A DNA stretch of 64,000 nucleotides from a phage, in sequence record PX880099.1; one strand, written 5' to 3'. Positions 1 to 64,000 of the stretch are shown here, piece by piece. How positions within the stretch are numbered: position 1 is the first letter of the stretch; each line of letters opens with the position of its first letter. The notes under the pieces are model-generated. The model saw nothing but the letters and a program-made list of their open reading frames with translations. It was not told where the DNA came from and made no database searches. The position numbers and the translations under genes are program-made.

Positions 1-1167
1 ACGATCATATTGGATATAAACTCGCTCCTCGGTTACTTGCACGTCTACCACATTTTTAAATGTGTAGGTCTGTTGCGTAGTGTAGAGGACACGAACGACA
101 CTCTTCTTACCTACCGGAGGCTTCTTACGAGGCTTACGGTAACGTGGTTTAGGGTTGTTAGTTGGAAGCCAACCAACAATATCCCGATCATATCCAACAT
201 GACCCCAAGTGAAATGCGTAGCCGATCCACTATCCGTAGTTCCGTCACGAAAGAGAACTTCTACGTGACCACCACAAGGGCGGTGTCCACCATTATTATA
301 GTTGTATTTTGCCGTGCGCGGGAGAATGAAGTATTCTTTAATCGCCCACTCTTCCAGATTGTCGATATTCCAAGTGAATACTGTTCCCTTAGCAACATCT
401 GTTTGACCATTGTTGAAGCGAACCTGCACGAAATCTTCCGAAGGCATAACACCTGTGTTCGGCAGATATTCAAATGCAGTATCTTCCGCTACAAACTGTT
501 CTTCCTCTTGCTCCTCAATACTTGGCACAGGCGCAGCTTCATCGTATTTCGCAGCAAACATATTTTTAAATTCTTGAGCCGTGACTTCTACAAGGCCGCG
601 ATCACCAGTAGCAGCAGAGTGTGGGCGTGGTAAATCCCCAACTTCAATATGCATTGCATCTAAGCCTGCTTGACGATCAAAGAAGATAACCTTGCGGAAT
701 TGTTTATCTTTATATTGTGGCAGTTCATACATACTTGGATCGATTGTCTTCAAACGTTCAGCATCTTCTGGCTTCCAGAAGCTTTTACCTGTTGCAAATC
801 TAAAGTCTACCAGTAGTTTAACAACATCTCCTAATGATAAACTATCTGCATCTACGAAAACGTCTTCGATTCCCAATAACCCTGATTTCTTAAGAATCAA
901 ATCTAACATGTAACCTCCTGTGGTTTGTTCTGCGTCTGGATAACGATCAACACTGGTGCTGGTTACACCGTTTATTTCACCAGTGGAGGCATTGTAGGAA
1001 ATATATGGGAAGGTCATATCGTTCATTGCAAAATCACCTGAACAGGTTGGATCATCTTCTCCCTCCCAGCCATACACCTTCACAATACCTTCACACAATT
1101 TGTCATACACACCAGCGCGACGTGCTGCTTCAGCAACTTCCTGTTTACGGGCAAATTTATTAATCAT
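1..1167 (-). CDS. hypothetical protein, N-terminal 389 codons (gene continues beyond window start)
   Basis: Reverse-strand frame open from ATG at 1165-1167 (AGGAGG upstream) to the window edge, translated by hand without a stop; absent from ORF track because no in-window stop. Confidence 0.55.
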   Translation of the reverse strand, partial: MINKFARKQEVAEAARRAGVYDKLCEGIVKVYGWEGEDDPTCSGDFAMNDMTFPYISYNASTGEINGVTSTSVDRYPDAEQTTGGYMLDLILKKSGLLGIEDVFVDADSLSLGDVVKLLVDFRFATGKSFWKPEDAERLKTIDPSMYELPQYKDKQFRKVIFFDRQAGLDAMHIEVGDLPRPHSAATGDRGLVEVTAQEFKNMFAAKYDEAAPVPSIEEQEEEQFVAEDTAFEYLPNTGVMPSEDFVQVRFNNGQTDVAKGTVFTWNIDNLEEWAIKEYFILPRTAKYNYNNGGHRPCGGHVEVLFRDGTTDSGSATHFTWGHVGYDRDIVGWLPTNNPKPRYRKPRKKPPVGKKSVVRVLYTTQQTYTFKNVVDVQVTEERVYIQYDR

Positions 1168-1717
1168 GATTCCTCCTGTTAATTGCCATAGATGCACGAG
1201 GTTCGGCTATGGCTGTTGCATAAATATATGGATGACCTTGTGGGGACAATCTTGTTCCGAATGACCCTAATTCTAAACCATTCATGTCTTCCACGTCAAG
1301 CCCTATTTCTGTTTCTACAATTCTTGTTTGGACTTTGTAGTAGGTCCAGAAGAAGTATCGCATTTCTTCGGCATACTCTTTCACTTCACCAAAGCTGGGA
1401 TAGAACTCAATCAACTCCAGCTTCAAGAAGATGTTGAAGTGAGAATCATCCAACACTTCCTCTGTGCGGTAACATGGTGTCAGGGCCATGTAGGGATGAC
1501 CAGCGATAAACTCGTAGCCATCCTTTTCCATTTGCAAGAATGATTGCTCGGCACTGGCAACATAAAACTTCCCATTAGGATGCCCCAAAGGAGCATCTTC
1601 TTTGCCAGGTGGCAGTGTGAATGCCAAAATATCTGCATCCACTAAATAAGGAACATCTAACATTTCAGCAAAGCGTCCATAACTCTGGATGGCTTCGGCA
1701 ATCACACCTGTGTTCAT
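1160..1717 (-). CDS. class II aminoacyl-tRNA-synthetase-like catalytic-core protein (function unknown)
   Basis: 185 aa; motif-2-like CYRTEE...ELIEF and motif-3-like GLELGSFGTRL; SD before ATG; start overlaps upstream stop. Confidence 0.4.
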   Translation of the reverse strand: MNTGVIAEAIQSYGRFAEMLDVPYLVDADILAFTLPPGKEDAPLGHPNGKFYVASAEQSFLQMEKDGYEFIAGHPYMALTPCYRTEEVLDDSHFNIFLKLELIEFYPSFGEVKEYAEEMRYFFWTYYKVQTRIVETEIGLDVEDMNGLELGSFGTRLSPQGHPYIYATAIAEPRASMAINRRNHD

Positions 1718-1965
1718 GACCTTCCTCCTGTGCGGAAAGCGCGTTTAGTAATGTTGGACATAATGATTAAATCTTGTAAAGTCATATCTGGGAACTGTTG
1801 TTCTAAAACTCCCTCGACAGCCCCTATAATATCTGACAATTCAACAAGTTGCATTATTTTGCAATCCTGCTCAACAGCATCAAAAAGTTCTTCTACTTCC
1901 TCTTTAATCTTTTCTATGCTGCCATAAGGTTGTTTCTTAATGTCTGTTATGTGATACCCTGCCAT
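1714..1965 (-). CDS. small protein, possibly MazG-like NTP pyrophosphohydrolase fold
   Basis: 83 aa, EEVEELFDAVEQD...LSDIIG pattern; SD before ATG. Confidence 0.3.
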   Translation of the reverse strand: MAGYHITDIKKQPYGSIEKIKEEVEELFDAVEQDCKIMQLVELSDIIGAVEGVLEQQFPDMTLQDLIIMSNITKRAFRTGGRS

Positions 1966-3558
1966 TTAACGATCCTCTCTGATTTGATTAATCTTACGAG
2001 CAAGGGCAGCTATAAGCTTATCTTCTTCAGATACAGGAGCCGTGCTCTTACCTAAACGATGCATGTCTAAAATCTCTTGAACAGTTCGGTTCCATTGCAG
2101 ACATTTAATACAACGTGTATGTGCAACATACAGAAGATTTCGTTCTGATTCTTCAAGACCTACCCACTCACCCTTCTTATCGTAATTAGAAGGGAAGTCA
2201 TTTGCAACAATAACCTGATCCCATTCCAAACCTTTTGATTTGTGGGCTGTAGTTAAAGTAACTTTAGCCGTTGGAGAGTTACGGTGCATACGTAAAGTGT
2301 ATGCAATATTATTAGCTTTACCAGAAACAACAATGTTTAAAAGTCGTTTTGCATCAGGATCTGATTCTGCACACTCTACAAATTCTTCCCAAGAAGTGTA
2401 AGGTAGAACTGTCTCATGCTTAACTTTGTCCAAATCACCTCTACGTAAAGCATTAACACTATCAACCATAGAAATGAAATCTTTGGTATCTACGTTAATA
2501 ATAATCTCTTCTCCGTTAGCGATTCGGTCCATAGCTTCGAGCAACAGGGTCAAATTCTTACGGAAAATAATGGTGTAAGGTTTACTATAATCTACCACAT
2601 CAGAATGAAAACTTCCAGTGACAGTATCATAACCTTTCCCTACCAGCGGATGCTTCAGAGGTGAGCGATCAGAAAGGATCGCATTAGCAATGTCCGCAAC
2701 TTTAGGACCAAAGCGAAAACAAGCTGTCAGAGGCAACTCAACCCCATATGTAGCCGTTTGCTTCATCATGTTCTGGCTTCCACGGAACTGATAAATACTC
2801 TGAAACTCATCACCCACAACAACAATACGTTTAGCCGATTTAGCATTGCGAAGGATAGACAGGAATGCAGGGTTAACATCCTGGAATTCATCTCCAAAAA
2901 TAATATCGTATCCTAAATCTTCTTTACTCAATTCAAAGAGTTTCACATAGGTGTCATGAGTCATAATGGTTTCTGATTTAGGATCAATACGCTCACGCCA
3001 AAGTTGCTTCGCATATTTAACAACTTCGTTAATAAGTTTTTGTTCGTTGATGTTCTTACGTTTAAGATCTGACATATGCACTTTAGGAAAATGTTTATGT
3101 CCAATATGTTCATCGTCAGAAAACTCGTATTTAGCTAAAGTTTGTTTTACCATTAACCCGATCATTGCACGAGTCAGTAGCACTTTACCATTCTTATCAA
3201 TCAAGTTCTGAATCTTGAATTTTTTGGCAATCTCACTACCAGTTCCAGCTACGTTAACATATTGACCTTCTGGACGAGACAATTTGTGTCGAAGGTTTTG
3301 TGGAAGACGCTGGTAACAGATTGAATGTAGCGTTCGGCACATAACATTAGGCGGCATTTTACGTCGAGCTTCCTCTGCCATACTTTTGTTAAACGCCAAG
3401 TATAGAATACTATCATTTGTGCCATTAGCCAACATATACAGCGTTGACGTTTTACCTGATCCAGATTTAGCTTGAATTGTAACGAAACGATTTTCTTGAT
3501 ACCCACTTTCAATAGCGTATTGTTCGTCGGTAGGTGTAAAACTCAATTGTGTAGACAC
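1966..3558 (-). CDS. UvrD/Rep-family SF1 DNA helicase
   Basis: 530 aa; Walker A AKSGSGKT, DEFQD box, VGDEFQSIYQFRGS, KSKGLEWDQV, VAHTRC; GTG start with strong SD. Confidence 0.85.
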   Translation of the reverse strand: MSTQLSFTPTDEQYAIESGYQENRFVTIQAKSGSGKTSTLYMLANGTNDSILYLAFNKSMAEEARRKMPPNVMCRTLHSICYQRLPQNLRHKLSRPEGQYVNVAGTGSEIAKKFKIQNLIDKNGKVLLTRAMIGLMVKQTLAKYEFSDDEHIGHKHFPKVHMSDLKRKNINEQKLINEVVKYAKQLWRERIDPKSETIMTHDTYVKLFELSKEDLGYDIIFGDEFQDVNPAFLSILRNAKSAKRIVVVGDEFQSIYQFRGSQNMMKQTATYGVELPLTACFRFGPKVADIANAILSDRSPLKHPLVGKGYDTVTGSFHSDVVDYSKPYTIIFRKNLTLLLEAMDRIANGEEIIINVDTKDFISMVDSVNALRRGDLDKVKHETVLPYTSWEEFVECAESDPDAKRLLNIVVSGKANNIAYTLRMHRNSPTAKVTLTTAHKSKGLEWDQVIVANDFPSNYDKKGEWVGLEESERNLLYVAHTRCIKCLQWNRTVQEILDMHRLGKSTAPVSEEDKLIAALARKINQIREDR

Positions 3559-3572
3559 GTATTTCTCCTCTC

Positions 3573-4082
3573 TTAATAAAAACTCTTGACAATCCTCATC
3601 ATTTCCTTAGCTCTGCTGGCATAAGGTTCTTTTAGATTAGGTGGCAAATGTGCATTAATGTATCCCATTTGTTTTTCCCATGTCCACTTATCTTTAAATC
3701 TTGGCATGGTATCTCCTGCTAAACTGTTTTCTTTTCGTGTTTGAATAATCCAATTACATGGAAAATGCACACCACCTTTACGGAAGGGAATATAATGTCC
3801 CAATGTGAATGCCTTATTGTTCTTTAAACGTCCAGCTAAATTAAGATTAACAATAAGACTACGAAACACATAGTATTGATAAAGATTGTCAACAGTATAT
3901 ACAGAGTAGTATGCTCTAAGTGCATTATCTCTACTAAGATTACCAACATCCAAACTGCACCAGTTTAAATTACTTGGATCATAGTTGTGATTATCAATCC
4001 ATTCTTCTCTTTCCTCAAATTCTGCATTAACAGCAGATTGCCCTGCTGTAGATACAAAAAGAGAATTTGCATCAAAGAACAT
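3573..4082 (-). CDS. hypothetical protein
   Basis: 169 aa ORF, SD AAGGAGGGAG before ATG. Confidence 0.55.
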   Translation of the reverse strand: MFFDANSLFVSTAGQSAVNAEFEEREEWIDNHNYDPSNLNWCSLDVGNLSRDNALRAYYSVYTVDNLYQYYVFRSLIVNLNLAGRLKNNKAFTLGHYIPFRKGGVHFPCNWIIQTRKENSLAGDTMPRFKDKWTWEKQMGYINAHLPPNLKEPYASRAKEMMRIVKSFY

Positions 4083-4092
4083 ACTCCCTCCT

Positions 4093-4446
4093 TTAGTTTA
4101 CATCGTTTAGAGCATTACCAATCTTTAAGATAATAACATCGTTAAGGGCTTCTTCTCCATTAAGGCCAGAGAAAGCAGGAGTAACGAAAGTTACCATATA
4201 ATAATGGTCTTCTTGTAGGATTGCGATAACGCCGTCTAGTTTAACATCTCCTGTGAAACGAAAAACTTTCAACTTTTGTTCTAAAGGAAGATCTCCTTCA
4301 ACATTTAAAACCATATCTCCAACACCAAACTTTTCTGCCCCGATGTAGATGTAAGCTTGGTCCTCTTTTTTATGATAATACAGTGTTGCTTGTTTGTCTT
4401 GTAGTGTTGTGATACCAAACACATCTACATCAATAATATTTTTCAA
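4093..4446 (-). CDS. hypothetical protein (probable TTG start)
   Basis: Track ORF 4093-4503 overlaps upstream gene by 61 nt; GGAGGAG followed by TTG at 4444-4446 gives a TTGA-coupled start. Confidence 0.4.
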   Translation of the reverse strand: MKNIIDVDVFGITTLQDKQATLYYHKKEDQAYIYIGAEKFGVGDMVLNVEGDLPLEQKLKVFRFTGDVKLDGVIAILQEDHYYMVTFVTPAFSGLNGEEALNDVIILKIGNALNDVN

Positions 4447-4811
4447 AAATTCTCCTCCCAAATCCAATAATTGTCTACATAAGTAGGATGCCTTTTGTCC
4501 CACTCTTTTCTAGCCCAAGCCACGGCTGCTATCAATACATCTCCATGACAAGGTTGAGGGGAGCAGAAGCAAACTAAATCTTTCCCTTCTAGCTCTAATA
4601 AATCTTCAAGAGTGATCTTACCACAACGAATTTGCTCCCACAACCACTCTTTATACCTTTGTATAGTTGATCCTCGTGGTTCATCATCTTTTAACTTAAA
4701 AGGGTTTGCAAACTTGGAGGCTTTTAGTCCCATATGTGGCATTGCTCTACCAATATAAACAGCACCTTCTGGGATTGTTTTGCCTAAATGGTAAAAGTTT
4801 AATACCTTCAT
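4443..4811 (-). CDS. DUF4326-family protein
   Basis: 122 aa; VYIGR...ANPF...CFCSPQPCHGDVL pattern typical of DUF4326. Confidence 0.65.
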   Translation of the reverse strand: MKVLNFYHLGKTIPEGAVYIGRAMPHMGLKASKFANPFKLKDDEPRGSTIQRYKEWLWEQIRCGKITLEDLLELEGKDLVCFCSPQPCHGDVLIAAVAWARKEWDKRHPTYVDNYWIWEENF

Positions 4812-4812
4812 A

Positions 4813-5175
4813 TTAACCTAAACACATACGTGCGATCAGACCTTGAATTAGTTTATCTGCTTCTTCTCGATCATAGTCGGTATCTTCTATACCACCATCT
4901 TCGTCACGATAAACTTTACCTTCCAGGTACCCAGCATCGATCAAACCAATAATCAAATCGAACTGCCAACAAGAATTACCGAAAGGACGTTTTCCACTGA
5001 AACTGTCTTCTTCTTCCCAAAGTGTAGAGAGCAGTCGTCTGAAATATTCACGCACAGTAACAGTGCCAAGATCATCGTCTTCAAAAACAACATCTAAAGC
5101 ATCTGGTTCAGCTTTATCTACAACAGGCACATAACGTTGACCATTAATAACAACATCTACAATCGTTTCTCTCAT
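4813..5175 (-). CDS. hypothetical protein
   Basis: 120 aa ORF, SD GAAGGAGG before ATG. Confidence 0.55.
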   Translation of the reverse strand: MRETIVDVVINGQRYVPVVDKAEPDALDVVFEDDDLGTVTVREYFRRLLSTLWEEEDSFSGKRPFGNSCWQFDLIIGLIDAGYLEGKVYRDEDGGIEDTDYDREEADKLIQGLIARMCLG

Positions 5176-5531
5176 TTTTCCTCCTTCTTGTATTCTAAGA
5201 ACATGTCAACTTCATAAGCTGCCCGTTCATTAAATTTACTAGGATCTACTAAAATAAAAAGTTGTTTATTTATATCTTGAAACTCTTTTACTACAATGTA
5301 AAGGTGTTTCTTACAAGAGAAGCCTGTTGCTTGATAAGCATCGCCCCAATCATCCACACCTTTTAATGTTTCTACATACTTACATTTTATTTTATCTTTA
5401 CCGTCTTGGTAAAGTGCTTCACCTCCGAACCATGTGAAGAATTTAGTGCGATCTGCCCCAACCTTAAAGCCGTCACGAGCAAAAACACCAGTAGAGGCTA
5501 ATAACAGCAAGGCAAACAGCACTTTTCTCAT
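5172..5531 (-). CDS. secreted protein with N-terminal signal peptide
   Basis: MRKVLFALLLLASTGVFA signal-like N-terminus; ATG at 5529-5531 with GAGGAG SD (track start is an upstream GTG). Confidence 0.55.
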   Translation of the reverse strand: MRKVLFALLLLASTGVFARDGFKVGADRTKFFTWFGGEALYQDGKDKIKCKYVETLKGVDDWGDAYQATGFSCKKHLYIVVKEFQDINKQLFILVDPSKFNERAAYEVDMFLEYKKEEK

Positions 5532-5839
5532 CACATCTCCTCGTCGGACTTCAAGGCTTTAGAGAATACTACATTAAACATTTCACCGCAACCATTATTA
5601 ACATAATACATGATGTAATTATCATCTTCGTCTACAGGCGCACGATACTCCAATTCATAACTATACAGATTAGAATTACTTGTGCAACCTTGTGGATACC
5701 AAAAGTAAAGTTCACCACAAGATTCTACCCATTTAAGACCAGTCCGATCTTCAAACACCAATGTAGAAGGGTTTTCTGAATCTTTCACAGCTTCTTCATA
5801 CTGTTGATGTACCATAACTGCTAATGATAATGTACTCAT
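5531..5839 (-). CDS. hypothetical protein
   Basis: ORF with GGAGG SD; start re-picked to ATG (MSTLSL). Confidence 0.5.
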   Translation of the reverse strand: MSTLSLAVMVHQQYEEAVKDSENPSTLVFEDRTGLKWVESCGELYFWYPQGCTSNSNLYSYELEYRAPVDEDDNYIMYYVNNGCGEMFNVVFSKALKSDEEM

Positions 5840-6012
5840 CACGCCTCCAAATAGTGTTTACAAATGACAAAACGCCATGTTTGTTTATAATAGTCTCTTT
5901 TTTCAAGAGCCTCTTTGTAAGAGGGTATACGTTGCGACAGAAGCATCCATTCACAATCTGCACCCATTCTTCCATAAAGCGCGTAACGGATGTTACTTTG
6001 TTTATCTCCCAT
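5839..6012 (-). CDS. small hypothetical protein (57 aa)
   Basis: Hand-translated ORF MGDKQSNIRYALYGRMGADCEW..., AAGGAGG SD; below track length cutoff. Confidence 0.4.
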   Translation of the reverse strand: MGDKQSNIRYALYGRMGADCEWMLLSQRIPSYKEALEKRDYYKQTWRFVICKHYLEA

Positions 6013-6055
6013 AAATGCCTCCTTAATCTTGTTTACAAGTATACCCTCTAATTAG

Positions 6056-6253
6056 TTACACTTTTTCCCAAGTACCAAAAGCACAGGAAGGGTAGATTCC
6101 AACTTGAGGGTTTCCGTTATCATCTTTGAAAGTAAAACTGTTGTTGTCTTTATCAAGAACTGTAGAATAAATCTTACCAACAGTAACGCAGTTGGAAGCT
6201 TGACCCAGTTCAGTAAGAGTAAGACATTTCATTTTCTGTTTCTTTGTAGCCAT
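6056..6253 (-). CDS. hypothetical protein
   Basis: 65 aa ORF, SD AAGGAGAC before ATG. Confidence 0.5.
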   Translation of the reverse strand: MATKKQKMKCLTLTELGQASNCVTVGKIYSTVLDKDNNSFTFKDDNGNPQVGIYPSCAFGTWEKV

Positions 6254-6335
6254 TTATAAAGTCTCCTTAGTAAGTGAATCTTTATTCTCCACAAAGAGCT
6301 TTGCACATGTCAAGTAACTCTTTGTGAGATTAATC

Positions 6336-6605
6336 TTAATGATTGATGATGTTGATGACGATCTTAGTTTCAACCTTAGCCCAACAGGAATCTGCTTCAT
6401 TAAAACGACTATTTGCAATGTATTCTCCTGCACGAGAACCTGTTAAGCAAACTGCACCTGTATCTGTAGCTAAGTAGTAGTCCCGTTCTTGTTCATTTAC
6501 TTCTGAGTTGTAGTAATAGAAAACAGACATAGGTTCAATTTCAGATAAACGGTATAACTTTGGAACAGGGGATTTCTCGATAAACTCAACAGAAGTTTTA
6601 CTCAT
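6336..6605 (-). CDS. hypothetical protein
   Basis: 89 aa ORF, SD AGGAGAA. Confidence 0.5.
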   Translation of the reverse strand: MSKTSVEFIEKSPVPKLYRLSEIEPMSVFYYYNSEVNEQERDYYLATDTGAVCLTGSRAGEYIANSRFNEADSCWAKVETKIVINIINH

Positions 6606-6799
6606 TTGTTTTCTCCTAGATCTAAACTAATTAAGAAGTCACGAAGGATGATCATTTGTTCTGTAGACAATGATAATACACCTTCTCCATAAATATCACC
6701 AGACCATTCAGCAGTTAGATCTAGTGTACCAGTACCAGGAAACCAATCAATAGTGATCTGATTACCATTAGAGTCAGGTAGTATTTCACTGACTAACAT
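6602..6799 (-). CDS. hypothetical protein
   Basis: Start re-picked to internal ATG (MLVSEIL) which has a strong SD AATAGGAGAG; track start lacks SD. Confidence 0.45.
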   Translation of the reverse strand: MLVSEILPDSNGNQITIDWFPGTGTLDLTAEWSGDIYGEGVLSLSTEQMIILRDFLISLDLGENK

Positions 6800-6915
6800 A
6801 ACACACTCTCCTATTATTGTTCTTGATCTTACGATCATCTACCGATAAGAACAAGTACTTAAATCTCTGTTCTTCGAACATCTAACGATAGAGATTAATC
6901 TATTACATAATCTAT

Positions 6916-6972
6916 ACTCGCTATCGCTCGACCCTTCGGGGTTAGGGTAGCATATTTTTTGAAAAAAGTCAA
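6916..6972. repeat. conserved 57-bp element, copy 1 (ACTCGCTATCGCTCG - hairpin - TAGGGTAGCATATTTTTTGAAAAAAGTCAA)
   Basis: About 88 percent identical to 43085-43141; internal hairpin ACCC-TTCG-GGGT differs in sequence but not position from copy 2. Confidence 0.6.
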
Positions 6973-7292
6973 CACTTATTTTTGGTAAGTAGATAAATCA
7001 ATTGTTCACCTGCTTCTGGTGCATATAGTGCTTTAGTATCGAAGTCAAAGAAGTGAGTGACTCCTGTTACTTTGGATGCCTGAATAGATAATCGTGCAAG
7101 CTTAAGCAGATTATCCATTTCTGCAATCTTTGCACGAAACACTGCACGTGTAGCGTCAAAAGCTGCATGTGGCATGTATTTACGATTTAGACTACTACGT
7201 TTAAATTTACGATAATCTGCAATGATCTTGTTACGTTCTTTGTTCAAGTGCTTTACCAGTGCAGTGTATACATGTGGTTCTTTGTTAGCCAT
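6969..7292 (-). CDS. hypothetical basic protein
   Basis: Start re-picked to ATG (MANKEPH) preceded by GAGGAG. Confidence 0.5.
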   Translation of the reverse strand: MANKEPHVYTALVKHLNKERNKIIADYRKFKRSSLNRKYMPHAAFDATRAVFRAKIAEMDNLLKLARLSIQASKVTGVTHFFDFDTKALYAPEAGEQLIYLLTKNKC

Positions 7293-7497
7293 TGTTAATC
7301 TCCTCTTCATATGTTGGTAGTGCATGGTATGCGATCACAGGTGCCAAGTCAAAATAAAAATGACCATTGATAACAGCTATCGTGCCATTGCGTGTTTTGT
7401 TAACTTCACAAAATCCCTTCTTGCCGTTTGCCATGATTACAAGCCACTCTCCGATAGGAACATCCTCGGTACCAGATACTTTAATCCATCCACTCAC
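7285..7497 (-). CDS. hypothetical protein (GTG start)
   Basis: 70 aa ORF, AGGGGAAG SD before GTG. Confidence 0.45.
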   Translation of the reverse strand: MSGWIKVSGTEDVPIGEWLVIMANGKKGFCEVNKTRNGTIAVINGHFYFDLAPVIAYHALPTYEEEINNG

Positions 7498-7751
7498 TTT
7501 ACTTCCCCTTTGTAATCGGACACTATACCAGGTCTTACTTTTGCCTTAAGATGTTTCAACTCTACCATAGGAGTTGCCACTTGTATAGGGCTAACTTCAA
7601 CCTTGTAGATAGTATATTCATAAGTCGCATATTTACCGATGGAATGCAAATACTTAATTGCGTGTTCAGGGGAATCTGCTTCAACATACCCTAAATCTTT
7701 CGTAGTACGACCTTCGGTATCGCCTTCAGTGGTTACGTGATAAAGTGTCAT
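7494..7751 (-). CDS. hypothetical protein
   Basis: 85 aa ORF, SD GAAGGAGG. Confidence 0.5.
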   Translation of the reverse strand: MTLYHVTTEGDTEGRTTKDLGYVEADSPEHAIKYLHSIGKYATYEYTIYKVEVSPIQVATPMVELKHLKAKVRPGIVSDYKGEVK

Positions 7752-8071
7752 AAAACCTCCTTCTGGTTGGCTGCTTCAATCATAACGTTAAGAGTCTCCA
7801 TACCGCTTTCAACTGCTTGAGCAATCTCTTGGAACACTGTTTTCTTAAAGATGTATAAAGATCCTGCCTGTAAGCGTTGCACACAGCATAAGAGGGTTTG
7901 GTGATCCATAACAAAGTCTCCATAAGCACAATCAATTTTCCCTGTGATTGGGTTGTCTCGTGAGCGAGGATCGTATTCTAATGTGATATGCGTTACACCA
8001 GGTAAAGTAACAAACTGACAACGGATGTTGACACGTGGTGCAATTGACACGCTAAACAAACTGTTTGACAT
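7748..8071 (-). CDS. hypothetical protein
   Basis: 107 aa ORF, SD GAGGAGG. Confidence 0.5.
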   Translation of the reverse strand: MSNSLFSVSIAPRVNIRCQFVTLPGVTHITLEYDPRSRDNPITGKIDCAYGDFVMDHQTLLCCVQRLQAGSLYIFKKTVFQEIAQAVESGMETLNVMIEAANQKEVL

Positions 8072-8218
8072 TTAAACCTCCTCGTAGTAAGGCAAAGTTT
8101 TGATCAGCTGTTCTGAAGTGCCATTCTCTGTCCATGTAACCCCGTTGTCAAGAGAAACATACCCTTTCTTATCGATAAATTTACGGAGACAACCAGTGAA
8201 CTTGTTTTTGTAGATCAT
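8072..8218 (-). CDS. small hypothetical protein (48 aa)
   Basis: Hand-translated MIYKNKFTGCLRKF..., fills the gap between flanking genes, ATGA overlap. Confidence 0.4.
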   Translation of the reverse strand: MIYKNKFTGCLRKFIDKKGYVSLDNGVTWTENGTSEQLIKTLPYYEEV

Positions 8219-8649
8219 TTCTTCTTTCCTTTCTTTAATTTGTTGTGACCTTTACCCTTATAAAGCTTGTGATTACGAGCAGATGGGTTATTTTGGTTCT
8301 CCAGTCGGCTAACAGGTGTATTCCAAAGATTTCCTGCTACAAAAGATGCTGCCACAAGTTCTTCCAGGTATACAAAATCCAAAGCAGGTATCTTTGTTTC
8401 CCTCATCTTGCGTTCTACATTAGACAACACGCCTTCTTCCTTACTGTCTTCTTTTTCAATTACAGACCAACCCTCTTCCTGCCAAGCTTCCCCTCTGAAC
8501 CAAGTTTCCATGTTATAACCTTGTTCGTCGAGAATAACACCATCTCGCATCTCAAACCATTCACCACCGCAAAAATAACTGTGCTCAACACGTCTACCTT
8601 CCTTCATTGCTTCTTTAGCTTCGGTCCAAGTCAGTTTGATGTTTTGCAT
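8215..8649 (-). CDS. DUF2829-like protein (possible Tad2-type signal-sequestering anti-defence protein) with basic C-terminal tail
   Basis: N-terminal WTEAKEAMKEGRRV...GEW and later EEGWSVIE resemble DUF2829; first gene after the promoter at 8680-8707. Confidence 0.45.
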   Translation of the reverse strand: MQNIKLTWTEAKEAMKEGRRVEHSYFCGGEWFEMRDGVILDEQGYNMETWFRGEAWQEEGWSVIEKEDSKEEGVLSNVERKMRETKIPALDFVYLEELVAASFVAGNLWNTPVSRLENQNNPSARNHKLYKGKGHNKLKKGKKK

Positions 8650-8679
8650 TTGTTTTCTCCTCTTGTTTTGTATGAGTTG

Positions 8680-8707
8680 ATCTTAACAGGACTAAAAAGC
8701 ATGTCAA
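8680..8707 (-). promoter_or_regulatory. sigma70-type promoter for the minus-strand operon (TTGACA-16-TAAGAT)
   Basis: Reverse complement reads TTGACATGCTTTTTAGTCCTGTTAAGAT, same architecture as the PeSL promoters. Confidence 0.45.
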
Positions 8708-8763
8708 TACTTGATCTGAAATTATTTTCAGGTATCATATATGAACATTAACAAGAGAGGTAG

Positions 8764-9057
8764 ATGATGAACATTACTTTAGCAACTAAGAATATTTCTG
8801 AGACAATTAACGGTTTTGGTGTCATTGTAGCCTTACACGGTAACAACGAGAAATGGTTGGCTTCTTTTGAAGAGGATCGTCAGCACAACATTATTTTAGA
8901 TGCTCCTATAAAAGTTATGCATATCGTTGGTGAAAGCAAAGTGCTCACTTCCTCCCGTTCAAAAGAACAAATTACAAATGAATTAGTAAAACTGCTTGAC
9001 AATGTTCTTAACATGTTTGATAATGCACCCATCGATACAAAACGTGTCTTAATGTGA
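8764..9057 (+). CDS. hypothetical protein
   Basis: 97 aa ORF, SD AGAGAGG. Confidence 0.5.
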   Translation: MMNITLATKNISETINGFGVIVALHGNNEKWLASFEEDRQHNIILDAPIKVMHIVGESKVLTSSRSKEQITNELVKLLDNVLNMFDNAPIDTKRVLM

Positions 9058-9069
9058 GAGGAGAACCAA

Positions 9070-9357
9070 ATGTATTATTCACAAAATGAAGTAGCAAACA
9101 TTAAACTGGCAGTTGGCGATCTTATTGTGTCACCTAACTACCATTGGGATAACACAGACTTGGTTGAAGTAGTAACTCATGTTGGGTTTGAGGGTGTTGT
9201 GCTCTACACCCTGGGTGGAGGTGTTGTTGGGGAAATGGAACGTTATACAACGACCAAGAAACTGGTAAGTTCTTATCGTATGTTCTTGCATCAAGGCTCA
9301 GAAGAGTATGCAACCTTCTTGTTGAAATTGGACGCAGATCGGGAGAAGGCACGATGA
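9070..9357 (+). CDS. hypothetical protein
   Basis: 95 aa ORF, SD GAGAGGAG. Confidence 0.5.
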   Translation: MYYSQNEVANIKLAVGDLIVSPNYHWDNTDLVEVVTHVGFEGVVLYTLGGGVVGEMERYTTTKKLVSSYRMFLHQGSEEYATFLLKLDADREKAR

Positions 9358-9710
9358 AAATTGTACACGATGAAATTCAAATAGAAGAAAGTGACCTGAT
9401 GGATTTGGATGCAGCTTTGGGGAAGGTAATCTATGCAGGAATTAAAGCCTTCCGTGAGAAGGCAAACAATAGCACGTTTGTCATGATCCCCACTAAACTG
9501 ATGCGTGTTTTGTATCCAAATAGAAGTGCGCCGTATACAGATGAAGAAGAGGAGACAGGTAGAAGAGAGTGGTTAAATATTTTAGAAAAGATGGAGAATG
9601 CTTTTATTGATAGTGGTAATCCAGAAATCGTGTATACTGAAGATCAAAGGAAGGCACGGTTAGAGGGCCGTCTTTTATTCGCTAGTTATTTTGATAATCT
9701 TTGGAGCTAA
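9354..9710 (+). CDS. hypothetical protein
   Basis: 118 aa ORF, ATGA overlap with upstream stop. Confidence 0.5.
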   Translation: MKIVHDEIQIEESDLMDLDAALGKVIYAGIKAFREKANNSTFVMIPTKLMRVLYPNRSAPYTDEEEETGRREWLNILEKMENAFIDSGNPEIVYTEDQRKARLEGRLLFASYFDNLWS

Positions 9711-9712
9711 AT

Positions 9713-9889
9713 ATGTCTGAATTCTTCACAATGGCTTTCTTAGGGATCTATCTGATTATTAGTGCTGTTGGCTTAATCATGTCTCTAATAGAGGAAATGG
9801 GAATTAAGTGGAATTGTGCATTCGGTATAGCTCTTATGCTCACTCCGGTTTGGATCTACATCTGCAAAGCAGTTGAACTCATTGGTTAA
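9713..9889 (+). CDS. small membrane protein
   Basis: Hydrophobic MSEFFTMAFLGIYLIISAVGLIM...; start re-picked to ATG after GGAG. Confidence 0.45.
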   Translation: MSEFFTMAFLGIYLIISAVGLIMSLIEEMGIKWNCAFGIALMLTPVWIYICKAVELIG

Positions 9890-9899
9890 TGGAGGTAAT

Positions 9900-10238
9900 A
9901 TGTTTAGTAAAGAAATGAGAGAGGTGATCGCTACTCTGGTAGTAGATCATGGTGTTGAAGTTGAGCGTCACGTTTGGAAAGATGAGCCTCCTTTCTTTGA
10001 TTTGGCATCACGGGCTAAAAGTCACATGTATCTCCTTGAAGATGATAAGGATTTTATTCTGCGTATGCGTTATGATCGAGAGTTTAGAATTCCTCTTGAC
10101 ACAGATCCTGATGATGTAGTATTGTGGTTGGCAGAGCATTTCGCATTTAACGCTCTACATGGAAGAAGTTTTGGTAATGAACGTTGGGATACCATTTGTC
10201 GTAAACATAATATTGAACCAGAATACGGGAGTATGTAA
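9900..10238 (+). CDS. hypothetical protein
   Basis: Start re-picked to ATG (MFSKEM) after AATGGAGG. Confidence 0.5.
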   Translation: MFSKEMREVIATLVVDHGVEVERHVWKDEPPFFDLASRAKSHMYLLEDDKDFILRMRYDREFRIPLDTDPDDVVLWLAEHFAFNALHGRSFGNERWDTICRKHNIEPEYGSM

Positions 10239-10489
10239 TGTTAAGTATCAAACCTAAAATGATTACTGAAGATCAAAAAGATTACATTTATAAATGTGGT
10301 CGGGTGTGGAAAGAATACACTAAAGGTAATGAAGTTATTGTAGTTACGGAACATGCTATTTCTTTATCAGATCTTTTTGGTGATTATTTGCAAGTCATTA
10401 AAATTGGTATTGACAGAGGTTTGGTGCAGGTGTTAACATTATCCCAAGTTGAAGCAGAACACTTAGACAAAATCATTGTCGAGTTCTAA
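10238..10489 (+). CDS. hypothetical protein
   Basis: 83 aa ORF, TAATG overlap. Confidence 0.5.
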   Translation: MLSIKPKMITEDQKDYIYKCGRVWKEYTKGNEVIVVTEHAISLSDLFGDYLQVIKIGIDRGLVQVLTLSQVEAEHLDKIIVEF

Positions 10490-10502
10490 GAGGAGAAAGA
10501 AT

Positions 10503-10667
10503 ATGATCTCTTTAGAATCAATAGCTTTTAAGAAGGGGTATACCGCAGGGTTCAAGTTTGGTATGTTTAATAAAGTAAATCCATATTGTCCAATGACACA
10601 CAAAAAGGAATTCGAAGAATGGGAAGATGGATTTTCTAAAGGCTATCAGGCAAAAGGTTGGTTGTAA
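10503..10667 (+). CDS. small hypothetical protein
   Basis: Start re-picked to ATG (MISLES) after AGAGGAGAAAG. Confidence 0.45.
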   Translation: MISLESIAFKKGYTAGFKFGMFNKVNPYCPMTHKKEFEEWEDGFSKGYQAKGWL

Positions 10668-10676
10668 GGAGAGAAT

Positions 10677-10841
10677 ATGATTTTAAACTTCATCATCAAC
10701 TTGTGTTTGACATTGGGGTTACTCTGTGCAATAGTATCCCCTTTGGTTGGTGAATATTGTTCTGAACTGGCGATGTTTATAGTTCTTGGTGCGGCTATTG
10801 CTAATATGTTTGTCGCTGCGATTTGTATGTTGTGGGAATAG
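10677..10841 (+). CDS. small hydrophobic membrane protein (54 aa)
   Basis: Hand-translated MILNFIINLCLTLGLLCAIV..., SD AAGGAGAG. Confidence 0.4.
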   Translation: MILNFIINLCLTLGLLCAIVSPLVGEYCSELAMFIVLGAAIANMFVAAICMLWE

Positions 10842-10852
10842 GAGGGAAGTTT

Positions 10853-11209
10853 ATGAAAAAACTAATCTTAGCCACATTGCTGGCTACCGTAAGCTTCACC
10901 ACTTACGCTCAAAAATTTGTAGCAGTTAAAACAGATATTGGTAAAGATGTTGTGATCACAGGCAACAAGTTTTACTATACACCTGGGAATGGTGTTCTAG
11001 AAGAGTGTAAAGATGTTGAGGCATATACGGGAAAAGAAGATAACACGGAACGTCCTTTTTATTCGATTATAGCTACTTGCAAAAATGAAATAGTAGCTAT
11101 TAAACAATACAAAGATGCCCCTGGAGGAGAATACTTATTAGTCAAGAATATTAAGAGTGAAAAAACTGCAAAGTTTACAGTAATTATTTTAAAAGGAGAA
11201 ACGTTCTAA
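10853..11209 (+). CDS. secreted protein with signal peptide
   Basis: MKKLILATLLATVSFTTYA signal-like N-terminus; SD GGAGGGAAG. Confidence 0.55.
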   Translation: MKKLILATLLATVSFTTYAQKFVAVKTDIGKDVVITGNKFYYTPGNGVLEECKDVEAYTGKEDNTERPFYSIIATCKNEIVAIKQYKDAPGGEYLLVKNIKSEKTAKFTVIILKGETF

Positions 11210-12348
11210 TGAAATACACTATTTTTGGAGATGTAGCTGTTGTAAATAAGGAATATGGCGTTGAAGCTAATAAACTTCCTGCTGGAGTTTGGGTTGTCAA
11301 CTGCGATCCGCACGGTAACTACTCTTTAGTGCGTGGTGAAAGTTTCTCTCTTCCGAACACTCTTTATGGGGAAACTAAAGATCGCGCCGCACATGTTATT
11401 AAAACATTTGCTCGTCGTAGTAAAGAAGGTAAAAATACTGGGGTGTTACTGACAGGGACAAAAGGCAGTGGTAAGACGATGTTAGCTAAACTTATTAGCA
11501 TGTCTCTAATGTCCACAGAAGGTTTAGGTATTCCAACCATTTTGGTTACACAGCCTTACACAGATGCTGGCTTCTTAGAATTTATGAGTAAAATTACAGA
11601 TCGTGCTGTTGTTTTATTTGACGAATTTGATAAAGTGTACGCTAAGAAAGAAGATCAGGAAGCACTGTTGACCTTGTTGGATGGAACAGGAAGTGGGAAT
11701 AAACTTTACATCCTCACTAAAAATAGTGGTTATATCTCGGAATATTTTGTAAACCGTCCTAGTCGTATCTACTACAGTTTCAATTACGATAAACTGTCTA
11801 GTGAAACTATGTTAGATTACTTGGATAAGAACTTGGTAAATAAAAAGCACGTAGATAACTTCCAACGTTTATGGGATGTTAGCACAGAGTTGTCTTTCGA
11901 TGTTATTCAAGGCATTGTAGAAGAATTGAATTTCTATCCAAAAATGACTTTTAAAGAATGTCTTGAAATGATGGGTATTTCTTTAGGGAACGATGCTAAA
12001 TGGAATGTGGCTTCTATCGTAGCTAATGGCAAAACCTTGAAGGTGAATTGGATCAATAACTGGCACGACTTCACCCCTACTAAGTTTTTGTCGGGCGCTT
12101 GTTCCCTGAACATCTATCTACAAAGTTTGAAAGATGATGAAGTGGAAGCAATGGAAACCAACAGTTATGTTATCCTGGATGAAGATGGTGATCCACATAT
12201 TGATCTATGTGCAACGGCTGATGGTCTAACTTGTGATCTGATTGAAGGTGGTAAGATTCTGGTTATGAGCACTACACCAGGAAACACTTTGCGAGTGGTG
12301 CTGGAGCCTGTAACACAACGTTCCACTACACTTGGTAGCGTGTTCTAA
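11209..12348 (+). CDS. AAA-type ATPase
   Basis: 379 aa; Walker A GTKGSGKT, Walker B VVLFDEFDK. Confidence 0.6.
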   Translation: MKYTIFGDVAVVNKEYGVEANKLPAGVWVVNCDPHGNYSLVRGESFSLPNTLYGETKDRAAHVIKTFARRSKEGKNTGVLLTGTKGSGKTMLAKLISMSLMSTEGLGIPTILVTQPYTDAGFLEFMSKITDRAVVLFDEFDKVYAKKEDQEALLTLLDGTGSGNKLYILTKNSGYISEYFVNRPSRIYYSFNYDKLSSETMLDYLDKNLVNKKHVDNFQRLWDVSTELSFDVIQGIVEELNFYPKMTFKECLEMMGISLGNDAKWNVASIVANGKTLKVNWINNWHDFTPTKFLSGACSLNIYLQSLKDDEVEAMETNSYVILDEDGDPHIDLCATADGLTCDLIEGGKILVMSTTPGNTLRVVLEPVTQRSTTLGSVF

Positions 12349-12353
12349 TAAAG

Positions 12354-12378
12354 ATGCCCCGCAAGGGGCATTTGTTAT
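12354..12378 (+). terminator. rho-independent terminator-like hairpin
   Basis: ATGCCCC-GCAA-GGGGCAT followed by TTGTTAT. Confidence 0.5.
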
Positions 12379-12438
12379 GGAGGGATTTTAGTTATTCTTT
12401 TGTTGTAGGCTCGCACTAATAGCTAAAGGGGGGGAGGT

Positions 12439-13899
12439 GTGCCAAAAATAGTCACTTGGGAACAATATAAAACAGATATAAAACAAGCTTATCAAGGTAA
12501 GTCTTGGACTGTTGTAGATTATATTGAGCCGTGGAACGGCAATAAAACTAAACTTAGATGCATCTGTGCTCTGCATGGAGAATGGAAAACAACAAGCATA
12601 AATACCGCTAAACTAGGGAGGGGTTGTCCAGAATGCGGTAGGGAGATTATAAGTAAAGCAGTATCTATAAACAAATCAAAAACCTGGGAGCAATATAAAG
12701 AAGAAGTGCAAACCACTTACAATCAGGCAGGTAAGTTTTGGACTGTTACAGGATGGCACGGAGAATGGAAAGGATGGAATACTAAACTGGTTTGTTGTTG
12801 TGCTTTACATGGGGAGTGGAGGTCTACTTCTATATCTTCTGCGAAAAACGGGAGTGGATGCAGGAAGTGTATGGGAGAAGCAAACAGAGAAAGAACATCG
12901 ATTGCATGGGAGCAATATAAAGAAGAAGTAGAAGAAGCTTATAAAGAAAAACCCTGGATTGTTAGAGGCTATGTGGAACCGTGGAACGGTTCCCGCACTA
13001 AGTTGATTTGTGAGTGTAAGGTTCATGGTCAATGGTGCACTACCACTGTAAACAGTGCTAAACAAGGGACTGGATGCTACAGTTGTCAAAGAGAAATGAC
13101 GAAACAAAGGAATACAATGGAGGATAAACAACATGTTGAAGATTTTATAAAAGCTTGTCCTGATAATGTAGAGCGTAAATATTATCGTAGCGATAGAGTA
13201 GATAGATTAGGTCGTCAGGTTTACTGGATTGTAGAATGTCCTATATGTGCAGAGGATGATTATTGTAAAGAAGGCTTATGCGATAATAAATTTGAGATGA
13301 AGATGAGTCATTTGAAAAGGGGTGGCCTTCCTTGCCGTTGTTCTAAATATTATCATTACACTCCTGAACAATGGGCCTACCGTATGACCAAAGCTTGCCA
13401 GGAACGAGGGGATCAATTTATAGGATTCATTGATAAGGTAAGCAATAACAGCAAGTTTAAATATCTATGTAGGGAGCATGGAGAGCAAACGATCACACCT
13501 ACCGATTATCTCAATGGGAAAGGTTGTCCAGGCTGTAAGAACAGAAATATGCAAGAATTTTACATCAATATTATTCTTGATGAGTACGGAGAAGACACGG
13601 GAGCTTACAAGTTGGGGATTGCAAAGGACAGTGATATCAGGATCAAAGGGCAGAATGCAAACAACAATTACTCTATGCGCCGTATAGCATTGTTCGATCT
13701 GCCGTCCTACCAAGCTTGCAGGGCGTTAGAGAGTAAGCTAAAGTCTAAGACTGATCAGATTCTACCGTCTATTGGCTGTGTAGAACGCTTGCACATGAAA
13801 GATGGTCATAGTGAAACCTTCCTGCGCGAGGATTTGGCTATCGTCTTAAGTGCTATCAACCAAGCAGGTGGAATAATGAGAGAGGAGGAAACATGTTAG
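12439..13899 (+). CDS. cysteine-rich protein with three tandem about 70-aa modules, probable zinc-binding (GTG start)
   Basis: Module WEQYK...EPWNG..TKL.C.C..HGEW.T......G.GC..C repeated three times, then a Cys-rich C-terminal half. Confidence 0.55.
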   Translation: MPKIVTWEQYKTDIKQAYQGKSWTVVDYIEPWNGNKTKLRCICALHGEWKTTSINTAKLGRGCPECGREIISKAVSINKSKTWEQYKEEVQTTYNQAGKFWTVTGWHGEWKGWNTKLVCCCALHGEWRSTSISSAKNGSGCRKCMGEANRERTSIAWEQYKEEVEEAYKEKPWIVRGYVEPWNGSRTKLICECKVHGQWCTTTVNSAKQGTGCYSCQREMTKQRNTMEDKQHVEDFIKACPDNVERKYYRSDRVDRLGRQVYWIVECPICAEDDYCKEGLCDNKFEMKMSHLKRGGLPCRCSKYYHYTPEQWAYRMTKACQERGDQFIGFIDKVSNNSKFKYLCREHGEQTITPTDYLNGKGCPGCKNRNMQEFYINIILDEYGEDTGAYKLGIAKDSDIRIKGQNANNNYSMRRIALFDLPSYQACRALESKLKSKTDQILPSIGCVERLHMKDGHSETFLREDLAIVLSAINQAGGIMREEETC

Positions 13900-14258
13900 T
13901 TGACGTTCAAATTATGCGCAACGAAAGAATGGACTTCTTTGAAGCAGTAGAGAAACATCTGATCAGATGGGACTATGAATTTGTTCCTGCTGGATGTGGA
14001 CCAGTAGAGCATTTAGCGGAAGACGACGATGTATACATGATCATTCGTCAAGTGTACCAGACAGACCAGTGTGAAGAAACTCCCGAACTGATTTTGTTTG
14101 AGTGTAAAGATCTTGCAAAATATTTTGACTATGGCGGAAAAGAGGGTCATAATCTCTCCAGATACAATAAACGTCTACTTATCTTAGACTACATGCGGAA
14201 CAACAAACACAAACTCATCGACGCAGACGCAGTTTATGGCTACTGGTGGATGGACTAA
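13893..14258 (+). CDS. hypothetical protein
   Basis: 121 aa ORF, SD GAGAGGAGG. Confidence 0.5.
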   Translation: MLVDVQIMRNERMDFFEAVEKHLIRWDYEFVPAGCGPVEHLAEDDDVYMIIRQVYQTDQCEETPELILFECKDLAKYFDYGGKEGHNLSRYNKRLLILDYMRNNKHKLIDADAVYGYWWMD

Positions 14259-14271
14259 CAAAGGAGAAACT

Positions 14272-14451
14272 ATGGCACGTTTAGCAGATCATGAAATCTT
14301 TAAACCTATTCTGAACCACTATGATGAACTTAAAGCAGTGTTGGATTGTTATAGAGAGGATGAAGAACGTTTGGAAGTCAATCTTAAGATAGTTCTGATG
14401 AAAGCTTTTCAAGACGGGCAAGCTAAAGTTTTAGAAGGCATGAAAAAATGA
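14272..14451 (+). CDS. small hypothetical protein
   Basis: Start re-picked to ATG (MARLADHE) after AAAGGAGAA. Confidence 0.45.
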   Translation: MARLADHEIFKPILNHYDELKAVLDCYREDEERLEVNLKIVLMKAFQDGQAKVLEGMKK

Positions 14452-14990
14452 GAATAACTGATGAATATGTATTCTTCTTTTCACATAAAGATGTGTTTAG
14501 TAATTGGTATATTGCACCCTTTACAGAAACTGAACCAGGTTACAATGAGACTTTCTGTTGTGTTGAGCAATATATGATGTGGCGTAAGGCTTTGCTGTTC
14601 AAGGATCATGCGATTGCAGCAGCTATCCTTGATCACTCAACTATACGTGACAACGAGAGGAAACAAGCATACTACAAACGTATGGGTCGAGCGGTATCTG
14701 GTTTTAATAATGATATGTGGGAAGAGAACCGTGAGCGTATTGTTATGCGAGGCTTATGCTTGAAATATGTACAGAATCCAGATTTGTATGCAGACTTACA
14801 CCTTTACCAATACAAAACGTTTGTTGAAGCAAATCCTTACGATAAGGTTTACGGTATTGGAATGGGAATGTATGAACCAGGGGTGCTAAACCCTGCTACC
14901 TGGAAAGGGCAGAATCTTTTAGGCAAATATCATAATAAACTGATCGAAATACTTTTCCCAGACAAAATACCGCAAAGACGATATTTGTGA
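14448..14990 (+). CDS. NADAR-domain (YbiA/DUF1768-like) protein, candidate ADP-ribose-processing enzyme
   Basis: 180 aa; FFFSHKDVFSNWYIAPF, CVEQYMMWRKALLF, W..NRERIVMRGLCLKY.QNPDL, GIGMG...W.GQNLLGK match the NADAR pattern. Confidence 0.7.
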   Translation: MRITDEYVFFFSHKDVFSNWYIAPFTETEPGYNETFCCVEQYMMWRKALLFKDHAIAAAILDHSTIRDNERKQAYYKRMGRAVSGFNNDMWEENRERIVMRGLCLKYVQNPDLYADLHLYQYKTFVEANPYDKVYGIGMGMYEPGVLNPATWKGQNLLGKYHNKLIEILFPDKIPQRRYL

Positions 14991-15233
14991 TATTTTAACT
15001 TTTTTCATTTTTAGAACAAAGGTGTCACTTTGTAGCACAGAAATAAGGCTCCTACAGCACCGTAGAGAGCCTGTTATTTTGTCCTATACAAACCCTTGTC
15101 TTTTTCAGTTTGCATCACTAGGATTCGATCTGAGTGGGTTCCTGAAGGTTTACCAATAAGATTAAAGGTTATATCAAATTCCCACTATCTTTTATCTCAA
15201 AAATCCCTCAAATTATTTAAACTTTTTAAGAAT

Positions 15234-15418
15234 TTACAAAAGTGAAAGTTGAAAACCAAAATTTAAAGTTTAGGAAAATTATCTTAAAATGTTAGATACA
15301 AAACAAAACTCAAAAGTCAAGGAAAATTTTAAAAATTTTGCGCGCCCACAGTATTTAAAGTTTTTTTGCTTTTACAAAAATGAAAGTACAAAAGCAAAAT
15401 TTAAAGTTTACAAAAATT
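15234..15418. repeat. pair of about 48-bp direct repeats (15234-15280 and 15371-15418) in an AT-rich non-coding region
   Basis: TTTACAAAAGTGAAAGTTGAAAACCAAAATTTAAAGTTTAGGAAAATT vs TTTACAAAAATGAAAGTACAAAAGCAAAATTTAAAGTTTACAAAAATT. Confidence 0.6.
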
Positions 15419-15433
15419 TTTATGCAGGTGAAA

Positions 15434-15548
15434 ATGAGAAGAGTTCTCATATGGAAATGCAAATGATAATGATTCGCATTTAAGTTTATAAATGAGATTG
15501 ATTCTTATTTAATAAGGTAAATGACAATCATTCTCATTTAGAGAATGA
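15434..15548. promoter_or_regulatory. cluster of palindromic hairpin or operator-like sites built on ATGAGAA/TTCTCAT and AATGAnAAT..ATTCTCAT (Fur-box-like)
   Basis: ATGAGAA-GAG-TTCTCAT (15434-15450), AAATGC-N15-GCATTT (15455-15481), TCATTCTC-ATTTA-GAGAATGA (15528-15548). Confidence 0.45.
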
Positions 15549-15761
15549 CGCGCAGGGGCGGTGTTTGTCTCGCGCTCCCGTGTCCACTCGCCATGTAATA
15601 AGAATAACAGATCCAGCCAGGAAAGCAAGCGATTATTTTATCTTTACATTTCTTTACAAATATATAGCACCCAGCCTACCGGCGATCAACCTTCCAACCA
15701 GTGCCCCCTGGTATGTTAGCCCCGCCTTTACGCCGTGGGGTGGCGCTTCCTCTTCTGTATG
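15541..15761 (-). ncRNA. candidate structured non-coding transcript from a GC-rich island
   Basis: Strong minus-strand promoter at 15768-15796, then about 220 nt of GC-rich sequence with several short stems and no ORF of 60 aa or more on that strand. Confidence 0.25.
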
Positions 15762-15767
15762 TAAAAC

Positions 15768-15796
15768 AGTATAAGCCCGATCCCTGGGCTTGTCAA
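15768..15796 (-). promoter_or_regulatory. sigma70-type promoter on minus strand (TTGACA-17-TATACT)
   Basis: Reverse complement reads TTGACAAGCCCAGGGATCGGGCTTATACT. Confidence 0.5.
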
Positions 15797-15798
15797 GA

Positions 15799-16065
15799 TT
15801 ATTTTTTGTTTTCTTGCCAGGATAGGACACCTAACCAAAAATACATATCGCCCCGCGCCCCTGGTGGTATCTTGCTTTCCCCGCCGCCACTGCAAGCCCA
15901 TAGATAACCATTTGCGAACGTATCAAAATGATCTATCTCTTCCACCTTATGATCGCCCAGGTTGAGAACGGTTTCAACCTTTAAGCCCGTTGCGCTTGCT
16001 ACCTGGTGCACCGTGCCGCCTTGCCAGCCCAATGAGTGCATAAGGTGTAATGTAGTATTTGTCAT
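15799..16065 (-). CDS. hypothetical protein (GC-rich, compositionally atypical)
   Basis: 88 aa ORF with upstream minus-strand TTGCTA-17-TATTAT promoter and a GCGCC..GGCGC hairpin in the leader. Confidence 0.35.
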   Translation of the reverse strand: MTNTTLHLMHSLGWQGGTVHQVASATGLKVETVLNLGDHKVEEIDHFDTFANGYLWACSGGGESKIPPGARGDMYFWLGVLSWQENKK

Positions 16066-16173
16066 GATATCGCCCTTTCTTTGTTGTGCGCCCTGGTTGG
16101 CGCGGTAGAAAGATAATAGCCCTTTTCTTTATATATAGCAAGCAAAAAGAAAATAAAAAAGATTGAAAAATGG

Positions 16174-16230
16174 TTGACGTTAACCAGGCGGCGGCGTAGT
16201 ATTCATCTTGTAGGGCGGCAATGGTGCCGC
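16174..16230 (+). promoter_or_regulatory. PeSL-like cassette 1: early promoter plus GC hairpin
   Basis: TTGACG-N17-TAGTAT, then GCGGCA-ATGG-TGCCGC. Confidence 0.6.
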
Positions 16231-16251
16231 TCACTATTTGGAGTTAAGATC

Positions 16252-16449
16252 ATGGCAACATTGCACATTGTGGCGAAAGCTGGACAAATCAACGTAGTGG
16301 TAAACGGTTTTACTGAGTTCAGTCACCCCCAGGATGATCATGAAACGGTTTTATCTTTCATTGATTCCCTGTTAGAAATGGGAGTCATTACAGAAGACCA
16401 GCACGCTACAAAATGCAAGCGCGTTAATCAAATTGTAGGAATAGAATAA
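16252..16449 (+). CDS. small early protein
   Basis: 65 aa; start at ATG (MATLHIV); track extension is read-through of the hairpin. Confidence 0.5.
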   Translation: MATLHIVAKAGQINVVVNGFTEFSHPQDDHETVLSFIDSLLEMGVITEDQHATKCKRVNQIVGIE

Positions 16450-16455
16450 AAAGTA

Positions 16456-16515
16456 TTGACAACAAACAACAACCTGATAAGATGTATCACATAGGGCGGC
16501 GGAATGGTCCACCGC
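16456..16515 (+). promoter_or_regulatory. PeSL-like cassette 2
   Basis: TTGACA-16-TAAGAT, hairpin GCGGCGG-AATGGT-CCACCGC, conserved leader CACAACAGAAGAGAGATTATCA. Confidence 0.65.
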
Positions 16516-16540
16516 TCACAACAGAAGAGAGATTATCATC

Positions 16541-16813
16541 ATGGCATCATATAGCGCAACAATGATCGTAGCTGGCACCACTGGTAAACCTATGCGCGGT
16601 GGCGGATCTTTCGCTAATATCAATATTGACGGGCGTTTATCCCTGGACGCAGCGATCACCGTGGCGCGGGAAACATTTAAGAAAGAATGTAAATTCAATA
16701 AACAAGATTATCTCGGTTTTGCTATTGAAAAAACCGCGCGCTTTGTTGATTATAAAAGCCCGAAAATGGTTGACACTACATTAAAAGCGCAAGATGTAGC
16801 GTTTTTGCTTTAA
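16541..16813 (+). CDS. small early protein
   Basis: 90 aa ORF behind PeSL leader. Confidence 0.55.
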   Translation: MASYSATMIVAGTTGKPMRGGGSFANINIDGRLSLDAAITVARETFKKECKFNKQDYLGFAIEKTARFVDYKSPKMVDTTLKAQDVAFLL

Positions 16814-16816
16814 GGC

Positions 16817-16871
16817 TTGACATTAACGAATAATTTGTTAATATGTTACATAAAGCGGGAATAGTTCCCGC
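16817..16871 (+). promoter_or_regulatory. PeSL-like cassette 3
   Basis: TTGACA-16-TAATAT, hairpin GCGGGAA-TAG-TTCCCGC. Confidence 0.65.
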
Positions 16872-16889
16872 TATTTGTAAGGTGGTAGA

Positions 16890-17147
16890 ATGTTTTACAT
16901 CAAATTAAAAGGTCACGTGATCGCGTTCAAAGATAACGCTTTTTACAGATTAGCAAAATATGCGTTAATACATCCCCACTATGTTTATATAAGGGGGCGT
17001 GATGAAATAAATATCTTTGATCAAACAACATGCGAGAACATCGAGATCCGCAAGGTTGGCGTACGTGATTATCGTACATCTTTCTACCCTTGCAAGGATT
17101 CAGCAAGTCTTTTTAAAGTATGCCAATTGTTGAAAAAAGGTGGTTAA
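16890..17147 (+). CDS. small early protein
   Basis: 85 aa ORF. Confidence 0.5.
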   Translation: MFYIKLKGHVIAFKDNAFYRLAKYALIHPHYVYIRGRDEINIFDQTTCENIEIRKVGVRDYRTSFYPCKDSASLFKVCQLLKKGG

Positions 17148-17148
17148 T

Positions 17149-17706
17149 ATGGGCCGCGAATATGTGATCCAGTCTTGGGTAAAACATGAAGCAGATGATC
17201 CGCGCATCATTCCCGATCATCTTATCGATGAATCCACGGGATATAGTGGTGAGCAAATAGGTAACAGATTAGCACGTAGTAACGGCAACGTAAAAGCGCG
17301 TTATGTGCGCCCTGGCTGGCTGGCAAATGGTAACGCTGATTTATCCAGTGCGGAAGATGCGAGCGACGGCGCGAAAGATAATCCTTTGTACAAAGTTGAT
17401 CCAGCTTTTCGTGTCCTGGATGAATACCCCAGCAAGATAGCGGCGCTCGATCAGGCCCTGGAAAGTAAGCGCATCACCTGGACCGCTTACAACATGGCAA
17501 AAAACGTACTTGATGGTAAATTGATTCAAGCTGAAAGAAAATTAGCCAAAATTGCAGCCATAGCCCAGGAGGAAGACGAGGAGACAACGGAAGAGGAAGA
17601 GTACGAAGAGATCCCGCCGTTGTTGTGTGTTGATGCTTTTCCTGATTATCAGCCGACAGAGGAAGAAAAAAGGATCGCACTAGAAAACTTTGAAAATAGT
17701 CTTTGA
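17149..17706 (+). CDS. hypothetical protein with acidic C-terminal tail
   Basis: 185 aa; ATG after AAAGGTGG. Confidence 0.5.
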   Translation: MGREYVIQSWVKHEADDPRIIPDHLIDESTGYSGEQIGNRLARSNGNVKARYVRPGWLANGNADLSSAEDASDGAKDNPLYKVDPAFRVLDEYPSKIAALDQALESKRITWTAYNMAKNVLDGKLIQAERKLAKIAAIAQEEDEETTEEEEYEEIPPLLCVDAFPDYQPTEEEKRIALENFENSL

Positions 17707-17760
17707 CATATCGCCGCCACTGGCATAATATTTACCACGTAGGGCGGCAATGGTGCCGCT
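17704..17760 (+). promoter_or_regulatory. PeSL-like cassette 4
   Basis: TTGACA-17-TAATAT, hairpin GCGGCA-ATGG-TGCCGC. Confidence 0.65.
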
Positions 17761-17788
17761 CATAGTGAAATTATGCAAGAGGCTTACA

Positions 17789-17884
17789 ATGATTAATAAA
17801 GAAAATAGCTTGACGGTTGGAACGATTAACGCTATCATTCTAGCCGTTCCATTTTGGGTTGTAGTAGCGGCTATTATTTTCTAA
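17789..17884 (+). CDS. hydrophobic micro-protein (31 aa)
   Basis: Hand-translated MINKENSLTVGTINAIILAVPFWVVVAAIIF between two PeSLs. Confidence 0.3.
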   Translation: MINKENSLTVGTINAIILAVPFWVVVAAIIF

Positions 17885-17892
17885 AAATATTC

Positions 17893-17953
17893 TTGACAAC
17901 GTTTTTTAATCTGATAAGATGTATCACGTAGGGCGGCGGAATACTTCCCCGCC
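17893..17953 (+). promoter_or_regulatory. PeSL-like cassette 5
   Basis: TTGACA-16-TAAGAT, hairpin GGCGG(C)GGAA-TAC-TTCCCCGCC. Confidence 0.65.
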
Positions 17954-17974
17954 AAAACAAAAAAGGGTAACACA

Positions 17975-18337
17975 ATGAGCAAGCAAATCAATACTATCAT
18001 GTTTAATCTGGTATCTTTCCGCGATGATATGAAAAATTTACCACGTGAAACGGTTGATATTCATGTTTCAGCTTATCGCGCCCTTATTGACATGTTACCG
18101 CTAAAACGTGATCAACATGCCGCTAATATGATGCTTAATGCTATGCTTAAAAAGATGATTCAAACGGATCTTACTCTGGCGTATGAGTATCAAGGGCGCT
18201 TATATGCGACTTACAACAAAGCGGTACCTGGTCTGGGAAGTACCGAAGAGTTGCACGGCTTAAACCTGGATCAAAACACTTGGGATAGTATGCGCCGCGT
18301 TATGGTATGGGCCGAAAGCGGTAAAATTTACGAATAA
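17975..18337 (+). CDS. small early protein
   Basis: 120 aa ORF. Confidence 0.55.
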   Translation: MSKQINTIMFNLVSFRDDMKNLPRETVDIHVSAYRALIDMLPLKRDQHAANMMLNAMLKKMIQTDLTLAYEYQGRLYATYNKAVPGLGSTEELHGLNLDQNTWDSMRRVMVWAESGKIYE

Positions 18338-18343
18338 AAACGG

Positions 18344-18400
18344 TTGACACTGTTTAAACTTCTGGTATAGTTTATCACGTAGGGCGGCAATGGTGCCGCC
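18344..18400 (+). promoter_or_regulatory. PeSL-like cassette 6
   Basis: TTGACA-16-TATAGT, hairpin GGCGGCA-ATGG-TGCCGCC. Confidence 0.65.
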
Positions 18401-18420
18401 AACAATAAAAGGTTAACATC

Positions 18421-18600
18421 ATGGCTATCATTGCAAAAACTGAGATTATAGGTTTAGATTCGATCCTCCTGGCTTATGAGGAAACTTTAAAAATGTATGT
18501 AGTGACCTATGGTGATTATGTGCGTGAATACGAATACATTGATCTTGCTTTCGAATGTTACATTCGCCAGGTCAATAAAGCCTATAATGATTATCGTTAA
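18421..18600 (+). CDS. small early protein (59 aa)
   Basis: Hand-translated MAIIAKTEIIGLDS...; conserved ATGGCTATC start. Confidence 0.45.
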   Translation: MAIIAKTEIIGLDSILLAYEETLKMYVVTYGDYVREYEYIDLAFECYIRQVNKAYNDYR

Positions 18601-18619
18601 AAGTTTTAGTCTTATACTA

Positions 18620-18671
18620 TTGACAATGAGTGATAGTATAAGCATAATAACTTTTATCGGGAATACTTCCC
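18620..18671 (+). promoter_or_regulatory. PeSL-like cassette 7 (shortened hairpin)
   Basis: TTGACA-17-CATAAT, hairpin GGGAA-TAC-TTCCC. Confidence 0.5.
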
Positions 18672-18697
18672 ACTAACCAAAAAGAGAGAGTGACACC

Positions 18698-19063
18698 ATG
18701 GCTATTAATATCAATGTTTCCGCTTATGCTACCCTGGCTAACACGGCTAAAATTGAATTATCCAGCATTGAGGCGGTGCATATTAGCGCCCGTCGCTGGT
18801 TTCAACAGTCCTACGGTAACACATATTTTTCTTTAATGGTTGACGTTGAGATCGGCGGTAAACTGATCGAGGTGGTTAACGTTCCGTTTCAATATGGCTA
18901 TGGTGATCATTTTGATACCGTCGCCCTGGAAGAATTTAGCAAGGTTATCAACCTTGAGGGCAAGGAATTTTCACGCGGCGCGTATCTTTCCCGTTTTTGC
19001 CGTGACAATGGGATCACTGTATACAGTCATGCAAGCGATGTAAAACGTAAAAAAGATTTATAA
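18698..19063 (+). CDS. small early protein
   Basis: 121 aa ORF, MAIN start. Confidence 0.55.
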   Translation: MAININVSAYATLANTAKIELSSIEAVHISARRWFQQSYGNTYFSLMVDVEIGGKLIEVVNVPFQYGYGDHFDTVALEEFSKVINLEGKEFSRGAYLSRFCRDNGITVYSHASDVKRKKDL

Positions 19064-19069
19064 AAAGCA

Positions 19070-19128
19070 TTGACAGCACGAATAAAAAGAGTAAACTGTA
19101 TTACATAGAGAGCGGGAATAGTTCCCGC
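19070..19128 (+). promoter_or_regulatory. PeSL-like cassette 8
   Basis: TTGACA-16-TAAACT, hairpin GCGGGAA-TAG-TTCCCGC. Confidence 0.65.
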
Positions 19129-19152
19129 CTCATTCAAAGAGAGATTATCATC

Positions 19153-19392
19153 ATGGCTATTACTAAAACTTACAACGGTCACAAAAACAAAACTCACTGG
19201 AATGTAAGCCTTTGGATTAATAACGACGAATCATTATATCGGTTGGCGAAAGAATTTATCGCCGCTAATACTAATCGTAATGATGCTGCCCGTGATATGA
19301 TGTTATTCCTGGAACAAACTGGACAAGATAAAACTCCAGACGGTTTCAAGTATAGCACTACAGCGATCCGCGCCGCGATGGTTGGAATGTAA
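19153..19392 (+). CDS. small early protein
   Basis: 79 aa ORF, MAIT start. Confidence 0.55.
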   Translation: MAITKTYNGHKNKTHWNVSLWINNDESLYRLAKEFIAANTNRNDAARDMMLFLEQTGQDKTPDGFKYSTTAIRAAMVGM

Positions 19393-19401
19393 TAAAAACA
19401 G

Positions 19402-19461
19402 TTGACAACGTTTAAAATTAGTGTAAGATGTATCACATAGGGCGGGAAGTGGTTTCCCGCC
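19402..19461 (+). promoter_or_regulatory. PeSL-like cassette 9
   Basis: TTGACA-16-TAAGAT, hairpin GGCGGGAA-GTGGT-TTCCCGCC. Confidence 0.65.
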
Positions 19462-19483
19462 AACAACAGAGAGATTAAAGATT

Positions 19484-19711
19484 ATGGCTATCAATATTGT
19501 TCGCGTATCCGGCACCGTTGGCACTTCCCAGGTTATTGCAGTTGTAACAAACAAAAAGATTAATGATGTATGTGAGATCTTGAATAAGTGGGCTATTGCT
19601 AATTTTGGGGAATATGCAAGCGTCGAGTACATCGAATCCTACCAGGTGCCAACCATCAGCCTGACCGATCTCAACGTTGATCGCCTGTTATGCCTGGATG
19701 AATTAATCTGA
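19484..19711 (+). CDS. small early protein
   Basis: 75 aa ORF, MAIN start. Confidence 0.55.
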   Translation: MAINIVRVSGTVGTSQVIAVVTNKKINDVCEILNKWAIANFGEYASVEYIESYQVPTISLTDLNVDRLLCLDELI

Positions 19712-19720
19712 AAAAGATTG

Positions 19721-19776
19721 TTGACACGGGAAAGAAAAAGAGTAAACTGTATTACGTAGGGCGGCAATAGTGCCGC
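19721..19776 (+). promoter_or_regulatory. PeSL-like cassette 10
   Basis: TTGACA-16-TAAACT, hairpin GCGGCA-ATAG-TGCCGC. Confidence 0.65.
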
Positions 19777-19801
19777 TCACAACAGAAGAGAGATTATCAC
19801 G

Positions 19802-20014
19802 ATGGCTAATATCCGCACACTGTTAAAAAATGCAAGTCAAGTTTTATTTTCTGATCACGATCATTTTAATAAAGATATTACAGGCGTGAAGAATATCAAA
19901 GATGTAAAAAGTGTTATGGGTATATATTGCAATGTTAAACGTGTTGGAACGTTCGGTGATAAAGTATTGTACCAATCAGGTGATTACAATTTTACTTTGA
20001 CGATTATTTCATAA
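19802..20014 (+). CDS. small early protein
   Basis: 70 aa ORF. Confidence 0.55.
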   Translation: MANIRTLLKNASQVLFSDHDHFNKDITGVKNIKDVKSVMGIYCNVKRVGTFGDKVLYQSGDYNFTLTIIS

Positions 20015-20019
20015 AACGC

Positions 20020-20081
20020 TTGCAATACTGCAAAAATAAAGTAAACTGTATTACATCAAGGCGGCGGAATGGTCCACCGCC
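20020..20081 (+). promoter_or_regulatory. PeSL-like cassette 11
   Basis: TTGCAA-16-TAAACT, hairpin GGCGGCGGA-ATGG-TCCACCGCC. Confidence 0.6.
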
Positions 20082-20105
20082 TAACAAAGAGAAGAGGAAA
20101 ATATT

Positions 20106-20273
20106 ATGATCACTTTCGCTACCCGTGAAGCCGCTCGCAACGTTGCACGTAAAGTTAACGCCGCCAACCTGGGCGCTACGCTTAAAGCCCCTGTAAAAGA
20201 TGAATCAGGAAAATGGATCTTCCCTGGTCTACGTCATGCTGACAAGTTAGGTACTTTAAGCCTTAAAAAATAA
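20106..20273 (+). CDS. small early protein (55 aa)
   Basis: Hand-translated MITFATREAARNVARKVNAANLG...; shares its first 16 nt with the gene at 20526. Confidence 0.45.
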   Translation: MITFATREAARNVARKVNAANLGATLKAPVKDESGKWIFPGLRHADKLGTLSLKK

Positions 20274-20276
20274 TCG

Positions 20277-20313
20277 TTGACTTTTCGTTATAGCGCCTTA
20301 TAATGGGCGCTAT
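20277..20313 (+). promoter_or_regulatory. promoter with palindrome overlapping the -10 (operator-like)
   Basis: TTGACT-16-TATAAT; inverted repeat ATAGCGCC-N8-GGCGCTAT spans the -10. Confidence 0.45.
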
Positions 20314-20350
20314 AGAGAAGAGAAACCAGTCACAACAGAGAGAAAATATC

Positions 20351-20512
20351 ATGACCAATAAAGAAAAAGCCATCATTAAAGCACATTATCCACATCTAAC
20401 ATTACGTTTTAAAGCCGATGGATCTGTTATGGCCTCCAGTGGGCGCGGGTATGCTTACGGTTTACTTTACACCGCACAACAAGCGCAAGATCATTTAAAC
20501 GCAGTAAAATAA
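20351..20512 (+). CDS. small early protein (53 aa)
   Basis: ATG (MTNKEKAII) after AGAGAGA; track start is upstream read-through. Confidence 0.45.
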   Translation: MTNKEKAIIKAHYPHLTLRFKADGSVMASSGRGYAYGLLYTAQQAQDHLNAVK

Positions 20513-20525
20513 CAAGGAAACCATT

Positions 20526-20747
20526 ATGATCACTTTCGCTATTGTCGCCGTTGTTGCTGGTCAAGTTTACGTAAATGAGACATTTACTACAGAAGACAAG
20601 GCAGCAGGAGATATAACCGCCGTTTACAATGAGTGCAAGGCAGTAGAAAGGATGTTAGCGCCTTGTATGCTAATGAGTGAACGCCAGGACGGAATAACAG
20701 TATTTACTAACATTGGAACAGGGTACCAAATGGTAGTAACAAAATAA
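20526..20747 (+). CDS. small early protein
   Basis: 73 aa ORF, hydrophobic N-terminus MITFAIVAVVAG. Confidence 0.5.
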   Translation: MITFAIVAVVAGQVYVNETFTTEDKAAGDITAVYNECKAVERMLAPCMLMSERQDGITVFTNIGTGYQMVVTK

Positions 20748-20750
20748 AGC

Positions 20751-20807
20751 TTGACACCGATTTAATTTTTAGTAAACTGTTACAGGTAGGGCGGGAATAG
20801 TTCCCGC
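20751..20807 (+). promoter_or_regulatory. PeSL-like cassette 13
   Basis: TTGACA-16-TAAACT, hairpin GCGGGAA-TAG-TTCCCGC. Confidence 0.65.
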
Positions 20808-20826
20808 TCAAAAAGAGAGAAAGACC

Positions 20827-21180
20827 ATGAAAGCACAAAATGCAATTAAAGAGTACATCCTTGCCGCTATCGATTTTAATGATTACGGTATTACAACCGA
20901 AAAAGAGAAGATCGCGGAATTGATGCGCCGTTTTAATTCCGAGTACTGGTACCCTGATAACCAATCACGTTTTAATTATAGTATTGTTAAAGCACTTGCA
21001 TCATGGTTACAAGGTTTGCCATCAGATATCAATATCGCTTTCGAATATTGGGAAATTGATCGCTTGTTAACATCCTGGGGATACATTAAAGAGAATAGCA
21101 GCGATGATAAAATCCAACGAGAAAGGGAAAATTATTGGCTTTATATTGCAGGCGTGATCCTTGCTTGCTCTTATGAATGA
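20827..21180 (+). CDS. small early protein
   Basis: 117 aa ORF. Confidence 0.55.
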   Translation: MKAQNAIKEYILAAIDFNDYGITTEKEKIAELMRRFNSEYWYPDNQSRFNYSIVKALASWLQGLPSDINIAFEYWEIDRLLTSWGYIKENSSDDKIQRERENYWLYIAGVILACSYE

Positions 21181-21186
21181 TAAACC

Positions 21187-21240
21187 TTGACAATTTTACA
21201 AAACAGTTTAAATTAACAATATAGCGGCAATGGTGCCGCT
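21187..21240 (+). promoter_or_regulatory. PeSL-like cassette 14
   Basis: TTGACA-16-TAAATT, hairpin AGCGGCA-ATGG-TGCCGCT. Confidence 0.6.
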
Positions 21241-21259
21241 CATATGAAGAGGAAACAAA

Positions 21260-21406
21260 ATGAATACATCTAATCGCGCAGAAAAAATTCAATCTTCCAA
21301 GATCCGCAAAGCCTGGAACGAGGAAGTGATCCGCAAAGGCGACAAGCGTAATAAAACAAAGCGCGGGAAGAGTGACAAATATAATTGGATGGATTTAGAG
21401 GATTAA
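21260..21406 (+). CDS. small basic protein (48 aa)
   Basis: Hand-translated MNTSNRAEKIQSSKIRKAWN... Confidence 0.4.
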   Translation: MNTSNRAEKIQSSKIRKAWNEEVIRKGDKRNKTKRGKSDKYNWMDLED

Positions 21407-21414
21407 CATAACAA

Positions 21415-21440
21415 GGGCGCATCAAGCGCCCTTTCTTTTT
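21415..21440 (+). terminator. rho-independent terminator
   Basis: GGGCGC-ATCAA-GCGCCC followed by TTTCTTTTT. Confidence 0.65.
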
Positions 21441-21461
21441 ACATGTAGAGGATAAACAAAA

Positions 21462-21647
21462 ATGACTTTAAACGAGCTTAAAACAGCCTACAACGCAACA
21501 TTAAAAATAGCCGTGCGTTACCGTGATGCGTATGGTTTTATCGCGCAGGGCGTGATCCTGGGCTTTTCTGACGATGGTTTGATCTATGTTGATGCACATC
21601 ACAACAAGGTTAAACCTGAAAACGTCATTAGCATAAAATATCTTTAA
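21462..21647 (+). CDS. small early protein
   Basis: 61 aa ORF. Confidence 0.5.
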   Translation: MTLNELKTAYNATLKIAVRYRDAYGFIAQGVILGFSDDGLIYVDAHHNKVKPENVISIKYL

Positions 21648-21653
21648 AAACGG

Positions 21654-21709
21654 TTGACAGCATAACCAAGTATGATAAGATGTATCACATAGGGCGGGAA
21701 TAGTTCCCG
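21654..21709 (+). promoter_or_regulatory. PeSL-like cassette 15
   Basis: TTGACA-16-TAAGAT, hairpin CGGGAA-TAG-TTCCCG. Confidence 0.6.
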
Positions 21710-21732
21710 ACCACATAAAAGAGAAAAACATT

Positions 21733-21945
21733 ATGACCACTATCACAACAAAACAAGAAAAAATTATTACAGACATTGCCGCAGTAGCCGCTATTGCTAT
21801 TATTGGTACCTACTATGACACCGCGCGACCTTCCTCCTTACATGAGATCGCCGCCGTTGCATCAGTTGGCGTACTGTTTTACGTTGGTAAACGCTATTTA
21901 TCACCAATGATTAACAAGCTGACACCGTGGAAAAATAAAGGTTGA
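21733..21945 (+). CDS. small membrane protein
   Basis: 70 aa, hydrophobic core IAAVAAIAIIGTYY...VGVLFYVG. Confidence 0.5.
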   Translation: MTTITTKQEKIITDIAAVAAIAIIGTYYDTARPSSLHEIAAVASVGVLFYVGKRYLSPMINKLTPWKNKG

Positions 21946-21996
21946 TCCTGTTTTATATTGTGTTATAGTTATCGTGTAGGGCGGCAATGGTGCCGC
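21942..21996 (+). promoter_or_regulatory. PeSL-like cassette 16
   Basis: TTGATC-16-TATAGT, hairpin GCGGCA-ATGG-TGCCGC. Confidence 0.6.
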
Positions 21997-22016
21997 GCCC
22001 CTTTGAGGATGCAATC

Positions 22017-22301
22017 ATGCGTAAAGCTAACACCGTGCTAATGTTTTCCCTGATTAATAATGCCGCTTACTTGTCCAACATGACGCAGGAGGGTAACACA
22101 TTAACGGCAACATTCACCAATAAGCTTGACCGAGTGATCATAATCTCACTGAAAACAGTTAGTAAAGGCTTTTACTCGTTAGCTTATCATTGTATCACTG
22201 ACACCGACGAGACAAGCCAGGACTATAGCGCCCCTTTCCCTGAATCAATGGCACGGGAGATCATCGCCGCCGTTGTAAATGATGGTTTGTTTACTGCATA
22301 A
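22017..22301 (+). CDS. small early protein
   Basis: Start at ATG (MRKANTV); track extension is hairpin read-through. Confidence 0.5.
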   Translation: MRKANTVLMFSLINNAAYLSNMTQEGNTLTATFTNKLDRVIIISLKTVSKGFYSLAYHCITDTDETSQDYSAPFPESMAREIIAAVVNDGLFTA

Positions 22302-22318
22302 AATAATTCAGAAAAGGC

Positions 22319-22375
22319 TTGCAATAATTTTCAGACCGTGTATATTTAATTCATAGGGCGGCGGGAATAGTTTCC
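22319..22375 (+). promoter_or_regulatory. PeSL-like cassette 17 (degenerate hairpin)
   Basis: TTGCAA-16-TATATT, weak GGAA..TTCC stem. Confidence 0.4.
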
Positions 22376-22398
22376 TAAGCAAACGAGAGGATTACACG

Positions 22399-22518
22399 AT
22401 GAGCAAGTATACAGTAGAATACACGGTAGAAAATCCGGCAGTATCCGAAGGTAAAAAGATGACATTTGCCATCAGTATAATCGCTTTCGTTATCACTATC
22501 TTATCAATCATCTTATAA
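22399..22518 (+). CDS. hydrophobic micro-protein (39 aa)
   Basis: Hand-translated MSKYTVEYTVENPAVSEGKKMTFAISIIAFVITILSIIL. Confidence 0.35.
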   Translation: MSKYTVEYTVENPAVSEGKKMTFAISIIAFVITILSIIL

Positions 22519-22528
22519 GGTGCGTACT

Positions 22529-22690
22529 ATGAAAACAACAGACATTATCAAAGAGATCGCCCTTGCCGCTGACGTTGAGATCGAGGAAGTGATCGCGCTC
22601 AACCTTACAGAAAACGATCTGCGCAACTATGAAGCGGAAAGCGTGAAAGCAAGCGGCGCGGTCCTGGCATATAATCCGGCTAACAAGTAA
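22529..22690 (+). CDS. small protein (53 aa)
   Basis: Hand-translated MKTTDIIKEIALAADVEIEEV... Confidence 0.4.
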   Translation: MKTTDIIKEIALAADVEIEEVIALNLTENDLRNYEAESVKASGAVLAYNPANK

Positions 22691-22699
22691 GGGGATAAC

Positions 22700-22810
22700 A
22701 TGAATCCAAAAGATATGCAAGCATGGAAAGGGTACGACGATCTAAGCGCCTTGCGCAATAAGTCAAGCCGTAACCTTAGACGGTTGGAAGCAAAGAAAAA
22801 GAAAAAATAG
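22700..22810 (+). CDS. small basic protein (36 aa)
   Basis: Hand-translated MNPKDMQAWKGYDDLSALRNK...KKKKK. Confidence 0.3.
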   Translation: MNPKDMQAWKGYDDLSALRNKSSRNLRRLEAKKKKK

Positions 22811-22811
22811 T

Positions 22812-22867
22812 TTGACAAGTCCGCCTAGTCTGATAATATGTATCTTGTAGGGCGGCAATGGTGCCGC
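22812..22867 (+). promoter_or_regulatory. PeSL-like cassette 18
   Basis: TTGACA-16-TAATAT, hairpin GCGGCA-ATGG-TGCCGC. Confidence 0.65.
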
Positions 22868-22888
22868 TCACAAGAAGAGAGAAAAATC

Positions 22889-23173
22889 ATGAAAATCACA
22901 AAAAGCCTAACTAATTATGCAGCACGTCGCGGATTATGTTTAACCGTTGAAAACTTAGGGAAAGAAGACTTTTTGTGTTTTTGGGAGCTTGAAAATGATT
23001 GCGAGTGGATGTTTTCTTATTCTATCTGCGAAGATCAAAACGGTTGTTTGTTAACCTGGCGCGGTAATATCTATTTACCGGAAGAAATTAAAGAAGAGTT
23101 ACCAGGTACGATCATGACAGAGAGACAGCTTAAGGAAGTGATCAATTTTGTAGGGCAAAACATTAAAAAATAA
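22889..23173 (+). CDS. small early protein
   Basis: Start at ATG (MKITKSL). Confidence 0.5.
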   Translation: MKITKSLTNYAARRGLCLTVENLGKEDFLCFWELENDCEWMFSYSICEDQNGCLLTWRGNIYLPEEIKEELPGTIMTERQLKEVINFVGQNIKK

Positions 23174-23174
23174 T

Positions 23175-23235
23175 TTGACAGTAGGCAAACAACGTAGTAA
23201 AGTTTATTACATAGAGCGGCGGAATGGTCCACCGC
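23175..23235 (+). promoter_or_regulatory. PeSL-like cassette 19
   Basis: TTGACA-17-TAAAGT, hairpin GCGGCGG-AATGGT-CCACCGC. Confidence 0.6.
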
Positions 23236-23258
23236 TCACAACAGAAGAGAAACAAATC

Positions 23259-23429
23259 ATGATCCCGACTATGTTTTATGTATCGCGCAAAGGTCACAAT
23301 ATTTTTTGGTCTGAAGATTTAAATGAAGCTATGACGTTTGCCCGTGATCGTGTTGCTATCGGTGGCGTTAATATCACCGTGACCGATGAAAACGGCATTG
23401 AATACTATAACGGCGATGATGAAGAGTAA
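23259..23429 (+). CDS. small early protein (56 aa)
   Basis: Start at ATG (MIPTMFYV). Confidence 0.45.
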   Translation: MIPTMFYVSRKGHNIFWSEDLNEAMTFARDRVAIGGVNITVTDENGIEYYNGDDEE

Positions 23430-23473
23430 TCAACAAGGCGGGATTAATTCCGCCTATATTAAAGGGTAATACA

Positions 23474-23611
23474 ATGAAAACTTTCAACGCAACAGCCTCG
23501 ACAATTGGTTATATTATTACAGTGCAAGCCGTGGATCTGGTAGCAGCAGCAAACAAGATTAAAAAGATGATCCCGCCAGGTAGTGAATTTTCCGTTTGGG
23601 AAGTAAAATAA
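23474..23611 (+). CDS. small protein (45 aa)
   Basis: Hand-translated MKTFNATASTIGYIITVQAV... Confidence 0.35.
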   Translation: MKTFNATASTIGYIITVQAVDLVAAANKIKKMIPPGSEFSVWEVK

Positions 23612-23614
23612 ACC

Positions 23615-23676
23615 TTGACAATAATTTGTTATCTGGTAAAGTGTATTACGTAGGGCGGGGCAATGGTGCAACGCCC
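23615..23676 (+). promoter_or_regulatory. PeSL-like cassette 20 (variant hairpin)
   Basis: TTGACA-16-TAAAGT, hairpin GGGCG-N13-CGCCC. Confidence 0.5.
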
Positions 23677-23694
23677 ATTAATGAGGGTAGAATC

Positions 23695-23799
23695 ATGTTA
23701 GAGAAAATTTTCACGGTTGTAATAGTGGGCCTGGCGTTATCGGTTGGAGTGGTTGCAACTATGGCTAACATGATCCTATCTTCCCACGGTATCGGTTAA
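23695..23799 (+). CDS. hydrophobic micro-protein (34 aa)
   Basis: MLEKIFTVVIVGLALSVGVVATMANMILSSHGIG. Confidence 0.35.
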   Translation: MLEKIFTVVIVGLALSVGVVATMANMILSSHGIG

Positions 23800-23809
23800 G
23801 GTGAAACAA

Positions 23810-23971
23810 ATGATCACGAACAAAACAGGCAAAACGGAATTTTTACGCGGCTTACAAGTTGGTAAGCCTGAGATCTGGCATTGCACGAAGTCCGCGCATA
23901 ATGAAATGAAAGATTTCACCGCTACTTTACAACGTGTTAAAATATCTATTACGCAGAAAAAGCCTTATTAG
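23810..23971 (+). CDS. small protein (53 aa)
   Basis: Hand-translated MITNKTGKTEFLRGLQVGKP..., SD AAGGTGA. Confidence 0.4.
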   Translation: MITNKTGKTEFLRGLQVGKPEIWHCTKSAHNEMKDFTATLQRVKISITQKKPY

Positions 23972-24020
23972 TAGTAGAAAACGAGATCCCGCAAACCATT
24001 ATTATTGTCGAGCGTACAGC

Positions 24021-24407
24021 ATGAAAACAGAAATCATTAACGAAATCATCAACGGCTATAAAGAAGCCTTTATTTTTGCTGAATCAGCAAGGGATCATGA
24101 AGGTAATTTTATAGATGACATGACTGATTATGATTTTTCAGATCAAGCCCATCAACGGATCGCCCAGGATGTAACAGCCTTTATTAATGCTAATCTTGCC
24201 GCTATCTCTGAGGCAATGAGCGACGGCGCAACAGCCAACCAGATCGGGAATGATTTACATTTTACCCGTAACGGTCACGGCGTAGGATTTTGGGATCGCC
24301 CTGAAATATACACCACTAACACGGCGAACCGCCTAACAAATGCAGCTAAGTTTATGCCGAACGTGTCGGCTTACATTGGTGAAGATAATTTGATTTATAT
24401 TGAATAA
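24021..24407 (+). CDS. hypothetical protein
   Basis: 128 aa from ATG (MKTEIINEI); weak RBS. Confidence 0.45.
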   Translation: MKTEIINEIINGYKEAFIFAESARDHEGNFIDDMTDYDFSDQAHQRIAQDVTAFINANLAAISEAMSDGATANQIGNDLHFTRNGHGVGFWDRPEIYTTNTANRLTNAAKFMPNVSAYIGEDNLIYIE

Positions 24408-24413
24408 AAAGTA

Positions 24414-24470
24414 TTGACACAGATCGCCAGTGTGCTAATATTTACCACGTAGGGCGGCAATGGTGCCGCC
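24414..24470 (+). promoter_or_regulatory. PeSL-like cassette 21
   Basis: TTGACA-16-TAATAT, hairpin GGCGGCA-ATGG-TGCCGCC. Confidence 0.65.
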
Positions 24471-24488
24471 GATAATGAGGAAAATAAA

Positions 24489-24788
24489 ATGGAAACTATC
24501 GCTATTGTTACCGTAGAAAAACTGGTTGTTGGTGATGTGTTCGCGTTAATGGTGCCTAACAGCAGCAAACTGGGCGCTTATGAAGTGATGGACCATAAAA
24601 ATGAATCATTTGGCGACGGTTGCACAATGGCGGTAAAATCCTTAAAGGATGGAATCATCCGCCAGGCTAACTGGCACAAAGGGAATCAAGTCGGTTTAAT
24701 ATCAGCTAATTTCTTGCCAGAAGAGCAAACGTTAGACCAACTATCAGGCGGTAAGACGTTAGCCGAACTACTGGAAACAGCGATCTAA
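24489..24788 (+). CDS. small early protein
   Basis: 99 aa ORF. Confidence 0.55.
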   Translation: METIAIVTVEKLVVGDVFALMVPNSSKLGAYEVMDHKNESFGDGCTMAVKSLKDGIIRQANWHKGNQVGLISANFLPEEQTLDQLSGGKTLAELLETAI

Positions 24789-24796
24789 TCAACAAA

Positions 24797-24812
24797 GGGG
24801 CGGCAACGCCCC
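24797..24812 (+). other. GNRA-loop hairpin (GGGGCG-GCAA-CGCCCC), intergenic
   Basis: Same design as 25079-25094; no T-tract, so RNA stability or processing element rather than a classical terminator. Confidence 0.45.
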
Positions 24813-24832
24813 ACATCAGAAAGGAAAAGATT

Positions 24833-25069
24833 ATGAGTATTGCAACAGTATTAAACGCCGTTAAAACCGCTGAATCATCCGGCTTGCATGTTGAGCTTAT
24901 AGATCAACCAGGTGGCGATCTCCTTGTCCAGGTTTACCCGCCGAAAGTAGGGGATGATTATTATTGGGCTTATTCTGATACGTTCGAACAAGTAGACACG
25001 AAAGCGATCACGGCTTTTATTTTAAAAGCTATTGAAGAAAATAACTTTCATCATAACATCAATCAATAA
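24833..25069 (+). CDS. small early protein
   Basis: 78 aa ORF, SD AAAGGAAAAG. Confidence 0.55.
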   Translation: MSIATVLNAVKTAESSGLHVELIDQPGGDLLVQVYPPKVGDDYYWAYSDTFEQVDTKAITAFILKAIEENNFHHNINQ

Positions 25070-25078
25070 ACCATAAGC

Positions 25079-25094
25079 GGGGCGGTAACGCCCC
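25079..25094 (+). other. GNRA-loop hairpin (GGGGCG-GTAA-CGCCCC), intergenic
   Basis: Paralogous to 24797-24812. Confidence 0.45.
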
Positions 25095-25123
25095 ATTAAA
25101 CGCAATAGGAAGAGGATAGACGC

Positions 25124-25414
25124 ATGAAAAACATGATCGCAGTAGTTGCCCTAGTTGTTGGTATTAACGCGCCTGTACTGGCTAATGAGTTGTCAGAATC
25201 CATCACGCTAACCGATATCAACGCAATAAACCGGATCGGCGTTAATTATCGCCTATGCCTTGCCGCTAAAACTTTCCAGGACGGCACGACAGAATACCAC
25301 GGATTCGAGGGTATCCGCTGCGGTGAGCTTGCACGCGACCTTAAAGAAGATCCAGACCTTGAGGCCATACCGATGACCGTAAACGGTAAAGCTTACGTAA
25401 ACCGCCAACAATGA
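25124..25414 (+). CDS. secreted small protein (signal peptide)
   Basis: MKNMIAVVALVVGINAPVLA signal-like N-terminus. Confidence 0.55.
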   Translation: MKNMIAVVALVVGINAPVLANELSESITLTDINAINRIGVNYRLCLAAKTFQDGTTEYHGFEGIRCGELARDLKEDPDLEAIPMTVNGKAYVNRQQ

Positions 25415-25545
25415 GAAAGGTAATCATCACAATGGGGATCGTAGTAGCAACGCTGGCGCTTATCCCCTTCATGGTTGAACATGTGCTGATCAGTGTTGTC
25501 CTTGTAGTCAGTGACCTATTGGAAACGGTTGGCACCTGGTTTTAA
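25411..25545 (+). CDS. hydrophobic micro-protein (44 aa)
   Basis: Hand-translated MRKVIITMGIVVATLALIPFMVEHVLISVVLVV..., ATGA-coupled. Confidence 0.35.
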   Translation: MRKVIITMGIVVATLALIPFMVEHVLISVVLVVSDLLETVGTWF

Positions 25546-25719
25546 GATAATAAATAGGGCTTGCAATAGTCCTATTTTTTGTTATACTTATTGAACGGGC
25601 GGCACCTGGGAGCAGGTGAAGATAATCACCGGAAGATCCCGCTATATATCGATAGCTAATACCTATCAAACAACAAAACATCAAAGAGATAAACTATCAA
25701 ATCTTTACAATCCTACCTA

Positions 25720-25778
25720 TTGACACCGGATCACGCTTACATTATTATTTATCACGTAGGGCGGGAATGTTTCCCGCC
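25720..25778 (+). promoter_or_regulatory. PeSL-like cassette 22
   Basis: TTGACA-16/17-TATTAT, perfect hairpin GGCGGGAA-TGT-TTCCCGCC. Confidence 0.65.
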
Positions 25779-25796
25779 TGATTTAGGAGTCATATC

Positions 25797-26030
25797 ATGA
25801 TCGAACAAATTAAAAGCACTAAACCAAATGTTAACGGTAATGTTTCTCACTTTATCGGGGATAATGAAAGAGGTACACCGTACGCCGCCGTAACCGTTCA
25901 ACCGAACGGGGATTATTGGTTTACCGTGTACGGATCTTACTCTTTTGGACGTTCGGCACATGATAAGATCTTGCAAGTGGTTAAGCCTACTGGGAAGAAT
26001 ATCACAGCAGAAAAATTTTATAAAAAATAG
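25797..26030 (+). CDS. small early protein
   Basis: 77 aa ORF, SD AGGAG. Confidence 0.55.
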   Translation: MIEQIKSTKPNVNGNVSHFIGDNERGTPYAAVTVQPNGDYWFTVYGSYSFGRSAHDKILQVVKPTGKNITAEKFYKK

Positions 26031-26031
26031 C

Positions 26032-26089
26032 TTGCTTTATATACCCTGTTAACTTATAGTTATTGCGTAGGGCGAGCAATACAGCAAGC
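26032..26089 (+). promoter_or_regulatory. degenerate PeSL-like promoter
   Basis: TTGCTT-17-TATAGT; flanking inverted repeat GCTTGCT...AGCAAGC. Confidence 0.35.
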
Positions 26090-26108
26090 CCACAAAGAGG
26101 AAAATAAA

Positions 26109-26477
26109 ATGAGCAAATCAGCAATTAAAGCACTTGAAAAAGCACAAGAAGTGATCGCAACGTCAACCACTGGCGCAAAGGTTAATCTCGTTTGTTATCT
26201 GACAGATGAAACTATCCGTAAAAATTGGCGTAATGCTGATTTACTGGCTTGCTTATTGATTAATAGTGTCGCTAATGCTTTCCAGTGTGAAACAGCCGAG
26301 AGCCTGGAGGAAAACTTGTTTGATAATATGGATCAAGCCATTGAAACCTATATACAATCAAACCTGGATAGCTGGAACAGTAAAACATGGCCCGACAATT
26401 TACGCGATACAACTGATCAACTGATCCGCCTTGCCCTGATGGTTGAACGCGATAACGTTTACAACAGCACAAAGTAA
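26109..26477 (+). CDS. small early protein
   Basis: 122 aa ORF, SD AAGAGGAAAA. Confidence 0.55.
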   Translation: MSKSAIKALEKAQEVIATSTTGAKVNLVCYLTDETIRKNWRNADLLACLLINSVANAFQCETAESLEENLFDNMDQAIETYIQSNLDSWNSKTWPDNLRDTTDQLIRLALMVERDNVYNSTK

Positions 26478-26487
26478 GATTATACAA

Positions 26488-26507
26488 GGGCGCACTAAGC
26501 GCCCTTT
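26488..26507 (+). terminator. terminator-like hairpin
   Basis: GGGCGC-ACTAA-GCGCCC followed by TTT. Confidence 0.5.
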
Positions 26508-26542
26508 AACGTAAAGAAATGTAAATAATGCGCTATCCCCTA

Positions 26543-26571
26543 TTGACAGGGGATCGGCGTTATATTATATT
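26543..26571 (+). promoter_or_regulatory. sigma70-type promoter with palindrome over the -35
   Basis: TTGACA-17-TATATT; ATCCCCT-ATTGAC-AGGGGAT inverted repeat. Confidence 0.45.
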
Positions 26572-26616
26572 TAACTTACTGGCAGCAAACAACGAAACGA
26601 AACAAAGGACAACATC

Positions 26617-27036
26617 ATGAACATTAAATCAAATAATCCAGCTTACTCCTTCGATAACGCTTTTTGTCACGGTAGCGCCGCCAAAGGCTTCGAAATCGAT
26701 GGTAAATTGGTTATCGTGAACGTTGACGGGGAAGAGGTTGCAGTGTATCCGGTAAACGATGTTAAAAGCCGTTTACAATGCCGCATGGATGTTACCGCAT
26801 ATCAGCTTGATCCGGTCCGTGTAGTTGCCTTGGTGTTAGAGGAAGAGATCAAAGCAATGCATCACAGTAATAAGTTTATTGGTGACGCGCAGGATAATAT
26901 GAACGTTTGCCGCCATAAAGTTAATGAAGCATTGAAAGAATGCGGTTTTAAGGATCTGATGATTAAACGTGATGAAAAATTCCGCTTTCGTAATGACCTG
27001 GCAAACCGGATCTACTCAATCTATGAAGCGTTATAA
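26617..27036 (+). CDS. hypothetical protein
   Basis: 139 aa ORF, SD AAAGGACAA. Confidence 0.55.
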   Translation: MNIKSNNPAYSFDNAFCHGSAAKGFEIDGKLVIVNVDGEEVAVYPVNDVKSRLQCRMDVTAYQLDPVRVVALVLEEEIKAMHHSNKFIGDAQDNMNVCRHKVNEALKECGFKDLMIKRDEKFRFRNDLANRIYSIYEAL

Positions 27037-27051
27037 TTGACAACAAAACAA

Positions 27052-27077
27052 GGGCGCACCAAGCGCCCTTTCTTTTT
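27052..27077 (+). terminator. rho-independent terminator
   Basis: GGGCGC-ACCAA-GCGCCC followed by TTTCTTTTT; closes the PeSL gene cluster. Confidence 0.65.
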
Positions 27078-27283
27078 GCCCGAACAATATTGATAGCTTT
27101 CGCCTATGAAAAACCGACACAGAACAAAACTGAATAAATCGCGGTATCGAGCTAATCAACCAGCAAACGAATAACCATACCTCCCAGGGTTACAGGCTGT
27201 TAGAGAGCCATTTAGAGCGGTTAAAATCGATCAACAACCAACAACAAACCATCAAAAACACCCTTTTACCTCCTTTCTAGTGC

Positions 27284-27302
27284 AATGATAACCATTATCA
27301 TC
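27284..27302. promoter_or_regulatory. near-consensus Fur-box-like site
   Basis: AATGATAACCATTATCATC, 15 of 16 positions match the core of GATAATGATAATCATTATC. Confidence 0.4.
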
Positions 27303-28037
27303 TACCCATGATTATCTATGCAATATAAGCGCATAATTATAATGTTGATAATAGTTCGCAACAACTAACCAACAAACAACATAAAACAATAAGCAAACTA
27401 ATCATAATCAAAGGAATAATAGCAAGATGATTGATAACGACAAACAATCAAACCATGATGAATACTAAGCAAGATAACGATAACACGACAAAACAACCAA
27501 CTAACGAACAATAACAAACGAAACCATTAAAATAATAACTATTAGCAAAATAGTGCATGAATGAAATCATTACAAAACGAATCATTCATAGAGTCATCAT
27601 TAGCACGCTATGCCGGACACATAGCGAGCTAATAATAAGCCAACTACACCCCAACAATCATAACCATCGGTGATGGTTATTTCTTGTTACTGCGTAGCTT
27701 GCAATAATTGCAAGCGTAATGACGCTTACACTTATTGCGCTGGCTTATTATTAGCATTATATGTAATTACCAAGATCATAACATTAGCGCAATAACAATA
27801 ATCATTGTGGTAATTACGTAAGGAAACAATTAGCATGGCAATAATTATGGGGGCAATGGGAGGATGATTATCATCATTCCGATACATTGCACACTATGCA
27901 CATAATAGAATAAAAAGCAATAATTTTGGGGGCGAAATGTTACCGCCACAGGCGGGAATGTTGAGCAAGTTCTCTTAAACGTAAATAAAATCAGAATAAT
28001 CTTGATTTATTTTAGTTTTTATGTTAATAAACGTTTA

Positions 28038-28056
28038 AATAATAATCATTCTCATA
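28038..28056. promoter_or_regulatory. AATGAnAAT..ATTCTCAT motif copy
   Basis: AATAATAATCATTCTCATA. Confidence 0.35.
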
Positions 28057-28215
28057 TAAATAATAGTCTGCTTGTCATGAGCGGGATTAGTTGACAATGT
28101 TCCGTCATATGATGAGGTTGCCAAGCCATTGATAAATAAGTGTTTGTGTGATTTATAATCAGGTGGCCCACCTTGTCGCTATGTTGGCATGAGCCTTGCA
28201 TAAGTCATTGAATAC

Positions 28216-28236
28216 GAATGATAATTATTCTCATTC
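28216..28236. promoter_or_regulatory. palindromic AATGAnAAT..ATTCTCAT motif copy
   Basis: GAATGA-TAATTATTC-TCATTC. Confidence 0.4.
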
Positions 28237-28576
28237 GCATGATATTTGGGAATTGTCGCTGCGTGGACCTGACGGCCCGAAAATTCGCGTTAAGCACTTC
28301 TTACGTATGCACCATGATTTTTGCCATATCATATTGATTCTATTAGATATTCTTGCCATGATTGCCATGAAACAGGGTGTCCCGAAATAATCTCTCCCCG
28401 TAGATATTTTGGGTTACTTTTTATACAAGAGTGGGGTGTCAAAAATAATCGGTATATATGGGATAATTGATAGGAATCCCCTATGATAATTCGATTGTAA
28501 TTCCCTAAGATTGATCGTATGATGTTGGTGATTAATGATTGCCATGAAAGATGGCTAACGATGAGAGGAGATTATC

Positions 28577-28951
28577 ATGCAAGAGAGTAAAAATGTTCCG
28601 TTGAGCAGTGCAACATTGCTTCGCTTCTATAAAGCATGGATTGCCAACTATCCTGCAATGAATCGCACAACGAGTGGCTTATGTGGTTGTCTGGTAGATT
28701 ATGTAGATGATTTTGTTGGTGAGACAACTAGAGAAGAAGATAGAAGATGGCGTGATCATTTGTTGGACCGTTTGAAATATGAAATGAGGAAACAATTTAC
28801 ATGTGCAGGGTTGGACTACAATCTTCCGTTCAATGCAGATTGCATGGATTACCTTTCAGAGTGTATAAACTTGGCGTGTCATACCAACACGTTACGTCTT
28901 CAATGGGTGAAAGACAGAATTGAAGATGCAAATAATGCTTGCATTGAATAA
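28577..28951 (+). CDS. paralog family A member 1
   Basis: FYKAWI...GLCGCL...NLPF...RLQWVKDRI shared with four other genes. Confidence 0.6.
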   Translation: MQESKNVPLSSATLLRFYKAWIANYPAMNRTTSGLCGCLVDYVDDFVGETTREEDRRWRDHLLDRLKYEMRKQFTCAGLDYNLPFNADCMDYLSECINLACHTNTLRLQWVKDRIEDANNACIE

Positions 28952-29000
28952 AGATGTTTGTATAATGGATGACATAACAGATAGCCAATGAGGAGATGAA

Positions 29001-29210
29001 ATGAAGAATTTGAAAACTGTCACAATGTTCTTGACTAATCCTACACGTGTGCAAGCACTGGCTAAAGCCAGCCGTGTAGCTGTAGAATTCCAAAACTTTA
29101 AGCCGTCCGTTGTGACAGGCAGTGAAACGTGTGTTATCGATTTCATTAACGAATACTTCCGAGGGAATCCGGTTGGTCGTTACTTTATTAAGGGTCTGAA
29201 GGATGCATAG
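29001..29210 (+). CDS. hypothetical protein
   Basis: 69 aa ORF, SD GAGGAG. Confidence 0.5.
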   Translation: MKNLKTVTMFLTNPTRVQALAKASRVAVEFQNFKPSVVTGSETCVIDFINEYFRGNPVGRYFIKGLKDA

Positions 29211-29211
29211 C

Positions 29212-29433
29212 ATGAAACGCATGAAAATTCGTATTGAGAATGATGGTGGTTATAAAGGACTTACCCGTGCAAAATTCCCACTTGTGTTGGAAGCTACGGT
29301 GGAATACAGTGGGCTTGCTCATGTGCGATTCTCGAAGATGATGGAAGTGCAGGAATGGTTTTGGGACGAGATAGATGCACGAGAAGGGGAAGATTATGTT
29401 TTCTTTCCTCACGAATATGAAATTGTTTATTAA
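29212..29433 (+). CDS. hypothetical protein
   Basis: ATG (MKRMKIR) after AAGGA. Confidence 0.45.
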   Translation: MKRMKIRIENDGGYKGLTRAKFPLVLEATVEYSGLAHVRFSKMMEVQEWFWDEIDAREGEDYVFFPHEYEIVY

Positions 29434-29445
29434 AGGTTGTATGCA

Positions 29446-29685
29446 ATGATCACACCACAACAAAATGAAGCAGCAATGGATCTTCTTGATAGTTTGTATT
29501 TCGATAATTGGTACTCTGAATGTGAATGGATGAATATGCAAACTCTGAAAGAGAAGACAAAAGCGTTGATTACAGTAGATCAATTTCTTGCAGAGACGGA
29601 AAGAATGAATTATGATATGGCATCTCGCGCACGACGCGTTTCCATTTTCAATAAAATGTTAGCATTATGGGGAGGTAGAAAATGA
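29446..29685 (+). CDS. hypothetical protein
   Basis: ATG (MITPQQN); track start is TTG. Confidence 0.45.
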   Translation: MITPQQNEAAMDLLDSLYFDNWYSECEWMNMQTLKEKTKALITVDQFLAETERMNYDMASRARRVSIFNKMLALWGGRK

Positions 29686-30143
29686 GACAATTCACTATAC
29701 TGGCAGCTTATGTGCAATGTGTTCACGATTATGTTAGTGCTCATACAGGTTTGCTGGAAGTTACCAGTAAAATTGAAGGTAATATGGGTACTGTCTGTGT
29801 GCAACATACTTTATCCAATGTGCCGTTTAAAGTGTTCACTGTTGTAGCTGCCGATTACAATCGTGTAGATGTGCGTTTCTTGGATCATAATTTTCGTAAC
29901 GCACTAGATAATATCGAAGATTATCTTCCCGTGAAACCTTTGTCATTTCCACCAAGTCGTGCAAATAATGTAGTGACAAATCTTAATGAAAGAAATGTGG
30001 CTATGCACAAAAAAGTCCGTCAACTGAAAATGCTGATGGAAATGCAAGAAGAGATTGAAAAAGAACTGAAAGAAGATTTTGGTATGCTTCCAAAAGACGC
30101 TTTGAAATGGTATGATGAACTAGGAGGAGAAAGTTATGAATAA
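29682..30143 (+). CDS. hypothetical protein
   Basis: 153 aa ORF, SD GGGGAGG. Confidence 0.55.
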   Translation: MRQFTILAAYVQCVHDYVSAHTGLLEVTSKIEGNMGTVCVQHTLSNVPFKVFTVVAADYNRVDVRFLDHNFRNALDNIEDYLPVKPLSFPPSRANNVVTNLNERNVAMHKKVRQLKMLMEMQEEIEKELKEDFGMLPKDALKWYDELGGESYE

Positions 30144-30330
30144 AGGAACTACTGTATATTTAGTGACTAAGAACACCCCAGGTTGGAATCAGTGCACAAC
30201 GACTCCATATAAGATTTGTGCAACACTGGAACTAGCACAACGTGCAGAAGCGGAAGTTGATGCTATGCGATACAGCTACGGGGAGATCATTCCTTTCACT
30301 CTGGAACAAGAAGGAGCACATAGTGTTTAA
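30136..30330 (+). CDS. stand-alone copy of the family-B C-terminal module
   Basis: VYLVTK...LELAQRAEAE...YGEIIPF resembles C-termini of the four family-B genes. Confidence 0.5.
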   Translation: MNKGTTVYLVTKNTPGWNQCTTTPYKICATLELAQRAEAEVDAMRYSYGEIIPFTLEQEGAHSV

Positions 30331-30778
30331 GGTAGGGTTTACTTATAAATTCAAAAGCGTTGCTGACCAAGGAGATATGGCAACACATGACAAAGCAAAT
30401 ATTGCTGTTTGCCAAGCGATTGGAAACGAAGTTTTCAAAGTTATGAATACAGATGATAAGTATGGTCATGTTCTTGAGTTTTATATCAATGGTACCCTCT
30501 ATACAGCAGGTGTTACCCCAGGGTTTAATTCGTATACTTATTTGATTGATAACGAAGAATTTAAATATTTTGAAGAAGTAAAGGAGGAAACAATGGGTAA
30601 AGCAGAACCACAATGGCATGTTGTGATCGTAGGATCAGAGTGTGTAGATGTTTGTTCTAGTTTTGAAAAAGCTTCTGAAGTCGCTACAAAAGCTAAGAAG
30701 GACTATCCGTCGAAGACGGTTGAGATTTACGCTCGTGTTGCAGTAGCAAACGCCACAATCACTATTGATAAGGAGTAA
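30323..30778 (+). CDS. paralog family B member 1 (GTG start)
   Basis: N-terminus (M)FKVGFTYKFKS after AAGGAG; conserved C-terminal VEIYARV. Confidence 0.55.
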   Translation: MFKVGFTYKFKSVADQGDMATHDKANIAVCQAIGNEVFKVMNTDDKYGHVLEFYINGTLYTAGVTPGFNSYTYLIDNEEFKYFEEVKEETMGKAEPQWHVVIVGSECVDVCSSFEKASEVATKAKKDYPSKTVEIYARVAVANATITIDKE

Positions 30779-30783
30779 AGCCA

Positions 30784-31242
30784 ATGTTCAAAGAAGGTCA
30801 TGTCTACCGTTTCCAGGATGAGGATTATATGCGACTATATTCTACCTTTGATAACAGTATTGCGGCTATCATTGGAGAGAATTTTTTCGAGGTGTTGAGC
30901 ACTGATGCAAATGGTAATATCTTGTCAATGGTTGTAATAGGTATGAGAGATGGTATTATCACTGCTGGTGATGGGGATCGTTACATAATCAATTCTGCTC
31001 ATATAGATTATTTTGTTGACGGTGGTGTTCGTGGTGGTCGTGGAAAACCCCAAGAAGAACCTGTTGATACGACAAAAGAAGAGTGGTATGTTGTAATGAC
31101 TGATGACACCTGTATTTCTGGATTTGAAAGTTATGAAGAAGCTTTGAAAGAAGCAGCAGAGCATAAAATGGCTAATCCTACAGAAGAGGTTGAAGTTTAT
31201 AAACGTCTGGTTGTTGCTACCATCGGCGTATCTTTTGTTTAA
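30784..31242 (+). CDS. paralog family B member 2
   Basis: MFKEGHVYRFQ...VEVYKRL. Confidence 0.55.
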   Translation: MFKEGHVYRFQDEDYMRLYSTFDNSIAAIIGENFFEVLSTDANGNILSMVVIGMRDGIITAGDGDRYIINSAHIDYFVDGGVRGGRGKPQEEPVDTTKEEWYVVMTDDTCISGFESYEEALKEAAEHKMANPTEEVEVYKRLVVATIGVSFV

Positions 31243-31254
31243 AAGGGGAATGTT

Positions 31255-32040
31255 ATGTTTAAAGTAGGTTTTGTTTATAATTTCAAATCGGAAGATACCA
31301 AAAAGAATTTTGGTAAAGCTAGTATTCGTAACGCTTTCTTTGTAGGTTGCATTCAAGATAGCAAGTTTAAAGTTTTAGATGTTGATTTTCTAGGTTCTGT
31401 GTCAAAGGTGAAGGTATTAGACACAAATAAGATCATCGAAGGTAGTTCTGGGCTTTTTCCTGAAGGCTATAAGCTTGTAAGTTGTATAGATTATAGTCGT
31501 TTTGAAGAACATCCTCCTGAAGATTATGAGGATTCTCCTACAGGAGGTTGTGTCTTTGTAGAAGGTGGTGTCTATAAGTTTGCAAGTGAACAAGATCGTA
31601 AGCTTTTCGCCAATTATATTGACGGCGGACAAACGACAAACAATGTAAACCGAAAAATTTCCGATCTTATTGGAGATGATCCTTTCGTGATCACAAAGAT
31701 GGTTGGACAAGATGTAACAGCAATCCGTAGGCTTGTATGTAATACAAATCATGTAGCAGGTGAAGGTTGGTTCAAAGAAGCTTGTGCACTGCTAATCAAA
31801 AGCGATAACCCTTACTTTAAAAATATTAAAAATGCTGTTGAGCCTAAACAAGAGGAACCCGCAGCGAATTTTAAACACTATGCTATTGTTAAAGGTATGA
31901 ATGTCCAACTGGTGTCACATTCTTACGAAGAGATCGCCACAGAAGCAAAAAAGATGAAGGAAGAATACCCAATTTCTACTGTTGAGATCTATGAGCGTAT
32001 TGGTGTTGTTAGTATTGAGCCTACTGCGGTAATAAAATAA
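31255..32040 (+). CDS. paralog family B member 3 (internally duplicated)
   Basis: MFKVGFVYNFKS...GGVYKFAS...VEIYERI. Confidence 0.55.
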   Translation: MFKVGFVYNFKSEDTKKNFGKASIRNAFFVGCIQDSKFKVLDVDFLGSVSKVKVLDTNKIIEGSSGLFPEGYKLVSCIDYSRFEEHPPEDYEDSPTGGCVFVEGGVYKFASEQDRKLFANYIDGGQTTNNVNRKISDLIGDDPFVITKMVGQDVTAIRRLVCNTNHVAGEGWFKEACALLIKSDNPYFKNIKNAVEPKQEEPAANFKHYAIVKGMNVQLVSHSYEEIATEAKKMKEEYPISTVEIYERIGVVSIEPTAVIK

Positions 32041-32049
32041 GGAGCTATT

Positions 32050-32487
32050 ATGTTCAAAGCTAATGCTGTTTACTGTTTCAAAAGTAAAGCTGCCTGTGAA
32101 GCTTTCTCTGTGATCTCGGATGAAAATTTCAAAATGGCAGCTTTGATTGAAGGGTCTTGTTTCCGCGTCGAAGATGTTAGTGAATCAGGGTCTGTTTGCT
32201 CATTGACTTTATTGGACAGCGGGGATATTATTGAAGCTGGACAGTATCCGTTCAGAAGTTGGGAGATATTGTTAGCTCGCGGAGAGCGTAACTTTTTTAT
32301 GTGTGTGTCTGCGGGGGAAGTTGTGAAAGAAACTAATGATGTTTCTGTTTACAATTCTGAATTTATAAGTTATAGTGAGTATCAACATCTGGAAGGCATT
32401 GTTGGTCACTTGTTATCTCTGATTGACGTTGAATGTGACCTGCCTGAATCATTGAAAGAAGAATTGAAAGCATTAGATCTGTTATAA
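32050..32487 (+). CDS. paralog family B member 4
   Basis: MFKANAVYCFKS... Confidence 0.55.
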   Translation: MFKANAVYCFKSKAACEAFSVISDENFKMAALIEGSCFRVEDVSESGSVCSLTLLDSGDIIEAGQYPFRSWEILLARGERNFFMCVSAGEVVKETNDVSVYNSEFISYSEYQHLEGIVGHLLSLIDVECDLPESLKEELKALDLL

Positions 32488-32514
32488 TGTTTCGCACAAC
32501 GAAAGGAGAATAAG

Positions 32515-32814
32515 ATGAATCTGACCGAACAGTTACGCCGTATTGCAAAAGAAACTTCCTTCAACTTCCCTGTTGAAGAAGTGATCGAGACATGTTTTGC
32601 TGAAGCACGAGCGGGAAACTTTTCAAGGAATTTCACGCCCTCTGATTTTGGTCTGGATAATTCCCCTACCCACCCAGGGGAGATCTACAATCAGGTGAAG
32701 TGGATGGATGAAGCAGTAGCAATTCTTCGTGAGCGTGGGCTTATTGTTTATAAAGAAATGGATCTGAATGGGGCATACGAGTGGATCACTATTGACTGGT
32801 CGGAGGTGAAATAA
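32515..32814 (+). CDS. hypothetical protein
   Basis: 99 aa ORF, SD AAAGGAGAA. Confidence 0.55.
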   Translation: MNLTEQLRRIAKETSFNFPVEEVIETCFAEARAGNFSRNFTPSDFGLDNSPTHPGEIYNQVKWMDEAVAILRERGLIVYKEMDLNGAYEWITIDWSEVK

Positions 32815-33023
32815 TGGTTACTATCACATTGACAGTTACACAAGAGCAAGCAGAAGAATTACGTGATGCAGTAGCATATATGGGGCGCTCTTATTATATG
32901 CCTCATAAATCACAAGATGTTTTTGCTACAGCCGTTGAGAAAGCTTTAAACAAATACCGAGAAACTCATGCCGTTCCTAAAGTATCAGTAGAAGAGTTTG
33001 GCACTTGGCACGAAGTTCACTAA
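32814..33023 (+). CDS. hypothetical protein
   Basis: 69 aa ORF, SD GGAGGTG. Confidence 0.5.
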   Translation: MVTITLTVTQEQAEELRDAVAYMGRSYYMPHKSQDVFATAVEKALNKYRETHAVPKVSVEEFGTWHEVH

Positions 33024-33033
33024 GGAGGTTTCG

Positions 33034-33267
33034 ATGAAAGGTAACAAGATGAAAGTTAATCAGGTACCGAGCGCATACACTCTGTGGCTTGCGCGAGCGT
33101 TAAACCAGACGATCAAAAATCCTAAGAAGCCAATGAAGAGTGGGAAGAAGTTTATGTCTAAGGGCAAAACAACCTTTGGCTTCACTCGTATGTCTGTTAA
33201 GATGAAAAGACTGGGGTATAAGCCAAACTACGCTCGTTACCCTTCCGAATACAACTGGTTTGATTAA
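33034..33267 (+). CDS. small basic protein
   Basis: ATG (MKGNKMKV) after AAGGAGG. Confidence 0.5.
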   Translation: MKGNKMKVNQVPSAYTLWLARALNQTIKNPKKPMKSGKKFMSKGKTTFGFTRMSVKMKRLGYKPNYARYPSEYNWFD

Positions 33268-33282
33268 AGAGGAGAACAAAAC

Positions 33283-33567
33283 ATGAAAACATCTATTCGC
33301 GTGAAACATGATCCAAACAGCAGTTACCCATACGCGTATGTTGAACGTCATGAAGGAGACTATTACACCATAAAACGTAAAGTCCCAACTGATACAGGGT
33401 TTAACTTCGATGTTATCGCACTGGATGATCAAGGTGTTGATAATCTGGTGAACGCATTACTCGCATTGAAGGAAGTACGACATGAAAATCAGACTAAAGG
33501 TAAAGTGGCTTTCGATTCTTGTGATCGTTTAGCCGAAGAGATTGCCGAATGGCGTGACACTAACTAA
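33283..33567 (+). CDS. hypothetical protein
   Basis: 94 aa ORF, SD AAGAGGAGAA. Confidence 0.55.
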   Translation: MKTSIRVKHDPNSSYPYAYVERHEGDYYTIKRKVPTDTGFNFDVIALDDQGVDNLVNALLALKEVRHENQTKGKVAFDSCDRLAEEIAEWRDTN

Positions 33568-33582
33568 AACAGGAGAAAGATT

Positions 33583-33759
33583 ATGGCTACTTTTCAACAA
33601 CTGAAAGATGTTTCACGTTTAGTAAGAAAAATCCGAGAAGCAGACGCTGCTGTGCGAAATGCACTAACGCCAGCAGAGCGTGAAGATCTTGAAGAGGAGG
33701 TGAAAACAGCCGAGAATGCTTTTGCTGCGTATCTTTCAACACTGTATACAGGAGGTTAA
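33583..33759 (+). CDS. small protein (58 aa)
   Basis: Hand-translated MATFQQLKDVSRLVRKIREAD..., SD CAGGAGAAAG. Confidence 0.45.
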   Translation: MATFQQLKDVSRLVRKIREADAAVRNALTPAEREDLEEEVKTAENAFAAYLSTLYTGG

Positions 33760-34074
33760 ATGTCAGAAGAACTTAAAGAATTTTATCAGGCATATCATAA
33801 CTGGCTATTAGCTGGTGCTCCAGATAATAATCCTTTCTGGCATGATAAAGGGTTATGTAGCTGCCTATATCTTTGGTCTGGTGGTTATGATGACCTAAAT
33901 TATGAAATGCAAATGCAATTCCGCGAAGCAGGTTTGTCTGAAGAATACCCGTTTGATGATGGGGATTGGTTTAAATATGATTTTGCACAAAGAAACGGGC
34001 TGCTACATTTGAATGCTGCTCGTATAAAATGGGTAAAAGATCATGTCACACAGGAGGATGTGCAATGCCTATAG
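33760..34074 (+). CDS. paralog family A member 2
   Basis: FYQAYHNWL...GLCSCL...EYPF...RIKWVKDHV. Confidence 0.6.
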   Translation: MSEELKEFYQAYHNWLLAGAPDNNPFWHDKGLCSCLYLWSGGYDDLNYEMQMQFREAGLSEEYPFDDGDWFKYDFAQRNGLLHLNAARIKWVKDHVTQEDVQCL

Positions 34075-34265
34075 TGTTTGTTTTCTTGGCAATTGTTATG
34101 GTGGTTCTTTTCGCTGTATGGCTTTGGGATTTTGACCCAGGAGCCGCGCAGCAAAGAGCTACAGACTTGAAAGAACAATGTATTGTGCTCAAACATGAAC
34201 GAAATGCGGAGAAATTTCTTGACCTGGAGTGTGATCGCCTTGTAAGATACAAGCAAGATAAATAA
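34065..34265 (+). CDS. small membrane protein
   Basis: MPIVFVFLAIVMVVLFAVWLW after CAGGAGG. Confidence 0.45.
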   Translation: MPIVFVFLAIVMVVLFAVWLWDFDPGAAQQRATDLKEQCIVLKHERNAEKFLDLECDRLVRYKQDK

Positions 34266-34279
34266 CCTTGAGGTGCAAA

Positions 34280-34468
34280 ATGGTAATTGAGATTAAACTT
34301 GAATATGCTGGGGCTGTTGCCTTGATCGCACAAATGCTTGGAGCAAAGATTGAAGAAGTGTATATCAACGCCTGGAGCGTAGAGATTGATGTTCCTATGG
34401 ACAACATTGCTAATCGCTTGCTGGTGGCAGAGTGTGAACGCACCAACATAATCTACAAAGGAACATAA
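34280..34468 (+). CDS. small hypothetical protein
   Basis: ATG (MVIEIKL) after GAGGTG. Confidence 0.45.
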   Translation: MVIEIKLEYAGAVALIAQMLGAKIEEVYINAWSVEIDVPMDNIANRLLVAECERTNIIYKGT

Positions 34469-34469
34469 T

Positions 34470-34691
34470 ATGAAAATTAGAGTTTGTGATGTATTGGGTT
34501 ATGTTGGTTTTGAGAATGTTCAGATTCCTTTTGTTGTTGAAGCACATCTTGTTAGTGAGGATATGACAACATTCTTTGTTACGATAGAAGAAATGTCCAA
34601 AGTTGAGGGATGGGAGTGGTTTGAAGAAGATGTTTGGGAAGGTTGTGATTACGTATTTTTCTCTGACGAAGTGAATGTTCTTGCGGAGTAG
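34470..34691 (+). CDS. hypothetical protein
   Basis: 73 aa ORF. Confidence 0.5.
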   Translation: MKIRVCDVLGYVGFENVQIPFVVEAHLVSEDMTTFFVTIEEMSKVEGWEWFEEDVWEGCDYVFFSDEVNVLAE

Positions 34692-34693
34692 GT

Positions 34694-34900
34694 ATGTCTT
34701 GTTTTACAAAAGCAGTCTCCATATGTAAGAAACAGTATGAAAGTGATTACGGAATATTTAATATTCCAGTAGATCATACAGTGTATTGTTCATGTGGTGG
34801 CAGAATGAAGAAAACAGTGATTTATGCGGATAATGGAGATGAACTTGTTCCAGTTATGGTTTGCAAAGCTTGTCATTCTGTTAAAACATTAAAAGCGTAA
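34694..34900 (+). CDS. small zinc-ribbon-like protein
   Basis: CSCGG...CKACH cysteine pairs. Confidence 0.5.
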   Translation: MSCFTKAVSICKKQYESDYGIFNIPVDHTVYCSCGGRMKKTVIYADNGDELVPVMVCKACHSVKTLKA

Positions 34901-34996
34901 GGAGTCGGGACACCCGACGATTGGAGCTAAAAATTTTGCGTACAACCCTTTCCGCCCAACAGGGGGCGCATCGGGTAAACAAAGAGGAGAGTTTAT

Positions 34997-35395
34997 ATGA
35001 AAAAGATTATCGTAGGTTTATTGTTACTCATTGCATCTCTTGGAACAGCGAATGCATCTCAAGTTTATGAGTGTGTATCAGACGTAGTTGTTAAAAATCT
35101 GAAAGGTGAAGTGATTTCTGGTCCTAAGAAAATGGCTTCTGTTGTCATTAATAAAGACAACTCCTTTATCCTTAAAAATTCGGGTGGTGCTTTGATGAGC
35201 GGTATTCTTCAAAACACAGGAGGAAAGAGTAAAGATGGAAGTTCTATGTACGGTTCACAGCAGTTTATTGGCACTACCGAAGTTGTGATGATGCGCACAG
35301 AGTATCGAGATACTTTAGCTTGGTTTGCATTTCTAAAAAATGATAAAACAATAACGAATGTTCTTACTCTAGAAGCTGATTGTACGCAACGATAA
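34997..35395 (+). CDS. secreted protein (signal peptide)
   Basis: MKKIIVGLLLLIASLGTANA. Confidence 0.55.
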   Translation: MKKIIVGLLLLIASLGTANASQVYECVSDVVVKNLKGEVISGPKKMASVVINKDNSFILKNSGGALMSGILQNTGGKSKDGSSMYGSQQFIGTTEVVMMRTEYRDTLAWFAFLKNDKTITNVLTLEADCTQR

Positions 35396-35403
35396 GGGGA
35401 TTT

Positions 35404-35850
35404 ATGACTAAAGTGAGGCATTACGCTGTAAACTGCAACGATGCTTGGCGTTTGTGTCCTGATGATCCGACAGAAGGCACATTTGTAAGATATGAGGATT
35501 ATAAAGAGTTATCGGATGCTGTGATCGCATTGTTAACTGATATCCGTTCACGTTATCCAGGACAAGATTTCACTTGCCCTCACATCAAACTTCTTGCTTG
35601 TCTGGTAGAAGGTGAGAAAGAAGTGGAAGATGGCTTCAAGCGTGTAGAGTATCAAGGTGAAACTTTAGAGGTTCCTGAATTTGTTAATTATATTGCAACA
35701 GATTCGAGTGGCGAGCGTTATGGCTACAGCCATAAGCCAGAGATTCCTGATTGGATTCCCGCTTGGAGATATTCCGTTAGGACCGGAGACTATATCTTCC
35801 TTGGTGTAGGTAGTAGTAAGGATTGGCGTTTCTCTTTGACAGAGGTTTAA
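35404..35850 (+). CDS. hypothetical protein
   Basis: ATG (MTKVRHY) after AAGGGGA. Confidence 0.5.
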   Translation: MTKVRHYAVNCNDAWRLCPDDPTEGTFVRYEDYKELSDAVIALLTDIRSRYPGQDFTCPHIKLLACLVEGEKEVEDGFKRVEYQGETLEVPEFVNYIATDSSGERYGYSHKPEIPDWIPAWRYSVRTGDYIFLGVGSSKDWRFSLTEV

Positions 35851-35854
35851 TAAT

Positions 35855-36118
35855 ATGGAAGAAACATTACCAGCAGCATATCGTTTGAATGATGAGCGTA
35901 TTTGGGAGTGGACCGACGTTTCTTGTTTTTACCCTGAAATAGTTCAGTATTGGCGAGCGAAAGGGTGTGTTGTAGTTATCAACCCTTGTGGACCAGTGGA
36001 TGAAGATTGCTTGTATCTCGATGGAAAGTGGCACAGTTATTGTCGCTGGCCTTTTGAGTGGATGTGTAAAGAAGATCTCCCAGAGGGTTGGGAGTATCCA
36101 AAAGCAAATAGGAGATAA
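35855..36118 (+). CDS. hypothetical Cys/Trp-rich protein
   Basis: 87 aa ORF. Confidence 0.5.
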   Translation: MEETLPAAYRLNDERIWEWTDVSCFYPEIVQYWRAKGCVVVINPCGPVDEDCLYLDGKWHSYCRWPFEWMCKEDLPEGWEYPKANRR

Positions 36119-36119
36119 T

Positions 36120-36482
36120 ATGTCTAAAGATTTTGTTGAAGTGTTTGTCAAAGATGAAGAAACTGGTTTAGGCACGGGTTTCATTTGTGAAGAAACTTTT
36201 AAACGTGAACAAGAAAAAGCTATCCTTATGCGAAACTATGATCATGCACTAGAACAATGGAAAAATGCAGAACAAAAATGCAAAAACCTTTATGCAGAAA
36301 ATAGAAAACTACAAGATCAAATGGAGTTGTTAGCTATCAGTTTACGATCTCTCATTTTGGCTGTAGAAGATGGTTTTAAAAATCCAGATGGTTTTCCTGT
36401 GAGCGATATTGAACATGATTTGTATCTTGCTCGTGGTGCTTACTTTTATGTTAAACAGAAGTCTGTAGAAGGAGAGAAGTGA
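36120..36482 (+). CDS. hypothetical protein, coiled-coil-like
   Basis: ATG (MSKDFVEV) after AGGAGA. Confidence 0.5.
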   Translation: MSKDFVEVFVKDEETGLGTGFICEETFKREQEKAILMRNYDHALEQWKNAEQKCKNLYAENRKLQDQMELLAISLRSLILAVEDGFKNPDGFPVSDIEHDLYLARGAYFYVKQKSVEGEK

Positions 36483-36679
36483 TGGAAGAAAAACTGGAAC
36501 GTATTATCGAGTTAGCCATGTCTATTGGCTACGACGATTGTTTTCTCCAAACTATTGGAGAAACACAGAACGATTACGACTCTTGGGTGAAAGAGTTGGA
36601 AGAACTCAAAACTTCCTTGATTGCTGACTTTGCTGAAGCAGAGGATAAAGCGGATCGTTACAACTATCTGTGTCGATAA
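36479..36679 (+). CDS. hypothetical protein
   Basis: 66 aa ORF, SD GGAGAG. Confidence 0.5.
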   Translation: MMEEKLERIIELAMSIGYDDCFLQTIGETQNDYDSWVKELEELKTSLIADFAEAEDKADRYNYLCR

Positions 36680-36683
36680 ACCT

Positions 36684-36712
36684 TGACATTTCTTTTATGT
36701 ATGGTATACATA
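36684..36712 (+). promoter_or_regulatory. sigma70-type promoter
   Basis: TTGACA with A/T-rich -10 region (TATACA/TACATA) 15-17 bp downstream. Confidence 0.4.
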
Positions 36713-36740
36713 CATTATCAACACAGATAAGGAGAGAAAA

Positions 36741-37085
36741 ATGATTAAACTCTTATGTGCAGAGTCTTCTGTCGAGTTCCTTAAAGAGGGTAAGCAGTAT
36801 CTAGCTTCCCAAGTTATAGATAATCCAGGTTTGTTTTATATTACAGACGAAGAAGGGGATACCCTGTGTATCTCTTTGATTATGGATTGTGGTCGGTTTC
36901 ATGTAATTGAGGATGACACTATTCGTCTCTTTGAGGTTTCCTACACAAAAGACAATGGTCCTGTCCGTAAATATCAAATTCCAGCAAAATCCGCCTTTAA
37001 CGCATGTGTACGATTAGGTCAAATCTACGGGGACGATAAAGATTGTCGTGAAGATGTATTTATCAACGTGATCGAGGTAAAATAA
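36741..37085 (+). CDS. hypothetical protein
   Basis: 114 aa ORF, SD AAGGAGAG. Confidence 0.55.
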   Translation: MIKLLCAESSVEFLKEGKQYLASQVIDNPGLFYITDEEGDTLCISLIMDCGRFHVIEDDTIRLFEVSYTKDNGPVRKYQIPAKSAFNACVRLGQIYGDDKDCREDVFINVIEVK

Positions 37086-37411
37086 TGAAAACAAGTAAAG
37101 ATTTGATGGAGTTTTATAAAATTTATCTAGCATGGATTGATGTTGGTGCTCCTGATGGTAAACCTTTTCGGCGGGATTGTGGTTTGTGTGCCAACTTGTT
37201 CGATTATGTGCACAGAGGTAATTACAACCCCATTATAACAACCTTGTCAGATGAAATGCACGCACAGTTTTACCATAAAGGGTTGAATCAAGGACTCCCT
37301 TTCAATGAGAACTACGATGCATATGTCTTAGAGTCAGATGCAGATGCCTGTCACCTGAACGTGGACAGAATTAATTGGGTAAGAGATCGTATTGCAGAGG
37401 AGGATGAATAA
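37085..37411 (+). CDS. paralog family A member 3
   Basis: FYKIYLAWI...GLCANL...GLPF...RINWVRDRI. Confidence 0.6.
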   Translation: MKTSKDLMEFYKIYLAWIDVGAPDGKPFRRDCGLCANLFDYVHRGNYNPIITTLSDEMHAQFYHKGLNQGLPFNENYDAYVLESDADACHLNVDRINWVRDRIAEEDE

Positions 37412-37638
37412 TGTCGGATTATAACTGGTATGAACTTGAAGCTGTTTGTCAGTTTTATGATTCAATAGTTCTACGTGATCCAATCTGTCAAGAATTGAGT
37501 CGCCGTGCAAGTGCATTGGCAATCCGTGTTAAAATAAATGGTTGGAACCCAGACTTGGAAAAAGAGTTGGAATTTCTCTTAGAAACAACACGTGTCTTCC
37601 ACAAAGTGTTCCCTGAATGGTTTGAGATGGAAGAATGA
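37411..37638 (+). CDS. hypothetical protein
   Basis: 75 aa ORF, SD GAGGAGGA. Confidence 0.5.
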   Translation: MSDYNWYELEAVCQFYDSIVLRDPICQELSRRASALAIRVKINGWNPDLEKELEFLLETTRVFHKVFPEWFEMEE

Positions 37639-37856
37639 TCATGTGGATTGTGCGTCTTAAGTATGATGGCCCTAATCCTTGGGTGAGAACAGTTTGCGGA
37701 TGTGATACTAAAGAGTCAGCAGATAAAGCTGGAAGAATGATAAGTGCCTTTTATAATAGTAAACCTCTTTGTTTAGAAATGTCTGGTGTGGTTTGTATGA
37801 GCATGTTCGAATACTACTCTTATGAGATCAAAGAACACCAAGGAGAATGGAAATAA
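37635..37856 (+). CDS. hypothetical protein
   Basis: 73 aa ORF, ATGA-coupled. Confidence 0.5.
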   Translation: MIMWIVRLKYDGPNPWVRTVCGCDTKESADKAGRMISAFYNSKPLCLEMSGVVCMSMFEYYSYEIKEHQGEWK

Positions 37857-37860
37857 ATCG

Positions 37861-37889
37861 TTGACAGAAGGATCTGTCTTTGTCATAAT
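37861..37889 (+). promoter_or_regulatory. sigma70-type promoter with GACAGA..TCTGTC palindrome
   Basis: TTGACA-17-CATAAT. Confidence 0.45.
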
Positions 37890-37918
37890 CATCTCATCGA
37901 AACAAAGAGGAGAAAATC

Positions 37919-38332
37919 ATGAAAAAGTTTATTTGCACCCGTTCCACTAACAGTGATATCCTTGTAGGTAAGGTTATCAAAGGAGAACTCTTCCATGCAA
38001 ACGGTAAGAAATATATTCTGCTGAAAGATTCTTTCAACGGGGAATATCCGCGCTGCACTTTCTTCAATTACAACACTCCGTTTGCTTTAGAAGGAGATGC
38101 TTGGGAATGGGCTGAACTCAATCCTTGTTGTGAGGAAGAAGAATCTATGTTCTTAGGTTTAAACGTTTACCGTGTAGATTACACCATGTGCGGAGCGGAA
38201 CATTCTGTTCGCGTAGAAGCCGAATCCAAACTACAAGCACCTTTCAAGGCAGGATTGACTTTGGGTCATTGTTTGGCAAACATTGAAGATGTTGTGATCC
38301 AAAGAGTTGTTTTAGAGAAAGAGGCTATTTGA
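37919..38332 (+). CDS. hypothetical protein
   Basis: 137 aa ORF, SD AGAGGAGAAAA. Confidence 0.55.
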   Translation: MKKFICTRSTNSDILVGKVIKGELFHANGKKYILLKDSFNGEYPRCTFFNYNTPFALEGDAWEWAELNPCCEEEESMFLGLNVYRVDYTMCGAEHSVRVEAESKLQAPFKAGLTLGHCLANIEDVVIQRVVLEKEAI

Positions 38333-38384
38333 GAGAAGACGGCACAATATTTAAATATAAAGATTAACCACAAAGGAGATAGAT

Positions 38385-38684
38385 ATGCAAGTTGAAGACC
38401 TGATCAAAATTTTGAATGAAGCCAAAGAGAAAGGTGCTATCAAGGACTGGAAACGTGAAACAAGTGAAGACCTATCTCACTGTTGCCGAGAATTTTACAT
38501 CGAAGGTATTGCTAACGATCATTATACTATTGAATGGTATATTAACTTAATGACTCTTAAACACGGTTCATTTGAGGTTTGGTTTGATGACATTGATGTA
38601 AATGGTTTTCATCCTGGCTATAAAATCGCTATGCAGTTATCTTATCGTAGAGAAGTTGTAGCACATTTGGGTTTACATAACTAA
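38385..38684 (+). CDS. hypothetical protein
   Basis: 99 aa ORF, SD AAAGGAGA. Confidence 0.55.
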   Translation: MQVEDLIKILNEAKEKGAIKDWKRETSEDLSHCCREFYIEGIANDHYTIEWYINLMTLKHGSFEVWFDDIDVNGFHPGYKIAMQLSYRREVVAHLGLHN

Positions 38685-38694
38685 GGAGAAAAGA

Positions 38695-39018
38695 ATGCAA
38701 GCAGTTGTTAACGAAGCTATTATGAACTTATCCTTCTTGTTAGCTGGTTTAGGAGGTGTTCTCATAGGTTTGGCTCTTATCTGGTGTATTCGTCGATTAA
38801 TCGGGTACCGACAAAAAGGTGTTTCATGTTTTGTATCTTACAATTTTACAACTGCTTACAGCAATGAGGTTGGATCTGGTAATGCTCAAGCATTTTTACC
38901 AACATATCCTCCTACGGTGGAAGATATTCGAAACTTGGAAGTAGAACTTATGGGACTAAGTGATAACTATACATCTCTCGTTATTCAAAATATTTTTCGA
39001 CTAAAACAGGAGGCGTGA
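38695..39018 (+). CDS. membrane-anchored hypothetical protein
   Basis: N-terminal hydrophobic LSFLLAGLGGVLIGLALIWCI. Confidence 0.5.
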   Translation: MQAVVNEAIMNLSFLLAGLGGVLIGLALIWCIRRLIGYRQKGVSCFVSYNFTTAYSNEVGSGNAQAFLPTYPPTVEDIRNLEVELMGLSDNYTSLVIQNIFRLKQEA

Positions 39019-39231
39019 ATGAAGGCACATTACCCTCATCCCTTTGATCCTAAAAACAAAGCCGTAATTCTTCGTCAGTGGCAACGGGTTTGTCGTACTA
39101 AATGTCCAATTAATAGCCAACACAATGTGGACAAGGACTATCTTGGGACATTTGTTGAATACACTTACATAGACAAAAACAAGCGTAAACAACATGTCGA
39201 GGAATACTGTTTAAGAGTAGAATGGCTGTAA
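39019..39231 (+). CDS. hypothetical protein
   Basis: 70 aa ORF, SD CAGGAGG. Confidence 0.5.
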   Translation: MKAHYPHPFDPKNKAVILRQWQRVCRTKCPINSQHNVDKDYLGTFVEYTYIDKNKRKQHVEEYCLRVEWL

Positions 39232-39243
39232 ATAATAAATACC

Positions 39244-39272
39244 TTGACAAGTGTTTATTCGTTTTGTAAAGT
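39244..39272 (+). promoter_or_regulatory. sigma70-type promoter upstream of the recombinase gene
   Basis: TTGACA-17-TAAAGT. Confidence 0.45.
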
Positions 39273-39301
39273 GAGAATACAGCAATGGTTTAGGAGTGGT
39301 T

Positions 39302-39973
39302 ATGAAAAAGTTTGTTGTTTACAGTCGTCTTTCTAAACAGAAAAAAGGTGAGGCACAATATGGTATGGAGAGCCAAGAGAATGATATCCGTTACTTCTTA
39401 GACTCTGTGCCTGATGCGGAAGTTATTGGTCAATTTTCTGAATACTATTCTGGTAAGGGCGATTGGAAGCAACGTAAGGAACTGGTTAAAGCGGTTGAAA
39501 TGTGTAAAGCTACCGGAGCAACTTTATTGGTAGCTAAAGTTGACCGCTTGGGTCGTAACAACGCCTCCGTAGCAACTCTTCTGGAGATGATCGATGTTAA
39601 GATAGCCATCATGCCAGACGCAGATAAAATGGTTATACAGCTTCTATCTGTTCTGGCTGAACAAGAAGTTAGAGGTATTGCTGATCGTATTAAAAAGGGT
39701 CTTGCTGTAGCAAAAAGTAAAGGTGTTTTATTAGGTAGTGCTAATCCTAAAACTGCCGCTGCACGTAGAAAAGGAAAAATGGAATACAACTCTGTTAAAG
39801 CAGACGCTTTTGCAGAGACATTCCGTGAACGCTTGGAGATCCTTAGAGATTTAAATACACCTTACAAAACTATTGCTGAAAAATTCAATAGTAAGAAAAT
39901 AGCAACAGCACGTGGTGGTAAATGGGATGCTAAAACTGTTTCTCGTTTGTGTGCCAGACTTAACATTAAATAG
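39302..39973 (+). CDS. serine recombinase (resolvase/invertase family)
   Basis: 223 aa; VVYSRLSKQ catalytic-serine region, LLVAKVDRLGRN, C-terminal HTH-like segment; ATG after AGGAG. Confidence 0.6.
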   Translation: MKKFVVYSRLSKQKKGEAQYGMESQENDIRYFLDSVPDAEVIGQFSEYYSGKGDWKQRKELVKAVEMCKATGATLLVAKVDRLGRNNASVATLLEMIDVKIAIMPDADKMVIQLLSVLAEQEVRGIADRIKKGLAVAKSKGVLLGSANPKTAAARRKGKMEYNSVKADAFAETFRERLEILRDLNTPYKTIAEKFNSKKIATARGGKWDAKTVSRLCARLNIK

Positions 39974-39981
39974 GAGAGGAT

Positions 39982-40392
39982 ATGAAACAAGAAAATGAAT
40001 CTGTAGATCACTTAATCATGCTGTCAACCCTTTTTGCCGGATGGGACGTATTTTTTGAAAATTTGTTCAATTCTGCTACAGATGGTTCCGATTTTATGCG
40101 GCAGTTTAAACGACGAACTGTTGAGGACTATGCTTTCTATTCAGGTCGGATTGAAAAAGGTTACGAAGATACAAATACAACACTCACCATTAAAGTTTTA
40201 GATGTGATGTTTAGTGTTATAGATGCTATCGACGAAAGTCTTCCGATCCTGGACAATTGTAATACGAAAGCCTATGTTTACAAAATAGCCCGTGCTTATG
40301 TGTCTGCAAACAGTTGTCTTCTTTCCACGCAGATTGCCGTGAACAATCTTGCCAACTTGTTCGACGAAGGAGAAACTTTTTATGACAATTGA
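39982..40392 (+). CDS. hypothetical protein
   Basis: 136 aa ORF, SD AGGAGAGGA. Confidence 0.55.
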   Translation: MKQENESVDHLIMLSTLFAGWDVFFENLFNSATDGSDFMRQFKRRTVEDYAFYSGRIEKGYEDTNTTLTIKVLDVMFSVIDAIDESLPILDNCNTKAYVYKIARAYVSANSCLLSTQIAVNNLANLFDEGETFYDN

Positions 40393-40747
40393 TTTGAAGT
40401 GTAAAAGGATTCTTTTAGATTTCTATAATAATTGGTTAGAACACCTCCGTCTCTTTCCAAGAGAAAGTGGTTACGCTGATGTTGGCTTATGCCGAGGTCT
40501 ACGTATGTATATAAGTGATGAATTTCGGGCCGAGCATTCTTTAGCATATTCTGTTTATGGTATGCAATTAGCCAGTTTTGAAAACGCTGGCTTAGATACA
40601 ACTTTCCCATTTAACACAGCAAAATCTTTTGAGCAAGAGTGTAAGGAAAAACGTTGCATGTTTAATGAAAAACGTGTACAGTGGGTTAAGGATCGAGTTA
40701 AACAACTGGAACAAGAGTTGGATTTCTTCTATGATGAGGCAGAATAA
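40382..40747 (+). CDS. paralog family A member 4
   Basis: ATG (MTIDLKC) after GAAGGAGAA; FYNNWL...GLCRGL...TFPF...RVQWVKDRV. Confidence 0.55.
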   Translation: MTIDLKCKRILLDFYNNWLEHLRLFPRESGYADVGLCRGLRMYISDEFRAEHSLAYSVYGMQLASFENAGLDTTFPFNTAKSFEQECKEKRCMFNEKRVQWVKDRVKQLEQELDFFYDEAE

Positions 40748-41019
40748 TGGATAGACAAACCTTAAAAACAATGGCAGATGCCACTAATTCCCCGTACTTT
40801 GAAAAAGTAAGTAAATTGGTAGCTCAAGCCGCAGAGGAAGGATATTATAACATAAACATCCACAACCCAAGTCTTATACTAGAAATGCCAAGTGATAAGA
40901 AGATACAAGAAAGTATCTGTGAAGGTATTGTTAGTTACTGGCGCGAGCGTGGGTGTGGTGCAAACATGGCTTTAGACAGTGCAAACATTGTAAGATATAT
41001 AAATATTTCTTGGGGGTGA
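40747..41019 (+). CDS. hypothetical protein
   Basis: 90 aa ORF. Confidence 0.5.
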   Translation: MDRQTLKTMADATNSPYFEKVSKLVAQAAEEGYYNINIHNPSLILEMPSDKKIQESICEGIVSYWRERGCGANMALDSANIVRYINISWG

Positions 41020-41023
41020 TTTT

Positions 41024-41635
41024 ATGATTCAATGCACTCATATCCAAATTACTTGGAGAGATGAACTTTACCATTTGGGACAATTTACTGTAGGGGAAAC
41101 ATACCCTATCATTAAACATAATCCTAACATCGCAAACTTTGACAGGATGGTTCTTGTTGAGGACGATCTAGGTCAAACTTATTCTTTAGATCTAAAATAT
41201 CCGTTTTCTTACGGCTACGATTGGATCGTTACTTTTGAAGACGTGGAGGAAAATAAAACAATGAACGAAAAAAATTCTTGGTATTATCGTTGTGAACTGC
41301 CGCCAGTAGGTGAAAAGGTTATCTTTGTTCCTGATTTGGAAAGATATTCTTGGGACAGTTCTTATTCTGTTCCTAAAGAAGGCACCGAAGTTGAAGTTAT
41401 TGCACATCGCACAACTTCGCATGGTAACGATGTAGCAGTTGTTTTCTGGGATGATGAAGGCGCTGCTTGTGCAGGTGGCTTTGTTGCAGGTAATTTTGAA
41501 CCCCTGCCAGATCCTTTGAAGGAGGCAATTTTAGGCGTAGCTTCTTTTGGACTCTCTTACACATCTGCACAGGAGATCGTAGAAGGTATTTTAAACGGTA
41601 CCGTTCCAAACGAAATTTTCAAACAGATTAAATAA
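41024..41635 (+). CDS. hypothetical protein
   Basis: 203 aa ORF. Confidence 0.55.
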   Translation: MIQCTHIQITWRDELYHLGQFTVGETYPIIKHNPNIANFDRMVLVEDDLGQTYSLDLKYPFSYGYDWIVTFEDVEENKTMNEKNSWYYRCELPPVGEKVIFVPDLERYSWDSSYSVPKEGTEVEVIAHRTTSHGNDVAVVFWDDEGAACAGGFVAGNFEPLPDPLKEAILGVASFGLSYTSAQEIVEGILNGTVPNEIFKQIK

Positions 41636-41640
41636 CAGTT

Positions 41641-41668
41641 GCACCCCGTTCTTCGGGGTGTTATTGTA
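41641..41668 (+). terminator. terminator-like hairpin
   Basis: GCACCCCG-TTCTT-CGGGGTG followed by TTATTGTAT. Confidence 0.5.
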
Positions 41669-41686
41669 TACGTAAAGGAGGAGATA

Positions 41687-42025
41687 ATGTATTACACTGA
41701 AGACTACATACTGTATAACTTTTTTAAAGGCTGGTTGAAATGGGCTGAACAAGCTCCTGTCGGAGATTGTGTTTTTCCTTGGGATTCTCGTCAAGGTTTG
41801 TGTCGTTGTTTGGAAGATTGGCTTATAACCACAAACTACAACTCAGAAACTAAGAAATCTACATCACAGAGACTAAAAATGTTATTTGAAGAAGATGGTT
41901 TAGATCCGATTTATCCTTTCGGTGAGGAAAGTTTCCACAATGGTCTTTTCCTTGGCACTCAACATTATGATAAAGATCGTGTAGATTGGGTAAAAGAAAA
42001 GGTAGCACAGTATGAATGGGGTTAA
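41687..42025 (+). CDS. paralog family A member 5
   Basis: ATG (MYYTEDY) after AAGGAGGAG; FFKGWL...GLCRCL...IYPF...RVDWVKEKV. Confidence 0.55.
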   Translation: MYYTEDYILYNFFKGWLKWAEQAPVGDCVFPWDSRQGLCRCLEDWLITTNYNSETKKSTSQRLKMLFEEDGLDPIYPFGEESFHNGLFLGTQHYDKDRVDWVKEKVAQYEWG

Positions 42026-42215
42026 GAATTATCACCGCTGGTTAGAAAGCTATCTTAAGAAATGTGAACTTGGTGTTCCAGGTTATACTTACGACACGGA
42101 CGAGATTCTTGATGAAATGGAAGTTTGGTTTAAAGAGCCTCGTGAACTATTGGCAAATATTCTAATGGCTTGGGATGGTACGGCACAAAGCATCGGAGGA
42201 GGTAGAAATGAGTAA
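42012..42215 (+). CDS. hypothetical protein
   Basis: 67 aa ORF. Confidence 0.45.
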   Translation: MNGVKNYHRWLESYLKKCELGVPGYTYDTDEILDEMEVWFKEPRELLANILMAWDGTAQSIGGGRNE

Positions 42216-42342
42216 GAAATTGTTTAATATTCGTGAGAACCGTGATGGATCGTTCTCTGTAGTCAATGAGTTTAACGTTTCGGTTGGGACTTTTATTACT
42301 AAACGTCAAGCAGAACAAGTAAGAGATACTTTAAACAAGTAA
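42208..42342 (+). CDS. small protein (44 aa)
   Basis: Hand-translated MSKKLFNIRENRDGSFSVVNEF..., SD GGAGGAGG. Confidence 0.4.
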   Translation: MSKKLFNIRENRDGSFSVVNEFNVSVGTFITKRQAEQVRDTLNK

Positions 42343-42359
42343 GTTTTTAAGGGGGACTT

Positions 42360-42779
42360 ATGTTAGGTAACATCAAAGCTTTTTTCAAACGTATTGTTGA
42401 AGGAAGTCCAACAGAAGGTGCATTAGGAAGATCTCTAACAGGAGAACCCCTTGCCATAATTTCTATCAGTCGGCATGGTGGATATTCCATTCGACAAACA
42501 CCTTTAGGTATAGAAGGTAGTATGCTTTCTTGGACAATATCTCAAGTTGGTGATAACAGACTTGCAGCTATAGCGTTACTTCGTGGGGAGTATGACTATT
42601 GTTTATCAGCATCTTGTAAAAAGCACCTCATAGAGCACATTAGAGACAGAGTAGAAAGAGAAGGCGGATACTTCTTCGAAACTAAGAGAAACGAACAAGG
42701 AACTCTTGACTTCACTAAGGTTTACTGGGACAATCATACTCGTCAAACTGTTGAACAACTTCTGGAGGAAAGATGTTAA
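42360..42779 (+). CDS. hypothetical protein
   Basis: 139 aa ORF, SD AAGGGGGA. Confidence 0.55.
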   Translation: MLGNIKAFFKRIVEGSPTEGALGRSLTGEPLAIISISRHGGYSIRQTPLGIEGSMLSWTISQVGDNRLAAIALLRGEYDYCLSASCKKHLIEHIRDRVEREGGYFFETKRNEQGTLDFTKVYWDNHTRQTVEQLLEERC

Positions 42780-42982
42780 AAGCTTTTGCTGTATACTCTA
42801 CTGTAGGATTCTTTTATTGGATTATAGTTATTGTCGGATGTTGGTTAGGTTCTTGTGTTGTGATGGGAGAATGGTTAACATACAATGTATTCGAATGGGA
42901 TGTAGTTTGTAGATCATTACTTGTTATATGGACTGCTATTGTTTGTTGGATAACTGTTAGTCTAACATTAGATCTATATTGA
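42773..42982 (+). CDS. small membrane protein
   Basis: Hydrophobic FAVYSTVGFFYWIIVIVGCWLGSCVVMG. Confidence 0.5.
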   Translation: MLKAFAVYSTVGFFYWIIVIVGCWLGSCVVMGEWLTYNVFEWDVVCRSLLVIWTAIVCWITVSLTLDLY

Positions 42983-43084
42983 TTAATAGATGGTAGATAG
43001 ATGATCATAGTTTATCTACCTTCACTTACGTTTCATACCTCACTATCGTGAGTAACATGAAACATTATTATATAGAAATCTACT

Positions 43085-43141
43085 ACTCGCTATCGCTCGT
43101 AAACATATGTTTAGGGTACCATACTTTTTTGAAAAAGTCAA
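43085..43141. repeat. conserved 57-bp element, copy 2
   Basis: ACTCGCTATCGCTCG - AAACAT/ATGTTT hairpin - TAGGGTACCATACTTTTTTGAAAAAGTCAA; matches 6916-6972. Confidence 0.6.
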
Positions 43142-43275
43142 TGGTGACTCACCTATCAATTATCTGTTTAAGATAAGTCTTACCTATCAATCTAACTCTT
43201 AACTAGTATTGCACCTATAGTAAGACTATTCCTATAGTTATTAACCCTCTTCTTCTGTAGAATGTAATTAGATCC

Positions 43276-43304
43276 TTGACAAACTCACAAAACTTGTGTT
43301 ACAT
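43276..43304 (+). promoter_or_regulatory. sigma70-type promoter
   Basis: TTGACA-17-TTACAT. Confidence 0.4.
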
Positions 43305-43342
43305 TGTGTCTCACAGGTGAATAATACCGAACAGGAGGAAGA

Positions 43343-43558
43343 ATGAGTTCCAATTTTCTATACAAAGCAAAAGATTCACGAGATGGAGAGAACCATTGGT
43401 GGTTGATCACAGAAGATGGTGTTATCATCCTACCGTGGGACGGAGAGACGAAAGTTCAAATATTAGAGAAAGTAAAAGGTGTTAGTTTTAATGTTAGTCA
43501 TGACATAACAACTTTCAAAGCTTTTGCTGTGAATCCTAGTCTTGTTGCTGAATGGTAA
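43343..43558 (+). CDS. hypothetical protein
   Basis: 71 aa ORF, SD CAGGAGGAAG. Confidence 0.55.
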   Translation: MSSNFLYKAKDSRDGENHWWLITEDGVIILPWDGETKVQILEKVKGVSFNVSHDITTFKAFAVNPSLVAEW

Positions 43559-43571
43559 TCCAGGAGAAAAT

Positions 43572-43790
43572 ATGACTAAAATGTATGCAGCCGTTGATAA
43601 GCTGGATGGGTCTGATTCTGTTTTTATTTTGAATAAAATGGGTGTCTTAGTTTATGCCCGAACTTCTCAAAACATAGAACACCAAGTGGAAGCAGCACAA
43701 ATTTTAGAGCAAATAACCCCTCCATACCTATACTCAAATGTTGAGCGTTTTAACGATGCACTTGGTTTGACGTTAATAGCGGAATGGTAA
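43572..43790 (+). CDS. hypothetical protein
   Basis: ATG (MTKMYAAV) after CAGGAGAAAA. Confidence 0.5.
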   Translation: MTKMYAAVDKLDGSDSVFILNKMGVLVYARTSQNIEHQVEAAQILEQITPPYLYSNVERFNDALGLTLIAEW

Positions 43791-43792
43791 TA

Positions 43793-43978
43793 ATGGCGAA
43801 AATGTTGGAAATTGATAATGTCGTAACAATCAACTTTACGTCCATACCTTGCCCCTATTGTGGTGGTGCAGGATATGTTATGGCGGATGTAGGTCAAATT
43901 TACGAGTGTAACCCGTGCAAAACCACAGGCTATATCGAAATAGAATCAGAGGAGAAACACTATGAGCCAAAACGCTAA
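43793..43978 (+). CDS. small zinc-ribbon-like protein
   Basis: CPYCGG...CNPCK. Confidence 0.5.
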   Translation: MAKMLEIDNVVTINFTSIPCPYCGGAGYVMADVGQIYECNPCKTTGYIEIESEEKHYEPKR

Positions 43979-44411
43979 AGAAAAAGAAGTAATCACGGTA
44001 ATCCGTCAGATGGAAGGTGCCGAAAACAACGCTTTTGTTACTAAGATTCTTCTTAATATCTTTGAAGATATTATTTTAAACAATCCTGGTCATAAAGATT
44101 ATCAGTATGATGTTATGATGGGTGCTTTGCTTGAGATTAACAAAAACACTTTTGCTGAATATGAGCAACACATGCTTTTACCAGAGGAAGATCAGGATTA
44201 TTTGTTATCTGGTGCTTTAAGTGCACAAGAAAATTTCTACCACGTTCTTAATATGGCTTATGCAGATGAACTTGCTGTTTCCCTTGAAGAGCGTATTCAA
44301 ATGGTTCGTGATGTGATGAATGAACAAATCCAAGAAGTTGAAGACTTGGTAGCAGAACCTTTAGCAGAAATTCGTGCAGCTATTGAAAAACAAAAAGGAA
44401 CTCAATCATGA
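43962..44411 (+). CDS. hypothetical protein
   Basis: 149 aa ORF, SD AGAGGAGAAA. Confidence 0.55.
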   Translation: MSQNAKEKEVITVIRQMEGAENNAFVTKILLNIFEDIILNNPGHKDYQYDVMMGALLEINKNTFAEYEQHMLLPEEDQDYLLSGALSAQENFYHVLNMAYADELAVSLEERIQMVRDVMNEQIQEVEDLVAEPLAEIRAAIEKQKGTQS

Positions 44412-44575
44412 TGCAAGTAGGTGATGTGGTTTGCCTTAAAGGTGCAAACAAACAAATGACAGTAATAGAAAGTTATGGTGAATCTTGTAAAGTAACTTGG
44501 TTCGATGAAAACGGGGAATTGCAACACGCCATATTCGATCAAAAAGCTTTGAGGAAGGTTGAAGAAAAAGAATGA
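44408..44575 (+). CDS. YodC/DUF2158-like small protein (55 aa)
   Basis: Hand-translated MMQVGDVVCLKGANKQMTVIESYGE... Confidence 0.45.
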   Translation: MMQVGDVVCLKGANKQMTVIESYGESCKVTWFDENGELQHAIFDQKALRKVEEKE

Positions 44576-44835
44576 GCCATCCGTCAATATTTTTCTGTTT
44601 TGTAGATCTTGAAAACGAGTCTTTAATCGTTGATAGTGAGGGTTACTTCACTTATTGGGAATCCGAGCACGAAACTATAAGTGTAGTGAAAGAAATTATG
44701 CAAACCAATCCAAGCCTACCAGCGCATAAGTACGGTATTGCAAAAGTGTTTGTTACTAAAACAGAGTACACAAAAGAGCGAAGCACTTTGTACCATAATA
44801 TTGAAGTGATTCACTATTTCAAAGATGTTATTTAG
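44572..44835 (+). CDS. hypothetical protein
   Basis: 87 aa ORF, ATGA-coupled. Confidence 0.5.
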   Translation: MSHPSIFFCFVDLENESLIVDSEGYFTYWESEHETISVVKEIMQTNPSLPAHKYGIAKVFVTKTEYTKERSTLYHNIEVIHYFKDVI

Positions 44836-44843
44836 GAGGTTAT

Positions 44844-45452
44844 ATGGAAGAGAAGATTTGGGATGGTAAAGATCCTTTAGAAGTTGGACACGTAGCGCGT
44901 GTCAAAAAATCTACTACGGGTCCTGGTTTTTCTGGTTTGTATCATATACCAGAAGAAGGTCAGCACGTTACAATTTTGGCTCGTGACAAACAAAACGGAG
45001 CAACGCCTGTGTGGATTGTTCGTTGGTATGACAAAGATCTTAACATTTGCTTGTCACCTATTATGGCTCATTTGCTGGAAGCCCCTTGCTCTGAAGAAGC
45101 TCTCATTTTTGTTTCTGCTTTTCAGAAAGCCACAGGTTTAACATTAGATGCAAAAGATGTGCAAAAAGCACTTGACATTATTGAGGAAGACAACGATACT
45201 ACATCTAACGACGAACTGGTTGAAGTTACAATATTATCTTCAGCAGATATCCGAGAGATTGAGAATTGTGATTTTCCAATCACATTTAAAATGTCGCAGA
45301 AAGACGTGCAGTCATCTGGAAGTTGTTTTGGCATACCTCGTTGGTTTTTTGATTCTATCAAAAATTCTACTACAGAGGGATCAGACTATGATCAAGATGA
45401 CATGCTTTGGTTCTTAAAAAACCGAGAGATTGTTCTCTCACCACTTAAGTAA
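44844..45452 (+). CDS. hypothetical protein
   Basis: 202 aa ORF, SD TAGGAGGTT. Confidence 0.55.
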   Translation: MEEKIWDGKDPLEVGHVARVKKSTTGPGFSGLYHIPEEGQHVTILARDKQNGATPVWIVRWYDKDLNICLSPIMAHLLEAPCSEEALIFVSAFQKATGLTLDAKDVQKALDIIEEDNDTTSNDELVEVTILSSADIREIENCDFPITFKMSQKDVQSSGSCFGIPRWFFDSIKNSTTEGSDYDQDDMLWFLKNREIVLSPLK

Positions 45453-45461
45453 GGAGAAATA

Positions 45462-45563
45462 ATGGTTTCATTTATCGTAGGTGTAGTTGTAGGCTATCTT
45501 ATTAACAAATATCAAGACGTTATCACGGCAAAAGTAAAAGACATTTTAGACTCATCTAAATAA
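45462..45563 (+). CDS. micro-protein (33 aa) with hydrophobic N-terminus
   Basis: Hand-translated MVSFIVGVVVGYLINKYQDVITAKVKDILDSSK, SD AAGGAGAAA. Confidence 0.35.
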   Translation: MVSFIVGVVVGYLINKYQDVITAKVKDILDSSK

Positions 45564-45572
45564 TCTATCAAA

Positions 45573-45600
45573 GCTGCATCTTCAATAGGTGCAGCCTTTT
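45573..45600 (+). terminator. rho-independent terminator
   Basis: GCTGCA-N11-TGCAGC followed by CTTTT. Confidence 0.5.
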
Positions 45601-45615
45601 AAAAGGAGATATGGC

Positions 45616-45789
45616 ATGACTAAACGCACTGATTTTAAATGTATGCATTGTGGGAAATCTTTTGGGGATCATCAAGCTCGCACATTCAACTGTCCACGTA
45701 AAGGTCGCGGAAATTTTAAAGGTTTTAATCCCGCACATGTTTATTCTCCAGATTACGATAAGCCAGAAGAAGAAAAATTTGTTATTTAA
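45616..45789 (+). CDS. small zinc-finger-like protein
   Basis: ATG (MTKRTDF) after AAAAGGAGA; CMHCGKSF...H...CPRKG. Confidence 0.45.
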   Translation: MTKRTDFKCMHCGKSFGDHQARTFNCPRKGRGNFKGFNPAHVYSPDYDKPEEEKFVI

Positions 45790-45801
45790 TAAGGAGGTCA
45801 T

Positions 45802-46083
45802 ATGGAACTCGTTCAAGAATTGTATAATGCTTTAGGAGCAAAAGGAAAAGATTGGCCCGAACATGCGCTTATTGCTATAAGAGACTCCGATGGTGAGATT
45901 AAGTTTTCAAGCGTAAGTAAAGAGCACATCGTAGAAACAAAACTGGGTATTTACATGCGTGGAACTTATTGCTTATTCAACACCAGAATGGTAGAAGCCC
46001 CTGTTATCGAGGATGGAACAAAAGGTTGCCCCACAATCGTAACAAAATCTGAATATGAGAAGTTTTTCTACGCTAAGGCTTGA
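45802..46083 (+). CDS. hypothetical protein
   Basis: 93 aa ORF, SD AAGGAGGT. Confidence 0.55.
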   Translation: MELVQELYNALGAKGKDWPEHALIAIRDSDGEIKFSSVSKEHIVETKLGIYMRGTYCLFNTRMVEAPVIEDGTKGCPTIVTKSEYEKFFYAKA

Positions 46084-46127
46084 CACAGAAACAATACTAT
46101 AGGATAGTGATCCTATCGTAGCAATAG

Positions 46128-46150
46128 AACCCGCTTCGGCGGGTTTTTTC
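46128..46150 (+). terminator. strong rho-independent terminator
   Basis: AACCCGC-TTCG-GCGGGTT followed by TTTTT; same hairpin recurs at 50869-50890 on the other strand. Confidence 0.7.
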
Positions 46151-46174
46151 ATATCTGTAGCAATAGGAGGTCGT

Positions 46175-46405
46175 GTGTTAAATAAAATCGAAGAAGGTTG
46201 TATGGCATTTTTGGTAGATAACCCGTTTCCCTTTATGGTTAAGGTCCATGTAGGAGAGTATTTAGGTTATGACGAATGGGATTGTAGTATCAATAGTGAA
46301 ATGCACCACTACCAACCAACAATACTTAAGACGGATCAAATGGCGCGTATTACAGTAGAGGATGAATTGATCATTGAGTTATACGAGAGAGCACTACACA
46401 AGTAA
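46175..46405 (+). CDS. hypothetical protein (GTG start)
   Basis: 76 aa ORF, AGGAGG before GTG. Confidence 0.45.
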   Translation: MLNKIEEGCMAFLVDNPFPFMVKVHVGEYLGYDEWDCSINSEMHHYQPTILKTDQMARITVEDELIIELYERALHK

Positions 46406-46450
46406 GCTAGAACCCACCTAAATCGAACAGAGACGCTCTAAAATAGAAAA

Positions 46451-46479
46451 GGCACCCACTTGGGTGCCTTTGTTTTATT
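46451..46479 (+). terminator. terminator at the convergence of plus and minus blocks
   Basis: GGCACCC-ACTT-GGGTGCC followed by TTTGTTTTATT. Confidence 0.6.
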
Positions 46480-46747
46480 CTTCGTTAGATTGCGTCTCAG
46501 ACGCGTTAAATTCGGTTTCAGTACAACTTGCTAGGTAACTTATATTTTGCATCACTACGACTACAGGTGTTTGAAGTTTATCTTCTAGCCCCGCAGCCAC
46601 TTGAGCCAAGGCATTATCAATATTTGATTTCCTAACGCCTGTTCCATGTCCTGTTGCCAAGTAAAGATTACCTTCCCCTTTTTGTGTAGCATTAGCAAAG
46701 TAGTAAACGTAATGTGCAAGGTAGTAATCACGGATTTCTTCAGTCAT
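46475..46747 (-). CDS. hypothetical protein
   Basis: 90 aa ORF, SD AGGAG. Confidence 0.5.
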   Translation of the reverse strand: MTEEIRDYYLAHYVYYFANATQKGEGNLYLATGHGTGVRKSNIDNALAQVAAGLEDKLQTPVVVVMQNISYLASCTETEFNASETQSNEE

Positions 46748-46758
46748 TTTATTCTCCT

Positions 46759-46781
46759 AATAAGAAAGGGGCCGAAGCCCC
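46759..46781 (-). terminator. terminator-like hairpin GGGGC-CGAA-GCCCC
   Basis: On the minus strand followed by TTTCTTATT; identical stem-loop recurs at 58868-58886. Confidence 0.5.
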
Positions 46782-46790
46782 TTGAGTGGT

Positions 46791-47606
46791 TTATTTGTTT
46801 AAGTGGTCTTCGACCATTTTAATGAAACCTTCATTGCTGAAGGCTGTTGCAGCTTTTTCTCGGTAAACAAAAACTCCACGATCTTCATAGAGAAGTGTTT
46901 CTTCGTAATTAACTCCAGGGTTAACTACAACCATTTTTGTACCCATACTAAGCGCAGGGAATAATTCCCAATTAAAATTGATAACTTGGTTTGAACATCC
47001 TACTACTACAACCAAATCTTGCATGGTCAAAGTATCGAACAAGTGAGCCATATCTGCATACAAAGGTGCAGCCTCACCAAAAAATACAACATTAGGCTTC
47101 ACCCAGTTATAATCATCTATGTTTATACTATTGTAACCAATATCTACCAGTGTTTTGTAATCTCCAGGATGCATACGGTAAACTACTTCAGGAAGATATC
47201 CGTGCACGTGAATAACAGAATCTCTGTCTACACCTGCTCGCTCTAATAGATCATCAACGTTTGTCGTCAAGTTTACTACTTGGTTAGGATATTCCTTAAA
47301 CCACTTTGCTATTTGAATATGTGCAGCATTAGGTTGTACATCTTTAAGCTCAACACGTCTTTTGTTATAAAATTCGTGTGTTTTGGCATACAAATCCATA
47401 CCGTTCTCGTCTACACCACCGACCACTGGAAGATCTGGAGATGTTCTAACACGATAACCTGCTTGGAAAGCTCCAATATCGCAGACCTCTTCTAAATCAT
47501 ATTCTTCCCATAAGGCACGACCACTATCGGTGTCTGTTCGGAATGTTCTAATCCCACTATCTGCACTTAAACCTGCACCGCTTACAAAAATCACTCGTCT
47601 TGGCAT
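46791..47606 (-). CDS. Sir2-family (sirtuin-like) NAD-dependent enzyme lacking an obvious zinc ribbon
   Basis: 271 aa; FVSGAGLSADSGIRTFR, TTNVDDL, VIHVHG, VVFFGE, VVVVGCS. Confidence 0.7.
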   Translation of the reverse strand: MPRRVIFVSGAGLSADSGIRTFRTDTDSGRALWEEYDLEEVCDIGAFQAGYRVRTSPDLPVVGGVDENGMDLYAKTHEFYNKRRVELKDVQPNAAHIQIAKWFKEYPNQVVNLTTNVDDLLERAGVDRDSVIHVHGYLPEVVYRMHPGDYKTLVDIGYNSINIDDYNWVKPNVVFFGEAAPLYADMAHLFDTLTMQDLVVVVGCSNQVINFNWELFPALSMGTKMVVVNPGVNYEETLLYEDRGVFVYREKAATAFSNEGFIKMVEDHLNK

Positions 47607-48082
47607 TCTTCCTCCTCATAATCATCATAATCTTCGTCATCCAAATCGTACACTTCGTCTTGAGAATAACTCACTTCAAAGTAAATATCAAACTCCGCAA
47701 ACAAACGTAGAATGTTGGACATGCTATAATAATTATCGTAGGCAGATTCAGCTTCATAGTAAACATAAAGCAAATGGTTAGCCTTATCATCTTCCAAATA
47801 TTTCCCGTCTGCATACGCATAGTCTGCATATGCTTTACCTGCATCTTCCACAAGAGAACGATCAAGCAGAGTAGGAAATGGTTTCTCTTTTTCTTTTAGT
47901 TTGCTCACCAACCAGTGTGCAATATCATGCCAATCTGCATCCTCTCCGCTGAAGCAGCTTGCGATTTCGCCAAACTTGGCATCTCCTAAGTCTCCGCTAA
48001 TAGTGATCATGGTTGAACTATTGTAACCACAAGTTTCGCAATTTGAACAACTGTTGTGCACATGAATTTCTACTTGAAACAT
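47591..48082 (-). CDS. hypothetical protein with Cys-rich N-terminus and acidic C-terminal tail
   Basis: 163 aa ORF, SD AGGAGGGAAT. Confidence 0.5.
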   Translation of the reverse strand: MFQVEIHVHNSCSNCETCGYNSSTMITISGDLGDAKFGEIASCFSGEDADWHDIAHWLVSKLKEKEKPFPTLLDRSLVEDAGKAYADYAYADGKYLEDDKANHLLYVYYEAESAYDNYYSMSNILRLFAEFDIYFEVSYSQDEVYDLDDEDYDDYEEEECQDE

Positions 48083-48140
48083 ATTCCCTCCTATAAAAGA
48101 AAAGCCCCCTGAAACAGGAGGCTTTGTTCAGATATCGGCA

Positions 48141-48794
48141 CTATACCAGACTTTCAAGGTATTTGTCAAGGGCTTCTTGATCACCTTGACAAACATAGCA
48201 ACGGAAGTCTTGAGCCGAAGGTTGTTTATTTTCATCCCAGTCCCAATAAACATTACCCTTATAACGTGAACCAGGAAACTCAAAAGAGGCTGTATGTGTA
48301 ATGTATCCTGGGCCACCAGTGAAATCACAGAATGAGAATTGGGGGTATGCCGCCTTTACTGCCTCAATAAACCAAGCTTTACGATCTAAAGCTTCATTGA
48401 TGCTATACGCATGTCTCTCCATTTCTTCCCACGTTTTCCAGACACTTCTTTCATCAGGAGAAAAGACAAGCCATTCTGGAAGGTAGAGAGTGTCATAGTA
48501 ATCATCATATTCGATCTCGGAGGCGCACGAGGCTGACTCCTCCAGTCTTGAGTAATCAAAAGCAGAATATACCCACCAACCATCTTCCAGTAAGGCTTTG
48601 ATAGGGACGAAGCCTTTATCAGCATATTGATCGAATTGTTTGACACGGTGGCTTGTGCAGTCTTCAAACTCACATTCTAAACGATATGACCCTTTTCGAC
48701 GAGCCTCAAGACCGTGTGTACTGAAAATAACAACACTTCCTTCACCATCATTACGATCTACTTGATAAGCAACTACTGGTTTTGAATTTGACAT
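48141..48794 (-). CDS. hypothetical protein
   Basis: 217 aa ORF, SD AAGGAGAAA. Confidence 0.55.
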   Translation of the reverse strand: MSNSKPVVAYQVDRNDGEGSVVIFSTHGLEARRKGSYRLECEFEDCTSHRVKQFDQYADKGFVPIKALLEDGWWVYSAFDYSRLEESASCASEIEYDDYYDTLYLPEWLVFSPDERSVWKTWEEMERHAYSINEALDRKAWFIEAVKAAYPQFSFCDFTGGPGYITHTASFEFPGSRYKGNVYWDWDENKQPSAQDFRCYVCQGDQEALDKYLESLV

Positions 48795-49477
48795 TATTTC
48801 TCCTTATCTAGAAGATTATTAGACAAAAACACTGCACGGGCAAAACCACGTGCTGTTAGTGATCTAAGTTGTTTTGTTTTTGCACTAGCTCCACCTAAGC
48901 TTTTCCAACCCCAGAAGCAGCCTATATGATCTACTGGTTTCTTCACTGGTTGAACAAAACCATTGCCGTGCCAAATACAAGTTTTCTTTGTATACCCATC
49001 ACGGGTAGGCATTTTAGGATGAAAGCTTCCTTCCTCTTCAAACAAATACCCACCATACTCATAAGGATCAAAGTAAAAATCGGGTTTACGCCATAAGGTT
49101 GAAAGTTTACCTACTGGGTTCTCAATCATCCAAGGAACATTATATTTGTTACCCAAAGCTTCCACTACACGAATATTAGCTAAAGCTTCATCTAATTCCT
49201 CTGTGCTACGTTCGTGTTTGCTACCACTACCTGCTAACATAGTGCAAGGTGGAAATCCAAAAATAATATCGGGTTTAGGTATCCCATAATCTTCAGGGTT
49301 GAATGTAGAATCTATCCAGGCATTCACATAGGTTATGTTTGGGTGCTCCATCCTAACCTCGTATTTACCGTGATCCCCTTCATCAGCGTTTACACAAAAA
49401 CACTTGTGACCTGCTTCGGCATAACGTAACACCATGATCCCAGATCCGTCAAACATAGACAAAACTGTTTTACTCAT
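48794..49477 (-). CDS. compact DNA (cytosine-5)-methyltransferase-like protein
   Basis: 227 aa from ATG (MSKTVL) after GGAGGGG; motif I LSMFDGSG, motif IV FGFPPC, ENPVG. Confidence 0.55.
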   Translation of the reverse strand: MSKTVLSMFDGSGIMVLRYAEAGHKCFCVNADEGDHGKYEVRMEHPNITYVNAWIDSTFNPEDYGIPKPDIIFGFPPCTMLAGSGSKHERSTEELDEALANIRVVEALGNKYNVPWMIENPVGKLSTLWRKPDFYFDPYEYGGYLFEEEGSFHPKMPTRDGYTKKTCIWHGNGFVQPVKKPVDHIGCFWGWKSLGGASAKTKQLRSLTARGFARAVFLSNNLLDKEK

Positions 49478-49865
49478 TACCCCTCCATTCAAGACAAGCC
49501 ATAACTTTACGCCAATCACTTTCTGTAAGAAAAATCTCGTTTGCTTTCTTCCACAAATCTAAATCGTGAAGGGTTGGAATACGATATGTTAGTTCACAGA
49601 ATCTATGCTCTTCTTCTGTAATATAACCAAAATGCAGAGCCACATCGTGAAACCAACACCAACCATGCATCTCTCGAACAACATGGTCATGTTGAGACAT
49701 TGTTTTATGCCGTAAACCTAACCAACAAGGAACGGATACTTTAGTAGTCTTTAATCTGTGATCAACAGTATTAGAGTATTCAATAATAGCTGTCAGTTTC
49801 AATCGTGCTTTTTCTAAATCCTCATGCGTCACTTTGAAATAACTTTCTGAAAGATATCCACACAT
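49470..49865 (-). CDS. hypothetical protein
   Basis: ATG (MCGYLSE) after GAAGGAGG; track start is TTG. Confidence 0.5.
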   Translation of the reverse strand: MCGYLSESYFKVTHEDLEKARLKLTAIIEYSNTVDHRLKTTKVSVPCWLGLRHKTMSQHDHVVREMHGWCWFHDVALHFGYITEEEHRFCELTYRIPTLHDLDLWKKANEIFLTESDWRKVMACLEWRGNE

Positions 49866-49866
49866 A

Positions 49867-50808
49867 TTAATAACCTCCTTCAAAAGGCTTTACTACATGT
49901 TGATTAGCTTTAAAACGTTCAACATAGTCGTTTTCACCCATGTTTTCATATAGTTTAGTAACAACATAAAAGTTTTCCCAAGCATATTCCCTAAACCAAC
50001 CACTAGTGATGGATGTGCAGACTTTAGATAAAGCCATTATAAAACTTTGCTTAGGGGTTGGACCTCCGATCTCTTCACCGAAAGGAATTTGTGAACGTTC
50101 CAAAGCCAAAACACACGCTTCTTCATAAACACCTAACAGGCGCACATGTTTTGGTTGAGCAAAAAACTTTTCTTTGCTGGTCATAACTTCACTTCCATCT
50201 TTCATATAAGATTTATATGCTGGAGCATCCATTACCGCGATTGCTTCATGGATAGAATCATGATCATAAACATACGGAACCTCATCACCTTTAAAGAAGT
50301 CTTTACTTTTTACGTTTAAGTTTGGATGAGAGTAAGTGTATGTTTCTTTCTCACGCAACTCATAAATACTCTTAAGATTTTCTGGGATCTTTGCGCCCAG
50401 TGATCGCATGAAATGAATATCTTTCATAGTTTTAAAGAAGTGAGGACTATCCTTTTTAAAACGATGACTCATTTTAAGAAGGTAGAGCACATCTAAAGGA
50501 GCAACAACGTGTCCAGCGTAAGTTCGACGAATATCATCAGAGTCTTCACAATAACTAATCAAAGCTTCTGTGCTATCTCCTTGAGAAGCAATATCGTATT
50601 CCAAATGTGCACCAGCTATCATTTTGACATGGCCTTTGTTCCCTTTACGTTCTACAAGTTCAACAAACTCATCTTGAGAGAACATTTTTGATAATTCTTC
50701 CCACTCTTGTTCTGTACACAGGTAATCTAGATCTACACAAGGGCGATACAAGTCTTTTCCCATGTCCATAGCATGAATTTGTAATGCACGGCTACCAATT
50801 AACACCAT
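49867..50808 (-). CDS. hypothetical protein, fold unassigned
   Basis: 313 aa ORF, SD GAGGAGAAA; N-terminal IGSRAL...DLD loosely reminiscent of a nucleotidyltransferase motif. Confidence 0.5.
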   Translation of the reverse strand: MVLIGSRALQIHAMDMGKDLYRPCVDLDYLCTEQEWEELSKMFSQDEFVELVERKGNKGHVKMIAGAHLEYDIASQGDSTEALISYCEDSDDIRRTYAGHVVAPLDVLYLLKMSHRFKKDSPHFFKTMKDIHFMRSLGAKIPENLKSIYELREKETYTYSHPNLNVKSKDFFKGDEVPYVYDHDSIHEAIAVMDAPAYKSYMKDGSEVMTSKEKFFAQPKHVRLLGVYEEACVLALERSQIPFGEEIGGPTPKQSFIMALSKVCTSITSGWFREYAWENFYVVTKLYENMGENDYVERFKANQHVVKPFEGGY

Positions 50809-50838
50809 AATATTTCTCCTCTATTGGTTGATAGGTTA

Positions 50839-50868
50839 AGTTTATCAAGCTTCCAGATTCCTGTCAAT
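50839..50868 (-). promoter_or_regulatory. sigma70-type promoter (TTGACA-17/18-TAAACT) on minus strand
   Basis: Reverse complement TTGACAGGAATCTGGAAGCTTGATAAACT just downstream of the terminator. Confidence 0.45.
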
Positions 50869-50890
50869 AAAAAACCCGCCGAAGCGGGTT
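50869..50890 (-). terminator. rho-independent terminator (ACCCGC-TTCG-GCGGGT plus T-run)
   Basis: Same sequence as the plus-strand terminator at 46128-46150. Confidence 0.65.
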
Positions 50891-50898
50891 ATTATTTA

Positions 50899-51171
50899 CT
50901 AACACATTGAGGAAGAAGAGATCCAAACACCTCTTGTGGTTAAACCATTTTCATCCAACTCTACACCATAATCTTCACAAATGAAATCAATATAGTGATC
51001 TGCGGCTGGCGTTCCTGTAGGGTAATAAGTTTCTCCGTTACCGTAGTCACCTATCCAAGCTTGTTCCTGGAACTGTTCACAAAGTTCTTCAATTTCCTTA
51101 CGAAACTTTCTTTGTGCTTGTTCCATCTCTTTAACTTTCTTTTTTATCAGCAGTTCGCCTTCAGATTCCAC
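50899..51171 (-). CDS. paralog family C member 1, small acidic protein (GTG start)
   Basis: C-terminus GVWISSSSMC shared with two neighbours. Confidence 0.5.
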   Translation of the reverse strand: MESEGELLIKKKVKEMEQAQRKFRKEIEELCEQFQEQAWIGDYGNGETYYPTGTPAADHYIDFICEDYGVELDENGLTTRGVWISSSSMC

Positions 51172-51180
51172 AATCTCTCC

Positions 51181-51399
51181 TTAACAGCTACTACTGTGCC
51201 AAACGCCTTGAGAATTAACGACGAAACCATCATCACCTTCACCATAACAAGAAGAGGATTGCCAATCTTCAAAACAGATTGCGTCATTTTCTAAACTAAG
51301 ACCAAAACCAGCATCTTCAGCTTCTTTTGTAAGTTCGTCCACTAAAGCCATAATAGCTTGGGCTTTTTCAGTTAATTCTTCAACATTACGATCACTCAT
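51181..51399 (-). CDS. paralog family C member 2, small acidic protein
   Basis: ATG (MSDRNVEE) after GGAGGAG; C-terminus GVWHSSSC. Confidence 0.5.
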   Translation of the reverse strand: MSDRNVEELTEKAQAIMALVDELTKEAEDAGFGLSLENDAICFEDWQSSSCYGEGDDGFVVNSQGVWHSSSC

Positions 51400-51674
51400 T
51401 AGTATTTCTCCTCCGGTTGGAAAACTGAACGACAAGCCCACATACTAGCTTCTTTTAAATGTTTAATAGCACAACGGATTTGATCAATACGTTCGTATGC
51501 AAGATCTAATTCTTTTTCTGTGCCGTCAAAAGACCCATGATATGCTTCACAATACTCTTCCTCTAAAGCTTTGAAGATTAAACCTAAACGCTCTTCTGCA
51601 TCTTTAATAGCGTTAACCTTGCCAATCTTATCGTCAGTATGCGCCTTATAACCTTTGATATCTTCGATTCCCAC
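51399..51674 (-). CDS. hypothetical protein (GTG start)
   Basis: GTG after TAGGAGG; track start is TTG. Confidence 0.4.
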   Translation of the reverse strand: MGIEDIKGYKAHTDDKIGKVNAIKDAEERLGLIFKALEEEYCEAYHGSFDGTEKELDLAYERIDQIRCAIKHLKEASMWACRSVFQPEEKY

Positions 51675-51685
51675 TTTACCTCCTA

Positions 51686-51883
51686 TTAACAACTTAAAGA
51701 AGATGGATGCCAATTTGTTCCAGTATTCTCATTTTCATCTTCTGGATCATAATAACCACCCATCCCATATTCAGGGGAGAAACGGAAACCTTTACCAGTC
51801 TCATCTGCTAACTGCTCTGCTTCCGCTAAAGCCTCATAAGCTGCTTTTACGGCTTCTTCTACTGTTTTAAACTTGGTCGTCAT
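51686..51883 (-). CDS. paralog family C member 3, small acidic protein
   Basis: C-terminus NWHPSSLSC; SD GGAGAGGAG. Confidence 0.5.
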   Translation of the reverse strand: MTTKFKTVEEAVKAAYEALAEAEQLADETGKGFRFSPEYGMGGYYDPEDENENTGTNWHPSSLSC

Positions 51884-52157
51884 AAAATTTCTCCTCTCCT
51901 AAAGACATGTTGACATGAAATGCACGATATGTAAATTCGTTGTCCGTTGTGTTTGAATAAAACTCAAATTGAACAACACCGTCTTGAGAAGACAGATACA
52001 TGCCAATTTGAACTGTTCCTTCTGGTACCAGGTAAGCATACTCTGGACGTAGTGTTACATTGTAAAAATAAAGTTCCCCAACACCCATTTCATCCCAAGC
52101 TTCCCAAGCGGTAACGAAGTTACTTTCAAAACTTGTTACTGATCCGAACTCTGCCAT
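51867..52157 (-). CDS. hypothetical protein
   Basis: 96 aa ORF, SD GAGGAGG. Confidence 0.5.
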   Translation of the reverse strand: MAEFGSVTSFESNFVTAWEAWDEMGVGELYFYNVTLRPEYAYLVPEGTVQIGMYLSSQDGVVQFEFYSNTTDNEFTYRAFHVNMSLGEEKFYDDQV

Positions 52158-52648
52158 AAAACCTCCTCAATCTTGTAGTTTGACTCCATCTCCAACACAT
52201 TTCCACGAACGTCTCTCCGAAGAAAGGCATAAGCTTTATTAGGTATTGTAGACTCATATTTAACCATATCTGGCACAGCAAAAGATACTACTACTCCTGC
52301 TGGGCTTCTGTCAAGAGCCTTATTAATATTTCTAAGGATATCGTTAGCCAAGATTTCTGCCAATTCTCCAAGAACAGTTTCGGTTATATCTTTATATCCC
52401 ATTAAGTATTTGTTGATATCTTTCATCTCTGTATTGTTCAGAGTATAGTCCAAAGGATAGAAATTCAAAGCGGAGTCACTTTTATGTGTCCACATGAAAT
52501 GCACCCGATCCGAGCAGAATCGTAACCCTCTGTGAAGAATATCTTCTACAACAGGGAGAATTTCTTTTGTCACATCATTAACCATGTTGTAATCTAAGAT
52601 TTCTGCCAAGTTTGTTCTTTGTTCACCACGTTTACGTTTAGGAATCAC
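52136..52648 (-). CDS. hypothetical protein (GTG start)
   Basis: 170 aa ORF. Confidence 0.45.
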   Translation of the reverse strand: MIPKRKRGEQRTNLAEILDYNMVNDVTKEILPVVEDILHRGLRFCSDRVHFMWTHKSDSALNFYPLDYTLNNTEMKDINKYLMGYKDITETVLGELAEILANDILRNINKALDRSPAGVVVSFAVPDMVKYESTIPNKAYAFLRRDVRGNVLEMESNYKIEEVLWQSSDQ

Positions 52649-53219
52649 TTGTTATTGCCCTCATTACCAAAGGTCGTAGAAAATCGTAAATCTCTTGTTT
52701 TGTTTTCCCACGAATGTTTAAACAAGGAACATTATTGGCTTTAGCTATCTTCCAAGCCGTAGCTGTTCCACCTTTTGCATCTCCATGTTTATCAGTATTA
52801 GCACAAGCCAACAAGAAACATGATGGAGCAGGATTCTCCAAATCTCTACCTAACACTTGATGCACATTACGTTGGTGCAATTTTCTAGCACCCTGCTTAA
52901 GCTTTTCATAGGCTGGGTGAACATCTTTGATCCATTGCACAGAGATAGCATAGTTCATTGTATCTGGTTTTGCAAGAACAATAACATCCCCTGGAATCTG
53001 ATTACCTTTGAAATTTTCCCAAGGAACATAAATCTCCTTGTTAGTAGGATTTTCAGACTCTTGGACACCTGTTTCAAAAGCAGAATCACTACCCTCTGCC
53101 TTCCCAGACCTTAATTTAAACCCAAGGTTTGAAAGCCATTTCCCTATGCCTACCATCAAAGCCCACTCTTCTTCGGATATGTCTCTACTTCCAACTCCCG
53201 TATAGAACAGTTCTGCCAT
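52638..53219 (-). CDS. DprA/SLOG-like Rossmann-fold protein
   Basis: ATG (MAELFYTGVGSR) after GAGGTG; TGVGSRDIS and LRSGKAEGSDSAFETG resemble the DprA nucleotide-binding core. Confidence 0.4.
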   Translation of the reverse strand: MAELFYTGVGSRDISEEEWALMVGIGKWLSNLGFKLRSGKAEGSDSAFETGVQESENPTNKEIYVPWENFKGNQIPGDVIVLAKPDTMNYAISVQWIKDVHPAYEKLKQGARKLHQRNVHQVLGRDLENPAPSCFLLACANTDKHGDAKGGTATAWKIAKANNVPCLNIRGKTKQEIYDFLRPLVMRAITSDS

Positions 53220-53226
53220 AATCACC

Positions 53227-53535
53227 TCAACAAGTAATTTCAAAAGGTGTATAGGGTTCCGTATTTCTCATGATCCAAGGACTGCTAGGATTGCTCGGAT
53301 CATAAGGACCGAAAGGTTTTATGGTAGGTTGTGTTTCTTTCTTCTGAATCTCTTCAAAAATACGACGAAGTTCAGAATATTCTTGATCCACCATAAGATT
53401 CGGTGCATCTGATTCTACAGCTTGCAGGTTATTTTCCTTAAAAACAACCTCACGAACAAGATTAACATCCTCTGTTTCTAAGATAACTTCTTTACGGATA
53501 TTACCTACACTTTGAATAATTGTAATCTTATACAT
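53227..53535 (-). CDS. hypothetical protein
   Basis: 102 aa ORF, SD GAGGAGG. Confidence 0.5.
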   Translation of the reverse strand: MYKITIIQSVGNIRKEVILETEDVNLVREVVFKENNLQAVESDAPNLMVDQEYSELRRIFEEIQKKETQPTIKPFGPYDPSNPSSPWIMRNTEPYTPFEITC

Positions 53536-54278
53536 TAATCCTCCTCAAGAGTTGAATAAAATTGAAGACCACCGTCCATATCGAAATAAGCAAATGTTAA
53601 GTTATTATTGAACACAGATCCAGTATCCATATAAACACGATTCGCATTGATAATAGGTGTTTTTACATAAGAGTGTCCATGAAACACATAATCCACACCC
53701 ATCACAACAGGAAGTTTCATTCCCTCTTTAGCACAGTCTACCATGTCTCTGTCCCACATAAGTGCTTCAGCAAAACGGTTTTCCTGTGTTTTTGTCATCT
53801 TCAAAATGTATTCTGGAATATCTGTTACAGGGAGATATTCCAAAGAAGATGGATACCCACCATGAATAAACGCAAGTTTCATGCCTCTGTAGTTAACAAT
53901 GAGAACAACAGGTAAATCTTCTGTCATCATTGCTAAGGCTGTAGCTCCTTCTTCACCACATTCTTCAAGGACCGTATATCCTCCATTTTGATACCAACAC
54001 TCGAAGTAGCTACGATCTCCTTCCAGCATACCTTTAATCATCATATCTTCATGATTTCCACGAACAGCGTAGCGATTGTGTTTACGAGTAAATTCTAAAA
54101 CACAACGAAAGTTTTGCTTTCCACGGTCAGTAAGATCTCCTAAAGATACAACTACATCTGTATCTCGGATACCTAACTTTGCCTTTCCTTTTTCATACAA
54201 ATTATAACAACCGTGTAGATCTCCAATTATAAAAAGATCTTGATCGCTTTTAACAGTAATTTCTCTGTGTATGATCAC
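53535..54278 (-). CDS. Ser/Thr protein phosphatase (calcineurin-like metallophosphoesterase)
   Basis: GDLHG, GDLTDRG, GNHE motifs; GTG start after GAGGAGGA. Confidence 0.8.
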   Translation of the reverse strand: MIIHREITVKSDQDLFIIGDLHGCYNLYEKGKAKLGIRDTDVVVSLGDLTDRGKQNFRCVLEFTRKHNRYAVRGNHEDMMIKGMLEGDRSYFECWYQNGGYTVLEECGEEGATALAMMTEDLPVVLIVNYRGMKLAFIHGGYPSSLEYLPVTDIPEYILKMTKTQENRFAEALMWDRDMVDCAKEGMKLPVVMGVDYVFHGHSYVKTPIINANRVYMDTGSVFNNNLTFAYFDMDGGLQFYSTLEED

Positions 54279-54604
54279 TTATCCTCCTCAAAATCTAAGA
54301 AAATAAAAATATTTACCTTTCCTTCAATCTCTTGTTCTAAAACAAGATCGGCAAATTCTGCATAAGCTTTCTCTTCAACTTTTTCAATATGTTCTGCGGC
54401 ATCTTTAAAAGGTGTATCCCCATCCACCTTTACTAATAAGAAAAGAGATCGCATTTCGACGCTTTTACTGTTACGAGGAAGGAAATCTACAGCTTCAACA
54501 ATTCTCCAACCCAAATAGCCAGGGGTTTTATGAATCTCCCCTAAATACTTTTCTAAGATTTTACGACCCTCGTCGATAAGGGCTTGTTCTGTAGTAATTT
54601 CCAT
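54275..54604 (-). CDS. hypothetical protein
   Basis: 109 aa ORF, SD GAGGAGGAAGG. Confidence 0.5.
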   Translation of the reverse strand: MEITTEQALIDEGRKILEKYLGEIHKTPGYLGWRIVEAVDFLPRNSKSVEMRSLFLLVKVDGDTPFKDAAEHIEKVEEKAYAEFADLVLEQEIEGKVNIFIFLDFEEDK

Positions 54605-54614
54605 TCCTTCCTCC

Positions 54615-55205
54615 TCAAATTATTAACGAAACCGCATGACTAAATCTTGGTTCAGATATAACCTCTGCTACAGTCACATATGTATCGTGCAGCCAAAAAG
54701 ATTCTACTCTACAAACACAAATACCGTTGATAATGAAATCTACACAGGATTTATTATTTTCGCACACCTGTTGACTATAAACAACCCCTAAAGAGTCATA
54801 AAGTGATCTCACTGTTGCTATCATTTCATCTGTTTCGTCTTCCTGTGAAACAAAGAAAACGAATACAGACAAGTTATTAGCGAAAGTATTGCTATTCTCT
54901 ACTTCAACCGACTTACAAGGTAAAAAGGAGTAATATTTACCGCTAGGTATCAATTTCGCCTCAACCTGGTTAAGTATGCTTTGAGATGGTTTTGTTACAT
55001 AAAAAAGATTTTCTGTTGGGTTTTCAACATTACTCCTTACTATGCAACGAGTGGGGTTCGAAGGATCAAAAACATGATCGAAATCGACACACACAGGTAA
55101 GTTAACAACTTTAAACTTTTTGCTAAGAATGCTTACTGCTGTAAAAATCAAACCAGCATTTATTTTGCCAGTGAAAGTTGAACGCATAACTACTCCTCGG
55201 ATCAT
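54615..55205 (-). CDS. hypothetical protein
   Basis: 196 aa ORF, ATGA-coupled. Confidence 0.5.
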   Translation of the reverse strand: MIRGVVMRSTFTGKINAGLIFTAVSILSKKFKVVNLPVCVDFDHVFDPSNPTRCIVRSNVENPTENLFYVTKPSQSILNQVEAKLIPSGKYYSFLPCKSVEVENSNTFANNLSVFVFFVSQEDETDEMIATVRSLYDSLGVVYSQQVCENNKSCVDFIINGICVCRVESFWLHDTYVTVAEVISEPRFSHAVSLII

Positions 55206-55396
55206 TCTACCAAAGAGAATTCCGCCTCTTCCAGGTAGATTACAGACCTTGTTGCATGATATTTAACGCTCCAGAAATTACCTTCGCGCCGTAAAAGTAT
55301 CTCATTCACATCAAGATTGCTTAGAAAAACCATATAACTTAAAGCTTGTTGACGCGTTGAGAATTGTTTCTCTAAAAGTTCTTCTCCGCTCTGCAT
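55202..55396 (-). CDS. hypothetical protein
   Basis: 64 aa ORF, SD AAGGAGGG. Confidence 0.5.
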   Translation of the reverse strand: MQSGEELLEKQFSTRQQALSYMVFLSNLDVNEILLRREGNFWSVKYHATRSVIYLEEAEFSLVE

Positions 55397-55407
55397 AATC
55401 CCTCCTT

Positions 55408-55434
55408 AAAATACTCCCTCCGAAAAGGGAGTAT
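55408..55434 (-). terminator. terminator-like hairpin
   Basis: ATACTCCC-N8-GGGAGTAT; followed on minus strand by ATTTTAAGG. Confidence 0.4.
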
Positions 55435-55441
55435 AAGTATA

Positions 55442-55645
55442 TCACGTAGTTGTTATGTTGTCTTCTTGGATACTAGAATCCACTTCTGCAAACATATCTT
55501 CTGCACTGTAATTATTTCCAGTCCAGCGTGATAAAAGGACAGCACCAATCTCTTTTGCATGAGATTCGGACTCCGCATAAACGTTAGTCCCAGTGTCACC
55601 TTTTTTCTTTTCATGTGCATAAATGCAGTAATAATTGTAAGCCAT
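55442..55645 (-). CDS. hypothetical protein
   Basis: 67 aa ORF. Confidence 0.5.
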   Translation of the reverse strand: MAYNYYCIYAHEKKKGDTGTNVYAESESHAKEIGAVLLSRWTGNNYSAEDMFAEVDSSIQEDNITTT

Positions 55646-55881
55646 TAGTCTTCCCAGTCATTGTCCTCGGTAGAGTGAACCAAAGCTCGCACGATACCAC
55701 CGTAATCTACTGCCTGATTTGCAGCATGTTCGGCATAAACTTCAATGGCTTTTTTGAAGAAAAGAGCAGTAGCTGCTTCAATATTATCCATTTCGCCATC
55801 TACATCAGTAGAAAGTGAAAGGTTGAGGCTTTCATCTACTTCATCAAAATCAATAGCCACTGTCATAATTAGTTTACCCAT
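55645..55881 (-). CDS. hypothetical acidic protein
   Basis: 78 aa ORF, SD AAGGAGTG. Confidence 0.5.
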   Translation of the reverse strand: MGKLIMTVAIDFDEVDESLNLSLSTDVDGEMDNIEAATALFFKKAIEVYAEHAANQAVDYGGIVRALVHSTEDNDWED

Positions 55882-55893
55882 AGTTCACACTCC

Positions 55894-56403
55894 TTAAACA
55901 AAATAAAATGGTTGAGAGAGGCCCAAACGATTCTTTGGGTCGTATACATACCAAGCGTATGCTGTCTTATCTGTTCCACCTGCAACAAACGAAGGCCGTT
56001 CTGAAAGGACTATAAGGTTCGTTGGTGGATTCTTTTGATGGAACTCTCGTCGTTTCTTTGACTCCAAGAAGCCCAACCGAAGAAGATAAATACAAACATC
56101 CGCCTCTTTTAAGCTCTTTTCCAAGAACTCCATTGCTAACTTGAATGGAGGATTTGTGATTATAATGTCGGGACGATTTTCCCATTCATGACTAAAATAA
56201 TCTTTACCTTCTTCAAGTTCACAATATTCTGAACCTTCAGGAAAATGGCGATAAATCGCTTCAGCTTCACCTCTACAAGGTTCTGCAAAAACCCAACCTT
56301 CTTCCTTTAGATTTTTGAAATCTATAACACTAAACAAACTATTGATTGCTTTTTGCGGTGTCGGATAATAATCGCTCGTTGGGCGATCATAATCTAATGC
56401 CAT
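55894..56403 (-). CDS. small SAM-dependent methyltransferase-like protein with NPPF motif (candidate N6-adenine or N4-cytosine DNA MTase)
   Basis: 169 aa; IIITNPPF catalytic-type motif; SD AGAGGAGA. Confidence 0.45.
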   Translation of the reverse strand: MALDYDRPTSDYYPTPQKAINSLFSVIDFKNLKEEGWVFAEPCRGEAEAIYRHFPEGSEYCELEEGKDYFSHEWENRPDIIITNPPFKLAMEFLEKSLKEADVCIYLLRLGFLESKKRREFHQKNPPTNLIVLSERPSFVAGGTDKTAYAWYVYDPKNRLGLSQPFYFV

Positions 56404-56821
56404 CTAAAATCTCCTCTTTTGTAATATTATCCAACTCTTTAAAGGATGAAATCTCATTTAATAATCCTATTTGATCAGCCTCTAGAGGATAAGTGTTTTT
56501 ATCTGTTTTTCTAGACAGAATATCTTCAACAAACTTATCAATAGCCAAAGAAGAATCATAAAATTTTAAAAGTTGGTAATCCATAGGAGATATTTTGTCA
56601 TCTCTTAGAAATATTTCTAACATGTTTTCAGGAGTATCGTGGTTTAGTTTATGTTCACCAAAAATATTAACTTCGTAAACATCTTTGCCAAACCAACGTT
56701 TTTTCTTTTCAACAGTATAGGTTTTTGCCACCAGACCATCTAAACAGTTTCTTGCCCTCTTACATGTTTGACGGTAAGAGTGGATAGCGCCTTCAACAAA
56801 CTTAGCAGGAACTTGTAACAT
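56387..56821 (-). CDS. hypothetical protein
   Basis: 144 aa ORF, SD TAGGAGA. Confidence 0.5.
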   Translation of the reverse strand: MLQVPAKFVEGAIHSYRQTCKRARNCLDGLVAKTYTVEKKKRWFGKDVYEVNIFGEHKLNHDTPENMLEIFLRDDKISPMDYQLLKFYDSSLAIDKFVEDILSRKTDKNTYPLEADQIGLLNEISSFKELDNITKEEILDGIRL

Positions 56822-56837
56822 TATTAATCTCCTATGT

Positions 56838-56861
56838 TTAAGAAATGCCCCCGAAGGGGCA
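56838..56861 (-). terminator. terminator hairpin GCCCC-TTCG-GGGGC (minus strand)
   Basis: Followed on minus strand by TTTCTTAAA. Confidence 0.5.
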
Positions 56862-56866
56862 GTTTG

Positions 56867-57559
56867 TTAAATAGCGGTTCCTTCGAAATCCGCCACATTT
56901 ACGAGATTAATATTTTCAGATTTAGAAGTCAAGTTGTTTTCTGCAACAGATTTTTCTTCAGTATCCGCCTCGTTACCTGCCACGTTACGAGGTTCTTCTT
57001 CACCGTAGGGATTACCGAATTTCAAAAGATTGATTAATTCTTCTTTGGAGAAGTTTTCTAAATCATCGTCTGTTAATTCAATAATCTCGTCTTGTTCTTC
57101 AATAAATGTTTCACCACCAGAAAAAGCATCTCGCTTTTTAGCTACTTCCATAGCCTGTTCTGGTGTTGCCCCTGCATCAAGAGCAGCTAAAGCAAAGTCT
57201 GACCCACTCCCCACTGCATAATATTCTTCATCAATCGGATATGCACGTGTTGGGTTGTTACCTTCGTGCAGGAAAATACGTCCGTCTGGATGAACAACAA
57301 GTGCAATAAACTCTTCATCTTCTTTGTCTGGATCAGAATGAATCATCAAACCAGGGACAGCATCGCGTGCTGCTTCGCACTGTAGATTTTGTTCAAACCA
57401 TTGAAAGAAAGAAAGCACGGAGGTCAGACGACCAGCACCACCTACAAGGTAATCTCCAATTTTTCGGACCTTTTTGAAATTAATAGAATCTACACGTCCA
57501 CCAAAAGTTACCTTACCATCACTCAAAATCTTATTTTTGGTTGCAATAATTGTCGTCAC
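56867..57559 (-). CDS. HslV/proteasome-beta-like Ntn hydrolase with acidic C-terminal extension
   Basis: N-terminus M-TTIIATKNKI (Thr right after initiator), KVRKIG, GGAGR, VGSGSDFALAA pattern; GTG start after GAGGAGG. Confidence 0.55.
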   Translation of the reverse strand: MTTIIATKNKILSDGKVTFGGRVDSINFKKVRKIGDYLVGGAGRLTSVLSFFQWFEQNLQCEAARDAVPGLMIHSDPDKEDEEFIALVVHPDGRIFLHEGNNPTRAYPIDEEYYAVGSGSDFALAALDAGATPEQAMEVAKKRDAFSGGETFIEEQDEIIELTDDDLENFSKEELINLLKFGNPYGEEEPRNVAGNEADTEEKSVAENNLTSKSENINLVNVADFEGTAI

Positions 57560-58059
57560 TATTCTTCCTCCTCTGTTAATGTTTTAAGAACCGCTTTCCC
57601 GCCATTCACATATTTGCAGATGTATTCTATCGCACGTAGTGTCTCTTTGTCAACAAAAATTTGATCAGACGTTGCGAGCGGGTTATTAAGAAGATCACTG
57701 CAATCACGAACAAGCAGTGCTTTCTTATTAAACAAATTACTTAAGAACAGTAACTTCGCCTCTTCTTCTGTTATATGCAGAAGGCTAGGATCGGAGCCAG
57801 CTATTCCTATTATACAATCAAACAAGCTTTCTTTACTATCAGAAAGTTCTTGAAAATGGTTTAAAAGCCAATCTTCTCCTAGACACCAACATTTAAACAT
57901 TTCCAGTTTATCTCGGAGGGTCATATTCTCTAAAGTAAGAGCAATCTCTTTTTCAATATGGTTTACACAAATTTGACGAAATTCGTTAGGTTTTACGAGT
58001 CCCGTTTGATAGCACTCATCTATACCGCTTCTTCCGATAGCTATTGTTGCTACACCCAT
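57559..58059 (-). CDS. hypothetical protein
   Basis: ATG (MGVATIA) after AAGGAGG; track start is TTG. Confidence 0.5.
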   Translation of the reverse strand: MGVATIAIGRSGIDECYQTGLVKPNEFRQICVNHIEKEIALTLENMTLRDKLEMFKCWCLGEDWLLNHFQELSDSKESLFDCIIGIAGSDPSLLHITEEEAKLLFLSNLFNKKALLVRDCSDLLNNPLATSDQIFVDKETLRAIEYICKYVNGGKAVLKTLTEEEE

Positions 58060-58094
58060 CAATCCTCCTTATAAATGGCTTCCCTGCCATGTTA

Positions 58095-58853
58095 TTAAAT
58101 AAACACTTCAGTAATCAGTTTAGACAAACGTCCACGTTTATTATCGTCCGTTGTCAGTTCAACGTATCCAATAAAATCTACAATTGGCTCACGAACACCT
58201 TCTTCATTTTCTGGATACAAAAGTTCCAAAATTTGATGCAGACCATTGCTACGTTTTTTAATTGCATATGTCTGGCGAACATCGCCTAATACAATAACAT
58301 GCGTATTAATACCTGCACGTTCAATAAGAAGTTTAAGTGTTTCTGTTGACATAAGTTGTGCTTCGTCAATAATGACGATTGTATTATCCAGGGTAGCCCC
58401 CAACAAATAGTTAGGAATATTCAATTCGATCTTACCTGATCCAATATCGTTTTCCAATTTGTTGGCTGTCATGAATTGCTGGAAAATACGTTTTGTAGAT
58501 TCATAGTGTGCTGCTAGTTTATCTGTTTTATCCCCAGACAAGAAACCAATCTGGTCATCTCCGACTTCAGTAGGGTTCTTAATAAAAAGTAGTTTACGGA
58601 AGTCTCCTGAACGAAGCATCTGCAAAGCTTTCCATAAAGCAACAGAGGTTTTACCAGTCCCTGCCGGAGCATTTACAACAGTCAGATCATTCCAAATCAT
58701 ACTTTGAACAATCTTATTTTGGTCCCCTTCAGGCATAAATTCATCTAAACGGTAATCGTCATTACCTACCGCTTTTGCTGCATAACGGCTTTCAATCTTT
58801 GCTGAATTAGCCAGTTTCTGCCGTTGTGTTTTAGCTGCGGTTTTATTTCCCAT
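58095..58853 (-). CDS. phoH: PhoH-like ATPase
   Basis: APAGTGKTSVAL Walker A, IVIIDEAQLMS Walker B; ATG (MGNKTAA) after AAGGAG; track N-terminal extension overlaps a terminator hairpin. Confidence 0.8.
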   Translation of the reverse strand: MGNKTAAKTQRQKLANSAKIESRYAAKAVGNDDYRLDEFMPEGDQNKIVQSMIWNDLTVVNAPAGTGKTSVALWKALQMLRSGDFRKLLFIKNPTEVGDDQIGFLSGDKTDKLAAHYESTKRIFQQFMTANKLENDIGSGKIELNIPNYLLGATLDNTIVIIDEAQLMSTETLKLLIERAGINTHVIVLGDVRQTYAIKKRSNGLHQILELLYPENEEGVREPIVDFIGYVELTTDDNKRGRLSKLITEVFI

Positions 58854-58867
58854 AGTAGCACTCCTTT

Positions 58868-58886
58868 TAGAAGGGGCCGAAGCCCC
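58868..58886 (-). terminator. hairpin GGGGC-CGAA-GCCCC downstream of lysozyme gene
   Basis: Identical stem-loop to 46759-46781. Confidence 0.45.
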
Positions 58887-58890
58887 TTTA

Positions 58891-59391
58891 TTAGTTGTAA
58901 GCATCTAAAGTTCCAGAAGTCAGAACTTTAATTACTCGTTCAGCACGGTTTGGCGTCTGGCTATACCATCGGCTTTTACGCATGTTTTTACCTGCTTGAG
59001 TATAATATGCATTGCTGATTAAAGTCAAGCTATTTTGAAACCCTTCAGCACCTTTTAACCCCAACTGGAAAACCATGTTGATTATTCCCAATTTACGAGT
59101 ATCACTAACCTTATCATAGATTGGTGATAAGATAGTACTGTTTTTTATGTCTCTCTTCACTTTTGCAACATCGTCAGCAAAGATTTGACGGGCTTCTTTT
59201 TCTGTGATAACTCCATTAGTCTTACGACCAAGAAGATTATCTAAGATTTGAATAGCCTTTGCTTTATCTTTTATTTTAGTCAGAAGGTGTCCTATGCCGA
59301 CTGTCCAATAACCAAGATGGTCTTGATAAACAGTAAGCTTCAGTCCTTCATCGACTCGTAGCATATCAAACTCATCTACTACTTTAGCCAT
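58891..59391 (-). CDS. T4-type lysozyme (endolysin, GH24-like)
   Basis: LRVDEGLKLTVYQDHLGYWTVGIGHLLTK, INMVFQLG, KSRWYSQTPNRAERV closely parallel T4 lysozyme. Confidence 0.85.
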   Translation of the reverse strand: MAKVVDEFDMLRVDEGLKLTVYQDHLGYWTVGIGHLLTKIKDKAKAIQILDNLLGRKTNGVITEKEARQIFADDVAKVKRDIKNSTILSPIYDKVSDTRKLGIINMVFQLGLKGAEGFQNSLTLISNAYYTQAGKNMRKSRWYSQTPNRAERVIKVLTSGTLDAYN

Positions 59392-59398
59392 TTACTTC

Positions 59399-59548
59399 CT
59401 ATTCGTCGTCTCCTACTCCGTGATCCAACTCGTTAAACAACAGATGTTCTGGAGAAGTTTCACGTTTTGGTTTCGTTTTCTTTATGTTGGACTTCAGCTC
59501 ATTTGCCAAAGCACGAGAAAAGATCTTACGTTTCTGTTTACTTTTCAT
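59399..59548 (-). CDS. small basic protein (49 aa)
   Basis: Hand-translated MKSKQKRKIFSRALANELKS..., SD GGAGTAA. Confidence 0.4.
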   Translation of the reverse strand: MKSKQKRKIFSRALANELKSNIKKTKPKRETSPEHLLFNELDHGVGDDE

Positions 59549-59553
59549 AATTG

Positions 59554-59814
59554 TTACTCCGCAATTTGAGCCATGAGATCACGCAGTTCGGTAAAACCGC
59601 CTACGTATGTTACCTCCCCGTTCACTTCAGACAGAATTTGTGGAAATGTGCGTGGAGGAACTCCGGTAAGATCAACAACTGTTTTAGTCATTGATTCTAA
59701 ATCATAGTCTTGGTCAAGACTTAAATATTCAAACTGTTTATTGCGCATAGTCAATAGTTGTTTTGACATTTCACAAAATTGACAGTTAGGTTTACCAAAA
59801 ATTACAAATTCCAT
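59554..59814 (-). CDS. nrdC: glutaredoxin-like protein (NrdC-type)
   Basis: 86 aa; CQFC active-site CxxC, GGF..LR C-terminal region. Confidence 0.7.
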   Translation of the reverse strand: MEFVIFGKPNCQFCEMSKQLLTMRNKQFEYLSLDQDYDLESMTKTVVDLTGVPPRTFPQILSEVNGEVTYVGGFTELRDLMAQIAE

Positions 59815-60656
59815 TACCTCTCCTTATTAAGTAATACTGCTAAAGACTGTTCAATACCTTTATTTAAATCTGATTTTGTAAGATAGTGACTGGTTACTAG
59901 TTGTGACTTCACCGGACGTGCTGCTGGAGCATTATAGGTTGAAGCTGATACCGCCGATATCTTAACAGGTTCTGGCATCTGTGTCAAGATCTTTTCCGCA
60001 AACTCCGCCCAAGAAATAAGATGGCTTCCTGCAAAATGGTAAGTCTTAACAGACCTTGACCAACCTGTTTTTAATACTTCAAAAATAGCTTCTGCTAAAT
60101 CTGGAGCATATGTTGGACAAGAGAACTGATCAGCAACAATAATAAAATCACGTTGTCCATCATTATAGCGAGACAACATGGTTTTTAGAAAGTTATTTCC
60201 AAATTCGCTATATACCGAGGCTGTTCGAATAATATATGCATTTGGGTTAACTCCTCGCACCATTTTTTCACCAAGTTCTTTCGTATACCCATAATTGTTT
60301 ATTGGGTTAGGTGTAGTATCTTCAAAAATAGGATGAGAATAATTAAAAATATAGTCTGTGGAAATATGCACAAAATCAATTTTAAGTTTGCTGCACACTG
60401 CCGCAATATTTGCAGGGCCATAAGCATTAACAGCCAAAGCAGTAGCAAAATCTTGTTCGGCTTTATCTACAGCCGTATAAGCGGCGCAATTAATAACACC
60501 ATCTACATAATCTTCAATAATAGCGTTTCGCACAGCTTCAAAATTTGTAATATCTACACGTTCTTTAGGATAAATTAAAGATACATTTGCAGGGGCAACT
60601 TTACGTAAAGCTTGTCCCAGTTGTCCATTACCACCCAATACCAAATATGTTAGCAT
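59814..60656 (-). CDS. rmlD: dTDP-4-dehydrorhamnose reductase
   Basis: LVLGGNGQLG Rossmann N-terminus, overall RfbD/RmlD pattern; last gene of the four-gene operon. Confidence 0.85.
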   Translation of the reverse strand: MLTYLVLGGNGQLGQALRKVAPANVSLIYPKERVDITNFEAVRNAIIEDYVDGVINCAAYTAVDKAEQDFATALAVNAYGPANIAAVCSKLKIDFVHISTDYIFNYSHPIFEDTTPNPINNYGYTKELGEKMVRGVNPNAYIIRTASVYSEFGNNFLKTMLSRYNDGQRDFIIVADQFSCPTYAPDLAEAIFEVLKTGWSRSVKTYHFAGSHLISWAEFAEKILTQMPEPVKISAVSASTYNAPAARPVKSQLVTSHYLTKSDLNKGIEQSLAVLLNKER

Positions 60657-61216
60657 ACACCCTCGCTACGTAACTGTTGAAAAGATTTAGCCATTGCATC
60701 TTTTGTTGATAGGATAGGTTTAAAACCTTCATCAAAAATCATATCGAAGCCCCAATCGATCCCTATATCAGGATCATCCCAACGTAAACTTTGTTCACTA
60801 GAAGGGTCGTATGGAGTTGTGCATTTGTATTCAAAGATAGCATCCATACTCAAAACTATAAAACCATGTGCCAAACCAGGTGGAAGCCAAAACTGCGTAT
60901 GGTGTCGTGCACGAAGAACAACACCGTCCCAAGCACCGTAAGTAGGACTATCTTTACGTAAGTCTACAGCGAAATCCAATACTTCACCACTTACACAACG
61001 AACAAGCTTACCTTGCGGATTATTTGTTTGAAAGTGCATTCCTCGCAAAACACCGAAGTTTGATTTAGACATGTTATCTTGAACGAAAGTTTGTCTACCA
61101 ATAATATCTTCGTATTTTTGTTCATTATATGTTTCTAAAAAGAAACCACGGTCATCTTTATAAACGTCTGGTTTGATAATTACCGCACCTTCAATTTTTG
61201 TTTTTTCTACTTTCAT
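60650..61216 (-). CDS. rmlC: dTDP-4-dehydrorhamnose 3,5-epimerase
   Basis: ATG ([10 protein letters not shown]) after GGAGGGAAA; [24 protein letters not shown] cupin motifs. Confidence 0.85.
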
Positions 61217-62091
61217 TTTCCCTCCGCTAATTTGAGTAGGTATTGCCCGTACTCTGTTTTCTTCAGTGAGTTTCCATGATAGACCAAAGTCTCTAAAGAA
61301 ATCCACCCTTTTTTGAAAGCAATTTCTTCCAGGCACGCAATCTTCAATCCTTGACAGTTCTCAATAGTCTGCACGAATTGACCAGCTTCCATCAGACTGG
61401 CGTGTGTTCCTGTGTCAAGCCAAGTAAATCCTCGTCCGAGAACTTCTACTTGTAACTTCCTGTCTTCGAGGTAGCTGCGATTGATATCGGTGATCTCCAG
61501 TTCTCCACGCGCGGAAGGGGTTACTTCTAATGCACGTTGAATAACAGAGTTATCATAGAAATACAAACCTGTGACAGCATAATCTGATTTAGGATTTTCA
61601 GGTTTCTCTTCAATAGAAATAACTTGACGATTACTCCCAAATTCAACCACACCGAATCGTTCAGGATCTTTCACCAAACACCCGAAGATACAAGCTCCGC
61701 CCCAAACATCTACCATCTCACTAGCGTTAATCAGTAGTTTACCAAAGCTTTGTCCGAAGAACAGGTTGTCACCTAAAATAAGAGCAACAGAGTCTTCTCC
61801 GATAAAATCTTTACCGATGATGAAAGCGTCCGCAAGACCTCGTGGCTCGGATTGGATTGCGTAAGTGAGTTTTATCCCAAACATAGACCCATCTCCAAGA
61901 AGATGCTCAAAGTCTTCCTGATCGCCTGGTGTGGTGATGATTAAGATATCCTTAATGTCAGCCAACATCAATACCGATAAAGGGTAGTAGATCATGGGTT
62001 TGTCATACACAGGGAGCAATTGCTTGCTCACACTGCGTGTTACCGGATGAAGGCGGGTTCCACTTCCTCCCGCCAAAATAATACCTTTCAT
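61213..62091 (-). CDS. rmlA: glucose-1-phosphate thymidylyltransferase
   Basis: [18 protein letters not shown]...LGDN, full-length RmlA pattern. Confidence 0.9.
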
Positions 62092-62099
62092 AACCCTCC

Positions 62100-63092
62100 T
62101 TAAATCTTCTCACTCCACCATTGAGGGTTGTTTAAGTACCATTCAATCGTTGAGTAGAGATCTTGTTCAAATGTAGAGTTTGCACTCCAACCCAGTTCAG
62201 ACTCTATTTTAGAAGGATTGATTTCATAACGCAAGTCATGTCCTTTACGATCTTCAACAAAAGTTATCAAGTTGGAAGAAGGGTAGGTTCCTGCTTCTGG
62301 ATGTACAGCATCCATGTAGTCACAAACCATATAGATGATCTCCATATTGGTTTTGGGATTACGTGTTCCAACATTATACGTTTGACCTGGTTCTCCACCT
62401 GTTGCCACTTGAAGAATAGCTCGCGCATGATCCTCAACAAAAAGCCAGTCTCGCACCTGATCGCCTTTACCATACACCGGAATCTCTTTATTCGTCAAGA
62501 TACTTGTGATGATTTTTGGGATCAGCTTTTCTGGATGTTGATAAGGTCCAAAGTTATTGGAGCAGTTGGTTATCACAACAGGTAAACCGTAGGTACGGTA
62601 CCAAGCTTTCACAAGATGGTCAGATGCTGCCTTAGACGCACTGTACGGGCTTGAAGGGGCATAAGCTGTCTCTTCGGTAAAGGGAACGCCAGAGTCTGCC
62701 ATATCGCCGTACACTTCGTCTGTGGAGACGTGTACGAACATCTTCAGTTTATTTTTTGGGAGGAGCCTTGCAGCTTCCAATAAATTGTATGTGCCAATAA
62801 TATTGGAGTCGATGAAAACTCGTGGATTCTTGATAGAATTATCCACATGACTCTCTGCCGCTAAGTGAATGATGAAATCGGGATTGCACTCTACTACTAA
62901 ACTTTTGACCTGGGTTTCGTTTGCCAAATCTGTTATGCTTAGTTTAACGTGAGTGATATCGCCTACATTCTCAATATCTGCTGCATAGCCCATCTTATCA
63001 ACGACAAAAACTTCGTTATTGGGATCTTGACAAAGAGAGCGCACCACGGCACTCCCAATAAAACCAAGACCACCTGTTACCAGATAGCGCAT
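62100..63092 (-). CDS. rmlB: dTDP-glucose 4,6-dehydratase
   Basis: [22 protein letters not shown] catalytic triad region. Confidence 0.9.
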
Positions 63093-63101
63093 CAGTTCTC
63101 C

Positions 63102-63428
63102 TTACCAGACATGTTGAGAAATAATAGTTTCCGTTTTAATGTTATATTTTTCAAGTAGCTTTGCATAGGCTTCTTTTGCATTCTCATTCAATTGCTCAAG
63201 ATCTACAGCTATGCTTCCTTCTCCGCCTTCTAAATCAAGGCCATATATGCAATAAGACTCATCCGCATCGTAGAAAGGAGAGATGCGGCTTAAGTCAAGA
63301 CCTTCTTGTAAGAACCAGTTAAAATCTCCGTCAAATTCTTCTTCAATTCTAGGATCTTCTCCTACAGCCTCTTCCCACTTATTAAAAGGTGCACCCTGTA
63401 ACATACGCCATTCGATATCAATACCCAT
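63102..63428 (-). CDS. hypothetical acidic protein
   Basis: 108 aa ORF. Confidence 0.5.
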   Translation of the reverse strand: MGIDIEWRMLQGAPFNKWEEAVGEDPRIEEEFDGDFNWFLQEGLDLSRISPFYDADESYCIYGLDLEGGEGSIAVDLEQLNENAKEAYAKLLEKYNIKTETIISQHVW

Positions 63429-63582
63429 TTTTCATCTCCTCCTCTTCTTGAGCAGCTTTAATAATTGCTTCATAAATATCGTAAGCAATGCCTCCACAAC
63501 ATCTAGCTTCGAAAGCTATTGCTTCTGCAATGTGATCTGTTAATTCTCGTGGAATGCGAACATACTCTTTTTCACTCTCCAT
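63418..63582 (-). CDS. small protein (54 aa)
   Basis: Hand-translated MESEKEYVRIPRELTDHIAEAIAFEARCCGG..., SD GGAGG. Confidence 0.4.
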   Translation of the reverse strand: MESEKEYVRIPRELTDHIAEAIAFEARCCGGIAYDIYEAIIKAAQEEEEMKNGY

Positions 63583-63724
63583 CTTCTACCTCCAACCCTT
63601 CTTTTTCAAAGACTACTACTCGTCCCTCACCATGACAATTCAGGCAAGGAAATGTTACCATAATTTCCACTTCCATCTGTCCCGTCCCACCGCACACAGG
63701 ACAAAAAATAAGTTTTTCAGCCAC
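63572..63724 (-). CDS. small zinc-ribbon-like protein (50 aa, GTG start)
   Basis: Hand-translated (M)AEKLIFCPVCGGTGQMEVEIMVTFPCLNCHGEG..., AAGGAGG before GTG. Confidence 0.35.
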   Translation of the reverse strand: MAEKLIFCPVCGGTGQMEVEIMVTFPCLNCHGEGRVVVFEKEGLEVEDGE

Positions 63725-63933
63725 TATTCCTCCTTAATTATTTCAAATTTGGCAACACCATTTACAATAATATGACCACAAGACATAACTCCTAGCCAAG
63801 GATCGCCGTTTTTCTTCAGGCGTTTACCGAATACATCACAAAAACCATTCTTCATTTCAGAGGCTTCATAAGAAGCCCCTTTATCAAAAACGTCTTTGAA
63901 TGTGTCAATTATACCAACACATTTCAAAATCAT
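63724..63933 (-). CDS. hypothetical protein
   Basis: 69 aa ORF. Confidence 0.5.
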   Translation of the reverse strand: MILKCVGIIDTFKDVFDKGASYEASEMKNGFCDVFGKRLKKNGDPWLGVMSCGHIIVNGVAKFEIIKEE

Positions 63934-64000
63934 TCGAAGTCAAGCTCCTCATCATCAGAGAGATCTTTGTTAGCTGAATTCAATTTGTAGTTAGTTAACT
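63930..64000 (-). CDS. 3' end of a gene that starts beyond the window end
   Basis: Reverse-strand frame open from the window edge to a stop at 63930-63932 (...DDEELDFE*). Confidence 0.3.
   Translation of the reverse strand, partial: LTNYKLNSANKDLSDDEELDFE

Follow-up and report, generated by a model that had tools for sequence, protein, structure and literature searches.

Two methyltransferase genes in the window

The DNA analysed here (the window) is a 64-kb stretch of sequence record PX880099.1 and belongs to a phage of E. coli of the phAPEC8-like Phapecoctavirus type. More than 60 published Phapecoctavirus genomes match the window at 98-99% identity, and public genomes of this group already label the two genes considered here 'Dcm' or 'DNA methyltransferase'. 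These genes, designated ORF A and ORF B, are the only ORFs of at least 90 amino acids in the window that bear such methyltransferase (MTase) motifs. The motifs quoted in a preliminary description of this DNA are present in both (FDGSG, PPC and ENPVG in ORF A; NPPF in ORF B), and the matches of ORF A to PHROG 757 (E=4e-84, residues 1-225) and of ORF B to PHROG 799 (E=2.8e-59) are far beyond chance; both are real genes. The features of the region are as follows.

48101..48125, minus strand: strong terminator-like hairpin with an 11-bp stem, at the end of the predicted ORF A transcription unit (pattern match only)
48794..49477, minus strand: ORF A, 227 aa, compact Dcm-like C5-cytosine DNA methyltransferase (PHROG 757)
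49480..49486, minus strand: Shine-Dalgarno-like GGAGGGG, 3 nt upstream of the ORF A ATG (sequence read directly)
50839..50867, minus strand: sigma-70-like promoter, putative start of the ORF A unit: TTGACA, 17 nt, TG-TAAACT (pattern match only)
50873..50890, minus strand: strong terminator-like hairpin with a T-run, between the ORF B and ORF A units (pattern match only)
55894..56403, minus strand: ORF B, 169 aa, compact gamma-class N6-adenine DNA methyltransferase (PHROG 799)
56411..56416, minus strand: Shine-Dalgarno-like GAGGAG, 7 nt upstream of the ORF B ATG
56846..56861, minus strand: terminator-like hairpin upstream of the predicted ORF B transcription unit (pattern match only)

A GTG-extended form of ORF A (241 aa, to 49519) was considered and rejected. 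Its support is no better, and the ATG has a strong ribosome-binding site and is also the publicly annotated start.

The genes had previously been assigned to the same operon region. This assignment holds insofar as both lie in one minus-strand gene block, but they are 6.4 kb apart, with the hairpin at 50890-50873 and the promoter-like site at 50867-50839 between them, and are predicted to occupy separate transcription units. The predicted ORF A unit comprises, in order, a DUF7277/7275 gene, a gene for a 131-aa protein, ORF A and a gene for a 217-aa protein. A scan of ten neighbouring proteins found no restriction-enzyme or defence genes beside ORF A or ORF B, which agrees with the earlier view that these are orphan DNA MTases, one of the C5-cytosine and one of the N6-adenine type. 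A chromosomal homologue in Bdellovibrio lies in a prophage-like region.

Catalytic domains and the space left for target recognition

The catalytic domain of ORF A has the fold type of the C5-cytosine DNA methyltransferase superfamily, with DNMT3B as its best structural match. Like canonical C5 MTases (M.HhaI, M.HaeIII, E. coli Dcm and DNMT3A/B; PF00145), ORF A combines a Rossmann catalytic fold with motif I, a motif IV-like Cys and an ENV-like motif VI, in that order. Motif I (F9-D-G-S-G13), which aligns with FSGAGG of HaeIII, includes residues G11, S12 and G13, all invariant across 30 homologues. The catalytic C78, located within P76-P-C78 (FPPCT), is also invariant in the family; the position before it holds P, D, S or Q, and Thr79 stands where PCQ has its Gln. 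Motif VI is E119-N-P-V-G123, in which the invariant E119, N120 and P121 are followed by V-G. There is no motif VIII QxRxR, and its equivalent strand is occupied by Y162-T-K164-K165-T166 (TKKT).

Canonical C5 MTases have a recognition domain of ~80-200 residues, whereas ORF A has only ~30 residues between motif VIII and its motif IX-like C-terminus. The segment at ~172-198 is all that lies between the strand at 166-171 and the RSLT(P/A)RGFARAV helix region, and the protein ends directly past the motif IX-like helix. Homologues of ORF A form 870 clusters at 90% identity, and the compact family is spread over the genomes of ~1,500 diverse phages, small siphoviruses among them. A profile search returned 1,910 clusters at 50% identity, nearly all with lengths of 200-280 aa. 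Therefore, the small size remarked upon in the preliminary description is a true and family-wide property and not the result of truncation.

The order of motifs established for gamma-class DNA amino-MTases is YxTP, EPCxG and TNPPF, and the same order is found in ORF B: Y13-x-T15-P16 (motif X-like), E41-P-C-R-G45 (motif I) and T83-N-P-P-F87 (motif IV). T15, E41, P42, C43 and T83 through P86 are invariant in this family, which comprises 247 homologous clusters at 90% identity, and the catalytic-domain fold is of the gamma-class N6-adenine (amino) DNA methyltransferase type. Other gamma-class enzymes (M.TaqI, MmeI, type I HsdM and the Eco57I family) use a large recognition domain or subunit that is either C-terminal or separate. 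ORF B has nothing of the kind, its final residue, 169, coming straight after the strands that complete the catalytic fold. Thus, a target-recognition domain of normal size, the presence of which had been proposed as a check, is missing from both proteins.

Standard family models recognise these proteins poorly. Pfam and NCBIfam scans of ORF A, ORF B and 30 members of each family gave sub-threshold matches only. With ORF A, PF00145 scores 11.6 bits against a curated cut-off of 22 (E=0.19), and it reaches E<0.01 in 1 of the 30 family members. ORF B has no significant match to the Dam family models PF02086 (MethyltransfD12) and PF05869 (phage Dam), the latter matching a single member of 30 at E=0.0046 only. 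Single-sequence and profile searches of the PDB gave nothing significant for either protein, and an hhalign comparison between the ORF A family and M.HhaI, which recovered motifs I-IV only and with low probability, was given no weight as evidence.

Characterised relatives of the two enzymes

The closest informative relative of ORF A is the Dcm-like MTase of phage KarlJaspers (Bas06 bas06_0055; strain K42; MZ501090), the trigger of retron Ec86/Eco1. The two proteins (227 aa for ORF A, 236 aa for the KarlJaspers enzyme) are 50% identical over their full length (E=4e-72), are compact single-domain members of PHROG 757 and share a DNMT3-like predicted fold. C78, E119, K164 and K165 of ORF A correspond to C82, E128, K175 and K176 of the K42 enzyme. 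Its product matches a 5mC standard by LC-MS, and it is this K42 homologue in which triggering of Ec86 was observed. The inactive K42 mutant carries four altered residues together, C82 among them, and K175 and K176 are treated as substrate-binding residues. The CCWGG site of KarlJaspers-type enzymes was presumed from E. coli Dcm and is backed by msDNA site mutants only, not by methylome mapping. The mini-recognition segments differ in part (NPGWAKTGG versus CFWGWKSLGG), and the carriers are different phages: KarlJaspers is a Drexlerviridae siphovirus, whereas the phage with ORF A is a Stephanstirmvirinae myovirus.

ORF B (169 aa) is 48% identical (E=3e-47) to the 177-aa product of bas51_0176 (gp176) of phage WalterGehring (Bas51), also in PHROG 799. 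Gp176 accounts for the m6A that phage DNA carries at GATC, and it sets off retrons Asa1 and Squ1 (PMC12548924). The methylation logo reads GATC, and a T83P change in gp176 removes m6A specifically from this motif (PMC12548924). The three loss-of-function positions mutated in Bas51 escapers (D69, D79 and T83) are all conserved in ORF B, as D68, D79 and T83. Gene order around the two loci is similar, each lying next to genes for a protease and a PhoH-like protein. Gp176 differs from ORF B in having NPPY instead of NPPF and in its motif I spacing. By analogy with Bas51, ORF B probably functions like E. coli or T4 Dam (alpha-class, PF02086) and phage Dam (PF05869), producing m6A at GATC, but it is unlike Dam in its gamma-class order X-I-IV, in being ~100 residues shorter and in lacking a separate DNA-binding domain.

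The present analysis establishes the reality of the genes, their family membership, their fold and the conservation of experimentally defined residues. What is said of methylating activity on DNA, of GATC as the target and of retron triggering comes from papers on the homologues, and we infer the same specificities and roles for the phage's own ORF A and ORF B proteins. Specificity can differ from that of characterised homologues at 48-50% identity. A literature search on Phapecoctavirus and Justusliebigvirus found no direct methylation data, and the papers simply restate annotations. Both genes fall into families of minimal phage DNA methyltransferases that are already known, cytosine-C5 (Dcm-like) for ORF A and adenine-N6 for ORF B. 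Because relatives with ~50% identity have been shown to methylate DNA and to trigger retron defences, the finding is real yet ordinary; dozens of near-identical genomes already carry annotations of these genes, and the families have characterised members.

Target sites, restriction and retron exposure

We consider it probable that ORF A and ORF B are active, orphan, single-domain SAM-dependent DNA MTases of CCWGG and GATC type, respectively, that provide narrow protection and expose the phage to retrons. Both would be expressed from a minus-strand block of early-type accessory genes and would modify DNA after replication. ORF A would act as a DNMT3-like minimal C5-cytosine MTase, in which Cys78 attacks C6 of a flipped-out cytosine, Glu119 protonates N3 and Lys164/Lys165 stand in for the usual QxRxR; its most likely target is the Dcm-type CCWGG site. 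ORF B would be a minimal gamma-class amino-methyltransferase whose TNPPF loop holds a flipped-out adenine, most likely in GATC, giving a Dam-like function to a protein outside the Dam family. Together, the enzymes could keep the DNA of a fast-replicating phage fully methylated at two host-type marks. The protection gained would be narrow, directed at nucleases whose targets are unmethylated GATC or CCWGG sites and perhaps also at MutH, with no broad anti-restriction effect. The enzymes would also lay the phage open to retrons that detect when their msDNA is methylated.

The site content of the window is compatible with this arrangement. None of the 16 palindromic tetramers has a higher observed/expected ratio than GATC (1.10), and the ratio for CCWGG is 1.15; neither site is avoided. 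That GATC is not avoided is weakly consistent with m6A at GATC by ORF B, but non-avoidance of GATC and CCWGG is equally expected from growth in a dam+ dcm+ host alone. GGCC, CCGG, GTAC and CTAG have ratios of 0.31-0.42, and CCSGG is absent where 8.6 occurrences are expected. The phage thus avoids other restriction sites rather than relying on broad methylation.

The preliminary description had instead proposed that the small size of the two proteins reflects relaxed or short recognition sites used for broad anti-restriction protection. In this scheme, enzymes lacking a recognition domain would have relaxed, very short or no specificity, like M.EcoGII, Hia5 and M.CviPI. Both proteins are indeed nearly pure catalytic domains, toxicity of the Bas51 homologue to E. 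coli does not require a retron, and both characterised phage homologues trigger retrons where host Dam and Dcm fail, which could mean extra target sites. However, the homologues are site-specific, acting at GATC in one case and at the reported CCWGG in the other, and the loss in the Bas51 T83P mutant was limited to GATC m6A. The well-studied systems EcoKI, EcoRI, EcoRV as well as EcoP1_I are blocked when adenine is methylated at their own sites. In the BASEL study, Vequintavirinae and phi92-like relatives, which carry ORF B homologues, were 'exceptionally susceptible' to all six restriction-modification systems EcoKI, EcoCFT_I, EcoRI, EcoRV, EcoP1_I and EcoCFT_II, and no correlation between MTase genes and restriction resistance was seen in Drexlerviridae. 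No ORF A homologue is annotated within the 26 kb inspected near the Bas51 ORF B homologue; therefore, the argument from restriction sensitivity covers the ORF B family, and the ORF A family through Drexlerviridae only. The strong counter-selection of many restriction sites in the window would likewise be needless under blanket methylation. On balance, broad and relaxed methylation is an unlikely explanation, and the claim built on protein size is not supported.

Two further readings concern the substrate and the product. ORF B could methylate rRNA or tRNA (m6A) or protein (glutamine), in the manner of METTL5, PH1948 or HemK, and so act on host translation. Alignment with RNA or protein MTases had been named as a point against the DNA assignment, and here the structural comparison was ambiguous, because the RNA m6A MTases METTL5, PH1948, ErmC' and KsgA are as close to ORF B as DNA enzymes are, with METTL5, PH1948 and Erm scoring like TaqI and MmeI. 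The ambiguity is resolved by the demonstrated DNA activity of the 48%-identical Bas51 protein, which is needed for GATC m6A on phage DNA and whose escaper residues are kept in ORF B. In addition, weak matches among 30 family members favour DNA enzymes (EcoRI_methylase model 12/30 and Eco57I 3/30, versus MTS 1/30), and the motif order fits gamma-class DNA amino-MTases. An RNA or protein substrate is therefore very improbable. ORF A, for its part, might serve cytosine hypermodification, either by making 5mC for a TET-like oxidase and glycosylation or by adding carboxymethyl from Cx-SAM. This seems extremely improbable: the ten neighbouring proteins include no dioxygenase/TET, glycosyltransferase or CmoA-like gene, the product of the homologue matches the 5mC standard by LC-MS, the compact family extends to small siphoviruses with no such pathway, and relatives are readily restricted.

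Within the favoured reading of two site-specific DNA MTases, some observations hint at activity beyond host-type sites. The retron experiments were conducted in dam+ dcm+ MG1655, whose own methylases did not set off the retrons, and the Bas51 enzyme is toxic by itself. It is possible, if rather doubtful, that the minimal enzymes do what host Dam and Dcm do not, such as methylating single-stranded or hairpin DNA, further sites close to the cognate one, or CCWGG at its outer cytosine. Such activity would explain the triggering of retrons in dam+ dcm+ cells, the toxicity of the Bas51 enzyme and the insufficiency of host methylation. It would also be an unusual mode of DNA recognition if a protein of 169 aa, perhaps dimeric, read a 4-bp site with no domain for that purpose. 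The two families, neither of which has a solved structure, are candidates for the smallest sequence-specific DNA methyltransferases.

Although these genes carry little weight as a discovery, they have some practical value. Therapeutic phages of the phAPEC8-like type are predicted to carry GATC and CCWGG-type methylation, to gain only narrow protection from restriction while otherwise depending on site avoidance, and perhaps to be vulnerable to methylation-sensing retrons (Eco1/Ec86 and Asa1/Squ1-like) in target strains.

Two compact methyltransferase genes

Two short methyltransferase-like genes with recognizable catalytic motifs had been identified in a preliminary description, and both genes are real, with all of the quoted motifs present. 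These are F9DGSG13, P76PC78 and E119NPVG123 in ORF A, a putative Dcm-like C5-cytosine methyltransferase gene, and N84PPF87 in ORF B, a putative gamma-class N6-adenine methyltransferase gene. When all ORFs of at least 90 aa in the window were scanned for motifs, methyltransferase signatures proved confined to these two. The interval 48794-56403 runs from the ORF A stop codon to the ORF B start codon, both on the minus strand.

48794-49477, minus strand: ORF A, 227 aa; ATG 3 nt after GGAGGGG
55894-56403, minus strand: ORF B, 169 aa; ATG 7 nt after GAGGAG

A GTG-extended ORF A of 241 aa is favoured by neither the ribosome-binding site nor public annotations. More than 60 genomes of Phapecoctavirus, the phAPEC8-like E. 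coli myoviruses of subfamily Stephanstirmvirinae, match the 9-kb region at 98-99% identity, and in their records the two genes carry the labels 'Dcm', 'DNA methyltransferase' and 'putative DNA methyltransferase'. The observation is correct, and was already known from Phapecoctavirus annotation.

Both proteins are, as described, much shorter than typical enzymes, and by comparison with their homologues small size is a trait of each whole family. ORF A has 870 homologous clusters at 90% identity, nearly all of 215-245 aa, and an exhaustive profile search yields 1,910 clusters at 50% identity, the best 150 of which are almost all 200-280 aa. Its homologues occur in 1,488 phage records (tblastn), with carriers among Drexlerviridae, Dhillonvirus, Vequintavirus, Klebsiella Webervirus-like phages and others. 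For ORF B there are 247 homologous clusters (about 165-230 aa) and matches in 544 phage records. ORF A matches PHROG 757 (E=4e-84) and ORF B PHROG 799 (E=3e-59), each labelled DNA methyltransferase; Pfam and NCBIfam cover neither family at threshold.

Characterized homologues and likely functions

In an alignment of 30 diverse ORF A homologues, the SAM loop G11-S-G13, Cys78-Thr79, Glu119-Asn-Pro121, Lys164 and a motif IX-like C-terminal segment, TKQLRSLT-x-RGFARAV, are invariant. Relative to canonical C5-methyltransferases, this family does not conserve the Pro that precedes the catalytic Cys, and ORF A has Thr for the Gln of PCQ and TKKT for QxRxR. A study of retron Ec86 mapped all escape mutants of K42, a strain of Escherichia phage KarlJaspers (Bas06), to one 711-bp gene for a 'Dcm-like C5 cytosine methyltransferase' (bioRxiv 10.1101/2023.08.16.553469). 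Expression of this gene raised 5mC on msDNA in LC-MS measurements, activity was lost in a C82A/E128A/K175A/K176A mutant, and the authors superposed the predicted enzyme structure on DNMT3A (10.1101/2023.08.16.553469). In the Bas06 genome, the 711-bp gene bas06_0055 carries C82, E128, K175 and K176 at positions matching the numbering of that paper. Full-length alignment of its product with ORF A gives 50% identity (E=4e-72), and C78, E119, K164 and K165 of ORF A lie in the same motifs as these four residues. Because of this identity and the shared C/E/K/K residues, ORF A belongs to an experimentally validated DNA C5-methyltransferase family. The CCWGG specificity of the K42 enzyme was assumed from E. 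coli Dcm, its sole support being mutation of the msDNA site (10.1101/2023.08.16.553469). By analogy, Dcm-type 5mC formation would be the most likely function of ORF A.

The motifs of ORF B occur in the order Y13-x-T15-P16, E41-P-C-x-G45 and T83-N-P-P-F87, which is that of gamma-class amino-methyltransferases, and its AF2 model (pLDDT 89.7) consists of the catalytic fold and nothing else. Escapers of Escherichia phage WalterGehring (Bas51) from retrons Asa1/Squ1 were all mutated in an 'N6 adenine methyltransferase', and engineered D69G, D79G or T83P changes in this enzyme abolished retron defence (PMC12548924). In native nanopore sequencing, Bas51 DNA carries m6A at a GATC motif, and this signal is nearly gone in the T83P mutant (PMC12548924). 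The corresponding protein, bas51_0176 (177 aa), is 48% identical to ORF B (E=3e-47); its D69, D79 and T83 match the published numbering, and their ORF B counterparts are D68, D79 and T83. The near loss of GATC m6A in the T83P mutant settles DNA as the substrate class of the ORF B family, and the Bas51 results show that a member of this family with no more than a catalytic domain can have specificity for a 4-bp site. The most likely function of ORF B, again by analogy, would be Dam-type GATC m6A formation.

Some ORF B family members (four aligned) carry a cysteine-rich, zinc-ribbon-like insertion of 30-35 residues (CxxC...C...CxC) at alignment columns about 170-205, exactly the place occupied in the compact forms by RPSF-x-GG-TD, a low-confidence loop that may serve the family as a variable element for DNA recognition.

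Specificity and protection from restriction

Small size had been taken to suggest orphan enzymes with relaxed or short recognition sites that confer broad anti-restriction protection. The orphan assignment holds: no restriction or defence model matches any neighbour of ORF A or ORF B, and the two genes are therefore orphan. The inference of relaxed specificity and broad protection from small size does not, given the GATC-specific Bas51 homologue and the restriction susceptibility recorded in the BASEL study. There, Vequintavirinae and their relatives, the phi92-like phages close to Phapecoctavirus, were 'exceptionally susceptible' to six RM systems (EcoKI, EcoCFT_I, EcoRI, EcoRV, EcoP1_I and EcoCFT_II). 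ORF B homologues are present in BASEL Vequintavirus (48% identity) and Justusliebigvirus (85% identity) phages, which a non-specific adenine methylase would have protected. Among Drexlerviridae in the same study, resistance to restriction shows no correlation with the presence of methyltransferase genes.

Observed/expected ratios (O/E) of sites in the window (1-64000)
GGCC: 0.31
CCGG: 0.32
GTAC: 0.40
CTAG: 0.42
GATC: 1.10, the highest of 16 palindromic tetramers
CCWGG: 1.15

Many restriction sites are strongly counter-selected in the window, and GATC and CCWGG are not avoided. CCSGG is absent (8.6 expected), as are 22 of 64 palindromic hexamers, including GGATCC, CTGCAG, GTCGAC and CTCGAG. This pattern is weakly suggestive of narrow protection at GATC and CCWGG with avoidance elsewhere, since growth in dam+ dcm+ hosts would give the same pattern.

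The host in both retron studies was dam+ dcm+ MG1655, and only the compact phage methyltransferases trigger the retrons (10.1101/2023.08.16.553469, PMC12548924). The Bas51 enzyme is also toxic alone (PMC12548924). Because the retrons are triggered despite host Dam and Dcm, and because of this toxicity, there is a modest chance that the phage enzymes act beyond host-type sites. A second m6A motif, GTAC, was also quantified in the Bas51 methods, and the paper assigns it to no gene (PMC12548924). By analogy, both enzymes would also be a liability to the phage, in that they would trigger retrons that sense methylation.

Gene neighbourhood and predicted transcription units

ORF A and ORF B were said to share an operon region. 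Both do lie within one long block of the minus strand that is made up of small accessory genes, whose other products include Sir2-family, DUF7277/DUF7275, DprA-like, NinI-like phosphatase, HslV-like peptidase and PhoH-like proteins. Pattern scans place strong terminator-like hairpins and a promoter-like site in this block, as sequence matches that do not by themselves demonstrate function:

56861-56846, minus strand: terminator-like hairpin
50890-50873, minus strand: terminator-like hairpin
50867-50839, minus strand: promoter-like site
48125-48101, minus strand: terminator-like hairpin

Because such pattern matches fall between them, ORF A and ORF B are probably in different predicted transcription units.

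The first gene of the predicted unit holding ORF A (49867-50808, minus strand) encodes a 313-aa protein matching DUF7277 (E=8e-14) and DUF7275 (E=1e-75), with an N-terminal GS...DLD reminiscent of pol-beta-type nucleotidyltransferases. The Sir2-family gene (46791-47606, minus strand; PF02146, E=1e-22; PHROG 2162) is the one at the block's end. Two further minus-strand genes without Pfam matches encode a 196-aa protein in a PHROG labelled 'histidyl tRNA synthetase' (54615-55205), far too short for a synthetase, and a DprA-like protein of 193-201 aa (PHROG 768; 52638-53243).

In Bdellovibrio, a chromosomal homologue of ORF A is surrounded by phage-like genes. Gene synteny around the ORF B family is conserved between Vequintavirus Bas51 (MZ501111, 96000-122000) and Phapecoctavirus (55894-58904 of the window), the methyltransferase gene adjoining a protease gene (ClpP-like in Bas51, HslV-like in the window) and that of a PhoH-like ATPase. 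The annotation of this 26-kb stretch of Bas51 includes no ORF A homologue.

Three neighbouring minus-strand ORFs encode small acidic proteins of 90 aa (50899-51171), 86 aa (51181-51441) and 65 aa (51686-51883) with a common C-terminal motif, W-x-(S)SS-x-C (...GVWISSSSMC, ...GVWHSSSC and ...TNWHPSSLSC). The three may be paralogues whose C-terminal cysteine is modified or reactive.

What the first reader, a model, noticed from the sequence alone, without database searches (positions are those of the whole stretch)
50899..51883. Three small acidic proteins with a shared C-terminal W-x-SSS-C motif (family C)
Proteins of 65-90 aa end in GVWISSSSMC, GVWHSSSC and NWHPSSLSC. A conserved Cys-terminated serine-rich tail on acidic proteins could be a modification or targeting signal (lipidation, protease or secretion recognition) or a DNA-mimic-type inhibitor.
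Basis: seen in the sequence. Interest (0 to 1): 0.45.

Follow-up and report, generated by a model that had tools for sequence, protein, structure and literature searches.

The report
Cys-tailed small proteins paired with enzyme
Three small acidic phage proteins that all end in tryptophan, serines and a final cysteine belong to a large, uncharacterised, phage-only family that almost always sits just upstream of one conserved enzyme-like gene, so the tail is probably what that enzyme recognises or modifies.

Summary
Three minus-strand ORFs end in VWISSSSMC (P1, 90 aa), VWHSSSC (P2, 72 aa) and NWHPSSLSC (P3, 65 aa). Their pI is 4.05-4.40, and they are the only 3 of 681 window ORFs with this tail. 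The window is a Phapecoctavirus (phAPEC8-like coliphage).

All three match PHROG 899 (unknown function). The family has about 500 clusters at 50% identity. In 244 of 248 members the last residue is Cys, with W at -8 and S at -5 and -4. There is no Pfam, NCBIfam, PDB or literature match. A confident AF2 model (pLDDT 90.6) has no structural neighbour in the PDB.

The new result is the context. One to about five such ORFs per locus, with differing bodies but the same W-x-x-S...C-COOH tail, lie directly upstream of a ~310-aa DUF7277+DUF7275 protein (here 49867-50808). This held in 41 of 43 loci fetched by the small protein and 70 of 80 fetched by the enzyme (odds ratio 94). No other neighbour is conserved.

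The gene nested between P3 and P2 is an ortholog of T4 Vs.4/Acb2, an anti-CBASS sponge.

Best reading: a two-part phage module in which the tail is the enzyme's recognition or modification site. The chemistry, the enzyme's fold and the target are unknown.

The parts
50899..51171 (-). P1: 90-aa family member of the 'GDYGxGxTYYP...GVWISSSxMC' subtype. The tail codons W-I-S-S-S-S-M-C are at 50902-50925.
   Evidence: ORF and translation. PHROG 899 E 5.1e-14. Orthologs at 71-99% identity, and T4-like homologs at 42-57%, keep the tail. Annotated as a CDS in NC_048196.
51181..51399 (-). P2: 72-aa divergent member. It has a short tail, W-H-S-S-S-C (51184-51201, Cys at W+5), and a second internal copy of the motif (DWQSSSC) directly before YGEG. 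Its ATG overlaps the Acb2 stop codon (TAATG).
   Evidence: PHROG 899 E 7.8e-6. Family HMM E 1.1e-5. The same subtype (F.DW..SSCYGE...W..SSC) occurs upstream of DUF7275 in many T4-like loci.
51399..51674 (-). Nested gene that is not a family member: a 91-aa ortholog of T4 Vs.4/Acb2, a cyclic-oligonucleotide sponge that counters CBASS.
   Evidence: Pfam PF24729 Acb2/Tad1 hairpin, E 2e-16. PDB 7UQ2 'Vs.4', E 1.9e-28 over the full length. It is absent from this position in the related 153-kb phage L009/L051, where P3 is followed directly by P2.
51686..51883 (-). P3: 65-aa minimal member of the main 'AYGMGG.Y.P...W.PSS..C' subtype. The tail W-H-P-S-S-L-S-C is at 51689-51712.
   Evidence: PHROG 899 E 1.2e-12. 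Family HMM E 1.6e-29. AF2 model: pLDDT 90.6, helix 8-29 and strands 33-35, 43-45 and 58-60.
50873..50890 (-). Intrinsic terminator-like hairpin followed by a T-run. It closes the operon that contains P3, Acb2, P2 and P1.
   Evidence: Also annotated as a terminator in NC_048196.
50839..50867 (-). Sigma-70-like promoter (TTGACA, 17 nt, TG-TAAACT) in front of the enzyme gene.
   Evidence: Consensus scan, 10 of 12 matches with an extended -10 TG. This is a consensus match only.
49867..50808 (-). Partner gene: a 313-aa DUF7277 + DUF7275 protein, presumed to be an enzyme. Across 44 homologs D26, D28, K112, H115, K126, T127, R135, R152, H183, D184, H187, E229, E230, E237, R238, K262 and R273 are invariant, and G5, S6 and E70 are nearly so. 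The N-terminal pattern G-S...D-x-D...E resembles pol-beta-type nucleotidyltransferases.
   Evidence: Pfam PF23942 E 8e-14 and PF23940 E 1e-75. Alignment A4. Synteny with the tail-bearing ORFs.

Best explanation
P1, P2 and P3 are three diverged paralogs of a large, phage-only family of small acidic alpha/beta proteins. The family signature is an exact C-terminal tail, W-x-x-S-(S)-x(0-2)-C-COOH. Together they form the 'array' half of a conserved two-part module. The other half is the DUF7277+DUF7275 protein encoded 91 bp downstream (49867-50808).

Shown:
- Membership of the three ORFs in the family.
- Near-invariance of W, S and the terminal Cys.
- A confident compact fold with no solved relative.
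- Near-obligate, same-strand, upstream linkage of 1 to about 5 tail-bearing ORFs to the DUF7275 gene across very different phage lineages, while every other neighbour changes.

Inferred:
- The tail is the only feature shared by array members whose bodies differ, and the only conserved partner is one protein with 17 invariant polar residues. The tail is therefore most likely the element that this protein binds and probably modifies chemically, at the invariant Ser, the terminal Cys thiol or the C-terminal carboxylate.
- The variable helix and acidic loop would then give each paralog its own target.
- The N-terminal G-S...D-x-D...E pattern suggests a nucleotidyl- or phospho-transfer reaction. 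This is not established.
- The module sits in an early accessory region and has the anti-CBASS sponge Acb2 inserted into it, so its role is most likely host takeover or counter-defence.
For: Family and tail:
- 336 word-indexed hits, 498 clusters at 50% identity, 244 of 248 members end in Cys, and W and the two Ser are invariant.

Fold:
- AF2 pLDDT 90.6.
- BFVD returns only uncharacterised family members.

Synteny:
- Three of 3 unrelated metagenomic contigs.
- 41 of 43 IMG/VR loci fetched by the small-protein motif have DUF7275 downstream on the same strand. One exception ends at the contig edge. In the other the enzyme is about 30 kb away on the same contig.
- Reciprocally, 67 of 80 loci fetched by the enzyme motif have an HMM-detectable member upstream, and 70 of 80 have at least one ORF matching the tail regex.
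- 197 of 1654 upstream same-strand ORFs carry the tail, against 11 of 7621 elsewhere: odds ratio 94, p about 1e-135.
- Clustering of all neighbours finds only these two families conserved.
- Arrays mix several body types that share only the tail.

Distribution:
- Long-form enzymes have tail ORFs (2 of 2). Relatives with a short N-terminus have none (0 of 5).
- T4, between 40 and 85 kb, lacks both.
- Phage-only: 735 phage records against 7 MAG contigs among 185,579 bacterial species.

Enzyme and context:
- Invariant polar residues.
- Weak NTP_transf_5 and DUF4269 hits, and one GenBank 'putative nucleotidyltransferase' label.
- Nested Acb2.
Against: - There is no direct evidence of any interaction or modification.
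- The enzyme's fold is unknown. Profile searches of the PDB found nothing. hhalign against verified kanamycin nucleotidyltransferase gave 0.6% probability. The single-sequence AF2 model was unusable at pLDDT 32.
- In this window a terminator and a separate promoter lie between the array and the enzyme gene, so the two need not be co-transcribed.
- AF2 places the tail Trp inside the beta-sheet, so the tail is not a free peptide.
- Between 5 and 10 of 80 enzyme loci show no recognisable tail ORF within 5 kb.
- The spacing from Ser to Cys varies (Cys at W+5 or W+7), which argues against a fixed-ring chemistry.
Confidence: 0.5

Rival explanations
1. The small proteins regulate or inhibit the DUF7277+DUF7275 protein and are not its substrates. 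On this reading they act like antitoxins or regulatory subunits. The invariant tail, a terminal Cys thiolate plus carboxylate with a nearby Ser, would plug or ligate the metal site of the enzyme and hold it inactive until needed.
For: - The gene order, small acidic protein(s) directly upstream of a larger enzyme-like gene, matches type II toxin-antitoxin layouts (own knowledge). The linkage itself is shown.
- Invariance of the tail fits docking into an invariant active site.
- The enzyme has many invariant basic residues that could hold an acidic partner.
Against: - Up to about 5 differently bodied paralogs per enzyme are hard to explain for a simple inhibitor.
- In this window the array and the enzyme have separate transcription signals.
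- No PADLOC or toxin-antitoxin family match.
- There is no evidence that the enzyme is toxic.
Confidence: 0.2
2. The tail-bearing proteins act on host targets on their own. They could be ligand sponges that use the Gly-rich YGMGG loop and the W..SS..C turn, or protein inhibitors or mimics. Their linkage to DUF7275 would then reflect only co-inheritance within a mobile accessory island.
For: - The proteins are small, acidic, fast-diverging and tandemly duplicated, like many anti-defence proteins. Acb2 is nested in the array.
- The fold is compact with conserved Gly-rich and Ser-rich loops that could form a binding pocket.
- A terminator and promoter separate the array from the enzyme gene.
Against: - The linkage survives across Phapecoctavirus, T4-like, roughly 100-kb Pseudomonas phages, jumbo phages and Myxococcus phage Mx1, while every other neighbour is replaced.
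- The orientation is always upstream and on the same strand.
- Members with different bodies keep only the tail, which points to one common reader of the tail and not to many different host targets.
- No similarity to Acb2, Tad1 or any solved sponge.
Confidence: 0.15
3. One reading: the tail is a lipidation, secretion or protease-recognition signal, or the proteins are DNA mimics.
For: The proteins are acidic and have a conserved C-terminal Cys. Some phages carrying the module also encode ClpP- or HslV-like peptidases nearby.
Against: - Cys is the last residue, not at -4 as in CaaX (own knowledge of the motif).
- There is no signal peptide or lipobox.
- The Trp is part of a folded sheet.
- The peptidase neighbours are not conserved across loci.
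- No sequence or fold similarity to Ocr, ArdA, Arn or any solved structure.
Confidence: 0.05

Closest known systems
Nucleotidyltransferase-fold enzymes that modify a dedicated small partner protein: GlnD with PII, GlnE with glutamine synthetase, MntA with HepT (own knowledge)
   Same: A conserved enzyme is paired with a small protein partner encoded next to it. The enzyme here carries an N-terminal G-S...D-x-D...E pattern and a second set of invariant His/Asp residues, which is loosely like the transferase-plus-removal layout of GlnD.
   Different: - No detectable homology to these enzymes or to any solved nucleotidyltransferase.
- The known cases modify a Tyr in a loop. Here the invariant residues are W, S and a C-terminal Cys.
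- There are up to about 5 partner paralogs per enzyme.
- The module is found only in phages.
RiPP-style clusters: several tandem precursor genes upstream of one tailoring enzyme, including lasso peptides modified at the C-terminal Ser and lanthipeptides with an AviCys S-x-x-C-COOH end (own knowledge)
   Same: Tandem, diverged small genes lie directly upstream of a single conserved enzyme. They share a Ser/Cys-rich motif at the exact C-terminus. Two of 44 enzymes weakly match NTP_transf_5, a family seen in lasso-peptide clusters.
   Different: - The small proteins are folded domains (pLDDT 90.6), not leader-plus-core peptides.
- No dehydratase, cyclase, decarboxylase, protease or exporter is conserved nearby.
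- The Ser-Cys spacing is not fixed.
- The conserved part is C-terminal and the variable part is N-terminal.
Small acidic carrier or modifier proteins used through their C-terminus: Pup with PafA, LysW with LysX, ThiS or MoaD with E1-like enzymes (own knowledge)
   Same: Small, often acidic proteins whose exact C-terminal residue is functionally essential, encoded next to the enzyme that activates it.
   Different: The C-terminal residue here is Cys, not Gly-Gly or Glu/Gln. There is no beta-grasp fold and no E1-like, PafA or ATP-grasp enzyme. Arrays of paralogs replace a single carrier.
Acb2 (T4 Vs.4) and Tad1 signalling-nucleotide sponges
   Same: Small phage proteins in the same operon. One true Acb2 is nested between P3 and P2.
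   Different: P1, P2 and P3 do not match the Acb2/Tad1 Pfam model or the PDB entry. Their predicted fold differs. Sponges do not need a partner enzyme.
PHROG 899 together with Pfam DUF7277 and DUF7275 (catalogued families of unknown function)
   Same: P1, P2 and P3 are members of PHROG 899. The partner is a member of DUF7277 and DUF7275.
   Different: These entries carry no function. I found no paper that mentions them or links the two.

Membership tests
PHROG 899 (uncharacterised phage protein family) | Significant match to the family HMM | tested here: met
   E 5.1e-14 (P1), 7.8e-6 (P2) and 1.2e-12 (P3). All three align to the C-terminal end of the profile.
Tail-array plus DUF7275 module (defined in this report) | Exact C-terminal Cys, with W at C-7 or C-5 and Ser at W+3 | tested here: met
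   P1 ends WISSSSMC, P3 ends WHPSSLSC (Cys at W+7) and P2 ends WHSSSC (Cys at W+5). Family statistics are and the subtypes.
Tail-array plus DUF7275 module (defined in this report) | Located upstream of a DUF7277+DUF7275 gene, on the same strand and within a few kb | tested here: met
   P1 ends 91 bp upstream of the 313-aa gene at 49867-50808. The same arrangement occurs in 41 of 43 and 67-70 of 80 independent loci.
Acb2/Tad1 sponges | Match to Pfam PF24729 or to solved Acb2/Tad1 structures | tested here: not met
   No match for P1, P2 or P3. The nested ORF at 51399-51674 does match (E 2e-16; PDB 7UQ2 E 1.9e-28).
Lanthipeptide or AviCys-type RiPP precursors | Dehydratase, cyclase or Cys-decarboxylase genes in the cluster | tested here: not met
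   Only the small family and DUF7275 are conserved across 80 loci. No such Pfam domains were found in the neighbours that were examined.
Lanthipeptide or AviCys-type RiPP precursors | Unstructured leader-plus-core peptide with fixed Ser/Thr-Cys ring spacing | tested here: not met
   AF2 predicts a compact fold with pLDDT 90.6. Cys lies at W+5 or W+7, and the Ser-Cys spacing varies.
CaaX or lipobox lipidation signals | Cys at -4 followed by aliphatic residues, or an N-terminal signal peptide with a lipobox Cys | tested here: not met
   Cys is the last residue in 244 of 248 members. The N-termini are hydrophilic helices. The motif definitions come from my own knowledge.
DNA-mimic anti-restriction proteins (Ocr, ArdA, Arn) | Sequence or structural similarity to a known mimic | tested here: not met
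Pol-beta-type nucleotidyltransferases (for the partner enzyme) | hG[GS]...DxD...[DE] catalytic pattern on an N-terminal alpha/beta domain | tested here: inconclusive
   G5-S6, D26-x-D28 and E70 are invariant or nearly so. The pattern is short, and relatives with a short N-terminus lack the E70 segment.
Pol-beta-type nucleotidyltransferases (for the partner enzyme) | Profile or fold similarity to a known nucleotidyltransferase | tested here: inconclusive
   Only weak hits: NTP_transf_5 in 2 of 44 members (best E 0.022) and DUF4269 at E 0.065. Zero PDB profile hits. hhalign against verified KNTase gave 0.6%. No usable structure model could be made.
Known defence, anti-defence or toxin-antitoxin families in PADLOC | Match to a PADLOC model | tested here: not met
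   No meaningful match for P1, P2, P3, the nested ORF or the enzyme.
Ubiquitin-like, Pup or LysW-type C-terminal carriers | C-terminal Gly-Gly or Glu/Gln, with an adjacent E1-like, PafA or ATP-grasp enzyme | tested here: not met
   The tail ends in Cys. The adjacent enzyme matches none of these families.

The most novel reading that the evidence does not exclude
This would be a phage-specific post-translational 'arming' system. A single DUF7277+DUF7275 enzyme, possibly a divergent nucleotidyl- or phospho-transferase, installs a covalent modification on the invariant W-x-x-S...C-COOH tail of a whole array of small folded effector proteins. The modification could be O-nucleotidylylation or phosphoryl-linked modification of Ser, dehydration, or chemistry at the terminal Cys or carboxylate. 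The variable bodies would direct each effector to a different host target, for example an immune protein. This is RiPP-like logic applied to folded proteins and used for counter-defence.
Probability: 0.3. Interest if true: 0.85.

Novelty: categorically new. Interest (0 to 1): 0.66.

Why it matters
The module is common. The enzyme is found in 735 of 50,697 deposited phage genomes, including coliphages, T4-like phages, Acinetobacter, Pseudomonas and Aeromonas phages and jumbo phages. It is strictly viral and completely uncharacterised.

A C-terminal motif conserved this strictly, tied to a dedicated enzyme-like partner, usually marks a specific chemistry. If that chemistry is a new protein modification used by phages during host takeover or immune evasion, several things follow:
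- a new class of viral effector maturation;
- a function for two DUF families and one large PHROG;
- an explanation for a recurrent block of 'hypothetical' genes in therapeutic-candidate phages such as the Phapecoctavirus group.

The system is also easy to test: two small genes, E. coli hosts and a simple mass-spectrometry readout.

Tried and rejected
- **Function by annotation.** Pfam, NCBIfam, PADLOC and PDB sequence searches of P1, P2 and P3 gave nothing beyond PHROG 899.
- **'Inhibitor of prohead protease'.** A homolog in phage ESCO10 carries this label. It was rejected because that record's product names are shifted out of register; small ORFs there are called helicase, hoc and so on.
- **Fold of the enzyme.**
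  - The single-sequence model was unusable at pLDDT 32.5.
  - PDB profile searches of the whole protein and of the N-domain found nothing.
  - hhalign against kanamycin nucleotidyltransferase was negative. That sequence was recalled from memory and then verified as 1KNY/6UN8.
- **T4.** The region 40-85 kb has neither gene, so no T4 gene name or genetics can be borrowed.
- **Other conserved partners.** DprA-like, orf96, orf170, orf137 and Acb2 homologs occur in at most 7 of 84 loci.
- **Literature.** Searches on the motif, family accessions, locus tags and keyword combinations found nothing relevant.
- **Lanthionine or AviCys ring.** Considered because of the S-x-x-C-COOH end. Rejected as a general mechanism because the Ser-Cys spacing varies and no Lan-type enzymes are present.
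- **False positive.** P0135, a 912-aa repeat protein among the profile hits, is unrelated to the family.
Full report
**1. What is in the sequence**

The window is a Phapecoctavirus, a phAPEC8-like E. coli myovirus. The 3-kb stretch around the finding is at least 95% identical to 65 deposited phages.

The minus strand of 50899-51883 carries four tightly packed genes, each with a good Shine-Dalgarno sequence:
- P3, 51883-51686, 65 aa, ends NWHPSSLSC.
- A 91-aa gene, 51674-51399.
- P2, 51399-51181, 72 aa, ends VWHSSSC. Its ATG overlaps the preceding stop codon as TAATG.
- P1, 51171-50899, 90 aa, GTG start, ends VWISSSSMC.

A terminator-like hairpin follows at 50890-50873. P1, P2 and P3 have pI 4.40, 4.05 and 4.31. 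The one addition is that the fourth gene inside the coordinates is not part of the family.

**2. Is it more than chance?**

Yes.
- All three proteins match PHROG 899, a family of unknown function (E 5e-14, 8e-6, 1e-12). A family HMM built here finds only these three in the whole window.
- Of 681 window ORFs of at least 40 aa, exactly these three end in W..S.{1,3}C.
- A word-indexed profile search gave 336 relatives. An exhaustive profile search gave 498 clusters at 50% identity.
- Among 248 retrieved members, 244 end precisely in Cys. W is at -8 in 243 of 244, and Ser is at -5 and -4 in 244 of 244. Position -6 is S, P or A.
- 153 members have no other Cys, and the median pI is 4.4.
- A second motif, F-x-F...(A)YGMGG-x-Y-x-P, precedes an acidic variable loop.

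It is clearly not met.

**3. What the proteins look like**

With an 86-sequence alignment, AF2 gives P3 a confident model: pLDDT 90.6, with a helix at 8-29 packed on three short strands at 33-35, 43-45 and 58-60, and a final turn at 61-65. The tail Trp therefore sits in the sheet, and the S-S-x-x-C turn ends the domain.

Nothing in the solved-structure record resembles this fold:
- Foldseek against the PDB has a best E of 2.3.
- BFVD returns only uncharacterised family members, from RB69, Aeromonas phage 31, Acinetobacter PhT2 and Yersinia fHe-Yen9-01.

There is no Pfam, NCBIfam, PADLOC or PDB sequence match.

**4. The surroundings give the key result**

Look-ups of three very diverged members on long metagenomic contigs all showed a gene of about 325 aa carrying Pfam DUF7277 + DUF7275 a short distance downstream on the same strand. 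The window has the same gene 91 bp after P1, at 49867-50808 (PF23942 E 8e-14, PF23940 E 1e-75). Mosigvirus MM02 and Dhakavirus ESCO10 have it too.

I tested the link systematically.
- Of 43 IMG/VR loci fetched by the small-protein motif, 41 have DUF7275 downstream on the same strand, within about 1.5 kb of the nearest tail-bearing ORF. One exception stops at the contig end. In the other, a jumbo phage, the enzyme lies about 30 kb away on the same contig.
- Of 80 loci fetched by the enzyme motif, 67 have an HMM-detectable member within 5 kb upstream on the same strand and none on the opposite strand.
- Most of the remaining loci have more divergent acidic ORFs with the same kind of ending.
- By regex, 197 of 1654 upstream same-strand ORFs carry the tail, against 11 of 7621 other ORFs. 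The odds ratio is 94 and p is about 1e-135. Loci hold 0 to 5 tail ORFs in the 4 kb upstream, and one locus (L118) has six HMM-detectable members.
- Clustering all neighbouring ORFs shows that only these two families are conserved. Everything else is lineage-specific.

**5. The tail is the unifying feature**

The arrays mix several body types:
- the YGMGG type, like P3;
- the GDYGxGxTYYP type, like P1;
- a type like P2, which carries an extra internal W-x-x-S-S-C immediately before YGE;
- a 65-aa 'ELDCAVRTA...' type and a 'GFW[YF]xSSMxC' type in T4-like phages;
- other types.

What they share is an N-terminal helix and the ending W-x-x-S-(S)-x(0-2)-C-COOH, with Cys at W+7 (the majority) or W+5.

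Enzyme relatives with a shortened N-terminal domain have no such ORFs (0 of 5): Gordonia Bachita, Streptomyces BillNye, Vibrio phi-ST2 and K408, and Alteromonas PT11-V22. Long-form enzymes in Acinetobacter Acj61 and Myxococcus Mx1 do have them (2 of 2).

T4 between 40 and 85 kb lacks both genes. The rest of the T4 genome was not scanned.

The enzyme occurs in 735 of 50,697 phage records. It occurs in only 7 contigs, all from MAGs, among 185,579 bacterial and archaeal species genomes. The module is therefore viral.

**6. The partner protein**

Across 44 homologs with a mean column identity of 38%, 17 polar residues are invariant: D26, D28, K112, H115, K126, T127, R135, R152, H183, D184, H187, E229, E230, E237, R238, K262 and R273. 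G5, S6, E70 and R116 are nearly invariant. This pattern is typical of an enzyme.

The N-terminal G-S...D-x-D...E arrangement resembles the pol-beta nucleotidyltransferase signature (own knowledge of that motif). The supporting evidence is thin:
- 2 of 44 members weakly hit NTP_transf_5 and one hits DUF4269;
- one GenBank record calls its homolog a 'putative nucleotidyltransferase'.

I could not confirm the fold:
- PDB profile searches found nothing;
- hhalign against verified kanamycin nucleotidyltransferase gave 0.6% probability;

The nucleotidyltransferase assignment is therefore a hypothesis.

**7. The nested gene**

The gene at 51399-51674 is an ortholog of T4 Vs.4/Acb2, with Pfam PF24729 at E 2e-16 and PDB 7UQ2 at E 1.9e-28 over the full length. 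Acb2 is a known sponge for CBASS signalling nucleotides (own knowledge).

A related 153-kb phage lacks it at this position. It was therefore inserted into the array in this lineage. That marks the region as an accessory, counter-defence hotspot but says nothing direct about P1, P2 and P3.

**8. How it most likely works**

Shown:
- a family with a near-invariant exact C-terminal tail;
- a confident and apparently new small fold;
- a near-obligate, ordered linkage to one enzyme-like protein across very distant phages;
- arrays of differently bodied members that share only the tail.

Inferred:
- The tail is what the partner protein reads and probably modifies.
- The invariant chemistry-capable groups are the Ser hydroxyl at W+3, the terminal thiol and the free carboxylate.
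- The variable helix and acidic loop would give each paralog its own target, most plausibly in host takeover or counter-defence.

I give this reading about 0.5.

The main rivals are:
- The small proteins regulate or inhibit the enzyme through the tail (0.2). The multiplicity of paralogs argues against this.
- The small proteins act independently, as sponges or inhibitors, and are merely co-inherited with the enzyme (0.15). The survival of the linkage while every other neighbour changes argues against this.

Evidence against my preferred reading:
- there are no direct data;
- the enzyme fold is unknown;
- a terminator and a separate sigma-70-like promoter (50867-50839) lie between the array and the enzyme gene in this window;
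- 5 to 10 of 80 enzyme loci have no recognisable tail ORF.

**9. Comparison with known systems**

The logic resembles three known arrangements:
- nucleotidyltransferase-fold enzymes with dedicated protein substrates (GlnD with PII, MntA with HepT);
- RiPP clusters with tandem precursors upstream of one tailoring enzyme;
- C-terminus-dependent carriers (Pup with PafA, LysW with LysX).

It fails the defining features of each that I could test; see the membership table. It is a member only of catalogued families of unknown function: PHROG 899, DUF7277 and DUF7275. Eight literature searches on the motif, accessions, locus tags and keywords found nothing on these families or on their association.

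**10. Verdict**

It is one half of a widespread, strictly viral, uncharacterised two-part module with a very sharply defined C-terminal motif.

Its function remains unknown, and the mechanistic reading rests on comparative genomics alone.

Interest is 0.66. By distance from known systems I rate it categorically new, with one caveat: once the enzyme's fold is known, it may turn out to be a divergent member of a known transferase class.

Noticed in passing
window 51399-51674 (-): An ortholog of T4 Vs.4/Acb2, the anti-CBASS cyclic-oligonucleotide sponge (PDB 7UQ2, E 1.9e-28), is nested between P3 and P2. A related 153-kb phage (L009/L051) lacks it at this position, so it looks like a lineage-specific insertion into the array.
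   Followed up: yes
L003 (GenBank OM386655, phage vB_EcoM_ESCO10) 2591-5067: Product names in this record are shifted out of register. ORFs of 65-100 aa are labelled helicase, head outer capsid protein, 'inhibitor of prohead protease' and UvsY. The label on the family homolog there is an annotation artefact.
   Followed up: partly
L139 4390-4860, L140 4249-4584, L141 3070-3366: DUF7275 relatives with a short N-terminus, in Gordonia, Streptomyces and Schizotequatrovirus phages, have no W..S..C ORFs. They do sit next to another small protein that looks homologous among the three (G[WY]Y.S..GG...G...EV.P). This may be an alternative partner family.
   Followed up: no
L142 6178-8887; L144 1270-4223; L141 6266-7027; L145 687-1184; L001 2798-3613: Genes of NAD or ADP-ribose metabolism recur within a few kb of the enzyme in different lineages: Prs-like plus Nampt-like (Acj61, Vibrio K408), Sir2 (this phage's lineage, phi-ST2), NudE (T4-like phages) and a macro domain (Mx1). 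I did not test whether this exceeds what is usual for early regions of large phages.
   Followed up: no
L046 and L130 (IMGVR_UViG_3300033498_000048, 305.8 kb): In this jumbo-phage contig the YGMGG-type small gene and the DUF7275 gene lie about 30 kb apart. A divergent tail-bearing ORF (...CPWISSSESC) lies just downstream of the enzyme instead of upstream.
   Followed up: partly
P0012 (cluster of 25 sequences, ENA contigs): This close ortholog of P3 has Arg in place of the otherwise invariant tail Trp (NRHPSSLSC). It is either a natural loss-of-function variant or a sequencing error.
   Followed up: no
window 52638-53243 (-): A 'DprA-like' protein (PHROG 768, E 2e-62; only a marginal Pfam DNA_processg_A hit) lies about 750 bp upstream of P3, with two ORFs in between. 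Homologs also sit near the module in Acj61 and Alteromonas PT11-V22, but in only 6 of 84 loci overall.
   Followed up: partly
L118 413-3421; L107, L111 and L124 3361-6537: Some phages carry five or six tandem tail-bearing ORFs, and in L107, L111 and L124 one more copy lies just downstream of the enzyme. Tails there are as short as W-x-x-S-S-C and W-x-S-S-x-C. This shows how far the array can expand.
   Followed up: partly
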